64,000 bases of DNA. It comes from Candidatus Heimdallarchaeota archaeon. Lineage in GTDB: Archaea; Asgardarchaeota; Heimdallarchaeia; Heimdallarchaeales; Heimdallarchaeaceae. A program made the translations under genes and the position numbers. Location of the stretch: assembly GCA_019057815.1 (NCBI GenBank), contig JAHLWR010000017.1, positions 12,019-76,018 on the forward strand, given 5' to 3'. A model generated the notes under the pieces. The model was not told the origin of the DNA and did no database searches. It saw only the letters and a program-made list of their open reading frames with translations. How positions within the stretch are numbered: position 1 is the stretch's first letter; the number at the start of each line of letters is the position of its first letter. Below, piece after piece: positions 1-64,000 of this stretch.

Positions 1-764
1 TAACTGAAGCTTTTGCTACTGCACATCGGAAACATGCTTCAACATATGGTGTATGTAATTATTTCGATGAGAAGGGTTATGGTTTCTTGATGGAAAAGGA
101 ACTTAAATTTATGTCAATTATCATGGAGAAACCTAAACGTCCGTATACTGTTATCTTGGGAGGTAAAAAAGTATCAGATAAACTTGATGTAATTAAATAC
201 CTCATAGGTCTTGCTGACAATATTATAATTGGTGGTGGAATGGCTTATACATTTTTATTGGCAAAAGGCTATAGGATAGGTAAATCTGTAAGAGATCTAT
301 CTAAACTAGATGAAGTTCGCGATTACTTGGAAGAATCACCTAACTTCAAAACTAATATTTATCTCCCTAGAGATGTTGTTGTCTGTGATGAATATTTATA
401 TCCCAAATTTGTAAAAGTTGTTCCTATTACAGATATTGGGGAGCAACATGTTGGAGTTGACATAGGTCCTGAAACGATTGAAGAATTTAAGAAAGTACTC
501 GATAAATCTAAGCAAGTTGCTTGGAATGGACCATTAGGGATTTTTGAGAACAAGCAATTTGAGACTGGAACAAAGGAAATAGCTAGGTTTTTGATAGAAA
601 AGAAAATATTCACGATAATCGGTGGAGGAGATTCTGCTGCTGCTTTTGAGAAATTTGGATTTCAAAATGAAGTTTCTTTTATTTCAACTGGTGGTGGTGC
701 TAGTCTATATATGATGCAAGGGACAGTTTTACCCGCAATAGAGTGTCTGAGCGATAAAGAATAG
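1..764 (+). CDS. pgk: Phosphoglycerate kinase (5'-truncated by window edge)
   Basis: Frame is open from position 3 (TEAFATAHRKHAS, matching the PGK DAFGTAHRxHAS motif). Also GGKKVSDK, GGGMAYTFL, DIGP, WNGPLGIFE, GGGDS and ISTGGGASL. Confidence 0.97.
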   Translation, partial: TEAFATAHRKHASTYGVCNYFDEKGYGFLMEKELKFMSIIMEKPKRPYTVILGGKKVSDKLDVIKYLIGLADNIIIGGGMAYTFLLAKGYRIGKSVRDLSKLDEVRDYLEESPNFKTNIYLPRDVVVCDEYLYPKFVKVVPITDIGEQHVGVDIGPETIEEFKKVLDKSKQVAWNGPLGIFENKQFETGTKEIARFLIEKKIFTIIGGGDSAAAFEKFGFQNEVSFISTGGGASLYMMQGTVLPAIECLSDKE

Positions 765-786
765 GGTTAAATTGAATTAGTTGTTC

Positions 787-2367
787 TTATATCAAAGATA
801 AAAGCAAGAAGCTTATTAGTGAAATTATGCTTCCTCCAGCAATAGCTAAAAGGTTGACAACGTCATTTCTAATCCATTTAAAACCTGAATAAAACTTTGT
901 TTCATTTCCACAATGTTCCTTTTTTTCAGTGATTTTACTACATATGTTACATTTGTTCAATTTCTGAATGGTACAAGCAAAGATGCTATCTAGATATGAA
1001 CCAGCTATCCCACCAAGAATTATGGAAACGATAAAAACCCACGCTGCAGGTGGAAAAACAACATAATTGTCAACTTGACTTACACCCCAACCTATTAGAG
1101 CTATTAAACTAGCTCCTAGAATTGAACCCAATGTTCCTAATAGTGATATAGCTCCAGGAGAACCTACTTTTACCTTAATCCATGGTTTAATAGCTGAGCG
1201 TGGTTTATTTCTCGAAAGTGTTCCTATCTCAGTCCCTAAAGTGTCTCCTAGACTAGTTGCAATTGCTCCTCCAGCTAAAATTATAAAAATAGGGTTTCTT
1301 ATTAATATTGCAAGAAAAGCAAAAGTTGCAGGCAATAAGCTATTTACCATGGCTTGAACGCTATCTCTAGCTGTACCTCCCTTTTCAAATTCCTCTGATA
1401 TATTTGATTTTTTATTTCTACCAATGAAAGTGAATAAACTTCCCAATACGAAGAATGACATATACATAGCACCCCACGACCATGAAGCTAACCCTAATAT
1501 GATTACACCAAAGTAAAACCCTGATATGGCTCCATCCCATGTCAAAGCTTTTAATGCTATACTTCCAAGCGCTAGAGTAGCTCCAATAATTAGACCTGCG
1601 ATGACAGCACTAAGTGACAAGAACTGGTTAAGGTTTGATAAGTTCTCTTGAAAGATCGTGTATAAAACAAAAAGCGCTACAGCATTTACAGCAGGGATAG
1701 ATATATTATCATAACCTTTTGGTGTTAAAGCTTCTACTATTGCTGTTAAAAATCCAGTTAAAAGACCAATGTAAATCGCGACAACAAGCGTTTGTTTTAG
1801 AATTAAACAGCTGATTGATACAGCACCAAAAGTTGCAAAAGCTCCTGCCCAGCTCCCGAGTAATGTTTTTGTTCCTCCAAAAATTGAGTAAGCTTTGTCG
1901 TGACCAAATTTTGAGCCTATAACAGCACTAATACCATCTCCCCAGACTAAAGGCATAAATGAACCAAGTAGAATAATATTACGTTGATTATAAGGATCTG
2001 GATCAAAGAAGAGAGCGACTAAAATTGTCAAAGATATAGCATAAAACACAGTACCATAGGTATGACCCTCTTCCACCCCCTTTAATTTGAATTTCTCAAT
2101 GGGTGATCCAGGACATGTAAAATAAGTAAAAAATATGAAAAATACCGGTCCAATTAACGCGAACCAAACATTGGAAAAAATGAAGGGCATTACTAAAGCA
2201 ATGTTTCCCACACCTAGATGTACTATTTTTCTTGTTGTACTTCCAGAAACAAGATTTTTCCTTTTTAAAATCTCTGCTAATACAAGAACTGCTAATACAA
2301 AAACAAATAAACCTGCAAGACCTACAATGTCTTTAATTGTGATTTCTGTTGGAAAGTTGAAATCCAT
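787..2367 (-). CDS. Fusion of phytol/dolichol kinase-like domain and DUF92 (TMEM19/VTE6-like) membrane domain
   Basis: N-half has RKIVH, WGDG, GTKT..GS and VEA..PKGYDN (CTP-dependent polyprenol kinase family). C-half has RDSVQAMVN, DTLGTEIG, GAISLLG, DSIFA and NDVVN plus a CxxC..HC motif (DUF92). Confidence 0.85.
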   Translation of the reverse strand: MDFNFPTEITIKDIVGLAGLFVFVLAVLVLAEILKRKNLVSGSTTRKIVHLGVGNIALVMPFIFSNVWFALIGPVFFIFFTYFTCPGSPIEKFKLKGVEEGHTYGTVFYAISLTILVALFFDPDPYNQRNIILLGSFMPLVWGDGISAVIGSKFGHDKAYSIFGGTKTLLGSWAGAFATFGAVSISCLILKQTLVVAIYIGLLTGFLTAIVEALTPKGYDNISIPAVNAVALFVLYTIFQENLSNLNQFLSLSAVIAGLIIGATLALGSIALKALTWDGAISGFYFGVIILGLASWSWGAMYMSFFVLGSLFTFIGRNKKSNISEEFEKGGTARDSVQAMVNSLLPATFAFLAILIRNPIFIILAGGAIATSLGDTLGTEIGTLSRNKPRSAIKPWIKVKVGSPGAISLLGTLGSILGASLIALIGWGVSQVDNYVVFPPAAWVFIVSIILGGIAGSYLDSIFACTIQKLNKCNICSKITEKKEHCGNETKFYSGFKWIRNDVVNLLAIAGGSIISLISFLLLSLI

Positions 2368-2471
2368 GAATTTTTCACCTTAATTACTAATGCAATCCTT
2401 GATTGTTATTCCTATAGTTACTGGAAGCAGAGGAGAGGAATAATAAAAAGTTAACCTTCTTTATATATGTT

Positions 2472-3062
2472 TTATTTTTCACTACTTTCTAAATCTGTTA
2501 GTTTATTTGGAAAATCACCCATCCCTTCACAATGTGGAAGATAATATTGGTCACAGTTAAGACATACTTCTCTGTTTCTTCTTTCTCTTGTCCTCATTAG
2601 CACTTTACGACTAACAAAATAAGTGACTAATGTAACAATGCACACGATAAGAGACCAAATACTCCAACCTTTAATCAATTCAGTAATTGAGAGAATTACA
2701 GTTACAATCGCACTAACCTGACCAATTCCTAATAAAAATCTAAAGAAATCTTTAATCTTTCGGGGAAGGTTGATAAATACTCCTAAAGGCGTAAAAAGGA
2801 AGAGAACCCATGTTGCGATGAAAGCTTCCCAAGATTTTATATCAAGAAATACCAGTATCAAAGGAACCAAAAAGGTTCCAAATATTAACCCTAAATTTAA
2901 GTTCACACATCCTCTGCATAAATCATAAGTTTTTCCCTTAATCGTTAGATGATAAACATGTTCAGAGAAATATTGACATTGAGGGTGATGAGCTAAACGA
3001 TACTTGTATAGCAACCATTTCTCTTTCCTTGGTATTTTTCTTTTATCTTTCAGTTGTTTCAC
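2472..3062 (-). CDS. Hypothetical multi-pass membrane protein with Cys/His clusters (DUF2085-like)
   Basis: HHPQC..H, CRGC, four hydrophobic segments, C-terminal CxxC...C. Confidence 0.6.
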   Translation of the reverse strand: MKQLKDKRKIPRKEKWLLYKYRLAHHPQCQYFSEHVYHLTIKGKTYDLCRGCVNLNLGLIFGTFLVPLILVFLDIKSWEAFIATWVLFLFTPLGVFINLPRKIKDFFRFLLGIGQVSAIVTVILSITELIKGWSIWSLIVCIVTLVTYFVSRKVLMRTRERRNREVCLNCDQYYLPHCEGMGDFPNKLTDLESSEK

Positions 3063-3207
3063 CTTATTAGTCTTTGGAATTTTTACAATGTTTATCTGCT
3101 AGTGAATGAATTTCTTTGAAAATCTTATTTTTGTTTGTTATGTTCAAAATTACTCTAATTAAGCATAACAGAAGTACTCTTCCTTTATGTGGAGTTAAAA
3201 TATATTT

Positions 3208-4431
3208 TCAAGTACTATCCTTTACAATTATTTTGTAGGTTTTGATCAACTTTTTACCAACTACGCTATAATCGTAGTTTTTCAATGCATGTTTTTTAGT
3301 TTCAAAAGCAAACTGACGGCTTTCTTCTATATTTTTTAGTATTTTAACCACTATATCAACTAAAATGTCCTTTCTATTTAATGGAAAAAGCCAACCACTT
3401 CCTGGTGGTAACATTTCATTCATTGGCGGTGCATCTCCCGTTATAACTGGAATTCCACTTGCCATTGCCTCCACAATCGGTGTTCCAAAACTGCCTTCCT
3501 CAGCTGGATAGAGGAGCAGATCACTGATGTTATACGCAATTAGAAGTTCTTCATCATTAACATAACCTGTTATTACTGTGGACTCATCAATCTCATAGTC
3601 AACGATTTTTTCCTTAATTTTTGGTAAAAGTGGTCCATTTCCTATAATGAGAAACATGGTTTTAGGTTCTTCTGCGAGTATGTCAGGGAAGAAATCAACT
3701 ACATCTAATTGTAATTTTCTAGGGATAAAGGGACCAAGTATTAGAACAGTAGGATTTCCTTTCTTCAAATAATATTTATCTCGGAATCCTTCAATATCTT
3801 CAATTTTTGGAATTTGAGAATAAATTTTGCAATTTAAAGGAGCAGGTATGATATAAACTTTTGATTTCAGAGTATCAGTAATTTTTCCTGCTTTGTTTAA
3901 TAACGAAAAAGAAGATGTTATAATAGCATCACAGTACCCAATTGTTTTTCTCAACAATTTTCTGTATCTGCGACGAACAAATAATTTTGATTTTAGTGTT
4001 CCTGTAGTTACAGGGCCATGAGCTGACATTAGTAGAGGAATATTTAACCGATCTTTTTTCTTAGCTTGTGCAAAAGTAAAGACTGATAATTCAATGGAAT
4101 GAACAAGGTCGAAGGGATTTTCATGGTGGAGTTGTTCAAAAATTTTAAAAGCATCTTTTGAAAATTTTACATGATTTTTTGCAAACATATGTGTTTTAGT
4201 GCTATAAACACCTCTCGACGAAATCTTTGTAGGAACGTTGTAGAAATAAACATTCTCTTTCTCTAGAAGTTGATCATTTGATGGTAGTTTTGAGGTAGTT
4301 ACTACGTGGACTTCAATATTATAATTAGAAAGTGAATGTACAAGAGAATAAGCGTATCTTCTCAATCCCACCATTGGACCAGTGTAAGGAGGGCCTATTT
4401 CTAGTGTGGGAATGAACACAGAAAAGCTCAT
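3208..4431 (-). CDS. Glycosyltransferase family 4 (GT-B)
   Basis: EGSFGTPIVEAMASGIPVI motif, IIGNGP and FDLVHS in a 407-aa protein. Confidence 0.92.
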   Translation of the reverse strand: MSFSVFIPTLEIGPPYTGPMVGLRRYAYSLVHSLSNYNIEVHVVTTSKLPSNDQLLEKENVYFYNVPTKISSRGVYSTKTHMFAKNHVKFSKDAFKIFEQLHHENPFDLVHSIELSVFTFAQAKKKDRLNIPLLMSAHGPVTTGTLKSKLFVRRRYRKLLRKTIGYCDAIITSSFSLLNKAGKITDTLKSKVYIIPAPLNCKIYSQIPKIEDIEGFRDKYYLKKGNPTVLILGPFIPRKLQLDVVDFFPDILAEEPKTMFLIIGNGPLLPKIKEKIVDYEIDESTVITGYVNDEELLIAYNISDLLLYPAEEGSFGTPIVEAMASGIPVITGDAPPMNEMLPPGSGWLFPLNRKDILVDIVVKILKNIEESRQFAFETKKHALKNYDYSVVGKKLIKTYKIIVKDST

Positions 4432-4583
4432 ATGAAAATATTGATGTTCACTTCAAAAGCGTTGTGGTTATCATATCCACGTGATATTTTCAGAAAAGAG
4501 GAAAAAAAATCGTCAATATTATTTTCAATAATCTTTCTTGAGATACCGAAATAGACATTAAGCTGTAAAATGTAATTTTAACC

Positions 4584-5363
4584 ATGTCAACAAGCAATCT
4601 AGAAGAAGAAATTCTAATCAGAGCTGAATTTGAAGGGTTATCTTCTGCAATTCTAAAAGAACTAAAAGAATCACTAGATGACATTAAAATTGAATTCATA
4701 ACAGATTTACTTTCTAGTTATGTGAACCTAAATATTAATCCATTTGTTCTAGTTGATTTTCTTCCACATATTTGGAATAAAAATAACTCAAGTGTTAGTT
4801 TACTTCTCTATATTAGTGGAATAGCTCATAAAGCGTTTTATCTCGCACGAGAATACCCTTTAGGTAAGGAACTACCTGTTTATCTGAAAGAAGACATCTT
4901 GAAGATGTATGAGGGATTGCAAAATTTCGTAAAATCTTGTGGAATCGAAGTTAAAACAGAATTAGATGACAAAATAAGTGTTATAATTTCCTTTAAAGAA
5001 TTGATTCAAGAACTAAAAAAAACTTCTCGTTTTCCTCCTAGGTTGAATGAAATCTTGTGCATTATATCTCACCTTTTTCTACAGTTCACTGAATTTAAGA
5101 ACCAAAAAATAAGAACATTAGATGAATTAGTACTCTTTGTGTCTAGATGTCTGATTTTTTGGAAACTAAAGATCCTATCTGATAAAGAACTAGAATTCTG
5201 CATGAAAGAATCAGTAACATTATACTCATCAAAGTTTGATTCCAATGAATTTGAAAAACTACTAAGTCTTGAGGTACAGAATTACCAATTTTTGCAAATG
5301 GGAATAACTCATTCTGATATCAAGATTATAACAAATGTTTACAGTAAAAGTTCAGGATATTAA
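4584..5363 (+). CDS. Hypothetical protein
   Basis: 259-aa ORF filling the gap between flanking genes; no recognised motif. Confidence 0.6.
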   Translation: MSTSNLEEEILIRAEFEGLSSAILKELKESLDDIKIEFITDLLSSYVNLNINPFVLVDFLPHIWNKNNSSVSLLLYISGIAHKAFYLAREYPLGKELPVYLKEDILKMYEGLQNFVKSCGIEVKTELDDKISVIISFKELIQELKKTSRFPPRLNEILCIISHLFLQFTEFKNQKIRTLDELVLFVSRCLIFWKLKILSDKELEFCMKESVTLYSSKFDSNEFEKLLSLEVQNYQFLQMGITHSDIKIITNVYSKSSGY

Positions 5364-5468
5364 GTTTATGAGAAAATAAAAACAACTATACCTTTTAGCT
5401 GGGTGAATGGTGTTCTTGGGACAACCCTCTTATCAACTCTTGTTTTAGTTCTAAGAAAACGAAAATAG
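5364..5468 (+). pseudogene. Orphan C-terminal membrane-anchor coding remnant
   Basis: Reads VYEKIKTTIPFSWVNGVLGTTLLSTLVLVLRKRK* in frame after the TAA at 5361-5363, followed by a T-run. Confidence 0.45.
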
Positions 5469-5480
5469 ACTTTTTTCTTT

Positions 5481-5945
5481 TTATGTATAATTATTTAAAG
5501 TACTATTTACATTATTACATCGTTTTTCAATATAGGATTTGATATCATCTGGTATTTTGTCGCTTTTACAGAAATCATTAGATAGATAACTTAAAAGATT
5601 TGGATTTTCCTGTTTTTTACTATAAATAAATTTGACAACATCACTTAAAACATCTTTGGGAAGAAACCGATTATCCAGCATACTCTTTACATCTTTTATC
5701 TTCTGCATCACTGACATATTACTATCTAGCATTATTGCAGAATGCCATGCTTTTAACGATGAAACTGCAGTTTTATCTGTCCTCTTAACTCCAAACGCCA
5801 TAGCAAATCTCCATTTCTTTACCTCTAAAGAAGAGTTGTCTTCAGCTATAGCTTTTCCCAAAGCAATAGCATTATAGGTTGTAGGTCTTTCACTAAATAT
5901 ATTTTGTAATTCTTTTAGTGAAGATTCTCGAACTTCATCTTCCAT
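5481..5945 (-). CDS. Hypothetical protein
   Basis: 154-aa ORF with ATG start and a GGGG purine run just upstream. Confidence 0.6.
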   Translation of the reverse strand: MEDEVRESSLKELQNIFSERPTTYNAIALGKAIAEDNSSLEVKKWRFAMAFGVKRTDKTAVSSLKAWHSAIMLDSNMSVMQKIKDVKSMLDNRFLPKDVLSDVVKFIYSKKQENPNLLSYLSNDFCKSDKIPDDIKSYIEKRCNNVNSTLNNYT

Positions 5946-6233
5946 ATATAATCCCCATTATGCTGTTCACTGACACAAATATAAATTGTGTGTTCCAATA
6001 TATTCGAACATTAATTGTTATATTATTTCCTAAATGCTTTGACTCTTCGTCTAATATCAATGCAGCCTTCTAAAAAGGTACTTTACTTTAAAGATGATTT
6101 TCTTAACAATGTGTGTTGAAAAAAACACGATAATCTTACATCAACGTCATAATTTTTCTGTTCTATAATCTAAGTCTGTAAATCATATATATTTTTATAA
6201 ATCAGCCACATACTAGCAGTTTAGGCGTAGATA

Positions 6234-7160
6234 TTGAGCGAACCCATTAGTATAACTATAGAATATATGTGCAACTTATGCCAAAAAATAAGGTTAACTA
6301 TTATACCTAAAGTTTTGCAACCAAAAATGAATTCTGCAGGATATGTTGAAATTATAGACGTTCATAATTGCAAGGATGACCAAATGAAAGCAAGCATTCT
6401 TTTTATTGACACTTCCTACACCGTTAGATCTCAAGTATTAGTTAACCCTATTGGAACGAAAAAAGAAAAGAAAAAGCCAGCTTTTGATTTAGGGATACCA
6501 TCGCCAAAAGCTACAGCCTTACCAATACAAACAATAAATCCTATTAGAGAGCTTGATCAACCCTATTTAACAAAAATGATAATTAATGATAATCTAAGGC
6601 AACACATCTATAAATATGAGGTTCTCAAAGAGGGAAAGAATCTTTCACGGAAATCCCCCCTTGGTTTTATAAAAATTAAAGCTACTTTTTCAACAAAAAT
6701 ATCGAATAACATCGTTCAACAATGGTTAGACAAAGTAGCTAAAATACTGGAGTCCATAACCATGTTTGACGAAGGGATGTTGAGTTATCTTTGTGATTAT
6801 CTTACTGATAGAATCCACAAAAGACCTTCAAAACAAGAAATAACGGAATTAGAAGTGTTATTAAACTCAAGTTATACTTTCCCAAAAGCTACTTTGGATC
6901 AGAATGAAATTCTGAATCTTGGAGATGATTGGATTAATCTAATTAAGAATCTGAGTAAAGATGAGATGAAGATGTACAGTTTCATAACAAAAACCAGTTC
7001 AAACAATGTGAAAATGACAACTCTTGGTCTTTATATTGAAATCTTAGAAAAAATTAGTATGTCAATTACATTTTCTCAATTTATGTCTGCAATGGCTAGT
7101 TTGCTACTAAACAAATATATCTCTCTTGAAAAAATAAGTTTTATAACAATAAAAGAGTAA
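6234..7160 (+). CDS. Hypothetical protein with N-terminal CxxC/HxC putative Zn ribbon
   Basis: CNLC...DVHNC; 308-aa ORF; TATA-like TTTTATAA upstream. Confidence 0.65.
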   Translation: MSEPISITIEYMCNLCQKIRLTIIPKVLQPKMNSAGYVEIIDVHNCKDDQMKASILFIDTSYTVRSQVLVNPIGTKKEKKKPAFDLGIPSPKATALPIQTINPIRELDQPYLTKMIINDNLRQHIYKYEVLKEGKNLSRKSPLGFIKIKATFSTKISNNIVQQWLDKVAKILESITMFDEGMLSYLCDYLTDRIHKRPSKQEITELEVLLNSSYTFPKATLDQNEILNLGDDWINLIKNLSKDEMKMYSFITKTSSNNVKMTTLGLYIEILEKISMSITFSQFMSAMASLLLNKYISLEKISFITIKE

Positions 7161-7178
7161 AATGGTGCATATCTATAT

Positions 7179-8363
7179 CTAGTCCATGCTATATGTTCCG
7201 TAAAAAGCTAGAATAGAATAAATCGCCGCACCTTTCCATATAGTTTCTTCATCAACATCAAATTTAGGATGATGGTGAGGATGAATTATGCCCTTTTCCT
7301 CATTATACAACCCTAAGGCAATGAAAACACCTTTTGTTCGTTCTTGATAAAATGAAAAATCTTCTCCTCCTAATGAAAGATTAACTTCCGCGACTGGTCC
7401 TATAGATTCCAGTATTTTCATTGCATTTTCTGTTGTTTGAGGATCGTTAACAGTTGGGGGGTAGTGAATTTTATCAAATTCAACAGAACATTCGCATCTC
7501 CAAGCGCGACTGTATCCTTCAGCAATCTCTGTTATACGTTTGACTATATAATCTCTAACCTCATTATTAAAAGTCCTGAATGTTCCTTTCAATAAAGCCT
7601 CAGGAGGAATAATATTAAATGCATCACTTCCTTTGAAAACTGGTGATGTTATTACTACGTGTTCAATAGGATTTATTTCTCTGGAAACTATTTTCTGTAT
7701 AGCATTATAAATGTCTACAAGAACAGATGTAGGATCAAAAGTTTGATGAGGACTTGCAGCATGACCTCCTTTACCTTTGATTGTTATTGTAAATTTATCA
7801 GAAGAAGCTAAAATTGGTCCTTTTCGGGAGCCAATTATCCCAGAAGGGAGTTCTTGCCAAACATGAAGACCAAAAATAGCGTCAACATCATCCAGATGAC
7901 CATCTTCTATAATCTTAAGTGCTCCTCCACCTCCTTCTTCAGCAGGTTGGAAAATGAATTTAACTTTGCCAGTAAGGTTATCTCGATATTTCCTAATTAT
8001 TCTAGCTGCAGTCAAAAGGGAAGCTGTATGAACATCATGTCCACAGGCATGCATTTTTCCTATGTTTTTGCTTTTATATGGAACATCATTTTCTTCTGTT
8101 AAATTTAATGCGTCTATATCTGCTCTTAATGCTATTGTTTTCCCTTCTTTTTTCCCTTCTAAAATCGCAATAACGCCTGTTTTTGCAGATCTTTGAGTTT
8201 CATAGCCCATTGTTTTTAATTCATTCTCTATATATTGAGCTGTCTTTTCTTCTTCAAATCCTATTTCCGGATACATGTGAATATGTCTTCTTGCATCTAT
8301 AAGATATGATTCTAATGATTTAGCTTCAGCAATAAGTTTATGTTTCAATTCCTCAAATTCCAT
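7179..8363 (-). CDS. M20D family amidohydrolase / carboxypeptidase
   Basis: RRHIHMYPE, LRADIDAL, MHACGHD, FQPAEE, GGHAA.PH, GGEDFS, HHHPKFDVDE. Confidence 0.95.
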   Translation of the reverse strand: MEFEELKHKLIAEAKSLESYLIDARRHIHMYPEIGFEEEKTAQYIENELKTMGYETQRSAKTGVIAILEGKKEGKTIALRADIDALNLTEENDVPYKSKNIGKMHACGHDVHTASLLTAARIIRKYRDNLTGKVKFIFQPAEEGGGGALKIIEDGHLDDVDAIFGLHVWQELPSGIIGSRKGPILASSDKFTITIKGKGGHAASPHQTFDPTSVLVDIYNAIQKIVSREINPIEHVVITSPVFKGSDAFNIIPPEALLKGTFRTFNNEVRDYIVKRITEIAEGYSRAWRCECSVEFDKIHYPPTVNDPQTTENAMKILESIGPVAEVNLSLGGEDFSFYQERTKGVFIALGLYNEEKGIIHPHHHPKFDVDEETIWKGAAIYSILAFYGTYSMD

Positions 8364-8573
8364 GTTTGAAAGTTTTTTTACTGTTTTTTGTATCTTTCGA
8401 TTGTTTTATGATTAGTTAATTGGATCTCATAGAATATTCGTTTCGTAAGGTTTGACAATATGTCAAAAAAAGACCCAATCATAATAACTTTGCTTGAAAA
8501 ACGAAATTAGAGAAAAAGATAAACTCTAATCAGATAATCTTTTTATAGAACCTATAGTATATTATTAAGATGG

Positions 8574-15173
<6,600 letters not shown>

Positions 15174-15279
15174 TGAGATAATAAGCATTGATATTATTAC
15201 CACTGTTATCCTATGATTTTTCTTGTTTATTGACATTACAAATTATTAATAAAGACGTTTGTGGCTATTTGTTATAGAA

Positions 15280-17403
15280 ATGGCTGAACTACATGGCATC
15301 GTTAAAGGAATGGATTGTGCTTCTTGTCAGACTAAAATAGTTAAAAACTTAGAAAAAACTCTAGGTGTGAAATCTGTCAAACTCAGCCTTGTATCAACAA
15401 AAATCAAAATCGAATATGATGAAACAAAACTTGATGACAAAGTGCTAAAGAAGAATATCAAAAAGATGGGGTATGAATATAAGGCTGATTATCAAAGAAG
15501 TGGTTTTTTTAATTTAAAGGAAAACAAGAAAATTATCTATGCCTTAATAGGAACTCTTTTTCTAACATTAACTTTATTCAGCAAGTTTACATCTTTTCCT
15601 GAATATTCTATCAAATTGATTCCCAATTTTCCCATACCTATTTTTCCACTTATTACCATTTTAATTGGAGGGGTTCCTGTCTTTGTACATGCTTTTGCGT
15701 CTATTAGAGCATTAACAATAGACATAGATCTTCTAATGGTAATTGCGATTTTTGGTGCAGCATTAATTGGAGAATGGGAAGAAGCTGCGGAGATTGTTAT
15801 TTTATTTTCGGTAGCTGAACTAATTGAAGCTTATACCTTGGATAAAGCTCGGAATTCAATTAGAGAACTAATGGACTTAACTCCTCCAACAGCTATAAAG
15901 TTAATCAAAGGAAAAAAACACTCTGTGGTTCCTGTTGAAGATCTGATTGTAGGTGATAGAATCAGCGTAAAACCTGGGGGAAAAATACCAGTTGATGGTA
16001 AAATTGAGTGGGGATCATCAAATATAGATCAAAGTACAATAACTGGTGAATCCAAACCTTCAGAAAAACGTGTGGGGGATAAAGTATTTGCAGGGACAAT
16101 AAATCTAGAAGGCTATCTCATTATCAGAGCAACAAGTATGTATAATGAGACTACATTATCAAGAATAATAAAATTAGTAGAGGACGCAGAGAGTAAGAAA
16201 GCGAAAGCTGAACAATTTGTACAAGTTTTTGCAAAGTATTATACTCCTATAATGGTTCTAGTTGCAATCTTAATCACTTTCATTCCTGTTGTCATTTTTA
16301 GTCAAGATTTCAATGTGTGGATTTATCGAAGTTTAGTCACTTTAGTAGTAGCATGCCCTTGTGCTCTTGTTCTATCTACACCAATAACAGTCGTAACTGC
16401 AATAACTAGAGCCTCAAAAAGAGGTGCCTTAATTAAAGGAGGTCAGTATCTTGAAGCTCTTTCAAAAATATCGGTATTAGCTATTGATAAAACGGGTACA
16501 CTTACACTTGGAAAGTTGAAAGTCTATAAAGTTGAAGCATTAAATAAATTTCCAGAGGAAGAACTGTTAATAATATCAAAAAACCTTGAAAAACATTCAG
16601 AACATCTGATAGCAAAAGCAATAGTGAACTATTGTGATGAGATGAATGTTAGAGATTTAGCTTTTGATGAAGTGCAAATTTTTGCGGGAAAGGGTATTAA
16701 AGGTGTTATAGGCGATGATCAATACTACATCGGTAATTCTACCCTAGCTTTGGAAGCTATACGAGACAATATACATCTAGATTGCGATGAAACTGAAAGC
16801 GTTGTAAGTTATGTGATAAAAAATAAAAGAGTCGTAGGACATTTTCATCTGTCCGATGAATTGAGAAAGGAATCAAAAAGTGTTATTAATTACATAAAGA
16901 AAGCTGGAATTGATAACATCTATATGTTGACTGGGGATAATGCTGAAATAGCTTCAACAATAGCTAGAGATTTAAAAATCGATTATCACGCTGAACTTCT
17001 ACCTGAAAACAAGATTGAAATTGTAGAAAAATTAAGATCTGAACATGGTTCTATAGCTTTTATAGGAGATGGAATCAATGATGCTCCTGCATTAGCTACA
17101 GCCGATGTTTCAATTGCCATGGCGCATTCTGATACAGCTGTTGCAATCGAGACTGCTGATATAGTGTTAGCCTCAAATGATTTAGGTGTTTTACCATATC
17201 TTTTTGTTCTTAGTACACAAACTCGGAATACGATTAAAATTAATATAGCAGTTTCACTGATAATAAAACTTGTTTTCTTTGTTTTAGTTTTCTTTGATAT
17301 CACTCAACTTTGGATGGCTGTCTTATTTGGTGATATGGGCGCTTCTTTGTTAGTAATTCTAAATGCAATGAGAGTAGGGAGACAAAAAATATTTTTAAGT
17401 TAA
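15280..17403 (+). CDS. zntA: Heavy-metal P1B-type ATPase (Zn/Cd/Pb, P1B-2-like)
   Basis: N-terminal GMDCASC HMA domain, TGES, CPC, DKTGT and GDGINDAPAL; Lys in TM7 and Asp (GDMG) in TM8. ATG at 15280 preferred as start. Confidence 0.92.
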   Translation: MAELHGIVKGMDCASCQTKIVKNLEKTLGVKSVKLSLVSTKIKIEYDETKLDDKVLKKNIKKMGYEYKADYQRSGFFNLKENKKIIYALIGTLFLTLTLFSKFTSFPEYSIKLIPNFPIPIFPLITILIGGVPVFVHAFASIRALTIDIDLLMVIAIFGAALIGEWEEAAEIVILFSVAELIEAYTLDKARNSIRELMDLTPPTAIKLIKGKKHSVVPVEDLIVGDRISVKPGGKIPVDGKIEWGSSNIDQSTITGESKPSEKRVGDKVFAGTINLEGYLIIRATSMYNETTLSRIIKLVEDAESKKAKAEQFVQVFAKYYTPIMVLVAILITFIPVVIFSQDFNVWIYRSLVTLVVACPCALVLSTPITVVTAITRASKRGALIKGGQYLEALSKISVLAIDKTGTLTLGKLKVYKVEALNKFPEEELLIISKNLEKHSEHLIAKAIVNYCDEMNVRDLAFDEVQIFAGKGIKGVIGDDQYYIGNSTLALEAIRDNIHLDCDETESVVSYVIKNKRVVGHFHLSDELRKESKSVINYIKKAGIDNIYMLTGDNAEIASTIARDLKIDYHAELLPENKIEIVEKLRSEHGSIAFIGDGINDAPALATADVSIAMAHSDTAVAIETADIVLASNDLGVLPYLFVLSTQTRNTIKINIAVSLIIKLVFFVLVFFDITQLWMAVLFGDMGASLLVILNAMRVGRQKIFLS

Positions 17404-17451
17404 AAGATTAAATTAATAAATTCCTCAAAATATAGAAGAATGTGAAGTGAA

Positions 17452-19311
17452 ATGAGCAAGACAGATAAATCTGTTTCAAAAATAATGCTATATATATTCA
17501 TCTTAGTGTTAGTAATTTCATCAATCTTTGCAGTAACGATGTTTGGACCCCGTCCTGACACAGAAAGAAGCTTGTTTACATTAACCTTGAGACATTATAC
17601 TAGAGGCTATGAACCACTATATTACAGTGATTATGCCTTGACAATAGTTCAAGATCTTAGAGAGATAGGGATTGATGCAGAAGAAATAGCAATGGACTAT
17701 GCAACATATCTAGAAACTGTTGTAAATGACAGAAACTTCGATTTAGCGATTTTAGAGGTAGAAGGTGAAACAGCTCCACATTTAGAACAATTATTTGGAG
17801 AAAAAGCGTCACTCAACTTGTTTAATTTTGTAAACAAACTTGACGATGGTTTACTTTCAAACCTTACAAAAGAAATATCCATGGAACTAAATTATAATAC
17901 TCGAATTTCTCTTTACCATGACTTACAAGCTCATATAATGAGTAATATTGTCCCCATGGTACCTTTGTTTACTCCAGTAAGATCCTACGCTTTCTGGGAT
18001 AATCTAATGGGTTTCTCAGCGGAGCTTGGACTATCCAACAGCCTGCCTTATATGTCTTTTTCAGGAATTCATGAAGGACAAGAATCTACTGATAATCTGA
18101 AAATTGGTGTTAGTAGATGGTTTACATTAAACCCAATAAGGAGCACATTGAATACTGAAAAACTGTTCCTTTCTTTAATTATGGATAAATTGATTGCAGT
18201 TGATGCTGAAAGCAAAATTTCAAATAATGGATTAATAAATTATTGGGAATATTTGAATGATACAACATTACTCTTACGTTTAAGGCAAAATGTTATCTGG
18301 CAAAACGATGTTGATGAAATATTTACAGATGTACCATTTACATCAAATGATACTGCTTTCACATTAGAATTGTTGAGAGATGTTGCATCCAACCTTAATT
18401 ACGGTATGTACAGCTGGATTAAAGGATATGAAGTTCTTAATTCTACTGATATAAAAATCTACATAGATGGAAACGCTACCACAACTCAAAATGAACCATA
18501 CGCATTTGCTCTAGAAGATTTATCTGTTTATCCCTTACCTGACCATTATTTAAATGTCAGCTCATCGGTAGCAGACGTAGTTCTATCCAGTGAATGGAGC
18601 AAATACAGTAGTAATCCGATTGGTACAGGTAAATATCAAGTAAACTTTGAAGAAGCAGTATCAGAATATTATCTTGAACTTGATAAATTTATAAACTGGC
18701 ACGAAACCGGTGTTTTACCAAGTACTCCTGTGAATTTACAATTCGATAAAATAATGGCAAATACTTATACTGACACCTACTCTTTAGGTCTTGATTTGGA
18801 AGCTGGAATAGTAATTGACTTTGGAGATTTTGGAAGAGATCCATCTTCTATTAAGAATACAATCTCAAGTGATAATATCTTAACTGATTATGCAAAAGAG
18901 AATTCAATTATCTTCCTCGCTTTTAATTTAAACAACCCTAATTTTGGTGGGGAGTTAAATTATGAACCAAGCACTGATGAAGGAATGTCAAAAGCTCTTG
19001 CGATGAGAAAGGCAATTGCTAGTATTATTGATAAAGTAAAAATGAATGGAATTCTTCATAATTCAATTTACAATACTACTGATTCTCCAGTATCTATGTA
19101 TCACACAGATTACTATTATAGTGGAGTTCAAAAGTATCCATATAATATTCAATCCGCTGTGAATTACATAAATCTTGCTGGTCACAACGTTTCTTTACCT
19201 CAGACTACAAATACAACAGAGTCTCCTCTTACTTTTGCATGTTCTGTTATAGCCATTAGTTTTAGCTCTGCAGGAATTACGATAATTATGCGGAAAAAGC
19301 GTAAATATTGA
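17452..19311 (+). CDS. Family 5 (peptide/nickel) ABC solute-binding protein, circularly permuted, membrane anchored
   Basis: LNP, LRQNVIW, FTSND..FT, PIGTGKY, LAFN, MRKAIA..ID and DLREIGI..FDLAIL motifs; N-terminal signal; C-terminal TM plus RKKRK. Confidence 0.85.
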   Translation: MSKTDKSVSKIMLYIFILVLVISSIFAVTMFGPRPDTERSLFTLTLRHYTRGYEPLYYSDYALTIVQDLREIGIDAEEIAMDYATYLETVVNDRNFDLAILEVEGETAPHLEQLFGEKASLNLFNFVNKLDDGLLSNLTKEISMELNYNTRISLYHDLQAHIMSNIVPMVPLFTPVRSYAFWDNLMGFSAELGLSNSLPYMSFSGIHEGQESTDNLKIGVSRWFTLNPIRSTLNTEKLFLSLIMDKLIAVDAESKISNNGLINYWEYLNDTTLLLRLRQNVIWQNDVDEIFTDVPFTSNDTAFTLELLRDVASNLNYGMYSWIKGYEVLNSTDIKIYIDGNATTTQNEPYAFALEDLSVYPLPDHYLNVSSSVADVVLSSEWSKYSSNPIGTGKYQVNFEEAVSEYYLELDKFINWHETGVLPSTPVNLQFDKIMANTYTDTYSLGLDLEAGIVIDFGDFGRDPSSIKNTISSDNILTDYAKENSIIFLAFNLNNPNFGGELNYEPSTDEGMSKALAMRKAIASIIDKVKMNGILHNSIYNTTDSPVSMYHTDYYYSGVQKYPYNIQSAVNYINLAGHNVSLPQTTNTTESPLTFACSVIAISFSSAGITIIMRKKRKY

Positions 19312-19488
19312 GGTTAACTCGACGAATAAAATCGTAGAATTAAGGTATTTTTAATGATTCAAAGTAGAATAGAAGAAAGTACAAAAATTGTAAGAGAAGA
19401 ATCTTTTGAAAAACAAAGGAGAGTCATACGTAAAAGAGCCTTAAAATGAAAATGCATCGAAAATAATGGCTAATATAGGTTAGTAGTA

Positions 19489-19504
19489 GAAAAAAGTTTA
19501 AATA
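19489..19504 (+). promoter_or_regulatory. Putative BRE+TATA for the intergenic RNA
   Basis: GAAAAAAG followed by TTTAAATA, about 25 nt before 19528; no protein gene follows on this strand until 19972. Confidence 0.5.
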
Positions 19505-19527
19505 GTTATCACGTGTAAGCTTTATTT

Positions 19528-19848
19528 GGTGGATAAAGGGATTCAAGAAATATTGAAGCAAGGAAATGTAAACTGAACAGAAGGCTGTGCGAAAGCAATC
19601 CGATACTCACTCTCCTTCCATGGAGCGTGAAGGAACTTGGTTGACATTTTAAATGGTTTGAACCCCTTTTAGGCTTTTGGATAGACCTCCTAAAAGCCGT
19701 AATCCCCAGAACCAAACGAAAGTTTGGAACAGATTTCTAGTTCTAAACCAGAAATCTGTCAGAACCCCCAACCAAAAACTAGGTCAAGAGTGTCGTGTAA
19801 GAAAATCCCCTCTGTTCAGGCATTAATTCCTTGCAAAAAGCACTTTTT
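19528..19848 (+). ncRNA. Candidate structured non-coding RNA of unknown family
   Basis: GC-enriched intergenic segment with many nested helices, two GAAA tetraloops, an upstream TATA and a downstream T-run. Confidence 0.6.
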
Positions 19849-19971
19849 GTGGTTTCATTATCTGTAATTAATTTTTCCGATATTTCCTTCAAATATATTA
19901 ACAAACTTGGAACTATAAGTTTTTAAAGCGGTTTACAACACAAAAAGTAGATATTAACTTAAGGTGATTGC

Positions 19972-20157
19972 ATGGGTCACGGATCGCTTCAAAAGTCAGG
20001 AAAAGTTAGAAAACAAACCCCTAAAGTAACTGCCAAAGAGAGGCATAGTGCCATTCCTAGAAGAAGTCTTCGTAATAAATATGTTAGAAGAGTTCAATTG
20101 GGCAAATATGCTGGTCAACCTTCAAGTATGGGTTCTAAACGCGTTAGAAGCAGATAA
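19972..20157 (+). CDS. rps30e: 30S ribosomal protein eS30
   Basis: HGSLQKSGKVRKQTPKV...PRR..RNKY signature. Confidence 0.96.
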   Translation: MGHGSLQKSGKVRKQTPKVTAKERHSAIPRRSLRNKYVRRVQLGKYAGQPSSMGSKRVRSR

Positions 20158-20188
20158 TATTTTACCTATTCATTTTTCTGGTCATTAT

Positions 20189-21781
20189 ATGAATGACAGA
20201 GGTCAAGCTCTAATAGAGATTAAAAAACAGCTTATTGTACAAGGAATACAGTCATCAGAAGAGCTTGATAAAATCAAAAGGAAGATATCAAGAAAATATC
20301 ATCTCAAAATCTATCCAAAGAACAGTGAGATTCTTTTCATCTGCAATGATAAGGAAAAAGAACAACTTCTACCTATTCTAATGATAAGAAAAGTAAGAAC
20401 ACTTTCTGGAGTGGCTGTTGTTGCAGCAATGACTCGTCCATGGGAATGCCCTCATGGTAAATGCATTATGTGTCCAGGGGGACCTGAAGAAGGCAAACCT
20501 CAGAGCTACACCGGTTATGAACCTACAGCAATGAGAGGAATAAGAAATAATTATGATCCTTATCTTCAAGTGCAAGATAGAGTTAAGCAACTGGAAGCTA
20601 TAGGACATTCAACGGAAAAAGTTGATGTTATAGTAATGGGAGGAACCTTTACTCATCAACCATCAGATTACCAAGAGTGGTTTATTAAGAGACTATTTGA
20701 TGGTCTTAATGAAGACGATGCAAGTTCTATACTTGAAGCTCATAAGAAAAATGAGACTACAACGCATCGTTGTGTGGGGTTAACTGTGGAAACTCGCCCT
20801 GATCAGATTAATACTGAAACTATAGATAGTCTCTTGAACTACGGAGTTACTAGGTTAGAGATAGGCGTTCAAACTGTTTTTGATGATGTTTTTGAGAAAA
20901 TGAACAGGGGCCATGGTTCAAAAGAAGTGATAAACGCTTTCCAATTAATCAAGGATTCAGGTCTCAAAATAACAGCACATATGATGCCAGGTTTACCTGG
21001 ATCGAATTTAAAAAGAGATTTAGAAGCATTTTATACTCTGTTTAATGATGAAAAATATAAACCAGATGAGATTAAAATTTATCCTACAATGGTTATACTT
21101 GGCACAAAACTATATGAAGATTACAAAAATGGGAGATATGAGCCTTTAACAAATGAGAATACTGCTTCATTAATATCAGAAATTAAAAAACTTGTACCTC
21201 CTTATGTTAGAATAAAACGTGTACTGAGAGATATTCCAGCTCACCAAATCGCAGCTGGTCCAAATAAAAGTGATTTAAGACTTGATGCACAGCGAATTTT
21301 GCATCAAGAAGGGAAAAAATGTCGTTGTATACGTTGTAGAGAAATAGGGCATTATTTATACAAAGAAAAGGGTGATTTTGATGCTTCTAGTATAGCTTAT
21401 GTCCACAGAAGTTATGCTGCAAGTGGTGGTAGGGAACATTTCTTATCATTTGAAGAAGTTAAAAATGATGTTTTGATTGGTTTCTTAAGGTTAAGAGAAC
21501 TGAGTCAAGATTTATTTAGACTTGAGTTTCAGCATGTTTCAACAATTCTAGTTAGAGAACTCCATATATATGGTGAATCACTTGCTATAAAATCGAAAGT
21601 AAAAGCAGACATTCAGTGGCAACATCGTGGATATGGTCGAGAGCTCCTTATAAAAGCAGAGGAAGTTGGGAAAGAAAAAGGATACTCCAAGATAGCCGTT
21701 ATATCAGGAATAGGTGCAAGAGAGTATTATCGGAAATTTGGTTATTCACTAGATGGATCTTATATGTCGAAGAAACTCTGA
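20189..21781 (+). CDS. elp3: tRNA U34 acetyltransferase Elp3 (radical SAM + KAT)
   Basis: RTLSGVAVVA, CPHGKCIMCPGG, QSYTGYEP, ETRPD, CRCIRCRE, RELHIYG, QHRGYG, ISGIGAREYY. Start set at ATG 20189 to avoid overlap with eS30. Confidence 0.97.
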   Translation: MNDRGQALIEIKKQLIVQGIQSSEELDKIKRKISRKYHLKIYPKNSEILFICNDKEKEQLLPILMIRKVRTLSGVAVVAAMTRPWECPHGKCIMCPGGPEEGKPQSYTGYEPTAMRGIRNNYDPYLQVQDRVKQLEAIGHSTEKVDVIVMGGTFTHQPSDYQEWFIKRLFDGLNEDDASSILEAHKKNETTTHRCVGLTVETRPDQINTETIDSLLNYGVTRLEIGVQTVFDDVFEKMNRGHGSKEVINAFQLIKDSGLKITAHMMPGLPGSNLKRDLEAFYTLFNDEKYKPDEIKIYPTMVILGTKLYEDYKNGRYEPLTNENTASLISEIKKLVPPYVRIKRVLRDIPAHQIAAGPNKSDLRLDAQRILHQEGKKCRCIRCREIGHYLYKEKGDFDASSIAYVHRSYAASGGREHFLSFEEVKNDVLIGFLRLRELSQDLFRLEFQHVSTILVRELHIYGESLAIKSKVKADIQWQHRGYGRELLIKAEEVGKEKGYSKIAVISGIGAREYYRKFGYSLDGSYMSKKL

Positions 21782-22053
21782 AAGGATAAACATGGTAAAG
21801 ATTTAAGCGTTCTATTATCTTTGTTTGTTGTTTAAATCTTATATGTTTGTAGATAATGCTTCTATTAATGGACAAATATCATTCTATTGGTATTTTTATT
21901 TCAAATTTACTACCATTTTTCCAAAAATTCAAAAGTAGGTTGCCTGCGATTTGTGATTCAATAAAAAACTAAGGTTCTAGAATGTGACTGTACCTTAGAA
22001 TTTATATTTGTTCAAATCATAAATTAATTAAGCGATTACATCAAGGTGACACT

Positions 22054-23052
22054 GTGTCCAAAAAGACGAGTCAGGAACTCTTAAAACTTGTTAGCCTTAA
22101 ATTACGTCTTAACCATTTTCAAACAGTCAACCTTTCGTCTAGTAGTAAAGCTTGTTTTGATATTATAGCAAAGAAAGGAAATCGCACAATTATTCTGAAA
22201 ATAGAACCTTATGTTGATAATTTTAATAGAGAAAAATCGTATGAATTAAAGAGCATAGCGCAATTCCTAGAGGCTTCTCCTATTATTGTTGGAACAAGAG
22301 GTCGGCGATTCAAAAATATAGATGAAGGACTAGTCCTTCTACGATACGGTATACCCGTTGTGAGCCCCGAAACTCTTGAATCTTTAATAGCTGAAGGGAT
22401 ACCACCAATCGTATATTGTAGCAGAGGTGGATATTTCGTGAATATTGATCGAAAACTTTTACGCAGAGCAAGAATGGAGAAGAACTATAGTTATACTGAG
22501 CTTGCTCATTTGGTTGGAGTAGCTAGAAGTACTGTTTACGAATATGAACACAATATAAATCCCCCTCCTGAAATAGCTGCTAGGTTGGAAAACGTTCTAA
22601 AAACCTCGATAGCTGAAGGGATTCCCATATTTGAAATAGAAATACAAAACGAAGAAAAACCAGAATCTTATCTGTCAGGTAATCTATCACCGTTCAAAGA
22701 GGAAATAGCTTCTCTTTTAGAGAATTTGGGTGTAATTTCACAGTTTTGGACACATCAATCTCCTTTTGATGCATTCGGAGAACATCAAAGTGACCAAGTT
22801 AAGAGTGGTTTGAATGTTCTAGTATGTGTAGATGATTCTCATCATAGCAATGTGATAAAAAGAATTAATACAACTGTCAACATAGCATCGTTGGCAAAAA
22901 GAAGGGCTATAATGATAGTAGATGAAGAACAAGACAATCAGATTTCACAAAAAATGCCTACTTTCACGTTGGATGAACTACAACAAATGCAAAGGGCATT
23001 TGAACTTGTAAAAAAATGGGCAAAAAAGCAAAAAGAATTGAAGTTTACATGA
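22054..23052 (+). CDS. Archaeal Cro/C1-HTH transcriptional regulator (COG1395-like)
   Basis: FDIIAKK, RYGIPVVS.ETL, RGGYFVNID, HTH ELAHLVGVARSTVYEYE, SPFDA. Confidence 0.85.
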   Translation: MSKKTSQELLKLVSLKLRLNHFQTVNLSSSSKACFDIIAKKGNRTIILKIEPYVDNFNREKSYELKSIAQFLEASPIIVGTRGRRFKNIDEGLVLLRYGIPVVSPETLESLIAEGIPPIVYCSRGGYFVNIDRKLLRRARMEKNYSYTELAHLVGVARSTVYEYEHNINPPPEIAARLENVLKTSIAEGIPIFEIEIQNEEKPESYLSGNLSPFKEEIASLLENLGVISQFWTHQSPFDAFGEHQSDQVKSGLNVLVCVDDSHHSNVIKRINTTVNIASLAKRRAIMIVDEEQDNQISQKMPTFTLDELQQMQRAFELVKKWAKKQKELKFT

Positions 23053-23078
23053 GCTAGATTTGTTCTAGATTTTTGCCT

Positions 23079-23762
23079 CTACTTTTGTCCAACTATCATA
23101 ACATGATCTTTCTCAAAAGATTCAAGGTCAATTGTCTCTAAGATTGTTAATCCAAAAGATTTCAATTGTTCTTCAACTTCTTTGTAAATAAGCTTTGGTT
23201 CTTTTGTGACGTCAATACTCCTTGCCTTTACAGCTATGAAAAAGTATCCGTCTTTTTTGAGAAAAGCTTTGATGTTTGTATTCAGTATCTCTGCTTGAGT
23301 AGGTTGAGCCACATCTTCATAAAGGATATCAACCATAGGGACAGTAAAACTATAACCTTCTGGGAAGCGTGCATCAGCATGTATTGGAATAATGTTTTTT
23401 CTTCTTTCTGCTATATTTATCAAGTCACTAACTGATCTTGAAGAAAATTCTACTGCATAAATTACACCATCTTCACCAATCATATCTGAAACATGTGATA
23501 CTGTTGTTCCTGAAGCTGCTCCAAGATATAAAATTGAACATCCTTTGGAAAATGGGTATGTTTTCATGTTATTACGTATCGCAGCAGCAAGTTTACTTTT
23601 AAAGGGGTCAAAAGTTCTGTATTCTTTTTCATCAATTTTAATTAGGCGTTCAGTATAGACTTGATATCCTGGATCTGCATTTAAAGTAGCTAAACGAACA
23701 TTTCCATCTCTCAACGTGATCCAAAATAAATCGTTATGTTCATGGTTTTTTAATTCAAACAT
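23079..23762 (-). CDS. flpA: Fibrillarin (box C/D 2'-O-methyltransferase)
   Basis: SKLAAAI, LYLGAASGTTVSHVSD, YAVEFS, DVAQPTQA, KARSID. ATG at 23762; alternative TTG at 23771. Confidence 0.97.
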   Translation of the reverse strand: MFELKNHEHNDLFWITLRDGNVRLATLNADPGYQVYTERLIKIDEKEYRTFDPFKSKLAAAIRNNMKTYPFSKGCSILYLGAASGTTVSHVSDMIGEDGVIYAVEFSSRSVSDLINIAERRKNIIPIHADARFPEGYSFTVPMVDILYEDVAQPTQAEILNTNIKAFLKKDGYFFIAVKARSIDVTKEPKLIYKEVEEQLKSFGLTILETIDLESFEKDHVMIVGQK

Positions 23763-23767
23763 TCTTA

Positions 23768-25129
23768 TCAATTACTCCTCTGCTTTTTCTTTGGCGATTC
23801 CGTTCTCTTTTTATTATATCTTGGTTTTCCTTTAGTGTATCTTGGTTTTCCTTTGCTGTATCTTGGTTTTCCTTTATCGTGCCCAGATCTAGGTTTGCTG
23901 TATCCAGATCTTGGTCTGCGGTCACTAGATGGTTTAAAATCATATTTGATAGGTTCTTTCTTGCCTTCAGGAGGATTTTCATATTTTTTCTGAATTTCTT
24001 CGATTTTGCGTTCTAAATCCTTGCGTAGTTGATCTCCAACAAATTCACCATGAAATGCGTCTACACGAGCTGCTATAGTCAATCTCCCTGCAATAGCCCG
24101 AGCTATGTTTCCTCTCTGCCACCATGGACAACTGTGTAATTCAGGAATTTGATAAATGATTCCATGTTTAGGTGGTTTTGCACCTGATTTTAAAGATCGG
24201 AAAAGAGCTTTTTCCGCTCCGAGAAGCTGAACTGTACTTGCTGGTAACATTGCCATTTCTCTTAACCCTCCTGCAAGTGCAATCAAACGTGCAGATATTG
24301 ATGATCCTGCAACTGCTTGCAGATTGGGCGCTACTCGCATTAATTCTCTTTCAATCCACGCTTCTAATCTCTCCCTCTCCTCATACAAATCAAGATTTCT
24401 TGATGCGAATTGTCGAAGTGGAAGTAAATCTTCAAAAGAATAATCAGCTCCCATTGAACTTTTAGCTTTTTCTGCGATTTCAGCACTTTTTTGGGAACTA
24501 AAACCAAATTTCTGGAGTTTTTCTGCAGTAAAATCACTTCTCGAACCAATCTCTGTTATTATTTTACAGAGAGTAACATGATTCTCAATAATCTTCAGAA
24601 TTTCAGGAAAGTGAGTTCCATACCACTCTCGGATTCTTGAAACAAATAAGTTAGCAGTCTTGTCAATGTCATCCATCGATAATATCGCATGAACTACCAT
24701 TTTGTCTACACGTTGAGAACTGTGAGCAACTTTCTTTTTTGAAAGAATGATACCCACTTCTCGGACAAGTTCTACATACTCTCTTATATTAGAAATATAA
24801 TTATCTTCAATCAAAATACCAGTAAGATTTTCTTTAAATTGAGTATAAACCTCTGATTCTAAATTTAATTCGCATTTTTTTCCAACTGAACGTCCAAAAT
24901 GAAGAATATCGTTGCTATTAGTGATTATTTTTTCTATTTCAATTTCATTTAATAATCCTTGAAGCTCTTCAGAATTGTTGTACAAAGTTAAATTGTGTAT
25001 TTTTTGTGCTATTTCGTTAGCATTCTTCGGATAAAGTTTCTTAGCAATAAGATTATCATCAACATCATAAATGAAAAATCCAGTAATATCTGAAAATATC
25101 TTAACTGTCATAAGTCTCTCAGAACTCAT
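23768..25129 (-). CDS. nop5: Box C/D RNP protein Nop5 (Nop56/58)
   Basis: REWYG.HFPE, APNL, PASTVQLLGAEKALF, PPKHGIIYQ, RG.IAR, AARVD. Confidence 0.97.
   Translation of the reverse strand: MSSERLMTVKIFSDITGFFIYDVDDNLIAKKLYPKNANEIAQKIHNLTLYNNSEELQGLLNEIEIEKIITNSNDILHFGRSVGKKCELNLESEVYTQFKENLTGILIEDNYISNIREYVELVREVGIILSKKKVAHSSQRVDKMVVHAILSMDDIDKTANLFVSRIREWYGTHFPEILKIIENHVTLCKIITEIGSRSDFTAEKLQKFGFSSQKSAEIAEKAKSSMGADYSFEDLLPLRQFASRNLDLYEERERLEAWIERELMRVAPNLQAVAGSSISARLIALAGGLREMAMLPASTVQLLGAEKALFRSLKSGAKPPKHGIIYQIPELHSCPWWQRGNIARAIAGRLTIAARVDAFHGEFVGDQLRKDLERKIEEIQKKYENPPEGKKEPIKYDFKPSSDRRPRSGYSKPRSGHDKGKPRYSKGKPRYTKGKPRYNKKRTESPKKKQRSN
23817..23920 (-). repeat. 21-nt tandem repeats encoding (KGKPRY-x)n in the Nop5 C-tail
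   Basis: TATCTTGGTTTTCCTTT (+ strand) at 23817, 23838 and 23859, plus two related PRSG units. Confidence 0.9.
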
Positions 25130-25179
25130 AAAAATAAAATGAAATAAAAAAGGTTTTGATTTTAATGTCTTTAAATATG

Positions 25180-25464
25180 TTAAACAAAAGACATTACAGT
25201 ATACCTTTCTTTCTGTTGAGTGATGAGATTTTTTTGTCTTAAACTTAACTCAGGATTAATACCTATTAATAAAGATCGCATATCTTCAAAATTAGCTCGA
25301 TTAACTAAAAATGCTCTATCTAGTAATTGACGAACTGTGTACCTTATAGCTCTAGGATTTTTCAGCTTAAAAGTTTCAATAATTTCCTTTTGGGTTAAAG
25401 CCCCATTTTCTTTAAGTAAATCAATAATCTCCAGCGAACCTTTTGGTAATTTTTCTCTCTTCAT
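25180..25464 (-). CDS. MarR-like winged-helix regulator
   Basis: GALTQKEII...RAIRYTVRQL...N..DMRS; start MKREK preferred. Confidence 0.8.
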   Translation of the reverse strand: MKREKLPKGSLEIIDLLKENGALTQKEIIETFKLKNPRAIRYTVRQLLDRAFLVNRANFEDMRSLLIGINPELSLRQKNLITQQKERYTVMSFV

Positions 25465-25599
25465 GATAATCACTGTTCTCGAGTGTGTGAGTATATTCCT
25501 CACATGTGTTATATTTGCACACACCTATATAAATCCTTCGAAAACACCGTGTAAGACCTTACACACACGTATTTCAATAAAAAATGGGAAAAAGGTAGG

Positions 25600-28512
25600 T
25601 TAAAATAGGTTTTTTCTAAACCTAACTCTAATAATAGGAACAGCTATAAGGGTTGCAACAACCCCTACTAGAATCCAACCAGCTATCGCTTGGATCGTTG
25701 ACAATTTATCCCATAGCTTCACATTGCAGAAAATATCTATTCTTCCATCGTGAGCTGTATGATTGTCCAATTTGAGTGGCAAAAAGACCACGTGCCACCC
25801 ATAAATATTGAATTCTAGATTCGTTTCATAAAAGATGTATACTGAATCGTGAGCATTTCTAGTAAAAACGATCTGTTCAATTGTATTATCACCGTATAGC
25901 ACTGTTCCAGTAAGATATTCTTCAATATATGGTAGATTGTTGTTTTTTGTTATTGTAACTCTTAAGTTAATTTGGCTTCGTATGTATGTGTTCTCAGGGA
26001 TGGTTTCTATACTAAAACTAGGTCGATGAGCTGAAATTAACCATTCGATGGTGTCATTAACTATTTGACTATTCTTTTTATCCATAAAGAATAATATGTC
26101 ATATTCTTTTCCTAATCCTGTCCTATTTTCAAATATCTCAAACATATCCTTTACAAGTCCAAAATCTGTAAAAGGATATCCTGAACCAAAAGCTATAACT
26201 CTCCCTTCTCCTATTTCCGTTGAAACAACTGCTGGAAATTGTGTTGGACTGTCGATTATATTGAAGTAGGCCAAAATTTTGCTGTTAGGATTATTTTCAG
26301 GGTCTATAATATTAAGCGGTGTTCCCCAGAATAGAAATTTATCCTCTGTTAGTATTCCATTATTGAGATTGGTTATTGCTTCAACAGGTGCATAGTATAC
26401 TCCTGAAGCTACTGATATATTAAAAACGCTTAGTATTTTATTACATGTATAATAATTGCTTTGTATTAGTGGGTCATAAGTCGTGCTATTTGCTTCGGAA
26501 AATCTAATGCTGTTTACAAGGAAAAGTAGAGACCCACCTCCTACTACAAAATTGTTTATTTCATTAATTTCATTGTCCGTATAATTCAATTCAGGATCTG
26601 AAAGAATGAGAATATTGGTGTCCCCTGGAATGAGAATTTCACCTATGGTGTGAACATTAATATGAAATCCTCTATCTAATAACCTTCTATAAAGATAAAG
26701 ATGAGAACCATAGGGAGATGATGCTGAAAACCAACTATTTCGAGTGTCATTTTCGTGTGAAATGTCAAAGAGTACTGTACCTCCAAAATATCTTGTTGTT
26801 ATATCGATTTCTATCTCACAACTACTGAAGTTTCCGTTAGTTAAGCATATAGAAGCGTTAATATTCCTCATTTGTGTGCCCATTGGAATAGTGATATTAA
26901 TAAATACATCATTCCATCCTTTTTCTACAGTAAGTGTTTGTGCAACTTCAACAAATTCAGAATCACCCATAATGTTCGTGGTTATATCCTGATTATTGGA
27001 TGACATTAACTTAAAATTAAAGCTTTTCTCGTCTCCCTCTACACAAGAGTAGAAAAACAAATTTTCTTCGGAAATTCTACTAGGATTTGTAGTAAAAATT
27101 TCCTCATCTGCATTTTCTTGAAGGAATTTAAAAGCGTTATAGGGGTCAATCATACCCCTTCCTTGAGCTACAACTGGGTAACCAAGATCATCTGCAGTTT
27201 CTAATATAGCTATTTCATATTTTTGACGATAATTTTCTACTTCTGGGAATGCATCTCTTAGAAGTGCTAAAATTCCGCTAACTATAGGAGTAGAAACTGA
27301 AGTTCCCGAAACATATTTCCTACCTCCAGTTCTAGCATCACTACCCCCAATTCGACTTCCTGGAGCTATAATATCTATACCAACAGAGAGATCACTAGTT
27401 GGACCACGAGCACTATACACAGCTAAATCCTTTATATTATCAGAGGCACCAACAGCTATAACATAGTCCCATAAAGCAGGAGCGCCAACAGAACCTCCAA
27501 GTGGTCCATAGTTACCCGCAGAAGCAACTACAAAAATGTCTTGCTCATATGCTGCACGCATTAATTCTTCGAGTGGATCCCCCATTTTTTCATAAGTTAT
27601 AGAGGTTAAACTAGCAGATATTATGTCTGCTCCCATTTCAATTGATTTATCAAATCCATTGTATAACCATTCATCTTTACCATAGTTTGTTTTATCAAGC
27701 ACCTTAATATTCAGTAAATAAGCATCTGGTGCTATCCCATAGTGTTCAGTTTGTATAGTTTTTCCATCTTCAGTAAAATTCCCATTTCCAGCAAGAATGG
27801 AGGCAATATGAGTACCATGCCCAGAAGAATCTGAGATATCTTCACCTACAACTCCAGCATCCCAATGAAAAATAACCTTCGTTTCATTAGAGTTATACAA
27901 TGTTTCTAAACCTGGAGCGTTTGAAACATTGATACCACTGTCAAGTACAGCTACAACAACATCTTTCCCATAGTATCCCAAATCATGGATCTTATCTATT
28001 TCTAATACCTCGCGAATGTCTTTCAATTCTATAAATTTTGGTAACTCTGTATCTAGATTTTGGGGTATATAATATCCATATGTGCCTATAGGGTAAGTAT
28101 ATTTGATATCAAATCGATTTAATTCTAACTTTTCTATCATCGTATCAGAATAAGAGATGCTTATTGCTGGAATAGAATAATAGGCTTTATCGACTATAAC
28201 ACCTAAACTTTGAGCTAGATTTTGGAATATATTTCTATCTTCAAAATCGAAAAAAGATATTAGTACTCTGTTTTTATAACTGTAAAGTTGTTCTATTACA
28301 ATCTTGAATTCTAGAGGTTTTCCCCAACGTTGTTCTAAAGCAGCATTATTATAGTTTGATTGAATTTGGTTGATCTCAGTCCTTAATTCTTGGTCAAAAA
28401 ATGAGTTTGAATTTAATTCAACTTGAGAATATCCTTGCATTCCAGCAAACGCAAAAGATATTGTGGCAATAAACATGATTAGTAAGCTGATAGAAGATAG
28501 CTTGTTTTTCAT
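25600..28512 (-). CDS. Membrane-anchored S8 subtilase, Site-1 protease (MBTPS1/SKI-1)-like architecture
   Basis: Signal peptide; VAVLDSG, HGTH, SAGN and SGTSV; GATase-like auxiliary domain; C-terminal TM plus basic tail. Confidence 0.9.
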   Translation of the reverse strand: MKNKLSSISLLIMFIATISFAFAGMQGYSQVELNSNSFFDQELRTEINQIQSNYNNAALEQRWGKPLEFKIVIEQLYSYKNRVLISFFDFEDRNIFQNLAQSLGVIVDKAYYSIPAISISYSDTMIEKLELNRFDIKYTYPIGTYGYYIPQNLDTELPKFIELKDIREVLEIDKIHDLGYYGKDVVVAVLDSGINVSNAPGLETLYNSNETKVIFHWDAGVVGEDISDSSGHGTHIASILAGNGNFTEDGKTIQTEHYGIAPDAYLLNIKVLDKTNYGKDEWLYNGFDKSIEMGADIISASLTSITYEKMGDPLEELMRAAYEQDIFVVASAGNYGPLGGSVGAPALWDYVIAVGASDNIKDLAVYSARGPTSDLSVGIDIIAPGSRIGGSDARTGGRKYVSGTSVSTPIVSGILALLRDAFPEVENYRQKYEIAILETADDLGYPVVAQGRGMIDPYNAFKFLQENADEEIFTTNPSRISEENLFFYSCVEGDEKSFNFKLMSSNNQDITTNIMGDSEFVEVAQTLTVEKGWNDVFINITIPMGTQMRNINASICLTNGNFSSCEIEIDITTRYFGGTVLFDISHENDTRNSWFSASSPYGSHLYLYRRLLDRGFHINVHTIGEILIPGDTNILILSDPELNYTDNEINEINNFVVGGGSLLFLVNSIRFSEANSTTYDPLIQSNYYTCNKILSVFNISVASGVYYAPVEAITNLNNGILTEDKFLFWGTPLNIIDPENNPNSKILAYFNIIDSPTQFPAVVSTEIGEGRVIAFGSGYPFTDFGLVKDMFEIFENRTGLGKEYDILFFMDKKNSQIVNDTIEWLISAHRPSFSIETIPENTYIRSQINLRVTITKNNNLPYIEEYLTGTVLYGDNTIEQIVFTRNAHDSVYIFYETNLEFNIYGWHVVFLPLKLDNHTAHDGRIDIFCNVKLWDKLSTIQAIAGWILVGVVATLIAVPIIRVRFRKNLF

Positions 28513-28673
28513 ACTTAATGGTAATATCTCTCTACTTTTAGATTTTTCCCTTAAAAAAACACTATTTTTTATCAGAAGATTATTTTATTATTTTAATTCT
28601 TATAGAAAGATGACTTAAAAATGGAAATGCTTATATCTTGGACATGGAAGGATGATTTCAAGGTGGAAAAGAA

Positions 28674-29069
28674 ATGCCCTATCAATGGTTAAAACGTTCA
28701 AGAAGAAAATTATCTGGTGGTTTGATTAAACAGTCTGCAAGCAAAAAGAAAAGGGATGTGGGACGATATCCAGCAGAAACACAAATTGGTTCCCGTAGGT
28801 TAAAAGCAGTTAGAACAAGAGGGGGAAACACGAAATTTAGATTGCTTAAAGATGAGTTTGCTAATATTTTAGATCAATCAACAGGAATTTCACAAAAAGT
28901 TAAGATTCTTGATGTTGTAGAAAACAAAGCTAACCGTGAATATGCTCGAAGACGTGTAATAACTAAAGGAAGTGTTATTGATACAGAACTTGGTAAGGCT
29001 CTAGTTACAAGTCGTCCAGGACAACATGGTATAATTGCAGGAATTCTAATTGATAAGAAGGAAGAGTAG
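28674..29069 (+). CDS. rps8e: 30S ribosomal protein eS8
   Basis: RTRGGN.K, N.AN..Y.RR.VITKG.VI.T.LG.A.VTSRPGQHG. Confidence 0.97.
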   Translation: MPYQWLKRSRRKLSGGLIKQSASKKKRDVGRYPAETQIGSRRLKAVRTRGGNTKFRLLKDEFANILDQSTGISQKVKILDVVENKANREYARRRVITKGSVIDTELGKALVTSRPGQHGIIAGILIDKKEE

Positions 29070-29111
29070 TATTTCTTCCAAATATTTAATAAAATAAAAA
29101 AAGGAAGAATC

Positions 29112-29459
29112 ATGTTACGACGAAATCGTTATTTTGTTCTCTATCCAGAATACTTTGATAAGTCGATATCAAGAAAACAAGGGAGGAGGGTATCAAAGAA
29201 CAAAGCTGTTGAAGATTGTGATCTAGCTAAAATTGTCTACGCATGCAAACATTTAGAATTAGATTACAAAATTGAGAAAGATAAAAAATATTCTCGTAAT
29301 AGGTGGAAAAGTGAAGGGAGAATTGTAATTAATCCTAATAATATTGATAATAAAACAGAATTAATTAGAAGAATTGCTAACATCTCTCGGAGACTGAAGA
29401 AGGTAGAAAAACCCAAAACAGATAAGAAAAAGGGGATTAAACCCGTAAAAAGTAAATAA
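29112..29459 (+). CDS. srp19: Signal recognition particle protein SRP19
   Basis: LYPEYFD...SRKQGRRV, K.YSR.W..EGRI; conserved position after eS8. Confidence 0.93.
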   Translation: MLRRNRYFVLYPEYFDKSISRKQGRRVSKNKAVEDCDLAKIVYACKHLELDYKIEKDKKYSRNRWKSEGRIVINPNNIDNKTELIRRIANISRRLKKVEKPKTDKKKGIKPVKSK

Positions 29460-29467
29460 CCTTTCTT

Positions 29468-29785
29468 TTGGAGATATTCACAATGAACTCAAGAATTAAA
29501 AAATTGGGTACTATACTACATTTTAGTGATTTAGGTAATGCAATTGTAAAGAATCCGATCAAACTTCCTAAAATTGGAGCTAATGTAGTTGATGAAAAAA
29601 TGATACACATAGGAAATGTCAATGATATTTTCGGTCCTGTTGAAAATCCTTATGTTAGTATCAGAGTTAAAAAAGAAAATAAAGAAAATATTACCTCAGA
29701 GACTCAATTGTATGTTATAGAGAAACGAAAAAAAGTTAGAACTAAAAGATATAAAAATAAAAGAACTTATTCCTTAAAAGATTAA
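29468..29785 (+). CDS. gar1: H/ACA RNP protein Gar1/Naf1
   Basis: IGNVNDIFGPVENPY motif; basic tail. Confidence 0.9.
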   Translation: MEIFTMNSRIKKLGTILHFSDLGNAIVKNPIKLPKIGANVVDEKMIHIGNVNDIFGPVENPYVSIRVKKENKENITSETQLYVIEKRKKVRTKRYKNKRTYSLKD

Positions 29786-29975
29786 TGTCGGTATTTTCTA
29801 TCCTATTACCATAAAAATTCATCCTTTTAGAAGTGCTGTAAAGCGAGTAGAACGTGGAAACACCATTTTTAGAAATGTATCAACACTTATATATTATCCA
29901 GATATAGTATTTATTGGAAGGTAAGCTACTAAAATAGCGTACAGATTCAAAGTCAGATTTACTGATTTATGAAGA

Positions 29976-30443
29976 GTGATTATCATGATTCCTATTATGC
30001 GTATTAAGGTTGAGCAAAATTACAGTAGTGCTTTGGGCGAGGAAATAATTGAACTAATAGAATGTTCAAAAAATGGACAATTATTATATAGAGAAGTATT
30101 AGATTTGTTAGGGGATCATGATTCGATTAAATTAAAAGTCGATGAACTCTTATTTACAAATAAAATCCTTAAAATTCCATTCGAAATGGGGGGAAACATC
30201 AAGGATTTTATATTAATAATTCCAAAAAAGGAAACAATAGGTTGGACAACTATGGTATGCCCGTGTTTCGTATGTCAACGCATTGACGAATGTGCAGTAA
30301 ATAATCCTGTTAATCCCGTTACGTGTAAATCATTTAATGAATGGTTAAAAGAGGAAGATAAGAGTTCTTCAATTAAAGATTTTGAATATGAAGTATTCGA
30401 AACAAATGAAGAAGATAAAAAAGTTGGTCAAATATATAAATAG
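29976..30443 (+). CDS. RPC34/TFE-beta-like protein with C-terminal Fe-S motif
   Basis: PCFVCQRIDEC...NPVTC..FNEWL preceded by a wHTH-sized region. Confidence 0.75.
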   Translation: MIIMIPIMRIKVEQNYSSALGEEIIELIECSKNGQLLYREVLDLLGDHDSIKLKVDELLFTNKILKIPFEMGGNIKDFILIIPKKETIGWTTMVCPCFVCQRIDECAVNNPVNPVTCKSFNEWLKEEDKSSSIKDFEYEVFETNEEDKKVGQIYK

Positions 30444-30714
30444 AACCGACTTTTTTAAACTAGAGAGAGTTAGATTTTCTAACTTCTTGTGAACTGTTCT
30501 TCCGCTCTTAGTGGAAATTGTCCGTTTTTCTTTATTATTATACCATTTTTTTATATTAATATCCAATAAAACATACTTAACATGAGGGAAATAATATCTA
30601 AGGGCGCATGAAGCAGTACTCAAGGCTTTCAATAAAGAACTTGACAGACTTTGCAATACCTAAAAGATAAGAGTCATAAGTCTTATCAATTAATCTTCAT
30701 TCAAAATATATAAC

Positions 30715-31350
30715 GTGGAAATTTTGAGTGAAGATTACTATTATTTTAAAGCACGAAGTAAAGGATATAGATCAAGAGCATCCTTTAAATTAGAACAGAT
30801 AGACAAAAAATTCCATGTTTTTCATAAAGGAGCATTAGTAGTTGACCTTGGAGCTGCTCCTGGGGGTTGGTCTCAAGTTGCAGCTAGACGCGTGGGAGAT
30901 GCAGGTAAGGTTATTGCTATCGATAAAGCTTATATTTCTTCTTTTAAGCAAAGTAATATTGAGATAGTCCAAAAAGATATTTTTGATGCAAAACTAGTTC
31001 AACTCATCAATAAAGAATATGGATTGGTTGATGTTTTACTCTCTGATTGCGCCCCTTCAGTTTCTGGTAATTGGAGTAGAGATCATTTCACTCAAATAAT
31101 GTTAGCTGATAGAGCACTTGATGTAGCAGAAAACTTGTTAAGAAACAACGGAGTACTTGTGTGCAAGTTGTTTCAAGGAAGTGAACTTCAGAAATTCATG
31201 AATCGTTTGAAGAGTTTTTTCGGAAAAACAAAATTATTTAAACCAGAAGCATCTAGAATTAAGAGTTCAGAAATTTATGCTATTGGTTTGAATTTCAAAA
31301 AACCTTCGGATATAATAGAAAAAGAAGAAAATTCCCCTAACAAATTGTGA
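30715..31350 (+). CDS. rlmE: 23S rRNA U2552 2'-O-methyltransferase RlmE/FtsJ
   Basis: GYRSRASFKL, DLGAAPGGWSQ, SDCAP..SG, KLFQG, KP.ASR..SSEIY. Confidence 0.96.
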   Translation: MEILSEDYYYFKARSKGYRSRASFKLEQIDKKFHVFHKGALVVDLGAAPGGWSQVAARRVGDAGKVIAIDKAYISSFKQSNIEIVQKDIFDAKLVQLINKEYGLVDVLLSDCAPSVSGNWSRDHFTQIMLADRALDVAENLLRNNGVLVCKLFQGSELQKFMNRLKSFFGKTKLFKPEASRIKSSEIYAIGLNFKKPSDIIEKEENSPNKL

Positions 31351-31368
31351 AACTGGTGTAATCTGACA

Positions 31369-32556
31369 ATGAATGAAGGTACTTTAAAATTTATTAAAGT
31401 TAAAGAGGGAAAAACAACTTTTACTATACTAAAAGATGCTGATAGGATTTATGATTCAACTGTCTTCTATAACCCTGACATGACTTTTAATCGAGATTTA
31501 ACTCTTTTACAAATATTAACAATCTTGAAGACAAAGGATAATGATCTTGTTATCCTTGAACCACTAGCTGGTTGTGGTGTCAGAAGCTATCGTATCCTTA
31601 CAGAACTACCGGAAAATCGTATTAAGAAAGTAGTAGCAGGTGATATTAATTCCAAAGCTATTGAACTTATTCAGAAAAATATAGACGAGTTAAGGTTTTC
31701 GGAAAAATTATTTGCGAAAAAAAAAGATGCTTTAGAAACTATTTCAGAGTTTCTGGAACATCAGAATTATGTTGACATTATAGATTTAGATCCATTTGGT
31801 TCCCCAATTTCATTTATTGATTTGTCATTAAATGTTTTAAAAAAGTCAAATGGTTATCTTTTTGCAACATCAACAGATTTACAAGTTCTTTGTGGTAAAT
31901 TCAAAGATGCTTGCTTAAGACTGTATAATGCTAATTCAACTAGGAGTTTTTTGTGCCATGAGATAGCAGTTAGAATACTATTGTACAATATGATAATAAG
32001 CGCAGGGCGAATAGGGATAGGTATTAAACCATTGATTTCATATCAACATGAACACTTCATTAGAACACATGTACAAGTGGTGAAAGGACGGGAATATGCA
32101 AATAAACAGCACAAAGAAATTGGTTTTATATATTTGTGTAACAAGTGTTCTTATTTTGAAGTGAAAACTGTTACTGACATGTTGGGAAGAGAAAACTGTC
32201 CGAGCTGTAGGAACAAAATGGAAAAGACTGGTCCTATGTGGCTAGGACAGATTAACAACATTCAGAATATACAAAACATGTTAGTTAATTTAGAAGAATT
32301 AGATTTACCGAGTTCTAAAAAGATTTTAAAGCTACTTTCTGGTTTAGTAAAGGAAATAAACGATATTCCAATGTTTTATTATATACCCTTTTTAGTTAGA
32401 GAGCACATAAAAAATAAGGAAAGAGGAATACCAATTATTGAACTTGTTGAAAAACTAAACAAAAAGGGATTAAAATCTTCTAGAACTGTTTTCGATCCTC
32501 AAGGAATAAAGACAGAAGCAAACTATCAACAAATTGTAGATATATTAAATGAATGA
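31369..32556 (+). CDS. trm1: tRNA (guanine26-N2)-dimethyltransferase Trm1
   Basis: VFYNP.M..NRD, G.GVRS.R, DLDPFGSP, two CxxC motifs, GPMWLG. Confidence 0.95.
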   Translation: MNEGTLKFIKVKEGKTTFTILKDADRIYDSTVFYNPDMTFNRDLTLLQILTILKTKDNDLVILEPLAGCGVRSYRILTELPENRIKKVVAGDINSKAIELIQKNIDELRFSEKLFAKKKDALETISEFLEHQNYVDIIDLDPFGSPISFIDLSLNVLKKSNGYLFATSTDLQVLCGKFKDACLRLYNANSTRSFLCHEIAVRILLYNMIISAGRIGIGIKPLISYQHEHFIRTHVQVVKGREYANKQHKEIGFIYLCNKCSYFEVKTVTDMLGRENCPSCRNKMEKTGPMWLGQINNIQNIQNMLVNLEELDLPSSKKILKLLSGLVKEINDIPMFYYIPFLVREHIKNKERGIPIIELVEKLNKKGLKSSRTVFDPQGIKTEANYQQIVDILNE

Positions 32557-32566
32557 TAAAAAATAG

Positions 32567-33253
32567 GTGATGCTTATTACTAACGAGGTATATATCGCTG
32601 GAGTTGATGAAGCAGGAAGAGGACCAGTAATTGGCCCATTAGTTTTATGTGTATATATAATTCAAGATGATAAGGAAAATAAACTTAAAGAGCTTGGGGT
32701 AAAAGATTCAAAAATTCTCTCCAAAAACACAAGAGAAAAAATATATGCTAAAATTATAGAACATGCTAATGATTATCAAACCATTCATCTTTCTGCTGCA
32801 GATATAGATGAGATGCGAAAGAAAGCAACATTGAATCGTATAGAACAAAAAATGATGGTTAATACTATAAAAAAATCTTCTATCAAACCTGATCAAATTT
32901 ACATCGATGCTGCAGATGTAAACGAAAAAAGATATGGTCTAGAGTTCAAGAAGGAATTTCCTCAAGCTAAAATTGTTTCTAAACATAAAGCTGATATGCT
33001 TTTTCCAGTTGTTTCTGCTGCATCAATAATTGCAAAAGTTGAGAGAGACAGAGAAATTTCAAAATTACACAAGAAGTATGGTGTTGATTTTGGTTCAGGA
33101 TACCCATCAGACCCAAAAACTAAATCTTTTCTAGTAGACTATTATAAAGAAAAACAGAGTTTTCCACCAATTGTAAGAGAATCGTGGGTAACAGCTAAAA
33201 AGATCAAAGAGAAGTATTCTCAAGCAAAGAAATTAGATGGTTACTTCCATTAA
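32567..33253 (+). CDS. rnhB: Ribonuclease HII
   Basis: GVDEAGRGPVIGP, DSK, HKAD, VSAASIIAK..RD, GSGYPSDP.T. Confidence 0.97.
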   Translation: MMLITNEVYIAGVDEAGRGPVIGPLVLCVYIIQDDKENKLKELGVKDSKILSKNTREKIYAKIIEHANDYQTIHLSAADIDEMRKKATLNRIEQKMMVNTIKKSSIKPDQIYIDAADVNEKRYGLEFKKEFPQAKIVSKHKADMLFPVVSAASIIAKVERDREISKLHKKYGVDFGSGYPSDPKTKSFLVDYYKEKQSFPPIVRESWVTAKKIKEKYSQAKKLDGYFH

Positions 33254-33882
33254 GTTTCAACATCGATAAGTATCTCTCTTGTTTTCCTGTTTTTCAGAAT
33301 AAAAGGTAAAATGAAACCAACTATTAAACCAACACCATGGGCAATGAAATTAACGTTTACACCAGCAGAAAGACTGAAAAAAATAACTCCTGTTCCCAAA
33401 TAAATCCAAATGGACTTGCGCTTTTCCTCCTCATATGAAAGTTTCAAATCTGCTCCTAGCAATCCGAAAATACCTCCACTAGCGCCACATGAAATCGTTT
33501 CTAGATTAAATATAGCTAAACTAAATAAATTGCCTATTAGAGCTGAAACTATGAAAATTAGTATATATTGCCAATTTAGGAATCTTTCTTCGGCTCTTAA
33601 CCCATAAATCAATAAAAAAAGACCGTTTGAAAGAAAATGCAGAATATTGACATGAACAAAAATGGCTGTTACAAGTTGATAAACATGACCCTCTAACACT
33701 TTTTGATTATATTGTCCTACGATGGCCAAGAATTTACCGGAAATTTCTAATCCTTCCCCTTCTATTATGCTTAATATTGTCAATATGACGTATGTTAAAA
33801 AAATAATAATCAACAGATTTCTAGTAGGTAAATTCGCTTTCCAGAAATTATCCGACGGAGAGCTACTCTCTGTTTCAGTCAC
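33250..33882 (-). CDS. Rhomboid intramembrane serine protease
   Basis: HVNILHFLSN, GASG and AHGVG motifs. Confidence 0.93.
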   Translation of the reverse strand: MTETESSSPSDNFWKANLPTRNLLIIIFLTYVILTILSIIEGEGLEISGKFLAIVGQYNQKVLEGHVYQLVTAIFVHVNILHFLSNGLFLLIYGLRAEERFLNWQYILIFIVSALIGNLFSLAIFNLETISCGASGGIFGLLGADLKLSYEEEKRKSIWIYLGTGVIFFSLSAGVNVNFIAHGVGLIVGFILPFILKNRKTREILIDVET

Positions 33883-34028
33883 AATTTCATTGACTGGAAC
33901 CTCATTAAAAATGTTAGTATCAATTAAAAAGATAAGAAAGACTCTCTAGAACGTAGACTTTGGATGTTAAATTTATTACAAATTAGTAAAACTTTTATGA
34001 TATGGTTTTGGGTCGCTATTGAAAAGTA

Positions 34029-34520
34029 ATGAACCACAGTGGTACAATTATTGCTAAAATTAAAGATGATAATAAAATTGAAGTAGTAAGGGATATCTTT
34101 TTTGAATGTAATAATTGTGCACTTTGCTGTAAAATAAATGAAATTCCTGTTATCGAGAAAGATATTACTCGGATTCTAGATCATGGTTATGAACTTGATC
34201 AATTTTTGAAAGAATTGAGTCCTGTTTTAATTAGAAGTCATCAAAAAAAGGATTCATTTATTAAAGCCTACTTTTTGAAAAAGAAACCATTTGTTAAAGA
34301 ATGCGTTTTTCTTGATGAGGACGAGAAATGCAAAATTCACAAATATAAACCATTATCATGTAGTATATATCCTTTCGCTGTAAGAAAAGATGATGAAAGT
34401 CTCTTAGTAATTGTTCACCCGAAAAGCGTTTGTGCTTCTATAGATACGGATGTAAACAAAGAGAAGTCCAACACAAAAAAAACAGTGGAAAATTTGCTCT
34501 CTTTTGAATTTCTAGAATAA
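34029..34520 (+). CDS. YkgJ-family (CxxCxxCC) cysteine-cluster protein
   Basis: FECNNCALCC, CVFL, CKIH..KP..C..YPF. Confidence 0.88.
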   Translation: MNHSGTIIAKIKDDNKIEVVRDIFFECNNCALCCKINEIPVIEKDITRILDHGYELDQFLKELSPVLIRSHQKKDSFIKAYFLKKKPFVKECVFLDEDEKCKIHKYKPLSCSIYPFAVRKDDESLLVIVHPKSVCASIDTDVNKEKSNTKKTVENLLSFEFLE

Positions 34521-34585
34521 TTTCCTTTTTAATACTTCTACGTATAACGGATAAGTTTATGATTACTATATACTGATTATCTACC

Positions 34586-35953
34586 ATGAGTTTGTTTAAG
34601 ACAAATTTCATGAAAGAAGTAGAAAAATTTCTTCAAAAACAAGGTTTCACAACAGAAATGTGTAATATTTATACTCGTGGAGTAGATTTTTTCGAGTCGT
34701 ACAAACGAGTGATTCTTTGTGCCTATAAAGATGATTTACTCTTAAGTATCCGTGCTCGAAGTGGTGAAGCAAGTGACCCATTTAGAGGGTCAGATGATCA
34801 AATTGAAGCAAAACTTCAAGATCCTGCTCTTAAACTTTTAAGCTGTATTCGATCTTTAATAACTGGTACTGATCCTATTTATTGCGAGAAGTTCAAAGAT
34901 AAGATTGCTATTCCAATTATTATTATGGAAAAGTCTTCTAGAGGACATCCTCTCTATTATTACTATGATGGTGAAGCTAGAGAATCAAAAGCTTGGTATG
35001 TTAAGAAGAACGTTGTATATACTCCTTGGACGTGGATTAAAGAGTTTTGGAACACAGATTTTGAGCAATCACTGAAAGATCAAGGTTCTAAGGTTAAGGA
35101 ACCAATTAAACAAGAAGCCCCAGCTAACGTATTGGAAACTGTGAAAGAAATTGAAGAAATCGTTGGCGCTAAAAGATTAGGAATACTTAAAACTATTAAT
35201 TTAGATAAACCTACTCTCCCTCCAATTGCCCTAAAATTTACTCAAACAGATCAAATGATGATATTTCTCATTGATGAGTTTGATAGCGAAATTCACCCTA
35301 AATTGATGGATTTCGCAGTTTACTATTTCGGGCAAAAAATCGAGCGTTTTCCATCAAATGCCAATGCTATTTTCTTTAATATTGATAGTACGAAGAAAAA
35401 TGAATCCTTTGTAAGATCCGTTATACCTAATGAATCTGAATTTATTACTAAAAACTTCGATGACCCTACAGTTGTAGAAACAACAATTAATGGTTTTAAA
35501 CATTTAATTGACATTCTGGACATTAAAGAATTTCATTTTATACCAAAATTAAGCCCCATCTCTAGTATGGATATAAGAAATCTAGTGAAAGTATCATCTG
35601 CTTACGTCTTTGAAAAAGTATTTCTTGAAGCTAGGAAACAGTTGAAAAACTTTTTTGCAGAACAATGCCCATTCTGTGACCAATCTTCAATTGTTCATAA
35701 ATTATCAGATGATTTTGTAGATAAACTAAGTTTCAACTTTGAATTAACAAAGGAAAACTCATATGTTGTTTACTGCGATAAAAAGAAATTAGGATGTGGA
35801 TTAGGCTTTATTGTTGTAAAGGACTATCTTCAAGGAGGAGTTCATGGATTCTATATCGGAGAAGATTATCAGTATCAACAAGAAGCTGAAATAGCTAGAA
35901 AAAAAATGGCGAAAGAAGGTTTTAGTATACACTCGTTTAAACACATCACTTAG
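34586..35953 (+). CDS. Hypothetical protein with C-terminal putative Zn finger
   Basis: 455-aa ORF; CPFC...YC.....GCG. Confidence 0.7.
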   Translation: MSLFKTNFMKEVEKFLQKQGFTTEMCNIYTRGVDFFESYKRVILCAYKDDLLLSIRARSGEASDPFRGSDDQIEAKLQDPALKLLSCIRSLITGTDPIYCEKFKDKIAIPIIIMEKSSRGHPLYYYYDGEARESKAWYVKKNVVYTPWTWIKEFWNTDFEQSLKDQGSKVKEPIKQEAPANVLETVKEIEEIVGAKRLGILKTINLDKPTLPPIALKFTQTDQMMIFLIDEFDSEIHPKLMDFAVYYFGQKIERFPSNANAIFFNIDSTKKNESFVRSVIPNESEFITKNFDDPTVVETTINGFKHLIDILDIKEFHFIPKLSPISSMDIRNLVKVSSAYVFEKVFLEARKQLKNFFAEQCPFCDQSSIVHKLSDDFVDKLSFNFELTKENSYVVYCDKKKLGCGLGFIVVKDYLQGGVHGFYIGEDYQYQQEAEIARKKMAKEGFSIHSFKHIT

Positions 35954-35955
35954 TG

Positions 35956-36345
35956 CTACATAGAAGTAAACTTGAATCCATATTTGATTAAACCTTCATG
36001 ACCATCTCGTGCCAAAATGCGAAAAACCATTTTTACTTCCATACCTTTTCTTAAGTCCTTATAATCACAATCTATTATTTGTCCTGTAACTTTAATGCCA
36101 TCATTTAATTCTATAATTCCTAAACAATAAGGAGCATTAAACGCCATTTCATCAGATGTCATGGACACATTTGTAAAGTATAAGATTTTTCCTGTTTCTG
36201 CTAACCTGTACTCTTCAACATCATTAGTTCCACAATATGGGCAATATTCACTTAGAGGGAAACTTCTTTTCCCACATTTTTTACAACTAATCCCTAGAGC
36301 AAGATACTTTTGCCTTTTCTCTCTCCAAATTTTGGGTGGTTCCAT
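35956..36345 (-). CDS. DUF35 Zn-ribbon/OB-fold protein (thiolase-HMGS scaffold)
   Basis: CKKCG...CPYC, APY..GIIEL, I.YGFKF; operon context. Confidence 0.93.
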   Translation of the reverse strand: MEPPKIWREKRQKYLALGISCKKCGKRSFPLSEYCPYCGTNDVEEYRLAETGKILYFTNVSMTSDEMAFNAPYCLGIIELNDGIKVTGQIIDCDYKDLRKGMEVKMVFRILARDGHEGLIKYGFKFTSM

Positions 36346-37535
36346 TATTGTTTCATCTCCTCTTGTCCAAAAATATTAACGTAAGCCAATACTCCTGTAC
36401 CCATAATATTATGAGTTAATCCGTATTCTATTTCACTTACTTGCCTTTTATCAGCTCTTCCTCTTAATTGCTCTACAATTTCCACTATTTGAGCAATGCC
36501 AGTAGCTCCAAAAGGATCACCCCTAGCTTTTAAACCCCCGCTGGGATTAATACTTATTTTGTTGTTTAATTGTGTTAAACCAGCTTCAGTAGCATTTCCT
36601 CCCTCTCCTTTTTCAAAGAAACCAAGATCTTCTATTGCTAATATTTCAGAGATTGGAAAAGCATCATGTACTTCAGCTACAGCAATATCTGTGGGTTCTA
36701 TACCCACTTTAGCAAATGCCTTTTTTGCTGCTGTAACAGTAGATTTTATTTGTGTTAAAGATTCTCGGTGGTGCAATGCTAAAACATCTGTACTATGTTC
36801 TGATGAAAGGATTGGAATTTTGTTTTTAATTTCGCTGTTCCTTTCCAAATATTCTTCAGATACAAGTATTAAAGCTGAACTTCCATCGCAATGTGTTGCT
36901 AAATCAAAACGACCAATGGGATCAGATATGCGTTTAGCACTTAAGAATCTATCCAAAGGAATTTCTCTTCTAAATTGGGCATGGGGATTTTCTTTCCCAT
37001 TTTTGTGATTTTTAACAGGAACAGAAGCTAATTGTTCCATAGTTGTATGGAATTCTCTCATATGAGCTTTTGTTATCAGAGCGTATAAGCTTGTTAAAGT
37101 CGCACCTATTTCATACTCCCATTGGTAATCTATAGTTGAACCTAATATTTTCTCAATTGTTCCGTTTTTTACAAAGTCACTTAATTTCTCACTTCCAATA
37201 ACAGCTACACAATCATATATACCACTGGCTAAGCTTATGTATGCTTGATGAAATGCTGCTGCTCCACTTGCATTTCCCGCTTCAACTCGTGTATAAGGTA
37301 TTGACATATTACATTCTCGTAAACATTTTGAGCTAAAAACTGAATGAGGTGATGAATTAGATGTCATAGAACCAAAATAAGCTGATTTTATTGAACTTCT
37401 ATCTATTTTGGCGTCATTTATTGCTGCATTAAGAGCTTCAGTAGCTAGACTGGTTGAATCCCTATCATAAAACTCTCCAAACTTTGTTAAACCAGTTCCA
37501 ATAACAAACACATTTCTTCCATTCATTCTCATCAC
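36345..37535 (-). CDS. Archaeal thiolase-family protein with non-canonical catalytic motifs
   Basis: G.TKFG, VKNH.NG..NP.AQF, EVHD.F, EDLGF, NPSGGLKA.G.P.GATG; lies between hmgS and DUF35. Confidence 0.9.
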   Translation of the reverse strand: MMRMNGRNVFVIGTGLTKFGEFYDRDSTSLATEALNAAINDAKIDRSSIKSAYFGSMTSNSSPHSVFSSKCLRECNMSIPYTRVEAGNASGAAAFHQAYISLASGIYDCVAVIGSEKLSDFVKNGTIEKILGSTIDYQWEYEIGATLTSLYALITKAHMREFHTTMEQLASVPVKNHKNGKENPHAQFRREIPLDRFLSAKRISDPIGRFDLATHCDGSSALILVSEEYLERNSEIKNKIPILSSEHSTDVLALHHRESLTQIKSTVTAAKKAFAKVGIEPTDIAVAEVHDAFPISEILAIEDLGFFEKGEGGNATEAGLTQLNNKISINPSGGLKARGDPFGATGIAQIVEIVEQLRGRADKRQVSEIEYGLTHNIMGTGVLAYVNIFGQEEMKQ

Positions 37536-38572
37536 TTTAACAATCCTTTGTATCTTGTATACAATCCATAATCAATATCTTTAGTTCGTTTGATGTAATA
37601 TTCAATATCAAATGGATAAGACTGAAGTTTTTCAATCTTATCAGTTACTACGAAAGAGAAGGAATCACTTCCAGCTCCACTTCCATAAGAAGTCATAAGA
37701 ATCCTTTCTCCTGAAGATGCTTTTTCTAAAATTCTGTTCAAACCTAGCATTGAGGATGCTGAATAGGTATTTCCTATATGGCGGCACACCAAACTTAATT
37801 CAACTTGCTCTTTTGTAAAACCTAACATTTTTGCTACAGAAAGTGGAAATTTTGTATTAGGTTGATGAAAAACAACATAATCATAATCTGAAGGATTTGT
37901 TTGTAGTTGATTCATTATACCTTTTGTTGCATCTATACTATGTTGGAAATAAGCAGGTTTACCTGTAAATCTTTGACCGTGAGAAGGATAAGTTGCCCCT
38001 TCCCTTCTCCAAAAATCAGGTGTATCTGAAGTTACAGAATATGTTCCTTCTAGTTCTGCAATTATTCCTTCACTTCCGATTAATATAGCTGCACTTCCAG
38101 CTCCTGCTGTGTATTCTAATGGGTCACTAGGTTTTGCTTGGCTATCATCTGAACCTATGGCTAGGCCATAGTTTATCATATCTGATTTAACTAAACCAAA
38201 ACACATCTGCATACCTGCGGTGCCTGCTTTGCAAGCAAATTCTAAGTCTGCAGCCATAATTTCTTTTCCTGTAGGCAAAGCTTCTGATACTATTGTGGCA
38301 GTTGGTTTTACTGCGTAAGGATGAGACTCACTACCTACATAGATAGCTCCAATTAGTTTTGGTTCACCATCCCATAAATTAACTGCATTGCGAGCAGATT
38401 CCACTGCCATAGTTACGACATCTTCATCTAAACCTAAAACAGATTTCTTTGGTACTTGTAACTGATTTTTGAGTTCAGTTGCATCTTCTCCCCATATGTG
38501 GGCTATTTCTTCGACACTTATTCGATACTGTGGGATATATGATCCATAAGATACTATACCTACTTTGTTCAT
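37532..38572 (-). CDS. hmgS: Hydroxymethylglutaryl-CoA synthase (archaeal type)
   Basis: GSESHPYAVKP, EFACKAGT, DTPDFWRR, FHQPN.KFP, IGNTYS, SYGSGAGSD. Confidence 0.97.
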   Translation of the reverse strand: MNKVGIVSYGSYIPQYRISVEEIAHIWGEDATELKNQLQVPKKSVLGLDEDVVTMAVESARNAVNLWDGEPKLIGAIYVGSESHPYAVKPTATIVSEALPTGKEIMAADLEFACKAGTAGMQMCFGLVKSDMINYGLAIGSDDSQAKPSDPLEYTAGAGSAAILIGSEGIIAELEGTYSVTSDTPDFWRREGATYPSHGQRFTGKPAYFQHSIDATKGIMNQLQTNPSDYDYVVFHQPNTKFPLSVAKMLGFTKEQVELSLVCRHIGNTYSASSMLGLNRILEKASSGERILMTSYGSGAGSDSFSFVVTDKIEKLQSYPFDIEYYIKRTKDIDYGLYTRYKGLLK

Positions 38573-38715
38573 ATCTAAACCCTAAGGAATTGTTAATTCA
38601 ATTGATATAATAAACGTTTTTTAAAAACTATATAATACTCTGAAATATAGAATGTAAAAATGTAATTAATATTTTTTAAAGCAACATTTATGAATAACGA
38701 TACAAAATCAATTGT

Positions 38716-41700
38716 ATGAAACGAAAATCAATAATTGGTATTTCCATATTAGGAGTACTTCTTGTACAAATGTGTTTCACAACAGGAACAAATGTAGGAG
38801 CTACAACCGCAACTGTTCCAGGAGAAAATATTTTCATAGATTCAATGAGAAAATATGTTCTAAGTTTTGAAACAGAAGCTTCATTCAATCAATATCTAGT
38901 TGAAAACCAACCAGATAGATTCTATCCTGAATTGAAAATGGTGATAGCTAAAGATTGGTTGAGCAATAGAGATGATTTGAACTCTATTGAAGGAATAAAC
39001 AAAGTATTTGACGTAACTAACACTAGATTCTACTTCTCTGAAAACACTGGGAATCAACCTGTTTTAATAGCTTCAACAAACGGTGTAAAGTTGACTATTG
39101 ATAGTGCTGATATGCTAAATGTAACTGGTCTTTGGAGCGAAGGTTATGATGGTGATGGTGTTGTTATTTGTGATATAGACACAGGTATCAATGAGGACCA
39201 TGTAGACTTTGCTGGAAGAATTTTAGGAGACAGTAAGTCATTTGTAAGTCCGGAATTCGGTCATACTACGACAAATCTTTTAATTGATGATATGCAATCA
39301 CACGGTTCACACACTGCAGGCATAGCTGCTGGAGATGGCACTGGCAATCCTGAGTATATTGGTATGGCACCAGAAGCAAGTTTGCTAGTATTAAAGGTTT
39401 CAGACATAAACTCGATTCCTATGGAAGCAATTCTAGGTGCTCTTGATTATGCTCTTTCACTGGGATATGTCGATGTAATTAACTTTAGTATAGGAGGATC
39501 AGATCAGGTAGGTCAAGATGTAGAAGAAGCACTTATGAAAATCTTAGTGCTTAGTGGAATTGTAATTGCCTGTTCAGCTGGAAATGAAGCCTCTGGTCCT
39601 GTAAGCTATTTCACAGCAGGTTCACCAGGAACTGCTCCTCAAGTCATTTCTGTAGCAGCTACTACATACGCTGGAACTAAAGCTTCCTTTAGTTCTATGG
39701 GCCCAAGCGCTGATGGTTTTGTCAAACCTGATTTAGTTGCACCAGGTGTAGGGATATGGAGTGTTGGAATCGCTGATAATACAGATTATGTCTCAAAGGA
39801 TGGTACATCAATGGCAGCGCCTCATATAACGGGAACCGCAGCTGTTTTAATTCAAGCTGTGAAAGATTTAGGAATCGATTTCGATGCTGGGTTAATTAAA
39901 ACAGCGTTAATGAAGTCTTCAGAAATGAGAGGTGAATACTTAATATATGGTGCTGGACTTCCTGATGCTGGAAATGCATTCCACATTATTGATGATGCTC
40001 CAGTCAATGCGACAGGATACCCTGTAATCTTATGGGCAATCCCAGAAATGCCGATTCAATGGTATGAAACCATACCTCAAGGTTTCCAAACAGAGATGTA
40101 TGTTGAAAGTGTTTCTTCAACACCATATGAGGATTTGGCACCTGTAATTTCAGGTAATATTGCCACAATAATGTCTCTAAATACAACACCTGCAACTGAA
40201 CCATGGACGAAAAATTACGCTTTACAATTTGACGTAGCCGACGATGCAACAGTTGGAGTTTATGAAGGTTACATTACTTTTGAAACATCTCAAAGTGTTT
40301 CTGTATCAACTTATGTCAAAGTAACTGTAACTGAAGGACATAGCAAAATCTACTATGCCAAACAACATTCAAATTGGAGAATTGATAATTTCTTAGGTCA
40401 ATACCTTTATGTAATTTCTGATTTACTGCAAAGAGGTTATGCTGTAAATGAATTCAAAACTGGAGAAATAACAGCTGGGGTTCTAGCTGATTACGATATG
40501 ATTTGGTTTGCTGATCCCTTTAACAGAATATTTCCAGAATTAGAAACCAACCCAGATGTTATTGAAACCTATAATCCACTTACAAATGCTGAAAAAACTG
40601 CAATTCAACAATTCGTTGACAATGGTGGTGGTCTTTACATAGATCTTCTAGGTCGAAGTTATGAGACAATAGAACACTTAGCAATAACCATATTATCGGG
40701 TAACAATATTACTATGGTTAATGAATTGATTGAGCCCTTCAATATCACTGTTCAGGCTGCTGCATACGATTTCAGTGCAGTTGCAACAGCTTCAGTCTCA
40801 GCAAGTCATAAAATAACTGATGGTGTAGCTAAGATTGACCACTGGGGTACAACATTATCGGTAGATGAAGGGGCATCGATTCTTACTAAATATTCTAATA
40901 AAGGTACGACCGCTGTCTTTGAAAATGAAAATGGTGGTCGTGTATGTGTTGCTACAACTAACTTCCACTTGGATACATCTGGTTACAAAGAGGAATACAA
41001 CACTGGAACCAAAAACAAACTATTTTCTCTTAATACATTTGAGTGGTTAACTGCTAAAGAAAAAATTCAAGGATCTTATGTCAAAGATGAAACTGGTGTT
41101 ACATTTGATTTAACGGTTTTACCATCTGATGTAGTACCTACAGGACTACTAACATTAACTGCTCCAAGTGGTACAACTGTTGAAGATGTAGTTCTTGATG
41201 ATGTGGGTGTAGGCCTGTATCAATATCGTTTAGATTACACTTTAGAAGGAACCTACAAATTTGTTGTCTCAACTTCTGACGATAAATATATTGTCTCCAT
41301 CCTATATGATTTATCTCCACCAATTGTTTATGCACTTGGAGGATGGGTTAATAATACTGTACTAGAAGGTGCGAGGTTAGATTTTGAAATCGTTGAAGAC
41401 GTTACCTCTATTGCATCAATTCAAGTTACACTCAATGGAGATGGTGTTACAACATATGGAAGCGGGCAATTAATGACGTTCTTTATCTTCAAATCTAGTT
41501 TGATTGATGGTGAAGATAATGTTCTCATAGTAATTGTATTTGATATAGCAGGTAATCGAGTGGAATACAATTTCATTATACCGACAGTGGAACAAACAAC
41601 GGAAACGACAACAGAAACGACAACAGAAACGACAACGGAAACGACAACAGAAACAACTTCCACTACTGATAAAGGGCCAATATCTACTCTTGCTGCTATT

Positions 41701-41757
41701 ATGAGTATTATCTCTTTAGTTGCAATAATATATGTCATCCGTCGAAAATCTCATTAA
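38716..41757 (+). CDS. Secreted, C-terminally anchored S8 subtilase with GATase-like domain and Thr-rich stalk
   Basis: IDTG, HGSH, SAGN, GTSMAAP; (TTTE)n linker; TM plus RRK. Confidence 0.92.
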   Translation: MKRKSIIGISILGVLLVQMCFTTGTNVGATTATVPGENIFIDSMRKYVLSFETEASFNQYLVENQPDRFYPELKMVIAKDWLSNRDDLNSIEGINKVFDVTNTRFYFSENTGNQPVLIASTNGVKLTIDSADMLNVTGLWSEGYDGDGVVICDIDTGINEDHVDFAGRILGDSKSFVSPEFGHTTTNLLIDDMQSHGSHTAGIAAGDGTGNPEYIGMAPEASLLVLKVSDINSIPMEAILGALDYALSLGYVDVINFSIGGSDQVGQDVEEALMKILVLSGIVIACSAGNEASGPVSYFTAGSPGTAPQVISVAATTYAGTKASFSSMGPSADGFVKPDLVAPGVGIWSVGIADNTDYVSKDGTSMAAPHITGTAAVLIQAVKDLGIDFDAGLIKTALMKSSEMRGEYLIYGAGLPDAGNAFHIIDDAPVNATGYPVILWAIPEMPIQWYETIPQGFQTEMYVESVSSTPYEDLAPVISGNIATIMSLNTTPATEPWTKNYALQFDVADDATVGVYEGYITFETSQSVSVSTYVKVTVTEGHSKIYYAKQHSNWRIDNFLGQYLYVISDLLQRGYAVNEFKTGEITAGVLADYDMIWFADPFNRIFPELETNPDVIETYNPLTNAEKTAIQQFVDNGGGLYIDLLGRSYETIEHLAITILSGNNITMVNELIEPFNITVQAAAYDFSAVATASVSASHKITDGVAKIDHWGTTLSVDEGASILTKYSNKGTTAVFENENGGRVCVATTNFHLDTSGYKEEYNTGTKNKLFSLNTFEWLTAKEKIQGSYVKDETGVTFDLTVLPSDVVPTGLLTLTAPSGTTVEDVVLDDVGVGLYQYRLDYTLEGTYKFVVSTSDDKYIVSILYDLSPPIVYALGGWVNNTVLEGARLDFEIVEDVTSIASIQVTLNGDGVTTYGSGQLMTFFIFKSSLIDGEDNVLIVIVFDIAGNRVEYNFIIPTVEQTTETTTETTTETTTETTTETTSTTDKGPISTLAAIMSIISLVAIIYVIRRKSH
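41596..41658 (+). repeat. 12-nt repeat ACGACAACRGAA encoding TTTE
   Basis: About five units read directly. Confidence 0.9.
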
Positions 41758-41795
41758 TCCTTTTTTTTCTTTTTTCTTTGTTTTATTTTTCTTTT
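41758..41795 (+). terminator. Oligo-T archaeal terminator
   Basis: Several long T-runs immediately after the stop codon. Confidence 0.65.
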
Positions 41796-41894
41796 AACAG
41801 AATCTTTTTAACATCCTATTCCTTGATTTTTCAGAGAAGAATCATTTTAAAATCACGAAATTAGGGCTTCTACAGTGAAATAGTGGTAATTGTA

Positions 41895-42548
41895 ATGAGA
41901 TTTGCAAAGGAATCAAAAGAAATAATTATGTTCTTTATTTCTATAATGTTATTAAGCTTAGTAGCTATTATAGCAATTTCTCAATTTTACAATTTGTGGT
42001 GGATATATGTTCTCTTAGCTATTCCTATATTCTGTTCTATTTTTGTTATTTGGACTTTTAGAGATCCACAAAGAATACCCAATTTATCACAAAATGGTAT
42101 TTTAGCTCCAGCTGACGGGATTGTTACTGAGATAGTTGAAAAAGAAAAAGGTTTTTACTGTGTTATTCGTATGTCACCTTTTGATGTTCATATGACTAGA
42201 AGCCCAATAAGTGGAACTGTTAGAAGTGTGAAACGTCAGAAAGGAAAACATTGGCCTGCTTATTTTTCAAATTATGTAAAAAGAAATCAAAGAAATACCA
42301 TCTTCATCGAAAATGTGGAAAAGAACATTTCAGCGGAAGTTATTCAGGTTTCAGGTATTTTTGCAAGAAGGACAATAGGATATATCAAAGAGGGAGATGA
42401 GATTACGCAAGGGGACGTAATTGGTATCATAAGATTTGGTTCTATTACATCAGTAGAAATAAAAGGAGAAAATAGTTATAAAATACTAATAAAGTCTAAA
42501 GAATCAGTTAGAGCTGGTTTATCAATAATAGCAATCAAAGATGGTTAG
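41895..42548 (+). CDS. psd: Archaetidylserine/phosphatidylserine decarboxylase proenzyme
   Basis: FRDP.R, APADG, MSPFDVH..RSP, ARR, IRFGS cleavage motif. Confidence 0.92.
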   Translation: MRFAKESKEIIMFFISIMLLSLVAIIAISQFYNLWWIYVLLAIPIFCSIFVIWTFRDPQRIPNLSQNGILAPADGIVTEIVEKEKGFYCVIRMSPFDVHMTRSPISGTVRSVKRQKGKHWPAYFSNYVKRNQRNTIFIENVEKNISAEVIQVSGIFARRTIGYIKEGDEITQGDVIGIIRFGSITSVEIKGENSYKILIKSKESVRAGLSIIAIKDG

Positions 42549-43335
42549 TGATTTCATGGAATGGAGTGAAATATCTTTTTTACAGAAACCTTGGATAAAG
42601 TATGGCGCTCTATTCTTAGCAAATCTAATGACACTTAGCAGTTTAGTTTTAGGAATTGTTGGTATTGTTTTGACTTTCAAATCTTATGAAAACTATTCAA
42701 TATATTTTGCTAAAATTCTAGCAGTCTGCTCGATTTTCGATTTTGCAGATGGAAAATTAGCTAGGATTGGTGGGAGCAAGAAAATAGCTGTCGACGTTGA
42801 TACAATAAGTGATTCAATAGTTTTTGGTATTTTACCTGCAATATATTTAGGTTATTGGGTTTCTGATTGGAGTATTGTAGCAGGTGTTTTTACAGGTTTG
42901 ATTTATGTTGGAGCAGTTTGGTTCAGGTTATACAGATTTAAAAAGAAAGATCCTATGTATGCTCCTTATTTTAGAGGATTACCCAGTCCTTTTGCTGCAA
43001 TGGTAATAGCTTGTCTTCTAATTTTTTCAGATACACCAGAATGGGGAGTATTAATAGCTACAATAATACTGGCTGGTTTTATGATTTCAACAATTCCTTT
43101 TGCATCATTTAAAGGTGTGCCTTCGAAATTTGATTGGTTTTGGATAGTAGTTACGACATTAGTTTTCATTCTCTTTGCAGTATTTCCTACAAGTTTGATG
43201 ATATTCCCTGCATACAGTTTAGCAACGTTAATGATAATATATTTAGTAGCTGGACCAATATATGCTGAAAAACTCGACAAAAAGTATCAACAAGATAAAA
43301 AAATTAAAGAGAAAAAGGCTGTTCCAGAAGCATAA
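42541..43335 (+). CDS. pssA: Archaetidylserine synthase (CDP-alcohol phosphatidyltransferase)
   Basis: DFADGKLAR...DTISD..FG..PA, RL.RF, F.GLPSP; overlaps psd. Confidence 0.9.
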   Translation: MVSDFMEWSEISFLQKPWIKYGALFLANLMTLSSLVLGIVGIVLTFKSYENYSIYFAKILAVCSIFDFADGKLARIGGSKKIAVDVDTISDSIVFGILPAIYLGYWVSDWSIVAGVFTGLIYVGAVWFRLYRFKKKDPMYAPYFRGLPSPFAAMVIACLLIFSDTPEWGVLIATIILAGFMISTIPFASFKGVPSKFDWFWIVVTTLVFILFAVFPTSLMIFPAYSLATLMIIYLVAGPIYAEKLDKKYQQDKKIKEKKAVPEA

Positions 43336-43370
43336 AACAGTAAAAAAGATCTAAAGAGAATGAGTAAGTC

Positions 43371-44438
43371 TCATTTCTTCTTTAATTTTGTATTAGCGAT
43401 CATTTCGAAGCCTAGAGCATTAGACATTACAGCGTTTTCAGGCACTAAAACTTCTTCAAATGATTTAACAATATTAGCGTCAAAGAATGCTTGTTTAAGA
43501 TATTTACCAAAGGTGTAAGATCCTCCACCACACACAATAACTTTCTCAATCCATGCATCTGGAGGAAGATTGTTTAGTAATCTATTACTTTCATCTACAA
43601 TAATATCTGCAATTGAAACTACAGCTTGATCTATCGCTGAACCAATGTCTAGAGCTTTTCCTCCGACAAGGACAGTTCTTTTCCCTTGTTCAATAGCTGT
43701 CATCAAATCAAATGGACGGATGATTTTACCAGCCTTTTCTTGAATTGCTCTTGAAAGAGCATTAGTTAGACTGTCTGTAGCTTCTTCAATAGAACCTGAA
43801 GCAGCTCTCATCATGCTACCTTTATACATACAAAGGATATCAGTTGTACCATGACCGATATCTACAATTATTGAATCGACAGCTGTTTTTACACCACTGC
43901 TTCGTAATGTATGCCAATATGTTCCATAGGGTTCAGGTGCTACTAAAACTTGTTCAACTAAAATTTTCATTTCTTTAACTTCACCTGTTGCATCATTTTT
44001 AACTTTGATATCATGTGTTCCTTTAAGACCTTTACTGAGTGTTTTACTCTCTTCCACACCTGTTGCTATTGGTACACCCGTAGCAACAACAAATTGCTCA
44101 TAATTGCTTTGCATTGTAAGACTTAGAATAGCTTTAAGTGCAAGCAAACTATTGTCGATAGACTTCATTTTGCCTTCAGAAGCCAGCGATTTTCTGATTT
44201 CACTTTGTAATCTCGCTAGTTCTCCAATATAGACATCTTGTCCTCTTGAGTCTTCAATAATCAAGTTATTGAGCAAACTCTTATCCTGAACTAAACCTGC
44301 CCATCCTGGATTGGGTGTTCCTATAACAGATGGAATTTTATACTGTTGATCTCCACATACAACTTTAATTGTGGAGGTACCTAAATCAACACCTACTGCT
44401 CTAGTAATTTCTGCAACTGGCATTTTAATTTCACTCAC
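43371..44438 (-). CDS. Actin-like ATPase, ParM/StbA-like
   Basis: Phosphate-1 VGVDLGTSTIK, IPSVIG, ATGVP, PEPYG, phosphate-2 IVDIGHGTTD, adenosine CGGGS, and C-terminal SNALGF. Confidence 0.88.
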   Translation of the reverse strand: MSEIKMPVAEITRAVGVDLGTSTIKVVCGDQQYKIPSVIGTPNPGWAGLVQDKSLLNNLIIEDSRGQDVYIGELARLQSEIRKSLASEGKMKSIDNSLLALKAILSLTMQSNYEQFVVATGVPIATGVEESKTLSKGLKGTHDIKVKNDATGEVKEMKILVEQVLVAPEPYGTYWHTLRSSGVKTAVDSIIVDIGHGTTDILCMYKGSMMRAASGSIEEATDSLTNALSRAIQEKAGKIIRPFDLMTAIEQGKRTVLVGGKALDIGSAIDQAVVSIADIIVDESNRLLNNLPPDAWIEKVIVCGGGSYTFGKYLKQAFFDANIVKSFEEVLVPENAVMSNALGFEMIANTKLKKK

Positions 44439-44492
44439 TTATGTTTTCAAGAAATTCTTATTTAAACTGTTTGTCCTCTTAGTTAGAAAAAT

Positions 44493-44664
44493 ATATACAC
44501 TTCTTTTATACTTACAAACCAGCTTCCGTTTAATATGTTCTTTTAACGTACTTGAATCTCTAAATTGGATAAGACTATGAAATAAATAGGTTTTTAGAGA
44601 TTAAATCTCTAATTATAAATGGAAAATACTCCGACAAAAAGCAGTAAAATATATAAGTGTATAT
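44493..44664. promoter_or_regulatory. Divergent promoter region with mirror-image AAGTGTATAT motifs and a central 19-bp palindrome
   Basis: ATATACACTT at 44493-44502; AAGTGTATAT at 44655-44664; TTAGAGATT-A-AATCTCTAA at 44594-44612; extra half-site at 44555-44563. Confidence 0.55.
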
Positions 44665-44721
44665 GATTTCTCTTTAAATGTATATGTGAAATAATTTAGT
44701 AAACTAATAGGTGAACTTAGT

Positions 44722-45285
44722 TTGGGAACTCGAATTTTCGACATGGACGAGTTAGAAGTAAGGGCTCAAATTGACAAAGTTATGAGAGCCACTGATAAGT
44801 TCTTTTTAATGGAAGATGGTAAGAGAGTTCGCCTAAATGAAGTTATAAGAGTTAAAGAGTTCACTGCTATGCTTGGTCTAATTATTGCTTATAGTGCTGG
44901 AAGTTTTATGACAATTGATCGTTTAGATCTTGAAGGAATGTACCCTGTAAGACAAAAAAGAATTATCAATAGGCTTGATTGTTACAGTGGTCAAGTGAGC
45001 AGCTCTTTAATGCTTGAATTACTTCAGCTGAGAGATAAAACGAAGCTTAGTAAGTATGATTTGATTTCACATATACAAAATAAGTATTTCAAAAACAAAC
45101 CTGTAGGTACCAGAGATATAACAGAATCTTTGAATCGTATGTTAAGAAAAACAATGAATGAATATTTCTTTTTTGAAAATAAGTATTTTAGAAGAGCACC
45201 ATTTGAACTTAGAATGATTGAAGTTCCCGCAAGAATACCTTATGAAGTGGTAAAAATAAGCGTTGATAACGTTATTCAAATATGA
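44722..45285 (+). CDS. Hypothetical protein divergent from the actin-like gene
   Basis: 187-aa ORF with a good SD (AGGTGA) before the TTG start. Confidence 0.75.
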   Translation: MGTRIFDMDELEVRAQIDKVMRATDKFFLMEDGKRVRLNEVIRVKEFTAMLGLIIAYSAGSFMTIDRLDLEGMYPVRQKRIINRLDCYSGQVSSSLMLELLQLRDKTKLSKYDLISHIQNKYFKNKPVGTRDITESLNRMLRKTMNEYFFFENKYFRRAPFELRMIEVPARIPYEVVKISVDNVIQI

Positions 45286-45381
45286 AATGAGTTTGTTATT
45301 TAATCATTTTATTTTCATGTAAAATCTTTAAAATAAAGGAAAAATATCTAAGTTTATAATTTTTCAATATTTTCAAGCAAA

Positions 45382-45873
45382 ATGTTATTATTGTTATTGT
45401 TTAGCATGTTATCAATGTCAGAGGATACTTGGAAATGCACTATTGAAGTCATCTCTTCAGAAACAGAAGTAAAACAAGTAGAGTTTGAATTTATTGATTA
45501 TGATGCCATTGTGAAAAAATCTTTACTTCTCAAACCTAATTATTTTAATGAGCTTGTTCAAAAAGCTAACACCTATGAGAATTATCACCTTTCAGGTGGA
45601 CTAGTTAAAATAATTACTCCTGACGGAGAGGACTTTTCTACTCGCAATTTTTATGCTATTCTAGGCGCAGAAAAAAACAACCTGTTGTTTGGAATACTCA
45701 TTGGAGAAGTTGATGAGAATCATTACAAAATGGTTGGCTTTCATCCTAAAGAATTACTATTGCAATTTAAAAACGATTCTAAAATTCTGAAATCTCTCCC
45801 CGTACTCTTACTCGAAAATGTAGATATGTGGCAACATGTTAGCATTATAGGACCTTCTGTCAAGCAGAACTAA
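45382..45873 (+). CDS. Hypothetical protein
   Basis: ORF present; true start probably the later ATG at 45415 (MSEDTW). Confidence 0.65.
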   Translation: MLLLLLFSMLSMSEDTWKCTIEVISSETEVKQVEFEFIDYDAIVKKSLLLKPNYFNELVQKANTYENYHLSGGLVKIITPDGEDFSTRNFYAILGAEKNNLLFGILIGEVDENHYKMVGFHPKELLLQFKNDSKILKSLPVLLLENVDMWQHVSIIGPSVKQN

Positions 45874-45894
45874 TTAATGAAGTAGATTTTCGAC

Positions 45895-46653
45895 TTACTT
45901 TATTTTTTGAACTAAATCGAGTCGCTGTTGAACTACTAATTGTGTCAATTTTTGGATTGGTCTAACAATTAACCATACTGATTCTGGGCGGCTCTCTATT
46001 TTCAATCTCTCTTCTTCTAAGTGATTTTCTATCTTTGGGGAGTTTAAAAGTGAAAGAAGATCGTTACGAGCATTCAAACAGCTTCCTGTCATGACATGAT
46101 CTGCACTCTTCTTTGAGTTAATTGCTCCTGCATCAATCATCAATTTTATTATATCTCTTTTATCACAACGCTCTTCGGAAATTAAATCTGATTTATTAAT
46201 GAATGCTATTACAGGAATTTTTTGACCGAATTTATCACCAATTTTCTCCTTTGCATCCTTTATTATTCTCTCATTAGCTTTAAAAGATGTTTTTTCATAA
46301 CTCAGAAATAATAAGATAGCATCTGCACCTTTCATAACTATATCACTTTGAACTTTATGACGTTCTTCTCCCGGTGTTGTCCATAATTGATAACGTAATC
46401 TGTCAAATCTTCTTCCCTTAAAAGAAGGCGTTTGGAAAACACCTTGATCAAAAAAGATTGTTCGACCAGATACATCTTGAATTTTTGTTAAAGAAGAAAC
46501 AATTGTTTCAGGATTTTCCATTCTTCTAAGTGCGTTAAACACAGTTAACATACTTGTTTTTCCAGCCATAGACGGTCCAAAAAGCACTATTTTGAAGGTT
46601 GGTTTTCCTTCGCGGTCTACTGTAAATATGTCAGAGAGTTCTAATTGGCTCAT
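45895..46653 (-). CDS. MglA-like small GTPase, paralogue 1
   Basis: KIVLFGPSMAGKT, RTIFFD, WTTPGE, GAD, NKSD, SC. Confidence 0.85.
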   Translation of the reverse strand: MSQLELSDIFTVDREGKPTFKIVLFGPSMAGKTSMLTVFNALRRMENPETIVSSLTKIQDVSGRTIFFDQGVFQTPSFKGRRFDRLRYQLWTTPGEERHKVQSDIVMKGADAILLFLSYEKTSFKANERIIKDAKEKIGDKFGQKIPVIAFINKSDLISEERCDKRDIIKLMIDAGAINSKKSADHVMTGSCLNARNDLLSLLNSPKIENHLEEERLKIESRPESVWLIVRPIQKLTQLVVQQRLDLVQKIK

Positions 46654-46693
46654 ATATAAGATTAATCTGTTTTTAATATTAAAGTATTCCCAA

Positions 46694-48027
46694 GTGAACT
46701 ACTCCTACCTTAAGGAAGGAGTTGCTTGATTCATAGAAAAGACTTGACCACTAACAATAGCAGAAGCGGTGATAGTGACCAGAGGTCTGTTCTCCACAAG
46801 TATAGAGGCACATCCCGTACCCCTCTTCAAAATATTTATCGAAGCGTTATAATCGCGGTCTAACTCTAAGTCACAATGAGGACAGAAGTGTATTCTGGTT
46901 AAAAGGTTTTTCTTAACTATTCGCCCACATCTAGAACATTCTTGGGTAGTACCTTTGGGATGGACTTTAACTACTTCTTTATCAGCATTGACAGCTTTAT
47001 AAGATAAATAGTTGAAGAACTGTCCCCACGAGGCGTCTAAAATGTGACGATGGAGAGTGCGCGACCGCTTGTTCTTTTTATTACCTTTCTGTGATAGTTC
47101 TTTAATATCCAAGTCTTCTACACAGATAAGGTCATAATTATCAACATAAAATCTGGAGACTTTATGCAAAAAATCTTTACGTTGATTAGTAATTTCCTCT
47201 AGAAGTTTAGCTAATTGTAACTTGGCTTTTAACCAGTTCTTTGAACCCTTCTTTTTACGAGAAAGGGTTCTATGAGTGACTTTGATTTTCTTTATTTGTT
47301 TGTCTATATTCTTAGGGTTCTCTACTCTTATCCCATCAGAGTCGACGATAAACGAAGAAATCCCTACATCTATTCCTACACTTTTATTGGTTTTAGGAAG
47401 AACTAGTGGAACGTTTTCTACTTGTATATTAGCAAACCATCTACCCGTTTGAGTGTGTTTGAGGATTATCCCTTTAATTTTGTTTTTCCTTACTCTATTA
47501 TTTAGCCCTCTACAATTGATAGTTCCTATTTTAGAGAAAGTTATCTTGTTTTTATATTCGTCTATCTTGAACCCGCTCTGGTTATAATTGATAGTTTTGT
47601 ACCATCCCTTTCCTTTGAACCTCAAGTGACCTATTTTACGTCCATTCTTTTTTAACTTTGATAGACTCTTGATATTTGTCCATAGAGTGTGGTTGACCAT
47701 CTGTAAAACTTTGGAATGTACTCCTTTCAATTCTGGCATAGAGTTGTTTTTTAACCCCACAATAAAAGATTGAGTTCTGTTTTGTGTGAGTTTTTCTCCC
47801 TTCTCTCGCGCTTTCTTACACTCTTCTAGTAGCTTATTATAGAGTTTTCTACAAATGTCCAACTGTTCAATGAGTGTTGCTTGTTGCTGTTTATTAGGGT
47901 ACAGTTGCACTTTGTATGTTAACATTAGTTCACCCTCTTAGTTCTTTTTTTAGTATAAAAAGCTGAGTCTATACTGAAGTAAACCATCTAGCATTCATCC
48001 CCTCCCTAAAGTAAGAGGACTTCCGCT
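46694..48027 (-). mobile_element. IS200/IS605-family tnpB-only (IS1341-like) element
   Basis: Right-end hairpin CTCCTTCC-TTAA-GGTAGGAG then TAGTTCAC (end 46694); left-end hairpin TCCTCTTAC-TTTA-GGGAGGGGA. Left boundary uncertain (48027-48035). Confidence 0.85.
46705..47925 (-). CDS. tnpB: RNA-guided endonuclease TnpB
   Basis: YKVQLYP; RuvC motifs GIDVG, VEDL and DRDYNA; Zn finger CSRC/CPHC. Confidence 0.95.
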   Translation of the reverse strand: MLTYKVQLYPNKQQQATLIEQLDICRKLYNKLLEECKKAREKGEKLTQNRTQSFIVGLKNNSMPELKGVHSKVLQMVNHTLWTNIKSLSKLKKNGRKIGHLRFKGKGWYKTINYNQSGFKIDEYKNKITFSKIGTINCRGLNNRVRKNKIKGIILKHTQTGRWFANIQVENVPLVLPKTNKSVGIDVGISSFIVDSDGIRVENPKNIDKQIKKIKVTHRTLSRKKKGSKNWLKAKLQLAKLLEEITNQRKDFLHKVSRFYVDNYDLICVEDLDIKELSQKGNKKNKRSRTLHRHILDASWGQFFNYLSYKAVNADKEVVKVHPKGTTQECSRCGRIVKKNLLTRIHFCPHCDLELDRDYNASINILKRGTGCASILVENRPLVTITASAIVSGQVFSMNQATPSLR

Positions 48028-48073
48028 ATCAACAATTAAAGAAAAACGGAAAAATTAAAGAAAAAATCTAGAA

Positions 48074-50302
48074 CTATTTTTTGAGTTTTTGTCGGGTTAG
48101 TACAACTGATACTAATGCAATAATCGACAGGCTACCCAATAAATAATAACTAGAAACACGACTAGTCTCCGTAGTATAACCTTCTATAGTGAAATTGTCC
48201 GAATTAGGAGATCTAACTGTTCTTCCTGCATATTTGAAACTAATTGTTACATAATATTCACCAGTTAAGTAACCAGATAAATCAGTTGTATTACTTTCCC
48301 AGAGATCCTCTGAAGATTTGTAAAATATGTCAAAGGTACCTTCAACACTATCCGTCATGGCATTAAACAGTATAAGCATTACTTCTGCATTTTGAGTAAA
48401 CGTGTCCCAACCATAAAGTTGACTGTAGGTTGCTGATACTTTTACTTGAATACTGGAAACTGAAATCATTGTTACTATCGGCTTAAAGACTTCAAGAGTA
48501 TGTTGAATCGTTATAATACCTAGACTTTGAATCCCATACTGATAATCACCTGAAACAATTATTTTTACTATGAAATCTCCTTCAGGCAATTCTTGTAGGA
48601 CTAAAAATCCATACCAATGATCTATTGAAGAGTAGTTTAGTGCATATCGTATATACTCTTCTTCAGTATCTGAAACTATCAGTACAACATAAACGTCTAT
48701 ATCACTTAAATCCGAAATTTCCGTACCATTCTCGTCTACAATGTATATACTTCCACATGTATAGGACCAGTTGCTAGTGATGTAATTGGAATCGAAATCA
48801 AGAATAAATAGTGGATGTCCAATATCTACAGAATAATCTAAATCTTCGGTATAACCCACTCCCCATTGGTCATTAAAAGCGATGTTTGGTGTAGTTGTGC
48901 TTACAATGCTTGTTATTATATATGCTTCATCAATGGACGTTCCATTAACCATAATATCTATTATACCATCTTGAACTTCTTGTTTAACATGCCATCCATT
49001 AATGTCATGTACAGCTACAGAAATACCTATGGAGTGAATAATGGTTTCATTTAATTTAAACATAAGGTAGTTTGGAGGGGAATTGAGTTTTAAAATATGG
49101 AATCCATAGAATCTATGCATAACACCTGTTGAATCATATGGGTACAAGGATGTTTCATCAAAAACAGCTATAGAAATATCTAGATTGATAAAACCATACA
49201 AACCATCATTAAAAGAGGGATCATCTATTGTTAATGCTACAACCCAATTCAGATAAATAGTGTTAAAATCTACCAAATGACCTGCTTGTTCTAGAGCATC
49301 TTCAACACCTAGTGCACTATCATCTGCTTCATCTACTAAATAATTGATAGTTTCATAACCATATTTTTCTGCTATATAAAATATGAACAGGTAAGCAGCA
49401 CCGTAATCAATTCTAACATCTTTTCCACCATCACTTTCATAATTCCAATTTAAAAGGGCATTCTCTGGATTGTAAACAAAGTAATCTTCAACAAAATATG
49501 TTAAATTAGAAGCTGCTAAATGTCCTGTTATATAAGCTGCGAATTCTGCACAGCCTTCATCTATCCACCAATGCTCATCCTGATCGTGATTATAATGTAT
49601 TAGATGTTGGAATTCATGTGCTAGCACTCGCCAACCTTGTGTATATTCTACGTAAATCATCTCTCTTCTATTAGATTCTACTCCATTATGTTCATTAATC
49701 ACATCAAAATATCCTGCAACATATCCTCCTAAAGAAGTTAGAAAAATAGTGATATGAGGGTCACCATCAATGTCTCCCAAAGAACCATCAACATCACCGA
49801 AGAAGAGAACTTCATTAGGATAAATGTTAATTTCGAATTCATCTCTCCAATCTTCAGCAAGGTCTTCAGTGATAGCTAATCCCTTTTCAGCTATTTTTGC
49901 ATTAGAAACATAAACATATGAATTATTACCTATTGCTAAGAGTGTGGCTCTTACCTGAATTTTTTCATAAGGTAAAACAGTAAAGTCATCTATGATCCAG
50001 AAATCTACTTCTTCATATTTCTCAGAATCTAATTTTATTTCATCAATACTTAAATCAGAAATTGAAATTTCATCTTTTTGGTTCTCTTTTTGTTCATTGA
50101 ATTGAGATTTCAGAATTTGAGTTGGATTGGTAGGATCTAGTTCAAATAACTTCTCAGAAGATAAACTTGGAGGGTTAAATTTTTGAGCAGATTCACTCAT
50201 AGAGTTTATATCATCTGTGATTATGCTACCCCTTATTGCAAGGATTGGAATAAAACCAATTATCATTAGTGTGACTAATACTATTCGAGTTTGGTATTTC
50301 AT
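48074..50302 (-). CDS. Secreted, C-terminally anchored zinc metallopeptidase (M30-like)
   Basis: GYFD..NE, SN.REM.Y, AHEFQHLIHYN, W.DEG.AE, YGAAYLF; signal peptide and C-terminal TM. Confidence 0.85.
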   Translation of the reverse strand: MKYQTRIVLVTLMIIGFIPILAIRGSIITDDINSMSESAQKFNPPSLSSEKLFELDPTNPTQILKSQFNEQKENQKDEISISDLSIDEIKLDSEKYEEVDFWIIDDFTVLPYEKIQVRATLLAIGNNSYVYVSNAKIAEKGLAITEDLAEDWRDEFEINIYPNEVLFFGDVDGSLGDIDGDPHITIFLTSLGGYVAGYFDVINEHNGVESNRREMIYVEYTQGWRVLAHEFQHLIHYNHDQDEHWWIDEGCAEFAAYITGHLAASNLTYFVEDYFVYNPENALLNWNYESDGGKDVRIDYGAAYLFIFYIAEKYGYETINYLVDEADDSALGVEDALEQAGHLVDFNTIYLNWVVALTIDDPSFNDGLYGFINLDISIAVFDETSLYPYDSTGVMHRFYGFHILKLNSPPNYLMFKLNETIIHSIGISVAVHDINGWHVKQEVQDGIIDIMVNGTSIDEAYIITSIVSTTTPNIAFNDQWGVGYTEDLDYSVDIGHPLFILDFDSNYITSNWSYTCGSIYIVDENGTEISDLSDIDVYVVLIVSDTEEEYIRYALNYSSIDHWYGFLVLQELPEGDFIVKIIVSGDYQYGIQSLGIITIQHTLEVFKPIVTMISVSSIQVKVSATYSQLYGWDTFTQNAEVMLILFNAMTDSVEGTFDIFYKSSEDLWESNTTDLSGYLTGEYYVTISFKYAGRTVRSPNSDNFTIEGYTTETSRVSSYYLLGSLSIIALVSVVLTRQKLKK

Positions 50303-50360
50303 ATAATTCCCCTATAAATATTTTTGACTATATAGGATTTTAAATGTATTTGAACTACCA

Positions 50361-51626
50361 CTACCTAAAGGCGGTGGATTCTTGTTTCTTCGACGATTGC
50401 TTTCTTATAGAAAGTCTTACACCATCTCCACAAGCGTAACTTCCCGTCGTCCCAACGGTAGGGATGATAATGATATTATTAGTTTGAAGGATTTTGAGTC
50501 CTTCTTTTAGAAGGTTTTTTGAAGCATTAACATCTCTTTCATGAACTGTTGAGCATTTTGCACATATCCATTCGCGCTCTGATAGTTGGAGTTCTAAATT
50601 CTTCCAACCACAGTGAGAACATAATTTACTGGAAGGGAAAAACCGCTCCACTAATACAAGATGTCGCCCGTTTCGTTCTATTTTATGTCGCAAAGTTGAT
50701 ACGAATTGTGCCCAAGAAAAGTCTAAAGTAACGGATTTACTGATTCCTTTATTGAATTGTTGCATCCCTTTAATGTTTAAACGTTCTAAAATGATTGCAT
50801 CATATTCTTGAGCAAAACAAGTAGTTAATTTATGCAACCAATCATTTTTTCGGTTCGTGATTGTGTCATATTTTCGGGCTAATCGAAGTTGAGATTTCTT
50901 ACGATTCGATGAACCCTTCTTTTTTCGGGAAAGCCTGCGATGTAAGCGTTTAAGGCGGTTTTCTTCGTTTCGATAAAAACGGGGGTTGTTCAACTTTATT
51001 CTTTCGGAAATCAAAAAATGGGGTGCAGACATATCGAAAGCTTCAATTTTTGATAGTTTAATAACCTTTTTCTGAGAAATATTTATGTCACATTCTACAA
51101 GTAACGAGATAAAGTATTTACCGCTCTTGGTTTTCGAGACAGTGACTTGTTTGATAGGTTCGGTGAAGATTCGTTCATTTCGATACTTGATCCATGTGTT
51201 TATTTTAGGTAATTTTATCCGTTTTGTTTCAAAATCAATTTTGATGTTGTTATTGATGTTATATGTGGTATAACTCTGTTTATTTTTTTGGGATTTGAAA
51301 TTTGGGTATCCTATCTTTCGCGTGTTTTTCAACCCATCAAAGAATTTTTGAAAAGCGGTGTTCAGATTTCGAGTCACAGATTGAAGAGCTTTGCTATCTA
51401 CCTCTTTTAAGAAAGGAAACAACGCTTTGTATTCTTTTTCCGTTTTGTATTTGTGCGTGTATAGTTTTTCCTTATCGTGTTTGAGCTTTTGATACACTCC
51501 TTTTCGTTCATTAAGTATCTGATTCCATAGAAAACGACAGCAACCAAATGTTTTTGCTAATTGTGCTTGTTGTTCTTGGTTAGGATATATGCGGAACTTA
51601 TAAGCGTAATTAATCCTCACGTTCAA
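50361..51626 (-). CDS. tnpB: RNA-guided endonuclease TnpB
   Basis: YKFRIYPN..Q, FGCCRF.WN; RuvC motifs AFDMS, ILERL and ERDVNA; Zn finger CSHC/CAKC. Confidence 0.93.
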   Translation of the reverse strand: MNVRINYAYKFRIYPNQEQQAQLAKTFGCCRFLWNQILNERKGVYQKLKHDKEKLYTHKYKTEKEYKALFPFLKEVDSKALQSVTRNLNTAFQKFFDGLKNTRKIGYPNFKSQKNKQSYTTYNINNNIKIDFETKRIKLPKINTWIKYRNERIFTEPIKQVTVSKTKSGKYFISLLVECDINISQKKVIKLSKIEAFDMSAPHFLISERIKLNNPRFYRNEENRLKRLHRRLSRKKKGSSNRKKSQLRLARKYDTITNRKNDWLHKLTTCFAQEYDAIILERLNIKGMQQFNKGISKSVTLDFSWAQFVSTLRHKIERNGRHLVLVERFFPSSKLCSHCGWKNLELQLSEREWICAKCSTVHERDVNASKNLLKEGLKILQTNNIIIIPTVGTTGSYACGDGVRLSIRKQSSKKQESTAFR

Positions 51627-52032
51627 GTTTCCCCCGTTGAGTTTCTATATATTGATTAAGTCTATCAATAGAAACATTTCCCGTAGTAGCAATAAAATAG
51701 TTAGGACTCCAGAAATGGTCTCCCCATAATTTATTGCTCAAAAATTTCGCATACTTTTTCCTCAAAAACCGAGAGGTATGCCCTTTAATGGAATTAATAT
51801 ATTTTGGTATATCTAGATTTGGCTTAGCTGAGATTAATAAACGAGCATGTTCAATTCCACATTCAATTGCCAATACCTCAACATCAAAAGTTTGACTTAA
51901 TTCTTTCACTTTATCTTTGAAATCTCCAATAATTCCAATATCATCTAAGAAAACCTTTTGTCGATATTTTACAACGAATATCAAATGGTAGTTGAGCAAA
52001 TAGACACGATGGGCTTCTTTCCGATATTTCAT
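51610..52032 (-). CDS. tnpA: Y1 transposase TnpA with mutated HUH motif
   Basis: YHLIFVVKYR, KG.TSR, FWSP.YF..T.G and YIE.Q; the HUH motif reads HAR. Confidence 0.9.
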   Translation of the reverse strand: MKYRKEAHRVYLLNYHLIFVVKYRQKVFLDDIGIIGDFKDKVKELSQTFDVEVLAIECGIEHARLLISAKPNLDIPKYINSIKGHTSRFLRKKYAKFLSNKLWGDHFWSPNYFIATTGNVSIDRLNQYIETQRGKLERED

Positions 52033-52158
52033 ATTTAGTTCCCTTACATAAATGGTTACTAATATTATTATATAACCATATCTTATAAGTTTATGTATTC
52101 CCCATCCATGCCCTAGAGTACATGGCTTTAGTACTTATTTGTAAATTTCTGAAAAATG

Positions 52159-52926
52159 TTACACTATCCAGCTTTTGATAATAGGATAAAGTAGTGACAC
52201 TAAGTAATTTAGTAGTAGTAACAGTGCAGATAGTATTATCAGTGAAAGAGCTGATAAGTTTCTTTTAGCATGACGATTTGCACTTCTTAGTTCTTTTCCC
52301 CAGTAAGTCTGATCTTCGCGTTTAAATTCCCAGTATTCCAGATAGTCCTCTTCATCCGCTTCTGGATCACAAATTATTCTTATTTTGTCTTTTATTTCTT
52401 TATCTGAATCCATTTTTCCAAAAACTTCAATCAGGATAGAAACAGCTTTCTTTGGTGGATTTTTAAAAATTTGTCTTACAATAACTACATTATTTTCGGT
52501 ATCTATTGTTGATGGCAATTTCTTATCGTTTATAAGAATAAAAATACTTTCTCCATTTACAGCGCTAGGTTCAAATTTAACTCTGATTTGAAAATCCGAT
52601 GGGGCAACTGATTGGTCATCTGGCTCGACAATTCTCATCTTTGGTGGAATGTGATACCTACTTAAACCTCCCATACATCCGCCAAAAATGAGAAAAATTC
52701 CTGGAATATAGAGTAATGATTTAGTGAAAAAATCAACTCCTGAATATTCACTAAAATCGAGTATTATCCAGATAATTATTTCCGTGACTAATATGATACC
52801 CCCCCATTTTAGTTGGAAGAATGCTATTCTTCTAGCTTTCTGCTTTAATGTCAAAGTTAAGAAATCAATTTCTTCTTTTTTCTCTTTTTCCCCTCTTTTA
52901 CGGAAACTAAATTTCATATCAATCAC
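52159..52926 (-). CDS. Hypothetical membrane protein
   Basis: Two N-terminal and one C-terminal TM segments flanking a beta-rich region. Confidence 0.7.
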   Translation of the reverse strand: MIDMKFSFRKRGEKEKKEEIDFLTLTLKQKARRIAFFQLKWGGIILVTEIIIWIILDFSEYSGVDFFTKSLLYIPGIFLIFGGCMGGLSRYHIPPKMRIVEPDDQSVAPSDFQIRVKFEPSAVNGESIFILINDKKLPSTIDTENNVVIVRQIFKNPPKKAVSILIEVFGKMDSDKEIKDKIRIICDPEADEEDYLEYWEFKREDQTYWGKELRSANRHAKRNLSALSLIILSALLLLLNYLVSLLYPIIKSWIV

Positions 52927-53191
52927 TAACTATGTACTTAAACAGAGTAAAAGCGTAATAAACCATTAAAATGGATAAGTGAATTCCAAAGAATGCACCA
53001 ACGATAGAATCATATGTTTCTATAGGTATCCATCTAGCTGCTGCATAGACAAAAAGCGCACCCCCGCCAAATAACATGGCAGAAGAAACAGCTAGAGCTG
53101 TTATCATCTTGAGAACAACCATATCGAATAATTTGTCTGGTTTCTTTACAGTTGTTGTTTCTTCTTGATCATATTCTTCTTCATCGTTCAA
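52919..53191 (-). CDS. Small 2-TM hypothetical protein
   Basis: Acidic N-terminus and two TMs; AGGTG SD; overlaps next gene. Confidence 0.7.
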   Translation of the reverse strand: MNDEEEYDQEETTTVKKPDKLFDMVVLKMITALAVSSAMLFGGGALFVYAAARWIPIETYDSIVGAFFGIHLSILMVYYAFTLFKYIVSD

Positions 53192-53312
53192 TTACAACAC
53201 CTAGATGTATATTATTTTTATTGGATTTTATCACCAAAACTAACTATATTGTTTCAGTACTATGCTTTCCTTCCCATAATCATGTAATTATTAAGGTTTG
53301 TTTATTTCCAAC

Positions 53313-54170
53313 TTAATTTTGTTCTAGAAAGAGTTTTCCTTTCTCCTGAACTTTTATTTTTACTTCCTCTTCAACAGTCATTATTTCAGTAATATGTCTA
53401 GGTAGCTGCATTGAACCATATCTGTCGAGATAAACACTATTAAGATCTCGTAGAGTTCTAAGATTTTTTGAATAAGAAAATCCAGATATTCGACCATCAA
53501 CGATTTGAATTATTCTGTCACTTGTTTTCGCGACATCAAAATCGTGGGTTACCATAATAGCCGTTATACCGATCGTTTCATTCAAGTAACGGAAATATCT
53601 CATCAGTTCTTTAGCTGTTTTAGTATCAAGTTCACCTGTAGGCTCATCAGCTAAAAGTAATGATGGTGAATGAGCAAGAGCACAAGCTAGTCCAGCTCGT
53701 TGCACTTGACCTCCTGATAGTTGCATGGGTTTGTGATGACGCCATCTCTCAAGACCAACATCTTCCAAGAGGTCTTTGATTCTCCTTTTTCTTTCTTCTA
53801 AAGGCATACCAAGTAACCTTAATTGGATATCTACATTTTCCTCAATTGTGATTTCGAATATTAAATTACGACTCGGTAATTGCCATAAAGTGCCAACCTT
53901 ATATCTGCGATAGAGACTTCGACCATATACTGATAATTTGTCTAACCTAGAATCTCCAACTTTGACAAATCCCGCAGTAGGATCCAACATCCCCGCAAGT
54001 ATAAGCATAAGTGTTGTTTTTCCGCTTCCTGAAGGACCAATTATTGATATAAATTCTCCTTTATCAATAACTAATTCTATTCCTCTTAATGCTGGAACCC
54101 CAGTTTGATTCCTTTTTGTTTGATAGATTTTCATTAAATCTCTAATTTCTATAAATGTCATTTTTTCCAC
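53313..54170 (-). CDS. ABC transporter ATP-binding protein (LolD/MacB type) with AbrB-like C-terminal extension
   Basis: GPSGSGKT, LSGGQ, LADEPTG, VTHD; C-terminal LDRYGSMQLP. Confidence 0.93.
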   Translation of the reverse strand: MEKMTFIEIRDLMKIYQTKRNQTGVPALRGIELVIDKGEFISIIGPSGSGKTTLMLILAGMLDPTAGFVKVGDSRLDKLSVYGRSLYRRYKVGTLWQLPSRNLIFEITIEENVDIQLRLLGMPLEERKRRIKDLLEDVGLERWRHHKPMQLSGGQVQRAGLACALAHSPSLLLADEPTGELDTKTAKELMRYFRYLNETIGITAIMVTHDFDVAKTSDRIIQIVDGRISGFSYSKNLRTLRDLNSVYLDRYGSMQLPRHITEIMTVEEEVKIKVQEKGKLFLEQN

Positions 54171-57100
54171 CTATGCTGATTGTCTTAATTCATTACCAAT
54201 CTCTTTCTTAACAGTAGTGAATACTGGTATTATAGCCCCTATTGCTGCAGCTAAAACTAATATCGACACTGATACAATAATCCACGAAACTGGATAGATC
54301 ATAGTGAATGGCGGAATAGTTCTATTTACAGATAGTACTCCCATTAGCATTGAAGAGGAGATGAAACCTGTAATTACTCCGATTATCATCGAGAAGAATA
54401 ATAATGCCAAATACATTGTTATGTATAATCTTAATAATTGACTTGTAGAAATACCAATAGCTTTCATAGTTGCAATTTCTTTTGATCTTTCAATGAGCTG
54501 AATCGCTGCAAAAAGTGTTAGAATTATAGCATTTATGGCAAATGACATAAGCATAGTTGAGTTAATAGCGGAGAAGAGGATAGAATGTCTTGGTGTATCT
54601 GGTTTTACAAATAATTGGTTTTTTACATCATAAACATTAGTTCCACCTATACCTCTCAATATCGAAGCAGTTTTACCTATATCTACTCCTTCTTCTACCT
54701 TTATGAATAAGAAATTTTGAATTGAATAAGGAGTAACTTTGATTGAGTTTAAGTTATTTATAGAAGTAACAAAGTGGTAGTAAATTGCTGAAGCATCCTC
54801 TTCAGCTTCATATCTGATAAAAGCAGGCCAGAACTTGAAATCATTTACTAAACTTACAGTCAAATTAGATTGCCCGACGTAACTTCCTGTTTCCTCCATA
54901 TTTTCTTCTCCATAAGATTTGTATGTGAAGTTAAATGGTTGTCCAATTTTATGATCTAAGGCCAAGAGTTCATCTTGTTGGCCTAGCACTGAGAATCCTG
55001 TGTCTTCTAATTGTGATAACAGTGTATTAAGTGAATCATCTGCAAAATCTTCACTGAAAAATCCAGTTTCGGCATATGTGCTTGTATCTATAAAGAGTAT
55101 AGAATAAATTATACCAAAAGCTCCAGAAACATCTCTAAGATTTACAAATCTTACGATGGATGTACTTTTCACTTCTTCTAAGTCGGTAATATAATTAATA
55201 AGATATTGGCTTTCTACTGGGAAACCTTTGATAACAATGTCACATCCAATATCATAATATGCGCCTTGTTCATTAAAAACTTGGAAAGTGGCAGGTACTA
55301 CTATACTATTGATAACTATTGAAAATGAAAGACTTAGTATCATTGAGGATCTGATGAAACTACTTTTGTATCTAAAGAGATCTTTCAAACTTAGTGATAT
55401 TATGTCTTTTTTGAGTTTTTTAGCGATGAAGTTTATAGATCGTGCAAACAATGGTAAGAATCTTTGAAAAACTAGTATAAGACCAAAGAGTGTTATAATT
55501 ACAGCTGGTATACCAATACCTTTTGCTGTTTTTAGTTTTTCATCACTTAAATCAGGAATTTTGTACACAATCCATAAAGAAATCCCAAGGAGAAGAAAAC
55601 CTACATCTAGATAATATCTGTAAAGTGATGGTAAGTGTCGTTCTACTTTTCCATAATCAAGAGAGCTTCGCTTTTTTAACAGTGTAGCTACATTAATCAA
55701 TTGTATTACAAGGATAGCTATAATACTTGCAATCAATGCTCTACTTATAGATCCAACTTCAACAACTAAAGGAAGTGAAGGGTTGGTGAAGTTAAGAAAA
55801 CCTGCACTTTTAGTTAGCAATTTAGCTAAAGGGCTGCCTACTGCCACTCCTATGATTAGAGCAAAACCACCAATAACAACTGATTCAAGGATTAGATAAG
55901 AAGCAATTTCAACTCTATTAGCTCCTCTTGAAGAAAGAATTGTAAGTTGTCTCTCCCGTTTCTTCCGAACAAGATTTGCTGCATAAATTGTAACAATAAT
56001 CGTTAAAGCTATAATTGGAGCCAAAAATGAATACATGAAAATTTGATACAAATTGTATTCATCTTTGAAATCTTCAAGCAAATCAATCAAATAAGAGTTG
56101 ATTTCAACTTCTTTATAACCTAAATCACTGAAATACCATGTTTTTAAAGATAGAATAATTTGCTTGATGAGATCAATATCGTCCTGTAAGTCAAAGGCAT
56201 CAATTAGATTAACATTGAAAAATAGGTTCTCATAGATATTGGCTTTTCCTTCGGTTAAACCAATTGAATGGAGAATGTTTGCAGATATTTCCCATGCAGA
56301 TAAAACCGCAAGTTGATCTTCTAATTCAAGCATGCTTTCAGTTGTCATGCTTACTTTTGTATTTATAATATCATATCTGGGAATATCATCTAAGAAGACC
56401 ACACCAGAAATGTTAACTTCTGTATATGCTTCCGGATAGAGAAGAGATTGTTCCTTATAGAAAGAAACTGGAACTAATAGGTGGGCAGTTGTATTTACTT
56501 TAATAGAAGAATGATTATAATAATTCTGTGTTGTAAGAAGAAGAACTTCTCCGTTATTTCTCGGTGCTCTACCGATAGAAATATGATTCCAAAAATGTGA
56601 TCGTAGTTTTCCATCTGTTCCAAACAAATTCATATTTGGATATGTTGTTATATTTGTGATAGAATCAATATCCTTTGTAAATGTTCCCCGTTTAAAATAA
56701 AGGTCCTTTTGAAGAATGTATTCCGTAACATTGATGTATTCAATTGCATTTGTAGCAGTATCTAATATCTGATCGTACTGGCCTGCAATGGTCTCGATTA
56801 GTTCGTATTCTACCTCCACTTGAAGATACTGCCTTGATTCACCTTCCAAAAACAATTCAAACGCACGATATTGATAAGAATACATAAAGAACGTGTATTG
56901 TGTTAATACAATAACAGCTAATGTTACACCTATTGCAGAGATTAATCCATATTTCCATCCTGCTTTAAATAATGGTCTAAAAAGGTGAAGACCGGGAAGG
57001 AAAGGAAGCAGAGCTATATCTGCGATTATGCTTATAACAAGAAGAATAGGACTGATAAGAAGCAAGACGAAGGAAACAACCAATACTTCTAGTGTTTTTT

Positions 57101-57209
57101 CGGAAGTAAAGGGTCTAGCAATATATGACCATGTTGTTTTAGTTAATAGAAAGAGATTCTTAAGAATTAATTGCTTCATTCCAATGGGATCATTCTGCTT
57201 AATACTCAT
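54171..57209 (-). CDS. FtsX/MacB-like ABC permease
   Basis: Two permease repeats (L.SRGA; ER..EIA.MKAIG) with large extracellular loops; adjacent to the ATPase. Confidence 0.9.
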   Translation of the reverse strand: MSIKQNDPIGMKQLILKNLFLLTKTTWSYIARPFTSEKTLEVLVVSFVLLLISPILLVISIIADIALLPFLPGLHLFRPLFKAGWKYGLISAIGVTLAVIVLTQYTFFMYSYQYRAFELFLEGESRQYLQVEVEYELIETIAGQYDQILDTATNAIEYINVTEYILQKDLYFKRGTFTKDIDSITNITTYPNMNLFGTDGKLRSHFWNHISIGRAPRNNGEVLLLTTQNYYNHSSIKVNTTAHLLVPVSFYKEQSLLYPEAYTEVNISGVVFLDDIPRYDIINTKVSMTTESMLELEDQLAVLSAWEISANILHSIGLTEGKANIYENLFFNVNLIDAFDLQDDIDLIKQIILSLKTWYFSDLGYKEVEINSYLIDLLEDFKDEYNLYQIFMYSFLAPIIALTIIVTIYAANLVRKKRERQLTILSSRGANRVEIASYLILESVVIGGFALIIGVAVGSPLAKLLTKSAGFLNFTNPSLPLVVEVGSISRALIASIIAILVIQLINVATLLKKRSSLDYGKVERHLPSLYRYYLDVGFLLLGISLWIVYKIPDLSDEKLKTAKGIGIPAVIITLFGLILVFQRFLPLFARSINFIAKKLKKDIISLSLKDLFRYKSSFIRSSMILSLSFSIVINSIVVPATFQVFNEQGAYYDIGCDIVIKGFPVESQYLINYITDLEEVKSTSIVRFVNLRDVSGAFGIIYSILFIDTSTYAETGFFSEDFADDSLNTLLSQLEDTGFSVLGQQDELLALDHKIGQPFNFTYKSYGEENMEETGSYVGQSNLTVSLVNDFKFWPAFIRYEAEEDASAIYYHFVTSINNLNSIKVTPYSIQNFLFIKVEEGVDIGKTASILRGIGGTNVYDVKNQLFVKPDTPRHSILFSAINSTMLMSFAINAIILTLFAAIQLIERSKEIATMKAIGISTSQLLRLYITMYLALLFFSMIIGVITGFISSSMLMGVLSVNRTIPPFTMIYPVSWIIVSVSILVLAAAIGAIIPVFTTVKKEIGNELRQSA

Positions 57210-57478
57210 TAATCGACCAATAACTGAGACATCTATAAGGATTATGGAATTACAGCAAAATGCAGTGATAGAGTATTGTGAAGCGAATTAAACTTAGAAA
57301 GGTAGCACAAGTTTTTTCTATTCTTTACTAAGAATAGGAAAAATCCCCTAAATTTTTTTTGTTTAAGTGCTTTTAAAACCAATACTTTTTTTGTCGGGAA
57401 TCCTATCGGATTTTAACCAATATTCGAAAGATTTGAAGGATTTGACAAACTTTAAAGGTTAGATATTATCTAGACAAT

Positions 57479-58681
57479 ATGCCGATACCTATGAATGAGT
57501 TCACTAAGAATATACTTGACGCGTACGAAAAGGGTAAAAAAGATACTTTCATCCCTCAGGATCCTTTCATTTCCTTTGGATTTGAGAAAAATCCATTTAG
57601 TGAAACATCTATTGATGATCTGAAACAAGAAACTTTCATTCAATCAAGAATAAGAAAAGTAGCTTCTTCTGTTGGTAAGGTAATCTCTAGCCAGTCTGAG
57701 GACAAAGTATTAGATGGCATAATCATTGGTATAAGTCAAAATGGTATATCTACTTTAGTTGACTTAACACTTCAACTGTTAAAAGAGAATACAAAAGAAC
57801 TTAAAAACGCAATTTATTTGGATGCTAAAAATATAGTCGAATCAGAGAATAGTCGAAATTTGATTGCTAAATCCATTCAGAATTTTAGAAATCATCTTGC
57901 TGCTACAGACACAGGCGAACCTATATCGTTAGTAATTATTGACCATGCTGATTTCTTAGTTGATTTTTACATTGATTTCAGAGAAAATATGGAATTTAAC
58001 TTCCCTGAAACACCTTTTATTCTTATCTTGACTTCAGCAGCGTGGGCAAGATTGAAAAGTTGTTGTATAACCAAGCAGTACGACATTTACAATCATACAC
58101 TTCCAAGTCTACACATAGATCCATTAACAAAAAATGAAATTGAACAGATGCTAAAGATAAAACTTGGAGTAAATGGGCAAATACAACAACCATTTACAGA
58201 AGAAATTATTACCCTAATAGCTACAGAATCTAGAGGAAGTATAATAAATGCGATAAAAATCTGTGTTCGTGTCTGTGAGGATTGCTTCTACAATGGGCTA
58301 GATTTTGCTAATCAAGAAATAGTAATTGATATCTCTTCGTTTCTGGGCATTAATTTATACAAAGAATTTAGAGAAAAGGTTACGTTAGATGACAATAGTC
58401 GTATTTTTATCATGTCTTTAATAGCCATGAAATCAATTGCAAATGATTTGGGAATAACTTACGATGAGATTGCAAATAATGTGGGTTTAAAGAAAACTAC
58501 TATTTCGTACCATCTATCCTATCTATTAAAAATTGGTATGATAAATAAAAAAACAATAAATCGAAAAGCATACTATAGAATTATTGATGTTTTAAAAACA
58601 GCAGCTGATACTTTACTTCTACCTAAATTTGAAGCAAAAGAACAGTATGTAAAATTTGAAACTATGTCTGATTCAAAATGA
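57479..58681 (+). CDS. Degenerate AAA+ ATPase with C-terminal ArsR-like wHTH
   Basis: FGFEKNPF; Walker A-like GISQNGIST; Walker B-like LVIIDHAD; S.GS...AI lid; ITYDEIA..VGLKKTTISYHL. Confidence 0.75.
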   Translation: MPIPMNEFTKNILDAYEKGKKDTFIPQDPFISFGFEKNPFSETSIDDLKQETFIQSRIRKVASSVGKVISSQSEDKVLDGIIIGISQNGISTLVDLTLQLLKENTKELKNAIYLDAKNIVESENSRNLIAKSIQNFRNHLAATDTGEPISLVIIDHADFLVDFYIDFRENMEFNFPETPFILILTSAAWARLKSCCITKQYDIYNHTLPSLHIDPLTKNEIEQMLKIKLGVNGQIQQPFTEEIITLIATESRGSIINAIKICVRVCEDCFYNGLDFANQEIVIDISSFLGINLYKEFREKVTLDDNSRIFIMSLIAMKSIANDLGITYDEIANNVGLKKTTISYHLSYLLKIGMINKKTINRKAYYRIIDVLKTAADTLLLPKFEAKEQYVKFETMSDSK

Positions 58682-58695
58682 TGAACCTTTTCTCA

Positions 58696-59229
58696 TTATT
58701 CTATATCTAGAAAGCAGATTTTTTCTGTTATTTTCTTTACAGCAATACTCATCCCTGTTTCAAAACCGACAACCACTGTTTCAATTCCTTTCTCTTTTAT
58801 TTTCAATAATATCGGAGCTATTCTTGCATGTCTTGAGCCCAGTACAAAAAGTCCAATTTTCTTGTTTTTGTTAAGGGTTTCCATAACTTCTATTGCCATT
58901 GTTATGTAGATATCATAAGGAGTCACTATTGGTTCATAACCACTATTGATTATTGCTTGAATCAAGCTTTTGCTTGCGAATTCATTTAATATAACTTTTT
59001 TTATCGATGGTTTTCCAAATTCTTTTACAATCTCATCTATATCATCAAGCTTTATCTGTCTAGTTTTTTGTTTTCTAAGAAGGTTTGGTCCATCAACAAT
59101 TATTGCTATCTTCTTTTCTCCCTGTAAAGCATTCTTTAGAGCTTGAATATAAAAACTGCTAATTATTCTTTCTGATATTCTTTCTAAGACTCCGCTATCA
59201 GCTATTTTTTCATTTTCTTCTGTTATCAT
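58696..59229 (-). CDS. NYN-domain protein (TIGR00288-like), degenerate
   Basis: IAIIVDGPNLLRK, LNEFAS..LIQAI.N.GYEP, KEKGIETVVVG.E.G.S. Confidence 0.82.
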   Translation of the reverse strand: MITEENEKIADSGVLERISERIISSFYIQALKNALQGEKKIAIIVDGPNLLRKQKTRQIKLDDIDEIVKEFGKPSIKKVILNEFASKSLIQAIINSGYEPIVTPYDIYITMAIEVMETLNKNKKIGLFVLGSRHARIAPILLKIKEKGIETVVVGFETGMSIAVKKITEKICFLDIE

Positions 59230-59273
59230 TTCGTATCACTAATTGTAAAGAGTGATAAAGGGTAATTTGAGTA

Positions 59274-61070
59274 TTATTCTTTGTTTTCAGTTTCTTCTTC
59301 ATATAGTAAAGGAGGTTTCAGCAAAGCAGTCGATTCAATACTTGTTTCGCCAGAAATAACATTTTGTTTTATATAACCAAAATAATCAAGTTCAAAAATG
59401 TATTTAGATGCAACTTCTTCTGGAATTTTGAGCATTTTAGCCAACTCTTTCTTGGCTAAAGGTCGTTGGAAGTCATTTAACAGGTAGAGAATTCTATATT
59501 TTGGATCAGTATTTAGGAAAGATTCTAGTGATTTGAGAGTTGATTTTAGCAGATCAATTCTCTTACTGTGTTTCTGAACAGATAATTCATATTGGTATTT
59601 CTCATCAGAAGACATTGTACCCTCCTTTTCCATAACGACCATCGTTTTCTTTGTATCAGTCAGTTCCTTAACTGTCTCTTCTAATCTTGCTTTGAAATCC
59701 TCAACTTTGTCCTGTTGTTCAAGTAGTTTTTCCTCTAACTCTTCTTTCTCTTCTTTTTCTTTCTTTCTCAAATCTTCAACTTCTTTAATTTCAGCTTCTT
59801 TTTCAGCAATCTGGAGTATCATTTCATCGGTTTGAGTTCTGAGTTGATGAGTTTCTGTTTCTTTACTACTTAATTCTTGTTGAAATTCAATCATGTTTTC
59901 AGCTAATCTCTCAGCATCAGAATCTTTCTGATGAACTTGTTGTTTTAACTCATCAAGTTGCTGATTTGATGTTTCAAGAAGTGCGCTCATATCAACTATA
60001 AGTCGTTCTTTATCAGATAATTGCTCTCTTAACTTAGCATCAACCTCTGACAATTCAGAAACTTTTGATGTTGCTGTTTCTTGTTCTTCAATTTTAGCTT
60101 CTAGTAGTTTAATTTCACTCTTAAGTTTGTTATCCCCTTCTCTTAATTCGCTCATTTCCTCTTGGTGAGTTTCAATTTGACTTTTGTATGAATCAATCTG
60201 AGATACTCTTTGTTGAATGTCTATTTTCTGATTTCTAATGGTGTCTTCTTTTTCAGCAATTTGACTTCTGAGATTAAAAATAGTCTCTCTTGATTTGTCT
60301 ATTTGTTTTTGCAAACTATCATACAACTCTCCTTCTTGTGAAACTGCTTGTGATTGAGATAATTTCAATCTTGATTCCATATCATCAAACCTTTTAGATA
60401 AAGAATCTTTTTCAATCTTAATTCGATCGTATTCTGCTTGAATATTTGTTTTTTCGAGAGTGATCTGATGAATAATTTTATCTCTGTCAACTATTACTTG
60501 ATCTCGTTCATGGATTAACGTATCATCAAGCCCTACACCACCAGGTAATCTAGCTAGTTCTTCAATTGCATCTTCTCTTGCATTTATTGTGTTTTGAAGA
60601 TTTGTAACTTCGTTTTGCAGTACTATCGTTTCTGCTTTAAAATTACCAGCTTGATCTTGCAGTTCATCAATCTTGAGGTCAGATTCTTTGAGTTTATCTG
60701 TGAGAACTGGAACTTTTTCAGCTTCTTGTTTATGTTTATTTAGGTTATCCACCATTTCTTGAGTAATTAGCTTACCTTGAATGAAACCTTGCTCAATTCC
60801 TAGACGGATTTTAGTCGTACTTTCAGTGACTACAACTAAGTGGATATCACGAATAAGATCTACGTAGCTTCCTTTGAAATTTCGGATTATTCCATCAACT
60901 TCAGAAACAGAATATTGGGATTTACCTGGAGATAAAGAGTTACTCCTTATCTCTTCAGCACGAGCTTTTGCCTGTTCTTCTGAAGTACCACGTATAACTC
61001 TCATTTCACCTAGAAACTTTTTGATGAGTGTTCTAATTATTTTAAAAGGACTATCAACTTCAACGGTCAT
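59274..61070 (-). CDS. Long coiled-coil protein with C-terminal winged helix
   Basis: About 400 aa of E/K/Q/L heptads followed by DPKYRIL...ELAKML.....YIFEL...GYI. Confidence 0.8.
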   Translation of the reverse strand: MTVEVDSPFKIIRTLIKKFLGEMRVIRGTSEEQAKARAEEIRSNSLSPGKSQYSVSEVDGIIRNFKGSYVDLIRDIHLVVVTESTTKIRLGIEQGFIQGKLITQEMVDNLNKHKQEAEKVPVLTDKLKESDLKIDELQDQAGNFKAETIVLQNEVTNLQNTINAREDAIEELARLPGGVGLDDTLIHERDQVIVDRDKIIHQITLEKTNIQAEYDRIKIEKDSLSKRFDDMESRLKLSQSQAVSQEGELYDSLQKQIDKSRETIFNLRSQIAEKEDTIRNQKIDIQQRVSQIDSYKSQIETHQEEMSELREGDNKLKSEIKLLEAKIEEQETATSKVSELSEVDAKLREQLSDKERLIVDMSALLETSNQQLDELKQQVHQKDSDAERLAENMIEFQQELSSKETETHQLRTQTDEMILQIAEKEAEIKEVEDLRKKEKEEKEELEEKLLEQQDKVEDFKARLEETVKELTDTKKTMVVMEKEGTMSSDEKYQYELSVQKHSKRIDLLKSTLKSLESFLNTDPKYRILYLLNDFQRPLAKKELAKMLKIPEEVASKYIFELDYFGYIKQNVISGETSIESTALLKPPLLYEEETENKE

Positions 61071-61164
61071 ATAATTCAGCCCAAACTTTTTCTTAATTAT
61101 TATATATGATATTAGATAATAAAGTTATAAATTGATTTCGGTAAATCATTTTAATTAGTAAATA

Positions 61165-61848
61165 TTAGCTTAGAGAGAGTTTAAAACTAAAAATATCTTC
61201 TCTAAACTCGTCTATATCTTGAAGGAAACCAGAAAGTCGATTAAAAGAAACAATAGGGATTCTTTCTACAATTTGAATATTATGATTTCCCCAAGAAATA
61301 ATTAATGGGACAACAAAAATGAGCCTTTTAATAGGAAGATGAAGTTGTTTAATCAAACTTTCAGATATTACCGGAAAAGATTCAATCAAAGATTCGACAC
61401 GGTTCATTTGAGCTATTGCAGCGTTTTTCATAGGCGAACTAGCTCTGTTCTTATAATATTTGCAATCAATGGCAAAAATATATGGGAATCTAAATGATAA
61501 AACATCGATTTCAAAGCGTGTATATTCATCTTTAAAACGGAAATTCTCTATTACAGTATGACCTGCTTTATCAAAAATTATTGCGATTAAGTCTTCAAAA
61601 TTTTTCCAGTTAAGATAAGCAAAAAGATGATTGATATTATTTCCAAGTTTAACTAAATGATAGATTACAAGACTAATTTCTTTTGTGTCAAAATGAGTGA
61701 GGGATTGAAATTCTTCAATAGAATAACCTAAAGGCTCAATAATATGAAAACATTTTTTTTTCTCAAACTCTGAAAAATGTGAAAAATCTATTTTTTCTTT
61801 TTTGATAAGATGATTAAGAATAGAATAGGTAATATTATCCATTCGCAA
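61165..61848 (-). CDS. PD-(D/E)xK (Mrr-like) nuclease-fold protein
   Basis: W..FEDLIA.IF...G, EIDVL and IDCK. Confidence 0.8.
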   Translation of the reverse strand: MRMDNITYSILNHLIKKEKIDFSHFSEFEKKKCFHIIEPLGYSIEEFQSLTHFDTKEISLVIYHLVKLGNNINHLFAYLNWKNFEDLIAIIFDKAGHTVIENFRFKDEYTRFEIDVLSFRFPYIFAIDCKYYKNRASSPMKNAAIAQMNRVESLIESFPVISESLIKQLHLPIKRLIFVVPLIISWGNHNIQIVERIPIVSFNRLSGFLQDIDEFREDIFSFKLSLS

Positions 61849-61870
61849 AAGTCTCCCTCAATTGAGGTTG

Positions 61871-62641
61871 TTATTCTTTTTTGGCAACTTTGATTCTATG
61901 GATAATGATTTCACGAGTAAGTTGCTCAATAGGTTGAGAAACCTTAGCAACACTATTTGGACGAGAACTTCGTTTTAACCGACCATATTCATCAAGATGA
62001 CTCTTAATGTCAGGACTGCGAAGAAGTTTCATTAATTCATTGCGCGCTTGCAGGCAAGAAGTTTCAATAACGCGCATGTAAGCATCACCTTTGTTAATTG
62101 CAAGATTTTTATCGACTAGGAGATCTAAAAACTTGTCAGTGAGAATCCTTTCCTCTTTAGGGAGATCAATTTTGTTGAGAACGATCAAAAATGGTAAAGA
62201 TTTACCTAATAAATCTCCCTTAAGAGCGATGAGCTCCTCAAGACTTTCAACATTATCGTTCCACATACTTTTATGAGGGTCAAACATGAAAATAAGTCCA
62301 TCAGCACCTTCCAAAACAACTTTGCGTTGAATATAATGGCGTTTTTGGCCTGCTACAGTCCAGACTTGATAACGAAGCTTGGGAACGCTAACACCTTGAC
62401 CCTTAGGAAGTTCAAAGGTACTTTGATCGTAAAAAATAGTTCTGCCTGAGGGGTCATCTATCTTTTTCAATGACGAATAAATTGTTTCTGGGTCCTCAAC
62501 TTTCCTTAGGACATTGTAAACGGTCAGCATACTAGTTTTGCCAGATAGCGATGGCCCATATATTACAAGTTTTAAGTAAGGTACACCGCTTCCATCGGTC
62601 TTAAAAATGTCTCTTATTTTCATTTTTGTTGCTGTTCTCAT
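61871..62641 (-). CDS. MglA-like small GTPase, paralogue 2
   Basis: KLVIYGPSLSGKT, RTIFYD, WTVAGQ, R..VLEGADG..F, NKID, ETSC. Start uncertain (62656, 62641 or 62623). Confidence 0.87.
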   Translation of the reverse strand: MRTATKMKIRDIFKTDGSGVPYLKLVIYGPSLSGKTSMLTVYNVLRKVEDPETIYSSLKKIDDPSGRTIFYDQSTFELPKGQGVSVPKLRYQVWTVAGQKRHYIQRKVVLEGADGLIFMFDPHKSMWNDNVESLEELIALKGDLLGKSLPFLIVLNKIDLPKEERILTDKFLDLLVDKNLAINKGDAYMRVIETSCLQARNELMKLLRSPDIKSHLDEYGRLKRSSRPNSVAKVSQPIEQLTREIIIHRIKVAKKE

Positions 62642-62993
62642 CTTTACCGCCAACAATTCTTGTATGTATATATGTTTTATTCATCTTTTTTAAAACATTT
62701 TCATAAGTTAAGTATAAGTCTTTTATGAAATAAAAACCTATTAAAGATATCGATGATTGTAATTGAATGGTATAGGGTTTTTTCATGTAAAAATACAGGT
62801 AGATTCAACTACTGAGTGTTTTTCATATATCCATGAGTTAAATTTTACTTGTGGTGTAGAGATTATTGAAACACCTTCAATTAACAGTACTATTACACCT
62901 TAAAATTATGATAAAATTTTTCTTTCAAATATTACAGAAAAATTGGTTGCACAAAATATATATTAGATATAGAGATTCATTAAGTGTGGTTTG

Positions 62994-64000
62994 ATGAAAA
63001 AGAAAGCAATATTATTGCTGCTAATACTGACATTGTCAATCTACGCATCGAATATCAATGTACAAATAACTGCAGAAGAGAATAATTATAGACCTACTTC
63101 ACTAGAGTTGATTCCTCATGATCCTATAACAATAGCCAGTGATAGCGATTTTGAGGTTTTTCTAGGAACAGGAACAGCTGAGGACCCTTATCTTATTGAT
63201 GGTTACAATATTACAACAACGAGTAGTAGAGGTATTTCTATCACTGATACAACGAAATATTTCATTGTTAGTAATTGCTTTATTGACGCAGAAGAGTATG
63301 GTATTTATATCGATAATGTAGCTGATGGGACAGCAACTGTCATTAACAACACTTGTAGCAATAACAGCAAAGGCATCTTTCTTTATGATTCTGATGGCTC
63401 TACTGTTACCAACAACACGTGCAGTAACAATTACAACAGTGGCATCTATCTTTGGTTTTCTGATATTTCTACTATTACCAACAACACGTGCAGTAATAAT
63501 GGGGATGGCATCTATCTTTACGATTCTGAGAGTTCAATTGTTGAAAATAACGCTTGCAGCTACAATGGGGATGGTATCAAGCTTGCGTCTTCTGATAGGT
63601 CTACGGTTGTTAACAACACTTGCTACAACAACAACAGAGGCATCAAGCTTGAGTCTTCTGATAGTTCTACTGTTGTCAACAACACGTGCAACAACAATGA
63701 CGAGGGCATCGATCTTTACAGTTCTTTTAGTTCTACTGTTGCCAACAACACTTGTAGCAATAACAACAGAGGCATCGTGCTTAGGTATTCTGATTATTCT
63801 ACGGTTACCAACAACACTTGTAGCAACAATTACGACTATGGCATCTACTTCTGGTTATCTGGGAGTTCGACGGTTGCCAACAACACTTGTAGCAACAATT
63901 ACGACTATGGCATCTACTTCTGGTTATCTGGGAGTTCGACGGTTGCCAACAACACTTGTAGCAACAATTACGACTATGGCATCTACTTCTGGTTATCTGG
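62994..64000 (+). CDS. Secreted parallel beta-helix (NosD/CASH-like) protein, 3'-truncated; absent from the ORF track
   Basis: MKKKAILLLLIL signal; HDPI.I, GTGT.EDPY.I; then repeats of GI.L..S..STV.NNTC.NN open to the window end. Confidence 0.9.
   Translation, partial: MKKKAILLLLILTLSIYASNINVQITAEENNYRPTSLELIPHDPITIASDSDFEVFLGTGTAEDPYLIDGYNITTTSSRGISITDTTKYFIVSNCFIDAEEYGIYIDNVADGTATVINNTCSNNSKGIFLYDSDGSTVTNNTCSNNYNSGIYLWFSDISTITNNTCSNNGDGIYLYDSESSIVENNACSYNGDGIKLASSDRSTVVNNTCYNNNRGIKLESSDSSTVVNNTCNNNDEGIDLYSSFSSTVANNTCSNNNRGIVLRYSDYSTVTNNTCSNNYDYGIYFWLSGSSTVANNTCSNNYDYGIYFWLSGSSTVANNTCSNNYDYGIYFWLS
63808..64000 (+). repeat. Identical 69-bp tandem repeats (NNTCSNNYDYGIYFWLSGSSTVA)
   Basis: AACAACACTTGTAGCAACAATTAC at 63810, 63879 and 63948. 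Confidence 0.95.

Follow-up and report, generated by a model that had tools for sequence, protein, structure and literature searches.

What kind of gene, if any, lies in the gap between the SBP_bac_5 protein (17452-19311) and the genes for eS30 (19972-20157) and Elp3 (ending at 21781) in the window, the 64,000-nucleotide stretch of Heimdallarchaeaceae DNA analysed here? The source genome (G000) comprises 3.7 Mb in 48 contigs; the public locus nearest to its Elp3 (97% identity) is from a metagenome-assembled 'Candidatus Heimdallarchaeota' genome. G+C over the element is 0.40-0.43, compared with about 0.28-0.35 in most adjacent intervals, and an earlier note, made from the letters of the DNA, had proposed a novel structured non-coding RNA (ncRNA) with its own promoter, or a very divergent SRP-like RNA. 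No archaea known are more closely related to eukaryotes than the Heimdallarchaeia, and to our knowledge almost nothing is known about their ncRNAs.

A genome-wide search found one copy of the element in G000. Using blastn, a 94% identical copy was found in the same genus, together with partial matches of 68-78% identity in a sister genus (g3), where 17 of the 19 genomes had them. Searches with a covariance model built on the central 130 nt (model R1) recovered a single copy from each g1 and g3 genome, and from g5 a shorter one; the g2 copy was located by its synteny with a PAC2-family gene, and the g4 copies, in two closed genomes, by the signature GACCTCCT-N7-22-CCCCAGAA. The gene is therefore present in all five genera (g1-g5) of the family. 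Absence by model R1 alone is not evidence, because R1 missed the g2 copy and scored that of g4 at only 22.5 bits. When the signature was run against 400 Asgard genomes, the 370 outside the family returned scattered matches only, judged chance-like from their scatter, and a pattern for the 3' half, run against 83 genomes of the class, also returned only scattered matches outside the family. Four of the 3'-half matches were inspected: three were chance occurrences in coding sequence and one was a degenerate cassette copy in a g3 genome (G013). A metagenome scan produced 120 chance matches, and screening the 80 listed loci with model R1 gave no match. Among the genomes searched, the RNA is confined to one family of Heimdallarchaeia (Asgard). 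The earlier note had named many dispersed copies as the mark of a MITE; a MITE or other dispersed repeat is ruled out by the single copy in G000 and by one copy per genome in the relatives.

The alignment of homologues consists of a strongly conserved core with hairpins inserted at lineage-specific places. For the covariation analysis, 16 sequences from four genera and 45 base pairs were used. In these homologues 93.1% of the cells are paired, compared with 36-51% when the partners are slid, and 20 of the 45 pairs change on both sides, a number reached by none of 500 shuffles. The conserved fold that the earlier note had suggested checking by covariation is thus borne out by compensatory changes.

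The features of the gene are collected in Table 1. The helices and hairpins described previously are all present in the sequence, most of them at the coordinates first assigned, and so are the four C-rich motifs (19660-66, 19701-07, 19762-69 and 19802-10), the TATA box and the T5 run. Two helices are given here in a shorter form. The core of AATGT/GCATT holds as ATGT 19566-69 / GCAT 19820-23, with the flanking AAA and TAA forming bulges. The TTGGTTG/CAACCAA helix is complementary as GGTTG/CAACC, a pairing beyond the reach of the covariation test because it is invariant in g1 and g3; for the closure of the central domain RNAalifold also offered an alternative pairing to another AACC. On the DNA, the strands of the inner helix are CTGAACAGAAGG (19573-84) and CCCTCTGTTCAG (19808-19), with one A.C mismatch, and those of helix P2 are CGATACTC (19601-08) and GAGTGTCG (19788-95). 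In g4, which is outside the covariation alignment, the inner helix reads CCAGAUAGGAAG/CUUCCUAUCUGG, with four further double changes. The stem of hairpin H1 is GGCUUUUGG/CUAAAAGCC in g1, GGGCUUAG/CUAAGCCU in g3 and CAGACUU/AAGUCUG in g2; GACCUCCU within H1 is invariant in all five genera while the stem changes completely. Hairpin H2 shows double changes to CCAGAC/GUCUGG in g3, CCAGCA/UGCUGG in YT1_002 and AUCAGA/UCUGAU in G021.

Table 1. Features of the RNA gene (window coordinates) and cassette arrays at its 3' end in genus g3 (genome:contig coordinates)
Feature	Position	Strand	Remarks
BRE/TATA promoter AGAAAAAAG TTTAAATA	19488-19504	+	TTTAAATA at 19497-19504, read from sequence
5' leader (5' exon)	19528-19571	+	includes hairpin TTCAA/TTGAA 19542-19557; removed from mature RNA
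BHB outer helix h, 5' strand GCAAGGAA	19558-19565	+	pairs with TTCCTTGC 19827-19834; 7 of 8 pairs double-changed across genera
BHB central 4-bp helix H, 5' strand AUGU	19566-19569	+	pairs with GCAU 19820-19823; 100% of cells paired
5' bulge AAA, 3 nt	19570-19572	+	holds 5' cut site; AAA in every homologue; back-joint at 19571/19572
Inner helix h', 5' strand CUGAACAGAAGG	19573-19584	+	pairs with 19808-19819; 99% paired, 4 pairs double-changed
Hairpin UGC-GAAA-GCA	19588-19597	+	GCGAAAGC hairpin in g1, g2, g5; absent in g3
Helix P2, 5' strand CGAUACUC	19601-19608	+	pairs with GAGUGUCG 19788-19795; 97.5% paired, 4 of 8 pairs double-changed
Hairpin CUCC/GGAG	19612-19625	+	CCC..GGG at the same place in g3; missing in one g3 subgroup
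GGUUG, closing central domain	19639-19643	+	proposed partner CAACC 19769-19773; complementary
C-rich motif GAACCCC, then U-run	19660-19666	+	conserved in all genera
Hairpin H1	19672-19698	+	loop and 3' stem carry ACCUCCUA (19685-19692); stem varies, complementarity kept
Single strand AAUCCCCAGAA	19701-19711	+	CCCCAGAA invariant in five genera; mostly unpaired in circular MFE folds
Hairpin H2, CCAAAC-GAAA-GUUUGG	19712-19727	+	read from sequence; lacking in g5
Hairpin H3, ACAGAUUUCU/AGAAAUCUGU	19729-19759	+	homologous g3 hairpin CAGAC/GUCUG, duplicated in one subgroup
Single strand CAGAACCCCC	19760-19769	+	conserved in g1-g4; unpaired in MFE folds
3' bulge UAA, 3 nt	19824-19826	+	holds 3' cut site; back-joint leaves from 19824
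3' trailer (3' exon)	19825-19848	+	outer-helix 3' strand 19827-19834 and terminator T5 19844-19848; 0 RNA contigs
Mature circular RNA, 254 nt	19572-19825	+	junction ambiguous by up to 2 nt: 19571-19824, 19572-19825 or 19573-19826
Array L190	G012:C1:619000-638900		copies at 1769, 4477, 5271, 7599, 8397, 9154, 17928
Array L191	G021:C94:40500-48300	-	

The plus strand of 19528-19848 folds with -92.3 kcal/mol (z = -4.35 against shuffles), and the minus strand folds as stably (z = -4.72 against shuffles); energy alone therefore does not pick the strand. Transcription of the plus strand is supported by the promoter, which is conserved in its spacing, by the T-run, by the G-U pairs (one of them inside H) and by the ill-conserved leader and trailer; the earlier reading of a plus-strand gene with a promoter of its own holds. 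A AAAAAAGTTTAAATA-like box lies at a constant distance from the RNA in 16 of 16 aligned homologues and is present also in g2, g4 and g5, and every homologue inspected (g1, g2, g3, g4 and g5) has its own TATA box. The transcript start at 19528 is a prediction from TATA spacing. The leader sequence shows little conservation between genera, and no RNA contigs cover it in four runs.

The bulges AAA and TAA had been taken for plain interruptions of a rod. Instead, they form a canonical bulge-helix-bulge (BHB) motif around ATGT/GCAT, which spans 19558-19584 with 19808-19834 in the layout h-B3-H4-B3-h'. Its 5' strand reads GCAAGGAA-AUGU-AAA-CUGAACAG and its 3' strand CUGUUCAG-GCAU-UAA-UUCCUUGC. The register and both 3-nt bulges are retained in g1-g5, the 3' bulge having three nucleotides in every homologue (AAA, UAA or AAC). 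Helix H changes with its pairing kept (AUGU/GCAU in g1, CUGC/GCAG in g2 and g3, CUAC/GUAG in g5, GUGU/GCAC in g4), so that the motif characteristic of archaeal EndA/RtcB circular RNAs is present, with both H and h' showing double changes that preserve pairing. The enzymes of this pathway, the splicing endonuclease and the RtcB ligase, are both encoded in G000: the EndA family (PF01974) is represented by two genes (98.2 and 48.7 bits) and RtcB (PF01139) by a match of 458.6 bits. The RtcB matches are split within a single 1015-aa frame (G000:C38:129362-132214, minus strand), with model positions 1-50 and 49-426 lying ~1.5 kb apart, which suggests that this gene may hold an intein or other large insertion.

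Words of the stretch are shared by 14 metatranscriptome runs of studies on marine sediment, cold seeps and vents, and the assembled contigs of four runs from four studies were compared with it. In all four, contig coverage is limited to 19571/2-19824, and leader and trailer are uncovered. A 3'-5' joint linking both bulges was found in three runs, in contigs rather than raw reads: the back-joint runs from 19824 to 19571 in X4 (depth 3) and X7 (depth 438), and from 19824 to 19572 in X1. The exact cuts are not fixed by these joints, because two letters can be assigned to either side. A length of 285 nt, or 254 + 31, was seen in two contigs; it would be expected if a 254-nt circle were assembled with 31-letter words, a word length assumed from the 31-letter index. 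The three bulge nucleotides retained in the ring are the expectation for symmetric BHB cleavage followed by ligation. Given the coverage between the bulges and the back-joints, the product is a 254-nt circular RNA. The transcript that the earlier note had suggested looking for in metatranscriptomes was thus found, though not at the ~310 nt proposed for it. The contigs match the allele of a sister species, with an AA insertion after 19699, not the G000 sequence, and therefore show the RNA of the family in the environment rather than that of the exact strain. Strand, ends, level and the share of linear forms cannot be read from contigs; with depth 438 in a metatranscriptome of 81 million letters the ring is evidently abundant in sea-floor RNA, though the contigs do not show its level.

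Taken together, we regard 19488-19848 (+), promoter included, as a stand-alone gene whose circular ncRNA product belongs to a new family and is processed through a BHB motif, a reading to which we assign a probability of about 0.85. The BRE/TATA promoter and the T-run frame a primary transcript of ~320 nt, whose two ends pair into the BHB. By analogy with established archaeal biochemistry, EndA would cut once in each bulge and RtcB would join the cut ends into a ring, with the ill-conserved leader and trailer as probable by-products.

Four other explanations were weighed. A degenerate intron-bearing tRNA-like gene or relic, in which splicing would make the leader-trailer RNA the functional product and leave the ring as a giant excised intron, is highly improbable. 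It draws on the 7-nt loop that would close the outer helix after splicing, which reads N-U-N-N-A-A-A and has an invariant U in the place of U33; however, such a loop follows from BHB geometry alone (4 + 2 + 1 nucleotides). The 'anticodon' varies (GUA, GCA, ACA), ARAGORN finds no tRNA in 19300-20000, and the T-run begins ~20 nt into the trailer, the 3' exon being ~23 nt before it, which leaves no space for a T arm; cloverleaf exons, the hallmark of an intron-bearing tRNA gene, were thus not found. In addition, conservation is lowest in the exons and highest in the ring, which is also the only part that the RNA contigs contain. The ring may descend from a tRNA intron, which would be compatible with a gene for a circular RNA.

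The second explanation is a linear structured ncRNA of ~310 nt, perhaps very divergent and SRP-like, in which the bulges would be ordinary helix imperfections. The rod with three distal hairpins does loosely recall SRP RNA, and the contigs are compatible with some linear molecules, but they end exactly at both bulges and carry the back-joint in three studies, and leader and trailer are ill conserved. Rfam gave nothing relevant to the element at gathering score in the whole window and no local match at E<=10 in 19300-20000, in agreement with the novelty claimed for the RNA. In that interval the Archaea_SRP model (RF01857), which includes the helix 8 and helix 6 motifs, had no match, and neither did the RNase P model (RF00373; CR-I to CR-V, P4) at the element. 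As the earlier note had anticipated, the canonical RNAs are found elsewhere in G000: a full-length SRP RNA at C43:220804-221110 (90.5 bits, E 8e-21) and an RNase P RNA at C42:2095-2419 (149.5 bits). Because both are accounted for elsewhere, the element is not SRP or RNase P RNA, and the suggestion of a very divergent SRP-like RNA is not upheld. A linear ncRNA is largely refuted already, and we give it a very small chance.

The third is a circularly permuted gene for a known RNA, whose joined ends would restore a known fold. Such BHB-framed permuted RNA genes exist (PMC4731332), and ordinary covariance-model scans overlook permuted genes. However, neither half of the element matches Rfam locally at E<=10 with permissive filters. 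Since a long covarying helix has the two ends of the ring at its tip, joining them only adds a loop and restores no interrupted helix; moreover, SRP and RNase P RNAs are accounted for, and 254 nt is far from the size of 5S RNA. We consider a permuted gene scarcely credible.

A cis-acting leader or riboswitch-like element controlling eS30-elp3, which directly follows the RNA gene in g1, g2 and g4, is the least credible of all, as the RNA gene has its own T-run, a separate TATA-like box precedes eS30, the product is excised as a ring, and in g3 the downstream neighbour varies: there the RNA gene and eS30 are from 0.5 to more than 16 kb apart, with other genes, some of them on the opposite strand, in between.

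Because these inserted genes part the two in g3, the RNA gene is not the leader of eS30-elp3. Its position upstream of these genes, stressed in the earlier note, holds as a conserved neighbourhood and is not a regulatory link: the fixed 5' UTR position and co-transcription typical of a cis-regulatory leader are not what is found. A PAC2-family gene lies directly upstream of the RNA gene in g2, g3 and g5, and the ancestral gene order was likely SBP - PAC2 - RNA - eS30 - Elp3. An obligate partnership with the PAC2-family gene was rejected, no ortholog having been found in g1 or g4. In the window, the gap occupied by this gene in other genera contains a 31-codon open reading frame (19355-19450, +). 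Further upstream, a 2199-aa open reading frame (8574-15173, +) has no Pfam domain at E<=0.01.

The biogenesis route, that of archaeal BHB/EndA/RtcB processing, is already known, while the RNA family is new. The closest precedent for a gene of this kind is the SRP RNA of Thermoproteus tenax, which is encoded by a permuted gene, cut at a BHB-type motif by the tRNA-splicing endonuclease and ligated to a stable functional circle that was detected through its junction by RNA sequencing (Plagens et al. 2015, eLife, PMC4731332). Like the Heimdall gene, for which cutting and ligation are predicted, it is a stand-alone ncRNA gene whose product is a circle. Circularization restores the SRP fold in Thermoproteus, whereas the Heimdall ring matches no known family, is not visibly permuted, and coexists with a normal SRP RNA encoded elsewhere. 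Circular pre-16S and pre-23S rRNAs and excised tRNA introns of archaea follow the same BHB/EndA/RtcB pathway (PMC12918454, PMC7038931). They have in common with the Heimdall ring the two 3-nt bulges around a 4-bp helix and the long processing stem formed from the ends, presumably also the enzymes. However, those circles are intermediates or by-products, while the Heimdall ring is itself the conserved part, with its own promoter and no rRNA or tRNA attached. Published work on Asgard circular rRNA and tRNA introns makes no mention of it. Beside the Thermoproteus SRP RNA, the ring would give archaea another kind of functional circular RNA with a stand-alone gene, and one that is no rearranged copy of a known RNA. 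It also means that genome annotation of Heimdall archaea overlooks an abundant RNA. Four features offer testable hooks: the defined junction, the invariant motif resembling the 16S 3' end, the conserved C-rich single strands and the cassette-attracting gene end.

The motif ACCUCCUA in hairpin H1, invariant in five genera, is identical to the 3' end of the G000 16S rRNA, which reads GGAUCACCUCCUACG. Half of it is inside the hairpin stem, and it is without the UCAC part of the anti-Shine-Dalgarno sequence, the partner of the genome's commonest Shine-Dalgarno sequence (GGUGA). In circular MFE folds from four genera, most C-rich segments are unpaired; for GAACCCC at 19660-66, the MFE fold shows pairing in the G000 circle and full or partial single-strandedness in other genera. 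We hypothesize, as a weak best guess that is more doubtful than probable, that the ring resists nucleases and acts in translation or ribosome biogenesis as a scaffold or decoy. On its surface it would display C-rich single strands (CAGAACCCC, CCCCAGAA) and a hairpin with ACCUCCUA, the copy of the 16S 3' end, and these sites would bind protein or G-rich, Shine-Dalgarno-like RNA. Hints in this direction are the motif shared with the 16S 3' end, the use of Shine-Dalgarno sites by the genome and the conserved neighbourhood with eS30-elp3.

Several more specific functions were considered and rejected. Upstream of start codons in G000, Shine-Dalgarno sequences are enriched (GGTGA 6.6-fold, GAGGT 4.9-fold, GGAGG 3.9-fold). 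The complements of the CCCC motifs (GGGGT, GGGTT, GGGGG) show no enrichment there, and the idea that these motifs act as a Shine-Dalgarno sponge was dropped. Exact or one-mismatch complements of the four conserved single strands occur only at the gene itself or at patternless sites, and no extended antisense target was found in the genome. As for an rRNA guide, the duplex energies of five segments against 16S and 23S rRNA fall within those of shuffles; one interrupted duplex reached z -3.3, unconvincing after ten tests. A telomerase template, brought to mind by the CAACCCC-like words, was rejected as there are no G-rich tandem repeats anywhere in the genome. The C-rich RsaE/RoxS-type sRNAs of Firmicutes ('UCCC/CCCC-motif' sRNAs) are short linear RNAs that pair with Shine-Dalgarno sequences. 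The likeness of the Heimdall ring to them is a resemblance only, consisting of unpaired C-rich motifs on a structured RNA and one CCUCC-containing loop; for the ring, the G-rich complements are not enriched at starts and no target was found.

The rRNA genes of G000 showed two further peculiarities. In the 16S rRNA (G000:C23; L196 1460-1510, minus strand), helix 45 is separated from the terminal GGAUCACCUCCU by an extra hairpin of ~31 nt (AUACAUGAGUAGAAACUUAUGUAU...), possibly an expansion or a mini-intron beside the anti-Shine-Dalgarno tail. The 16S and 23S genes lie back to back on opposite strands (G000:C23:18421-19894, minus, and 20801-24175, plus), and therefore have no shared precursor.

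In the sister genus g3, the terminal ~65 nt of the RNA gene are found again downstream of it, in the same orientation and without the 5' half. The recurring segment comprises the 3' strands of the helices P2 and h' together with the 3' half of the BHB, a small hairpin and the T-run. G012 has six further copies in a span of 16 kb and G021 has three, and five other genomes have one or two each; the repeated ends match the version of the RNA gene end in their own genome. The segments between copies measure 0.75-8.8 kb and encode NosD/beta-helix proteins as well as paralogous proteins of ~215-260 aa that are secreted or anchored in the membrane. Pfam revealed no integrase in the 18 proteins scanned from or beside the cassettes, and G000 has no copies of the 3' end. 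The arrays look as if cassettes had been inserted serially, or amplified in tandem, at the 3' end of the RNA gene, which is a hot spot of DNA insertion in this genus. As at tRNA and tmRNA integration targets, the 3' part of the RNA gene is duplicated behind each insert; in contrast to those, the inserts are short, carry surface-protein genes and have no recognisable integrase, and are more like integron cassettes.

A bolder and unlikely proposal combines these observations. The ring of Heimdallarchaeaceae might be a long-lived mimic of the 16S 3' end (ACCUCCUA) with C-rich flanks, which would titrate Shine-Dalgarno-bearing mRNAs or factors of the 16S 3' end (Nob1/Dim2-type, KH-domain) and so tune ribosome maturation or initiation, while the 3' end of its gene might serve as an integron-like docking site for surface-protein cassettes without a cassette-borne integrase.

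Two other observations were made at the g3 loci. A conserved motif, TTTTTGTCG-N5-TTTTA(G/A)(C/G)C, which is absent in G000, occurs about 35-50 nt ahead of the RNA gene's TATA box (L110-L128), between the PAC2-family gene and the RNA promoter, and could be a regulator site or the terminator of the PAC2-family gene. In one genome (G014), the insert between the RNA gene and eS30 contains an IS605-type TnpB (OrfB_IS605 and Cas12f1-like TNB; L119 4906-6183, plus strand).

Follow-up and report, generated by a model that had tools for sequence, protein, structure and literature searches.

Here we describe an intact ParM-like actin gene on the chromosome of a Heimdallarchaeaceae archaeon and the gene for a 187-aa protein that lies head-to-head with it, both within a window of 64,000 nucleotides. 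In our reading, which we hold with a probability of about one half, these are two separate chromosomal genes that share a 298-bp divergent spacer in one sub-clade of the family. Work on how the eukaryotic cytoskeleton arose draws on Asgard archaea, and it has centred on lokiactin, the ARPs and their regulators. A conserved chromosomal clade of ParM-like actins is present in several Asgard groups, and no paper about it was found in the literature searched. Its presence raises the question of what role a bacterial-type actin filament has in cells that already have eukaryote-like actin. The promoter symmetry and the palindrome between the two genes are no grounds for inferring a module. Better leads are the linkage of the actin gene to an MglA-like GTPase and the ParR-like operon of a sister family.

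The actin-like ATPase gene (P0002, positions 43371-44423, minus strand) encodes 350 aa, is present in a single copy and is the sole ALP_N-type gene of the genome. Its product exceeds the Pfam cut-offs for ALP_N (PF17989; 62.1 bits, cut-off 26.3, residues 11-167) and MreB-like_C (62.3 bits, cut-off 27.8) and contains ATGVPIATG, APEPYG, DIGHGTTD and SNALGF, which bears out the initial annotation of an intact chromosomal actin-fold ATPase of the ParM/StbA type. The ASKHA motifs (phosphate 1, phosphate 2 and adenosine) are intact and invariant in 30 homologues, with no variation in D13-L-G-T-S, D188-x-G-x-G-T194 or G299-G-G301. Because every nucleotide-binding motif is invariant, the protein most likely makes ATP-dependent filaments, and these would serve the cell, not a plasmid. 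In NCBIfam it stays under the cut-offs of the ParM equivalog PRK13917 (57.8 bits against 417), PRTRC_D (67.1 against 214.8) and MamK (44.8 against 400). It is likewise below those of MreB_Mbl (PF06723; 22.3 bits against 27, a local match only) and of the eukaryote-type Actin (PF00022; 16.1 bits against 27). Three PF00022 actins sit on other contigs of the same genome (446, 257 and 194 bits), and the gene is, as had been proposed, distinct from lokiactin.

The gene itself was correctly recognised from the start, but its start codon was not. An open frame of 355 codons spans 43371-44438 (minus strand), and translation had been placed at GTG 44438. The ATG at 44423 replaces it: this codon is retained in 20 relatives, each with a GGTGA-type ribosome-binding site just before it in a 20-genome alignment. 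Here the site reads GAGTGA (44431-44437, minus strand; GGTGA in the relatives), and the block TTTCACCAC adjoins the ATG in the 20 spacers. A TATA-like box, GTTTAAATAA on the minus strand (44458-44467), lies 35 nt before the ATG, in a region whose block TTATtTAAAc..TTTGt is kept in 20 of 20 aligned spacers. This conservation suggests that the actin gene is transcribed from a TATA box of its own.

The clade is confined to Asgard archaea, with all 80 loci belonging to them and showing conserved contexts specific to each lineage. Identity within it is 41-56% across the Heimdall, Loki/Hel and Njord groups. The gene was found in 23 of 25 genomes of Heimdallarchaeaceae (f1) and in three further families (5/5 genomes of f6, 5/5 of f20 and 6/7 of f23), and was absent from the genomes searched of two others, f2 (0/10) and f4 (0/3). 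One Asgard family holds three to four paralogues of the ParM-like actin plus a ParR-like partner. The tree of the clade broadly tracks Asgard taxonomy, which suggests that it has been vertically inherited, and the viral contigs searched contained no relatives of the protein.

The ParM-like actin resides on an ordinary chromosome. Base composition at the locus equals that of the genome, and the neighbourhood is conserved across the family, including two complete chromosomes of 3.1-3.3 Mb. The locus had been described as free of plasmid or integrase context. No integrase is present around it, but three IS200/IS605 genes lie 1.4-7 kb from the actin/187-aa locus, so mobile DNA is not wholly absent. 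The reported lipid genes are there: Pfam identifies a phosphatidylserine decarboxylase and a CDP-alcohol phosphatidyltransferase (41883-43335, plus strand), which are convergent on the actin gene and are constant neighbours in the family. Every family locus long enough to show it has PSS-PSD-subtilase after the actin gene.

The 187-aa gene (P0001, 44722-45285, plus strand) belongs to an orphan family restricted to the order. Its TTG start is backed by a ribosome-binding site, GGTGA (44710-44714, plus strand), 8 nt upstream; relatives conserve GGTG 5-8 nt before the start and keep the frame with ATG, GTG or TTG. The spacer that separates it from the actin gene has a GC content of 24%. This head-to-head layout is real, both here and in about 22 relatives with spacers of 270-340 bp, and these belong to two of the family's five genera. 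A distance of 8-9 kb separates the genes in another two. In the fifth (g5) a different gene is divergent from actin, and the 187-aa gene could not be located in that genome, which is 91% complete.

The distributions of the two genes are also uncoupled. The 187-aa family is found in 22 of 25 genomes of f1, 8 of 10 of f2, 2 of 3 of f4 and in the one genome of f3, and outside the order there was no credible match, with two weak ones at E of about 0.005. The sister families f2 and f4 keep the 187-aa family, and actin was found in none of their genomes. Conversely, the Loki/Hel, Njord and other Heimdall lineages have the actin without the 187-aa family. The separation in two genera, the other divergent neighbour in the fifth and these phyletic patterns give no support to an obligate two-gene module. 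As judged from these comparisons, the two genes form no conserved partnership and no demonstrated two-gene machine. Since neither the partner gene nor the mirror motifs discussed below amount to one, the locus is better seen as a real actin-like gene beside a probable DNA-binding protein. Their adjacency would have come from local shuffling of the order of four genes: actin, the 187-aa gene, a gene for a 163-aa protein and an MglA-like GTPase. Against two separate genes it counts that the pair lies within 10 kb in all four family genera that have both, despite rearrangements, which together with the roughly 22 head-to-head genomes would fit a functional link. Prediction of a complex of the two proteins scored 0.00 in both runs, a value that bears neither way on binding.

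The 187-aa protein has no match in Pfam or NCBIfam, and 17 members of its family searched against Pfam gave no Trans_reg_C match even at E up to 10. The family had only 14 matches among 1.84 billion representatives; a PDB sequence search returned nothing and an ESM Atlas feature search no usable match. The structural model has a pLDDT of 76.5 overall and above 83 from residue 50, and residues of about 50-165 are modelled as a winged helix of the OmpR/PhoB type. OmpR/PhoB DNA-binding domains are the best structural matches (Z 5.7-6.4). At least 15 domains of that family fit residues 51-165 (Z 5-6.4, rmsd 3.0-3.6 A, 85-98 residues), and these matches cover nearly the whole target domain, although Z may reflect a common arrangement only. 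The nearest folds are those of CssR (7cx5), CadC (5ju7), ToxR (8b4b) and PhoP (2pmu), whose layout of a sheet of four strands, three helices and a wing formed by a hairpin can be superposed on the model. Unlike them, the protein has no receiver or membrane domain and no sequence match to the family, and it carries two extra parts, a 48-residue N-terminus that is poorly modelled and a helix at the C-terminus. The recognition helix predicted in the family is nearly invariant.

From this model the protein could plausibly bind DNA, and it is most likely a DNA-binding regulator. The call depends on middling Z-scores with no sequence family detected, which weighs against our reading of the locus. 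Two other assignments were considered and rejected. A Toxofilin-like domain scored 12-15 bits against a cut-off of 27 in 9 of 17 members over 34 residues, which we ascribe to an amphipathic helix that matches by chance. An actin half-domain could be read from Foldseek matches to ParM, Hsp70 and Ppx (E of about 0.01-0.06), but their TM is under 0.25 and their rmsd over 10 A; these matches and the shape rows of the ESM Atlas (TM 0.32-0.41) are too weak for it.

The initial annotation described the spacer as a pair of mirror-image promoters, in which the same 10-mer, AAGTGTATAT, stood 55-58 nt before both start codons and beside a TATA-like box in each case. Both copies exist, at 44493-44502 on the minus strand and 44655-44664 on the plus strand. 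With the actin start at ATG 44423, however, the actin-side copy is 70 nt from it and not 55 nt. It also lies outside the conserved promoter: a TATA-like box does accompany the copy on the 187-aa side, but the conserved box of the actin gene is the one at 44458-44467. The actin-side copy is altered in G157, a relative of the same genus, and 18 spacers of genus g3 hold no equivalent of it and no inverted copy better than chance. An inverted 10-mer arises in 22% of shuffles of the 24%-GC spacer, and the genome contains 17 copies of the word where about 33 would be expected. The pair is not beyond chance, and mirror-image promoters are not supported.

The 187-aa gene has its BRE/TATA core promoter, AGTAAAATATATAAGTGTATATG, at 44643-44666 (plus strand), and the plus-strand copy lies within it; no other block of the spacer is as strongly conserved. 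Upstream of the 187-aa gene the motif TTTATAAGTG(C/T) is found throughout the order, even with no actin gene near, and it is rare in the genome (14-15 copies). This promoter would therefore seem to travel with its gene wherever that is located. The plus-strand 10-mer is a piece of it, and the minus-strand copy is probably a lineage-specific coincidence.

The 19-bp perfect palindrome and the extra half-site are present as reported. The palindrome, TTAGAGATT-A-AATCTCTAA (44594-44612), lies 35 nt upstream of the BRE/TATA element of the 187-aa gene, and its left arm overlaps the conserved block ATTTAWAGG. The third half-site, AATCTCTAA (44555-44563, plus strand), reads AATCTTAAA in G157. In a genome-wide scan the palindrome (TTAGAGATTAAATCTCTAA) occurs once in 3.74 Mb. 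Conservation does not extend to these sites, since in the sister species G157 both are changed without compensation, the palindrome by three changes that reduce its arms to 6+6. Some g3 spacers have dyads at the same position with other arm sequences, and in several lineages a dyad element with differing arms (TTAGAG, TTTAAAG, TATAGG and ATTATTT) reappears about 31-35 nt before the 187-aa promoter. An Rfam scan of the spacer gave one sub-threshold row only. The palindrome is upstream of the 187-aa promoter, not that of actin, and would be at most a local operator for the 187-aa gene.

The recurring dyad could nevertheless be a real operator common to both genes, which would count against treating them as separate. 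On that account the winged-helix 187-aa protein would act locally as a transcription factor: in the genera with the head-to-head layout it would bind the spacer dyad and control its own gene and that of actin, making a co-regulated pair with no adaptor. The divergent 270-340-bp spacer of about 22 genomes, the winged-helix model, the single genomic occurrence of the palindrome and the dyads that g1 and parts of g3 show at an equal distance from the promoter all agree with it. We regard it as unlikely. The arms of the dyad vary by lineage although the predicted recognition helix hardly varies in the family, the palindrome has its three uncompensated changes within a genus, and a 6+6 dyad is found in 37% of random 100-nt AT-rich stretches. 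Some 130 nt moreover separate the dyad from the TATA box of actin, and the 187-aa protein is retained in families that have no actin.

A segregation module of the ParMRC kind, the model of the initial annotation, would have the 187-aa protein as DNA-binding adaptor in place of ParR, and the palindrome and half-site as a centromere-like site that actin-like filaments move. The actin is indeed ParM-related, and segregation filaments of other kinds are known to use winged-helix adaptors, TubR among them. A ParR-like gene, k13, comes after an actin paralogue in another Heimdall family (f6), which indicates that adaptor-type partners exist in the ParM-like actin clade. We infer a ribbon-helix-helix core for k13 from its sequence pattern; it has a conserved C-terminal peptide, PDRPSLDDAIGAIVIVE. 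A PDB sequence search and Pfam gave nothing for it, and its leads in the Atlas were sub-threshold ones to ribbon-helix-helix families only. No k13 homologue was found in the genome studied, and a profile comparison of the 187-aa and k13 families revealed no relation between them. The 187-aa gene is not in an operon with actin. The spacer contains one palindrome and one half-site in place of an iterated centromere-like array, and the palindrome is not conserved in the sister species and is a single copy in a 3.7-Mb chromosome. The phyletic patterns of the two genes are uncoupled as well. A centromere-like role is not supported, and the segregation model as a whole is very improbable.

The more persistent genomic associate of the actin gene is not the 187-aa gene but an MglA-like small GTPase (P0006, 45895-46653, minus strand; Pfam Ras/Roc). 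Its distance from the actin gene is 0.1-10 kb in each of the five family genera. In f6 the actin gene, k13, k14 and an MglA-like GTPase form an operon in 11 of 11 loci. The GTPase of this operon best matches a paralogue elsewhere in the window, at about 61871-62656, and not P0006, so the link between actin and GTPase holds at the subfamily level only, which weakens this part of our reading. No GTPase linkage was seen in the Loki/Hel and Njord groups or at two other f6 actin paralogues. The shared neighbourhood hints at a GTPase-regulated filament system.

Between the 187-aa gene and P0006 lies the gene for the 163-aa protein (P0003, 45382-45873, plus strand), which belongs to an Asgard-wide family and in four genera usually adjoins the 187-aa gene. 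A word-based homologue search recovered near-identical sequences only. Its model has a pLDDT of 88.4, and with no Pfam match and no structural match above Z 3.0, a role as roadblock- or profilin-like partner was rejected.

These neighbours allow a broader account, in which the actin-like protein, the MglA-like GTPase, the 163-aa protein and the 187-aa protein form a GTPase-switched filament system, and the winged-helix protein partners the GTPase instead of acting as a transcription factor. In the family all four genes keep to a stretch of about 10 kb, though their order and orientation are shuffled. A Ras-family GTPase stands in tandem after the 187-aa homologue in 5 of 5 f2 genomes, and a GTPase of this f2 type is found three genes upstream of the operon of the f6 actin paralogue and MglA-like GTPase. 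Close relatives, on the other hand, retain ancestral neighbourhoods with no functional link, and Asgard genomes have many small GTPases, so that some chance adjacency is expected. The 163-aa gene was not found in g3 (0/20), nor the 187-aa gene in g5. We consider a four-gene system quite unlikely, and two separate genes on a shared spacer remain our preferred reading.

A wider proposal has two parts. One is a second, prokaryotic-type actin system, a ParM-like filament switched by an MglA-like GTPase, in several Asgard lineages beside their eukaryote-like actins. The other is the replacement, in Heimdallarchaeaceae, of an ancestral ParR-type adaptor, which a sister family would have retained next to an actin paralogue, by the order-specific 187-aa protein at the dyad of the shared spacer. 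Taken together these are very unlikely.

The nearest known systems are the plasmid ParM/StbA proteins, which belong to the same fold family (26% identity over 94% of the length for a Vibrio protein). The best solved sequence relative is the pCBH ParM of Clostridium botulinum (PDB 6ixw/6izr; E 1.3e-5). In contrast to R1 ParM and other plasmid ParM/StbA proteins, the actin described here is chromosomal, archaeal and apparently vertically inherited, and its clade is unusually well conserved, with about 50% identity across Asgard classes. It also lacks the downstream parR, the parC repeat array and the plasmid genes. Compared with a type II ParMRC system, the gene downstream of actin is the convergent CDP-alcohol phosphatidyltransferase where an adaptor gene would be expected, and the 187-aa gene is divergent; the locus is not on a plasmid or mobile element and has a conserved chromosomal neighbourhood.

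Bacterial chromosome-encoded ParMs (Dh-cParM1, Cb-cParM) are fixed within a genus, can polymerise and may act beyond plasmid segregation (PMC12270681). Dh-cParM1 (8x1i) is a weak sequence match to the actin-like protein. Bacterial chromosomal ParMs mostly keep an adjoining ParR-like ribbon-helix-helix gene, whereas the Heimdall actin locus has none. Myxococcus xanthus, with its MglA-MreB polarity module, offers another comparison. In the Heimdall locus the actin is ParM-like and not MreB, no MglB/roadblock partner was recognised and the link is one of gene neighbourhood only. As in Myxococcus, nonetheless, a prokaryotic actin homologue is genomically tied to an MglA-type small GTPase.

The minus-strand frame at 43371-44438 is open, and its product is an actin-fold ATPase with the ParM/StbA-type motifs that the initial annotation read there. 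Alignment of the divergent spacer from 20 genomes places the true start at the ATG at 44423, with a GGTGA-type ribosome-binding site upstream. The protein scores above the Pfam cut-offs for ALP_N and MreB-like_C, below those for Actin, MreB_Mbl and FtsA, and far under the NCBIfam equivalog cut-offs for ParM, PRTRC_D and MamK. The gene is single copy in the genome (3.74 Mb, 48 contigs, 33% GC; the window is 12019-76018 of contig 4, with uniform base composition) and, as had been proposed, is distinct from the eukaryote-type actins, three of which are encoded on other contigs.

Genomes of the Heimdall, Loki/Promethearchaeia, Hel, Njord and Sigyn groups carry homologues with 41-56% identity. The gene is present in 45 of 251 sampled Asgard genomes in a patchy pattern that follows lineage; here and below, an absence means that a gene was not detected in the sampled genomes, of which many are 80-90% complete. 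With a distant Loki/Hel paralogue as root, a tree of 83 actin-like sequences broadly matches taxonomy; in it, one Heimdall family has three to four paralogues. The window's genome belongs in Heimdallarchaeaceae, judging by the names carried by close homologues and related loci, among them 'Candidatus Heimdallarchaeota archaeon', Ca. Heimdallarchaeum endolithica and Ca. Heimdallarchaeum aukensis. No relatives were found in viral contigs.

The actin-like gene and the divergent 187-aa gene had been interpreted as a two-gene module. Their order was compared across the five genera of the family (g1 to g5), with strand given as + or - and head-to-head junctions named. In the window's genus (g1) actin (-) is head-to-head with the 187-aa gene (+), followed by a 163-aa gene (+) and an MglA-like GTPase (-). 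In g3, a large sister genus of about 20 genomes, actin (-) is likewise head-to-head with the 187-aa gene (+), which is followed by the GTPase (-); the 163-aa gene was not found. The pairing holds in these two genera and was not seen in the other three. The two complete genomes of Heimdallarchaeum (g2) have the 187-aa (+) and 163-aa (-) genes, then after 8 kb the GTPase (+) 114-118 nt before actin (+). In g4 the 187-aa (+), 163-aa (+) and GTPase (-) genes are 8 kb from actin (+). In g5 the GTPase (+) and 163-aa gene (-) precede actin (+), the latter two head-to-head, and the 187-aa gene was not found (genome 91% complete). The other side of actin is constant, with the genes for PS-synthase, PS-decarboxylase and subtilase. 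The actin-like and 187-aa genes are best regarded as separate units, each under its own promoter, and the head-to-head layout as one of several orders in a small neighbourhood that shuffles slowly.

In the window one flank holds phosphatidylserine decarboxylase and CDP-alcohol phosphatidyltransferase genes, and the other the 163-aa gene, the small GTPase and IS200/IS605 elements. The latter comprise two TnpB (IS605 OrfB) genes and an IS200-type Y1 transposase (46705-47925, 50361-51626 and 51610-52032, all on the minus strand). They split a run of the GTPase, a 742-aa gene (48074-50302, -) and a 255-aa gene (52159-52926, -), neither of the last two with any Pfam match. Because this run is contiguous in related genomes, the TnpB/Y1 copies are recent insertions specific to the window's genome. 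The 742-aa and 255-aa genes accompany the GTPase and an ABC/FtsX transporter pair in all family genera examined.

The initial annotation also described mirror-image promoters, and both copies of AAGTGTATAT, the 19-bp palindrome and a third half-site are indeed located where it placed them. The 10-mer has 17 genome copies against about 33 expected from composition, and an inverted pair arises in 22% of shuffles of the 24%-GC spacer, so the pair is not significant alone. In a same-genus genome, with proteins 94% and 99% identical and a spacer 88% identical, neither 10-mer is intact and the half-site and palindrome are changed too, and in none of 18 g3 spacers does the promoter motif have an inverted counterpart that exceeds chance. 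The mirror-image arrangement is thus not upheld. The blocks conserved across the 20 spacers are different from these motifs. They are the ribosome-binding sites, a TATA-like box for the actin-like gene (44458-44467, 35 nt before the ATG) and, for the 187-aa gene, a strong BRE/TATA block (44643-44666) within which the plus-strand 10-mer lies. The promoter motif TTTATAAGTG(C/T) is rare genome-wide and precedes the 187-aa gene also in genera and families in which actin is distant or not found; it therefore belongs to the 187-aa gene alone. The symmetric 10-mers are one real promoter element and one chance copy. In the two Heimdallarchaeum genomes the 187-aa gene is preceded by two copies of a promoter-like motif, AAAATTTATAAGTG, 47 nt apart (L032 about 3380-3460; L033 about 3276-3356), with a weaker echo in the window (TAAGTGTATATG at 44654-44665, TAAATGTATATG at 44675-44686).

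The palindrome, suggested to be an operator or centromere-like site, occurs once in the genome, and a 9+9 dyad is seen in about 1% of random 100-nt stretches of the same composition. It is not conserved even within the genus: three non-compensatory changes leave 6+6 arms. A short block conserved over the 20 spacers, ATTTAWAGG, overlaps its left arm. Some lineages have dyads with different arm sequences about 31-35 nt upstream of the 187-aa promoter, which is suggestive, but 6+6 dyads are common in AT-rich DNA, and the arms vary while the predicted recognition helix of the 187-aa protein is nearly invariant. The palindrome may be a local, poorly conserved operator for the 187-aa gene.

The 187-aa gene does start at its TTG, with GGTGA 8 nt upstream and ATG, GTG or TTG at the same codon in relatives. 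Pfam and NCBIfam searches of the protein gave no match. A profile of 17 family members recovered only 14 representatives among 1.84 billion proteins, and genome scans confined the family to the window's order save two weak matches (E about 0.005). From residue 50 on, the AlphaFold model has high confidence. In a full structural scan the best and most numerous matches were OmpR/PhoB-type winged-helix DNA-binding domains, aligned over residues 51-165 (Z 5.7-6.4, rmsd about 3.0-3.6 A, targets covered near-completely). This is moderate evidence, short of proof, for a winged helix, and hence for a protein that would bind DNA. Of the two roles first suggested, regulator is plausible and ParR-like adaptor unlikely. 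The neighbouring 163-aa protein (P0003; 45382-45873, +) is a widespread Asgard protein without recognised fold. Its family, of about 150 aa, is in 89 of 251 Asgard genomes and frequently multicopy; the confident AlphaFold model (pLDDT 88, pTM 0.84) found nothing with Foldseek and a best match of Z 3.0 among 48,161 solved chains.

The more persistent associate of the actin is the MglA-like GTPase. A second such gene (61871-62656, -) is 43% identical to the GTPase beside the 163-aa gene (P0006), and both are less than 18 kb from the actin-like gene. In ten genomes of the sister family f2 the actin-like gene was not found, and a Ras-family GTPase of 275-310 aa follows the 187-aa homologue in tandem in five of five genomes (L048 5922-7476; also L049, L051, L027 and L030). 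A GTPase of the same cluster sits three genes upstream of the actin operon of f6, another Heimdall family.

In other Asgard lineages the actin neighbours differ, each set being conserved inside its lineage. Most Loki/Hel loci examined have two divergently oriented actin-like paralogues that share about 33% identity (L111 4840-8491; also L109, L110, L122, L124, L125, L127 and L130), and in nearly all a 394-429-aa protein with TPR hints follows the query-matching paralogue. The f6 operon (L113 6001-8883; also L112, L114-L116, L118-L121, L123 and L149) consists in 11 of 11 loci of an actin paralogue, k13 (195-243 aa), k14 (372 aa), an MglA-like GTPase and k15 (about 1060 aa), with a small 93-115-aa gene divergent upstream. 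The best match of its GTPase in the window's genome is the paralogue at about 61898-62578, with P0006 second. The window's genome yielded no k13 homologue, and k13 is unrelated to the 187-aa family.

Our literature search turned up no description of ParM-like proteins from Asgard archaea; in the actin phylogenies consulted, ParM was used solely as a bacterial reference. Outside Asgard archaea, the actin-like protein is closest to ParM/StbA proteins of bacterial plasmids (26% identity over 94% of length), and the closest solved structures are pCBH ParM and other ParMs (E 1e-5 to 1e-3). In k13, a basic tail and a core whose sequence pattern recalls ribbon-helix-helix proteins are combined with a C-terminal peptide, PDRPSLDDAIGAIVIVE, that does not vary. 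Judged from sequence, this would be a ParR-like layout with a putative ribbon-helix-helix, and the f6 operon resembles a ParMR-type cassette on an Asgard archaeal chromosome.
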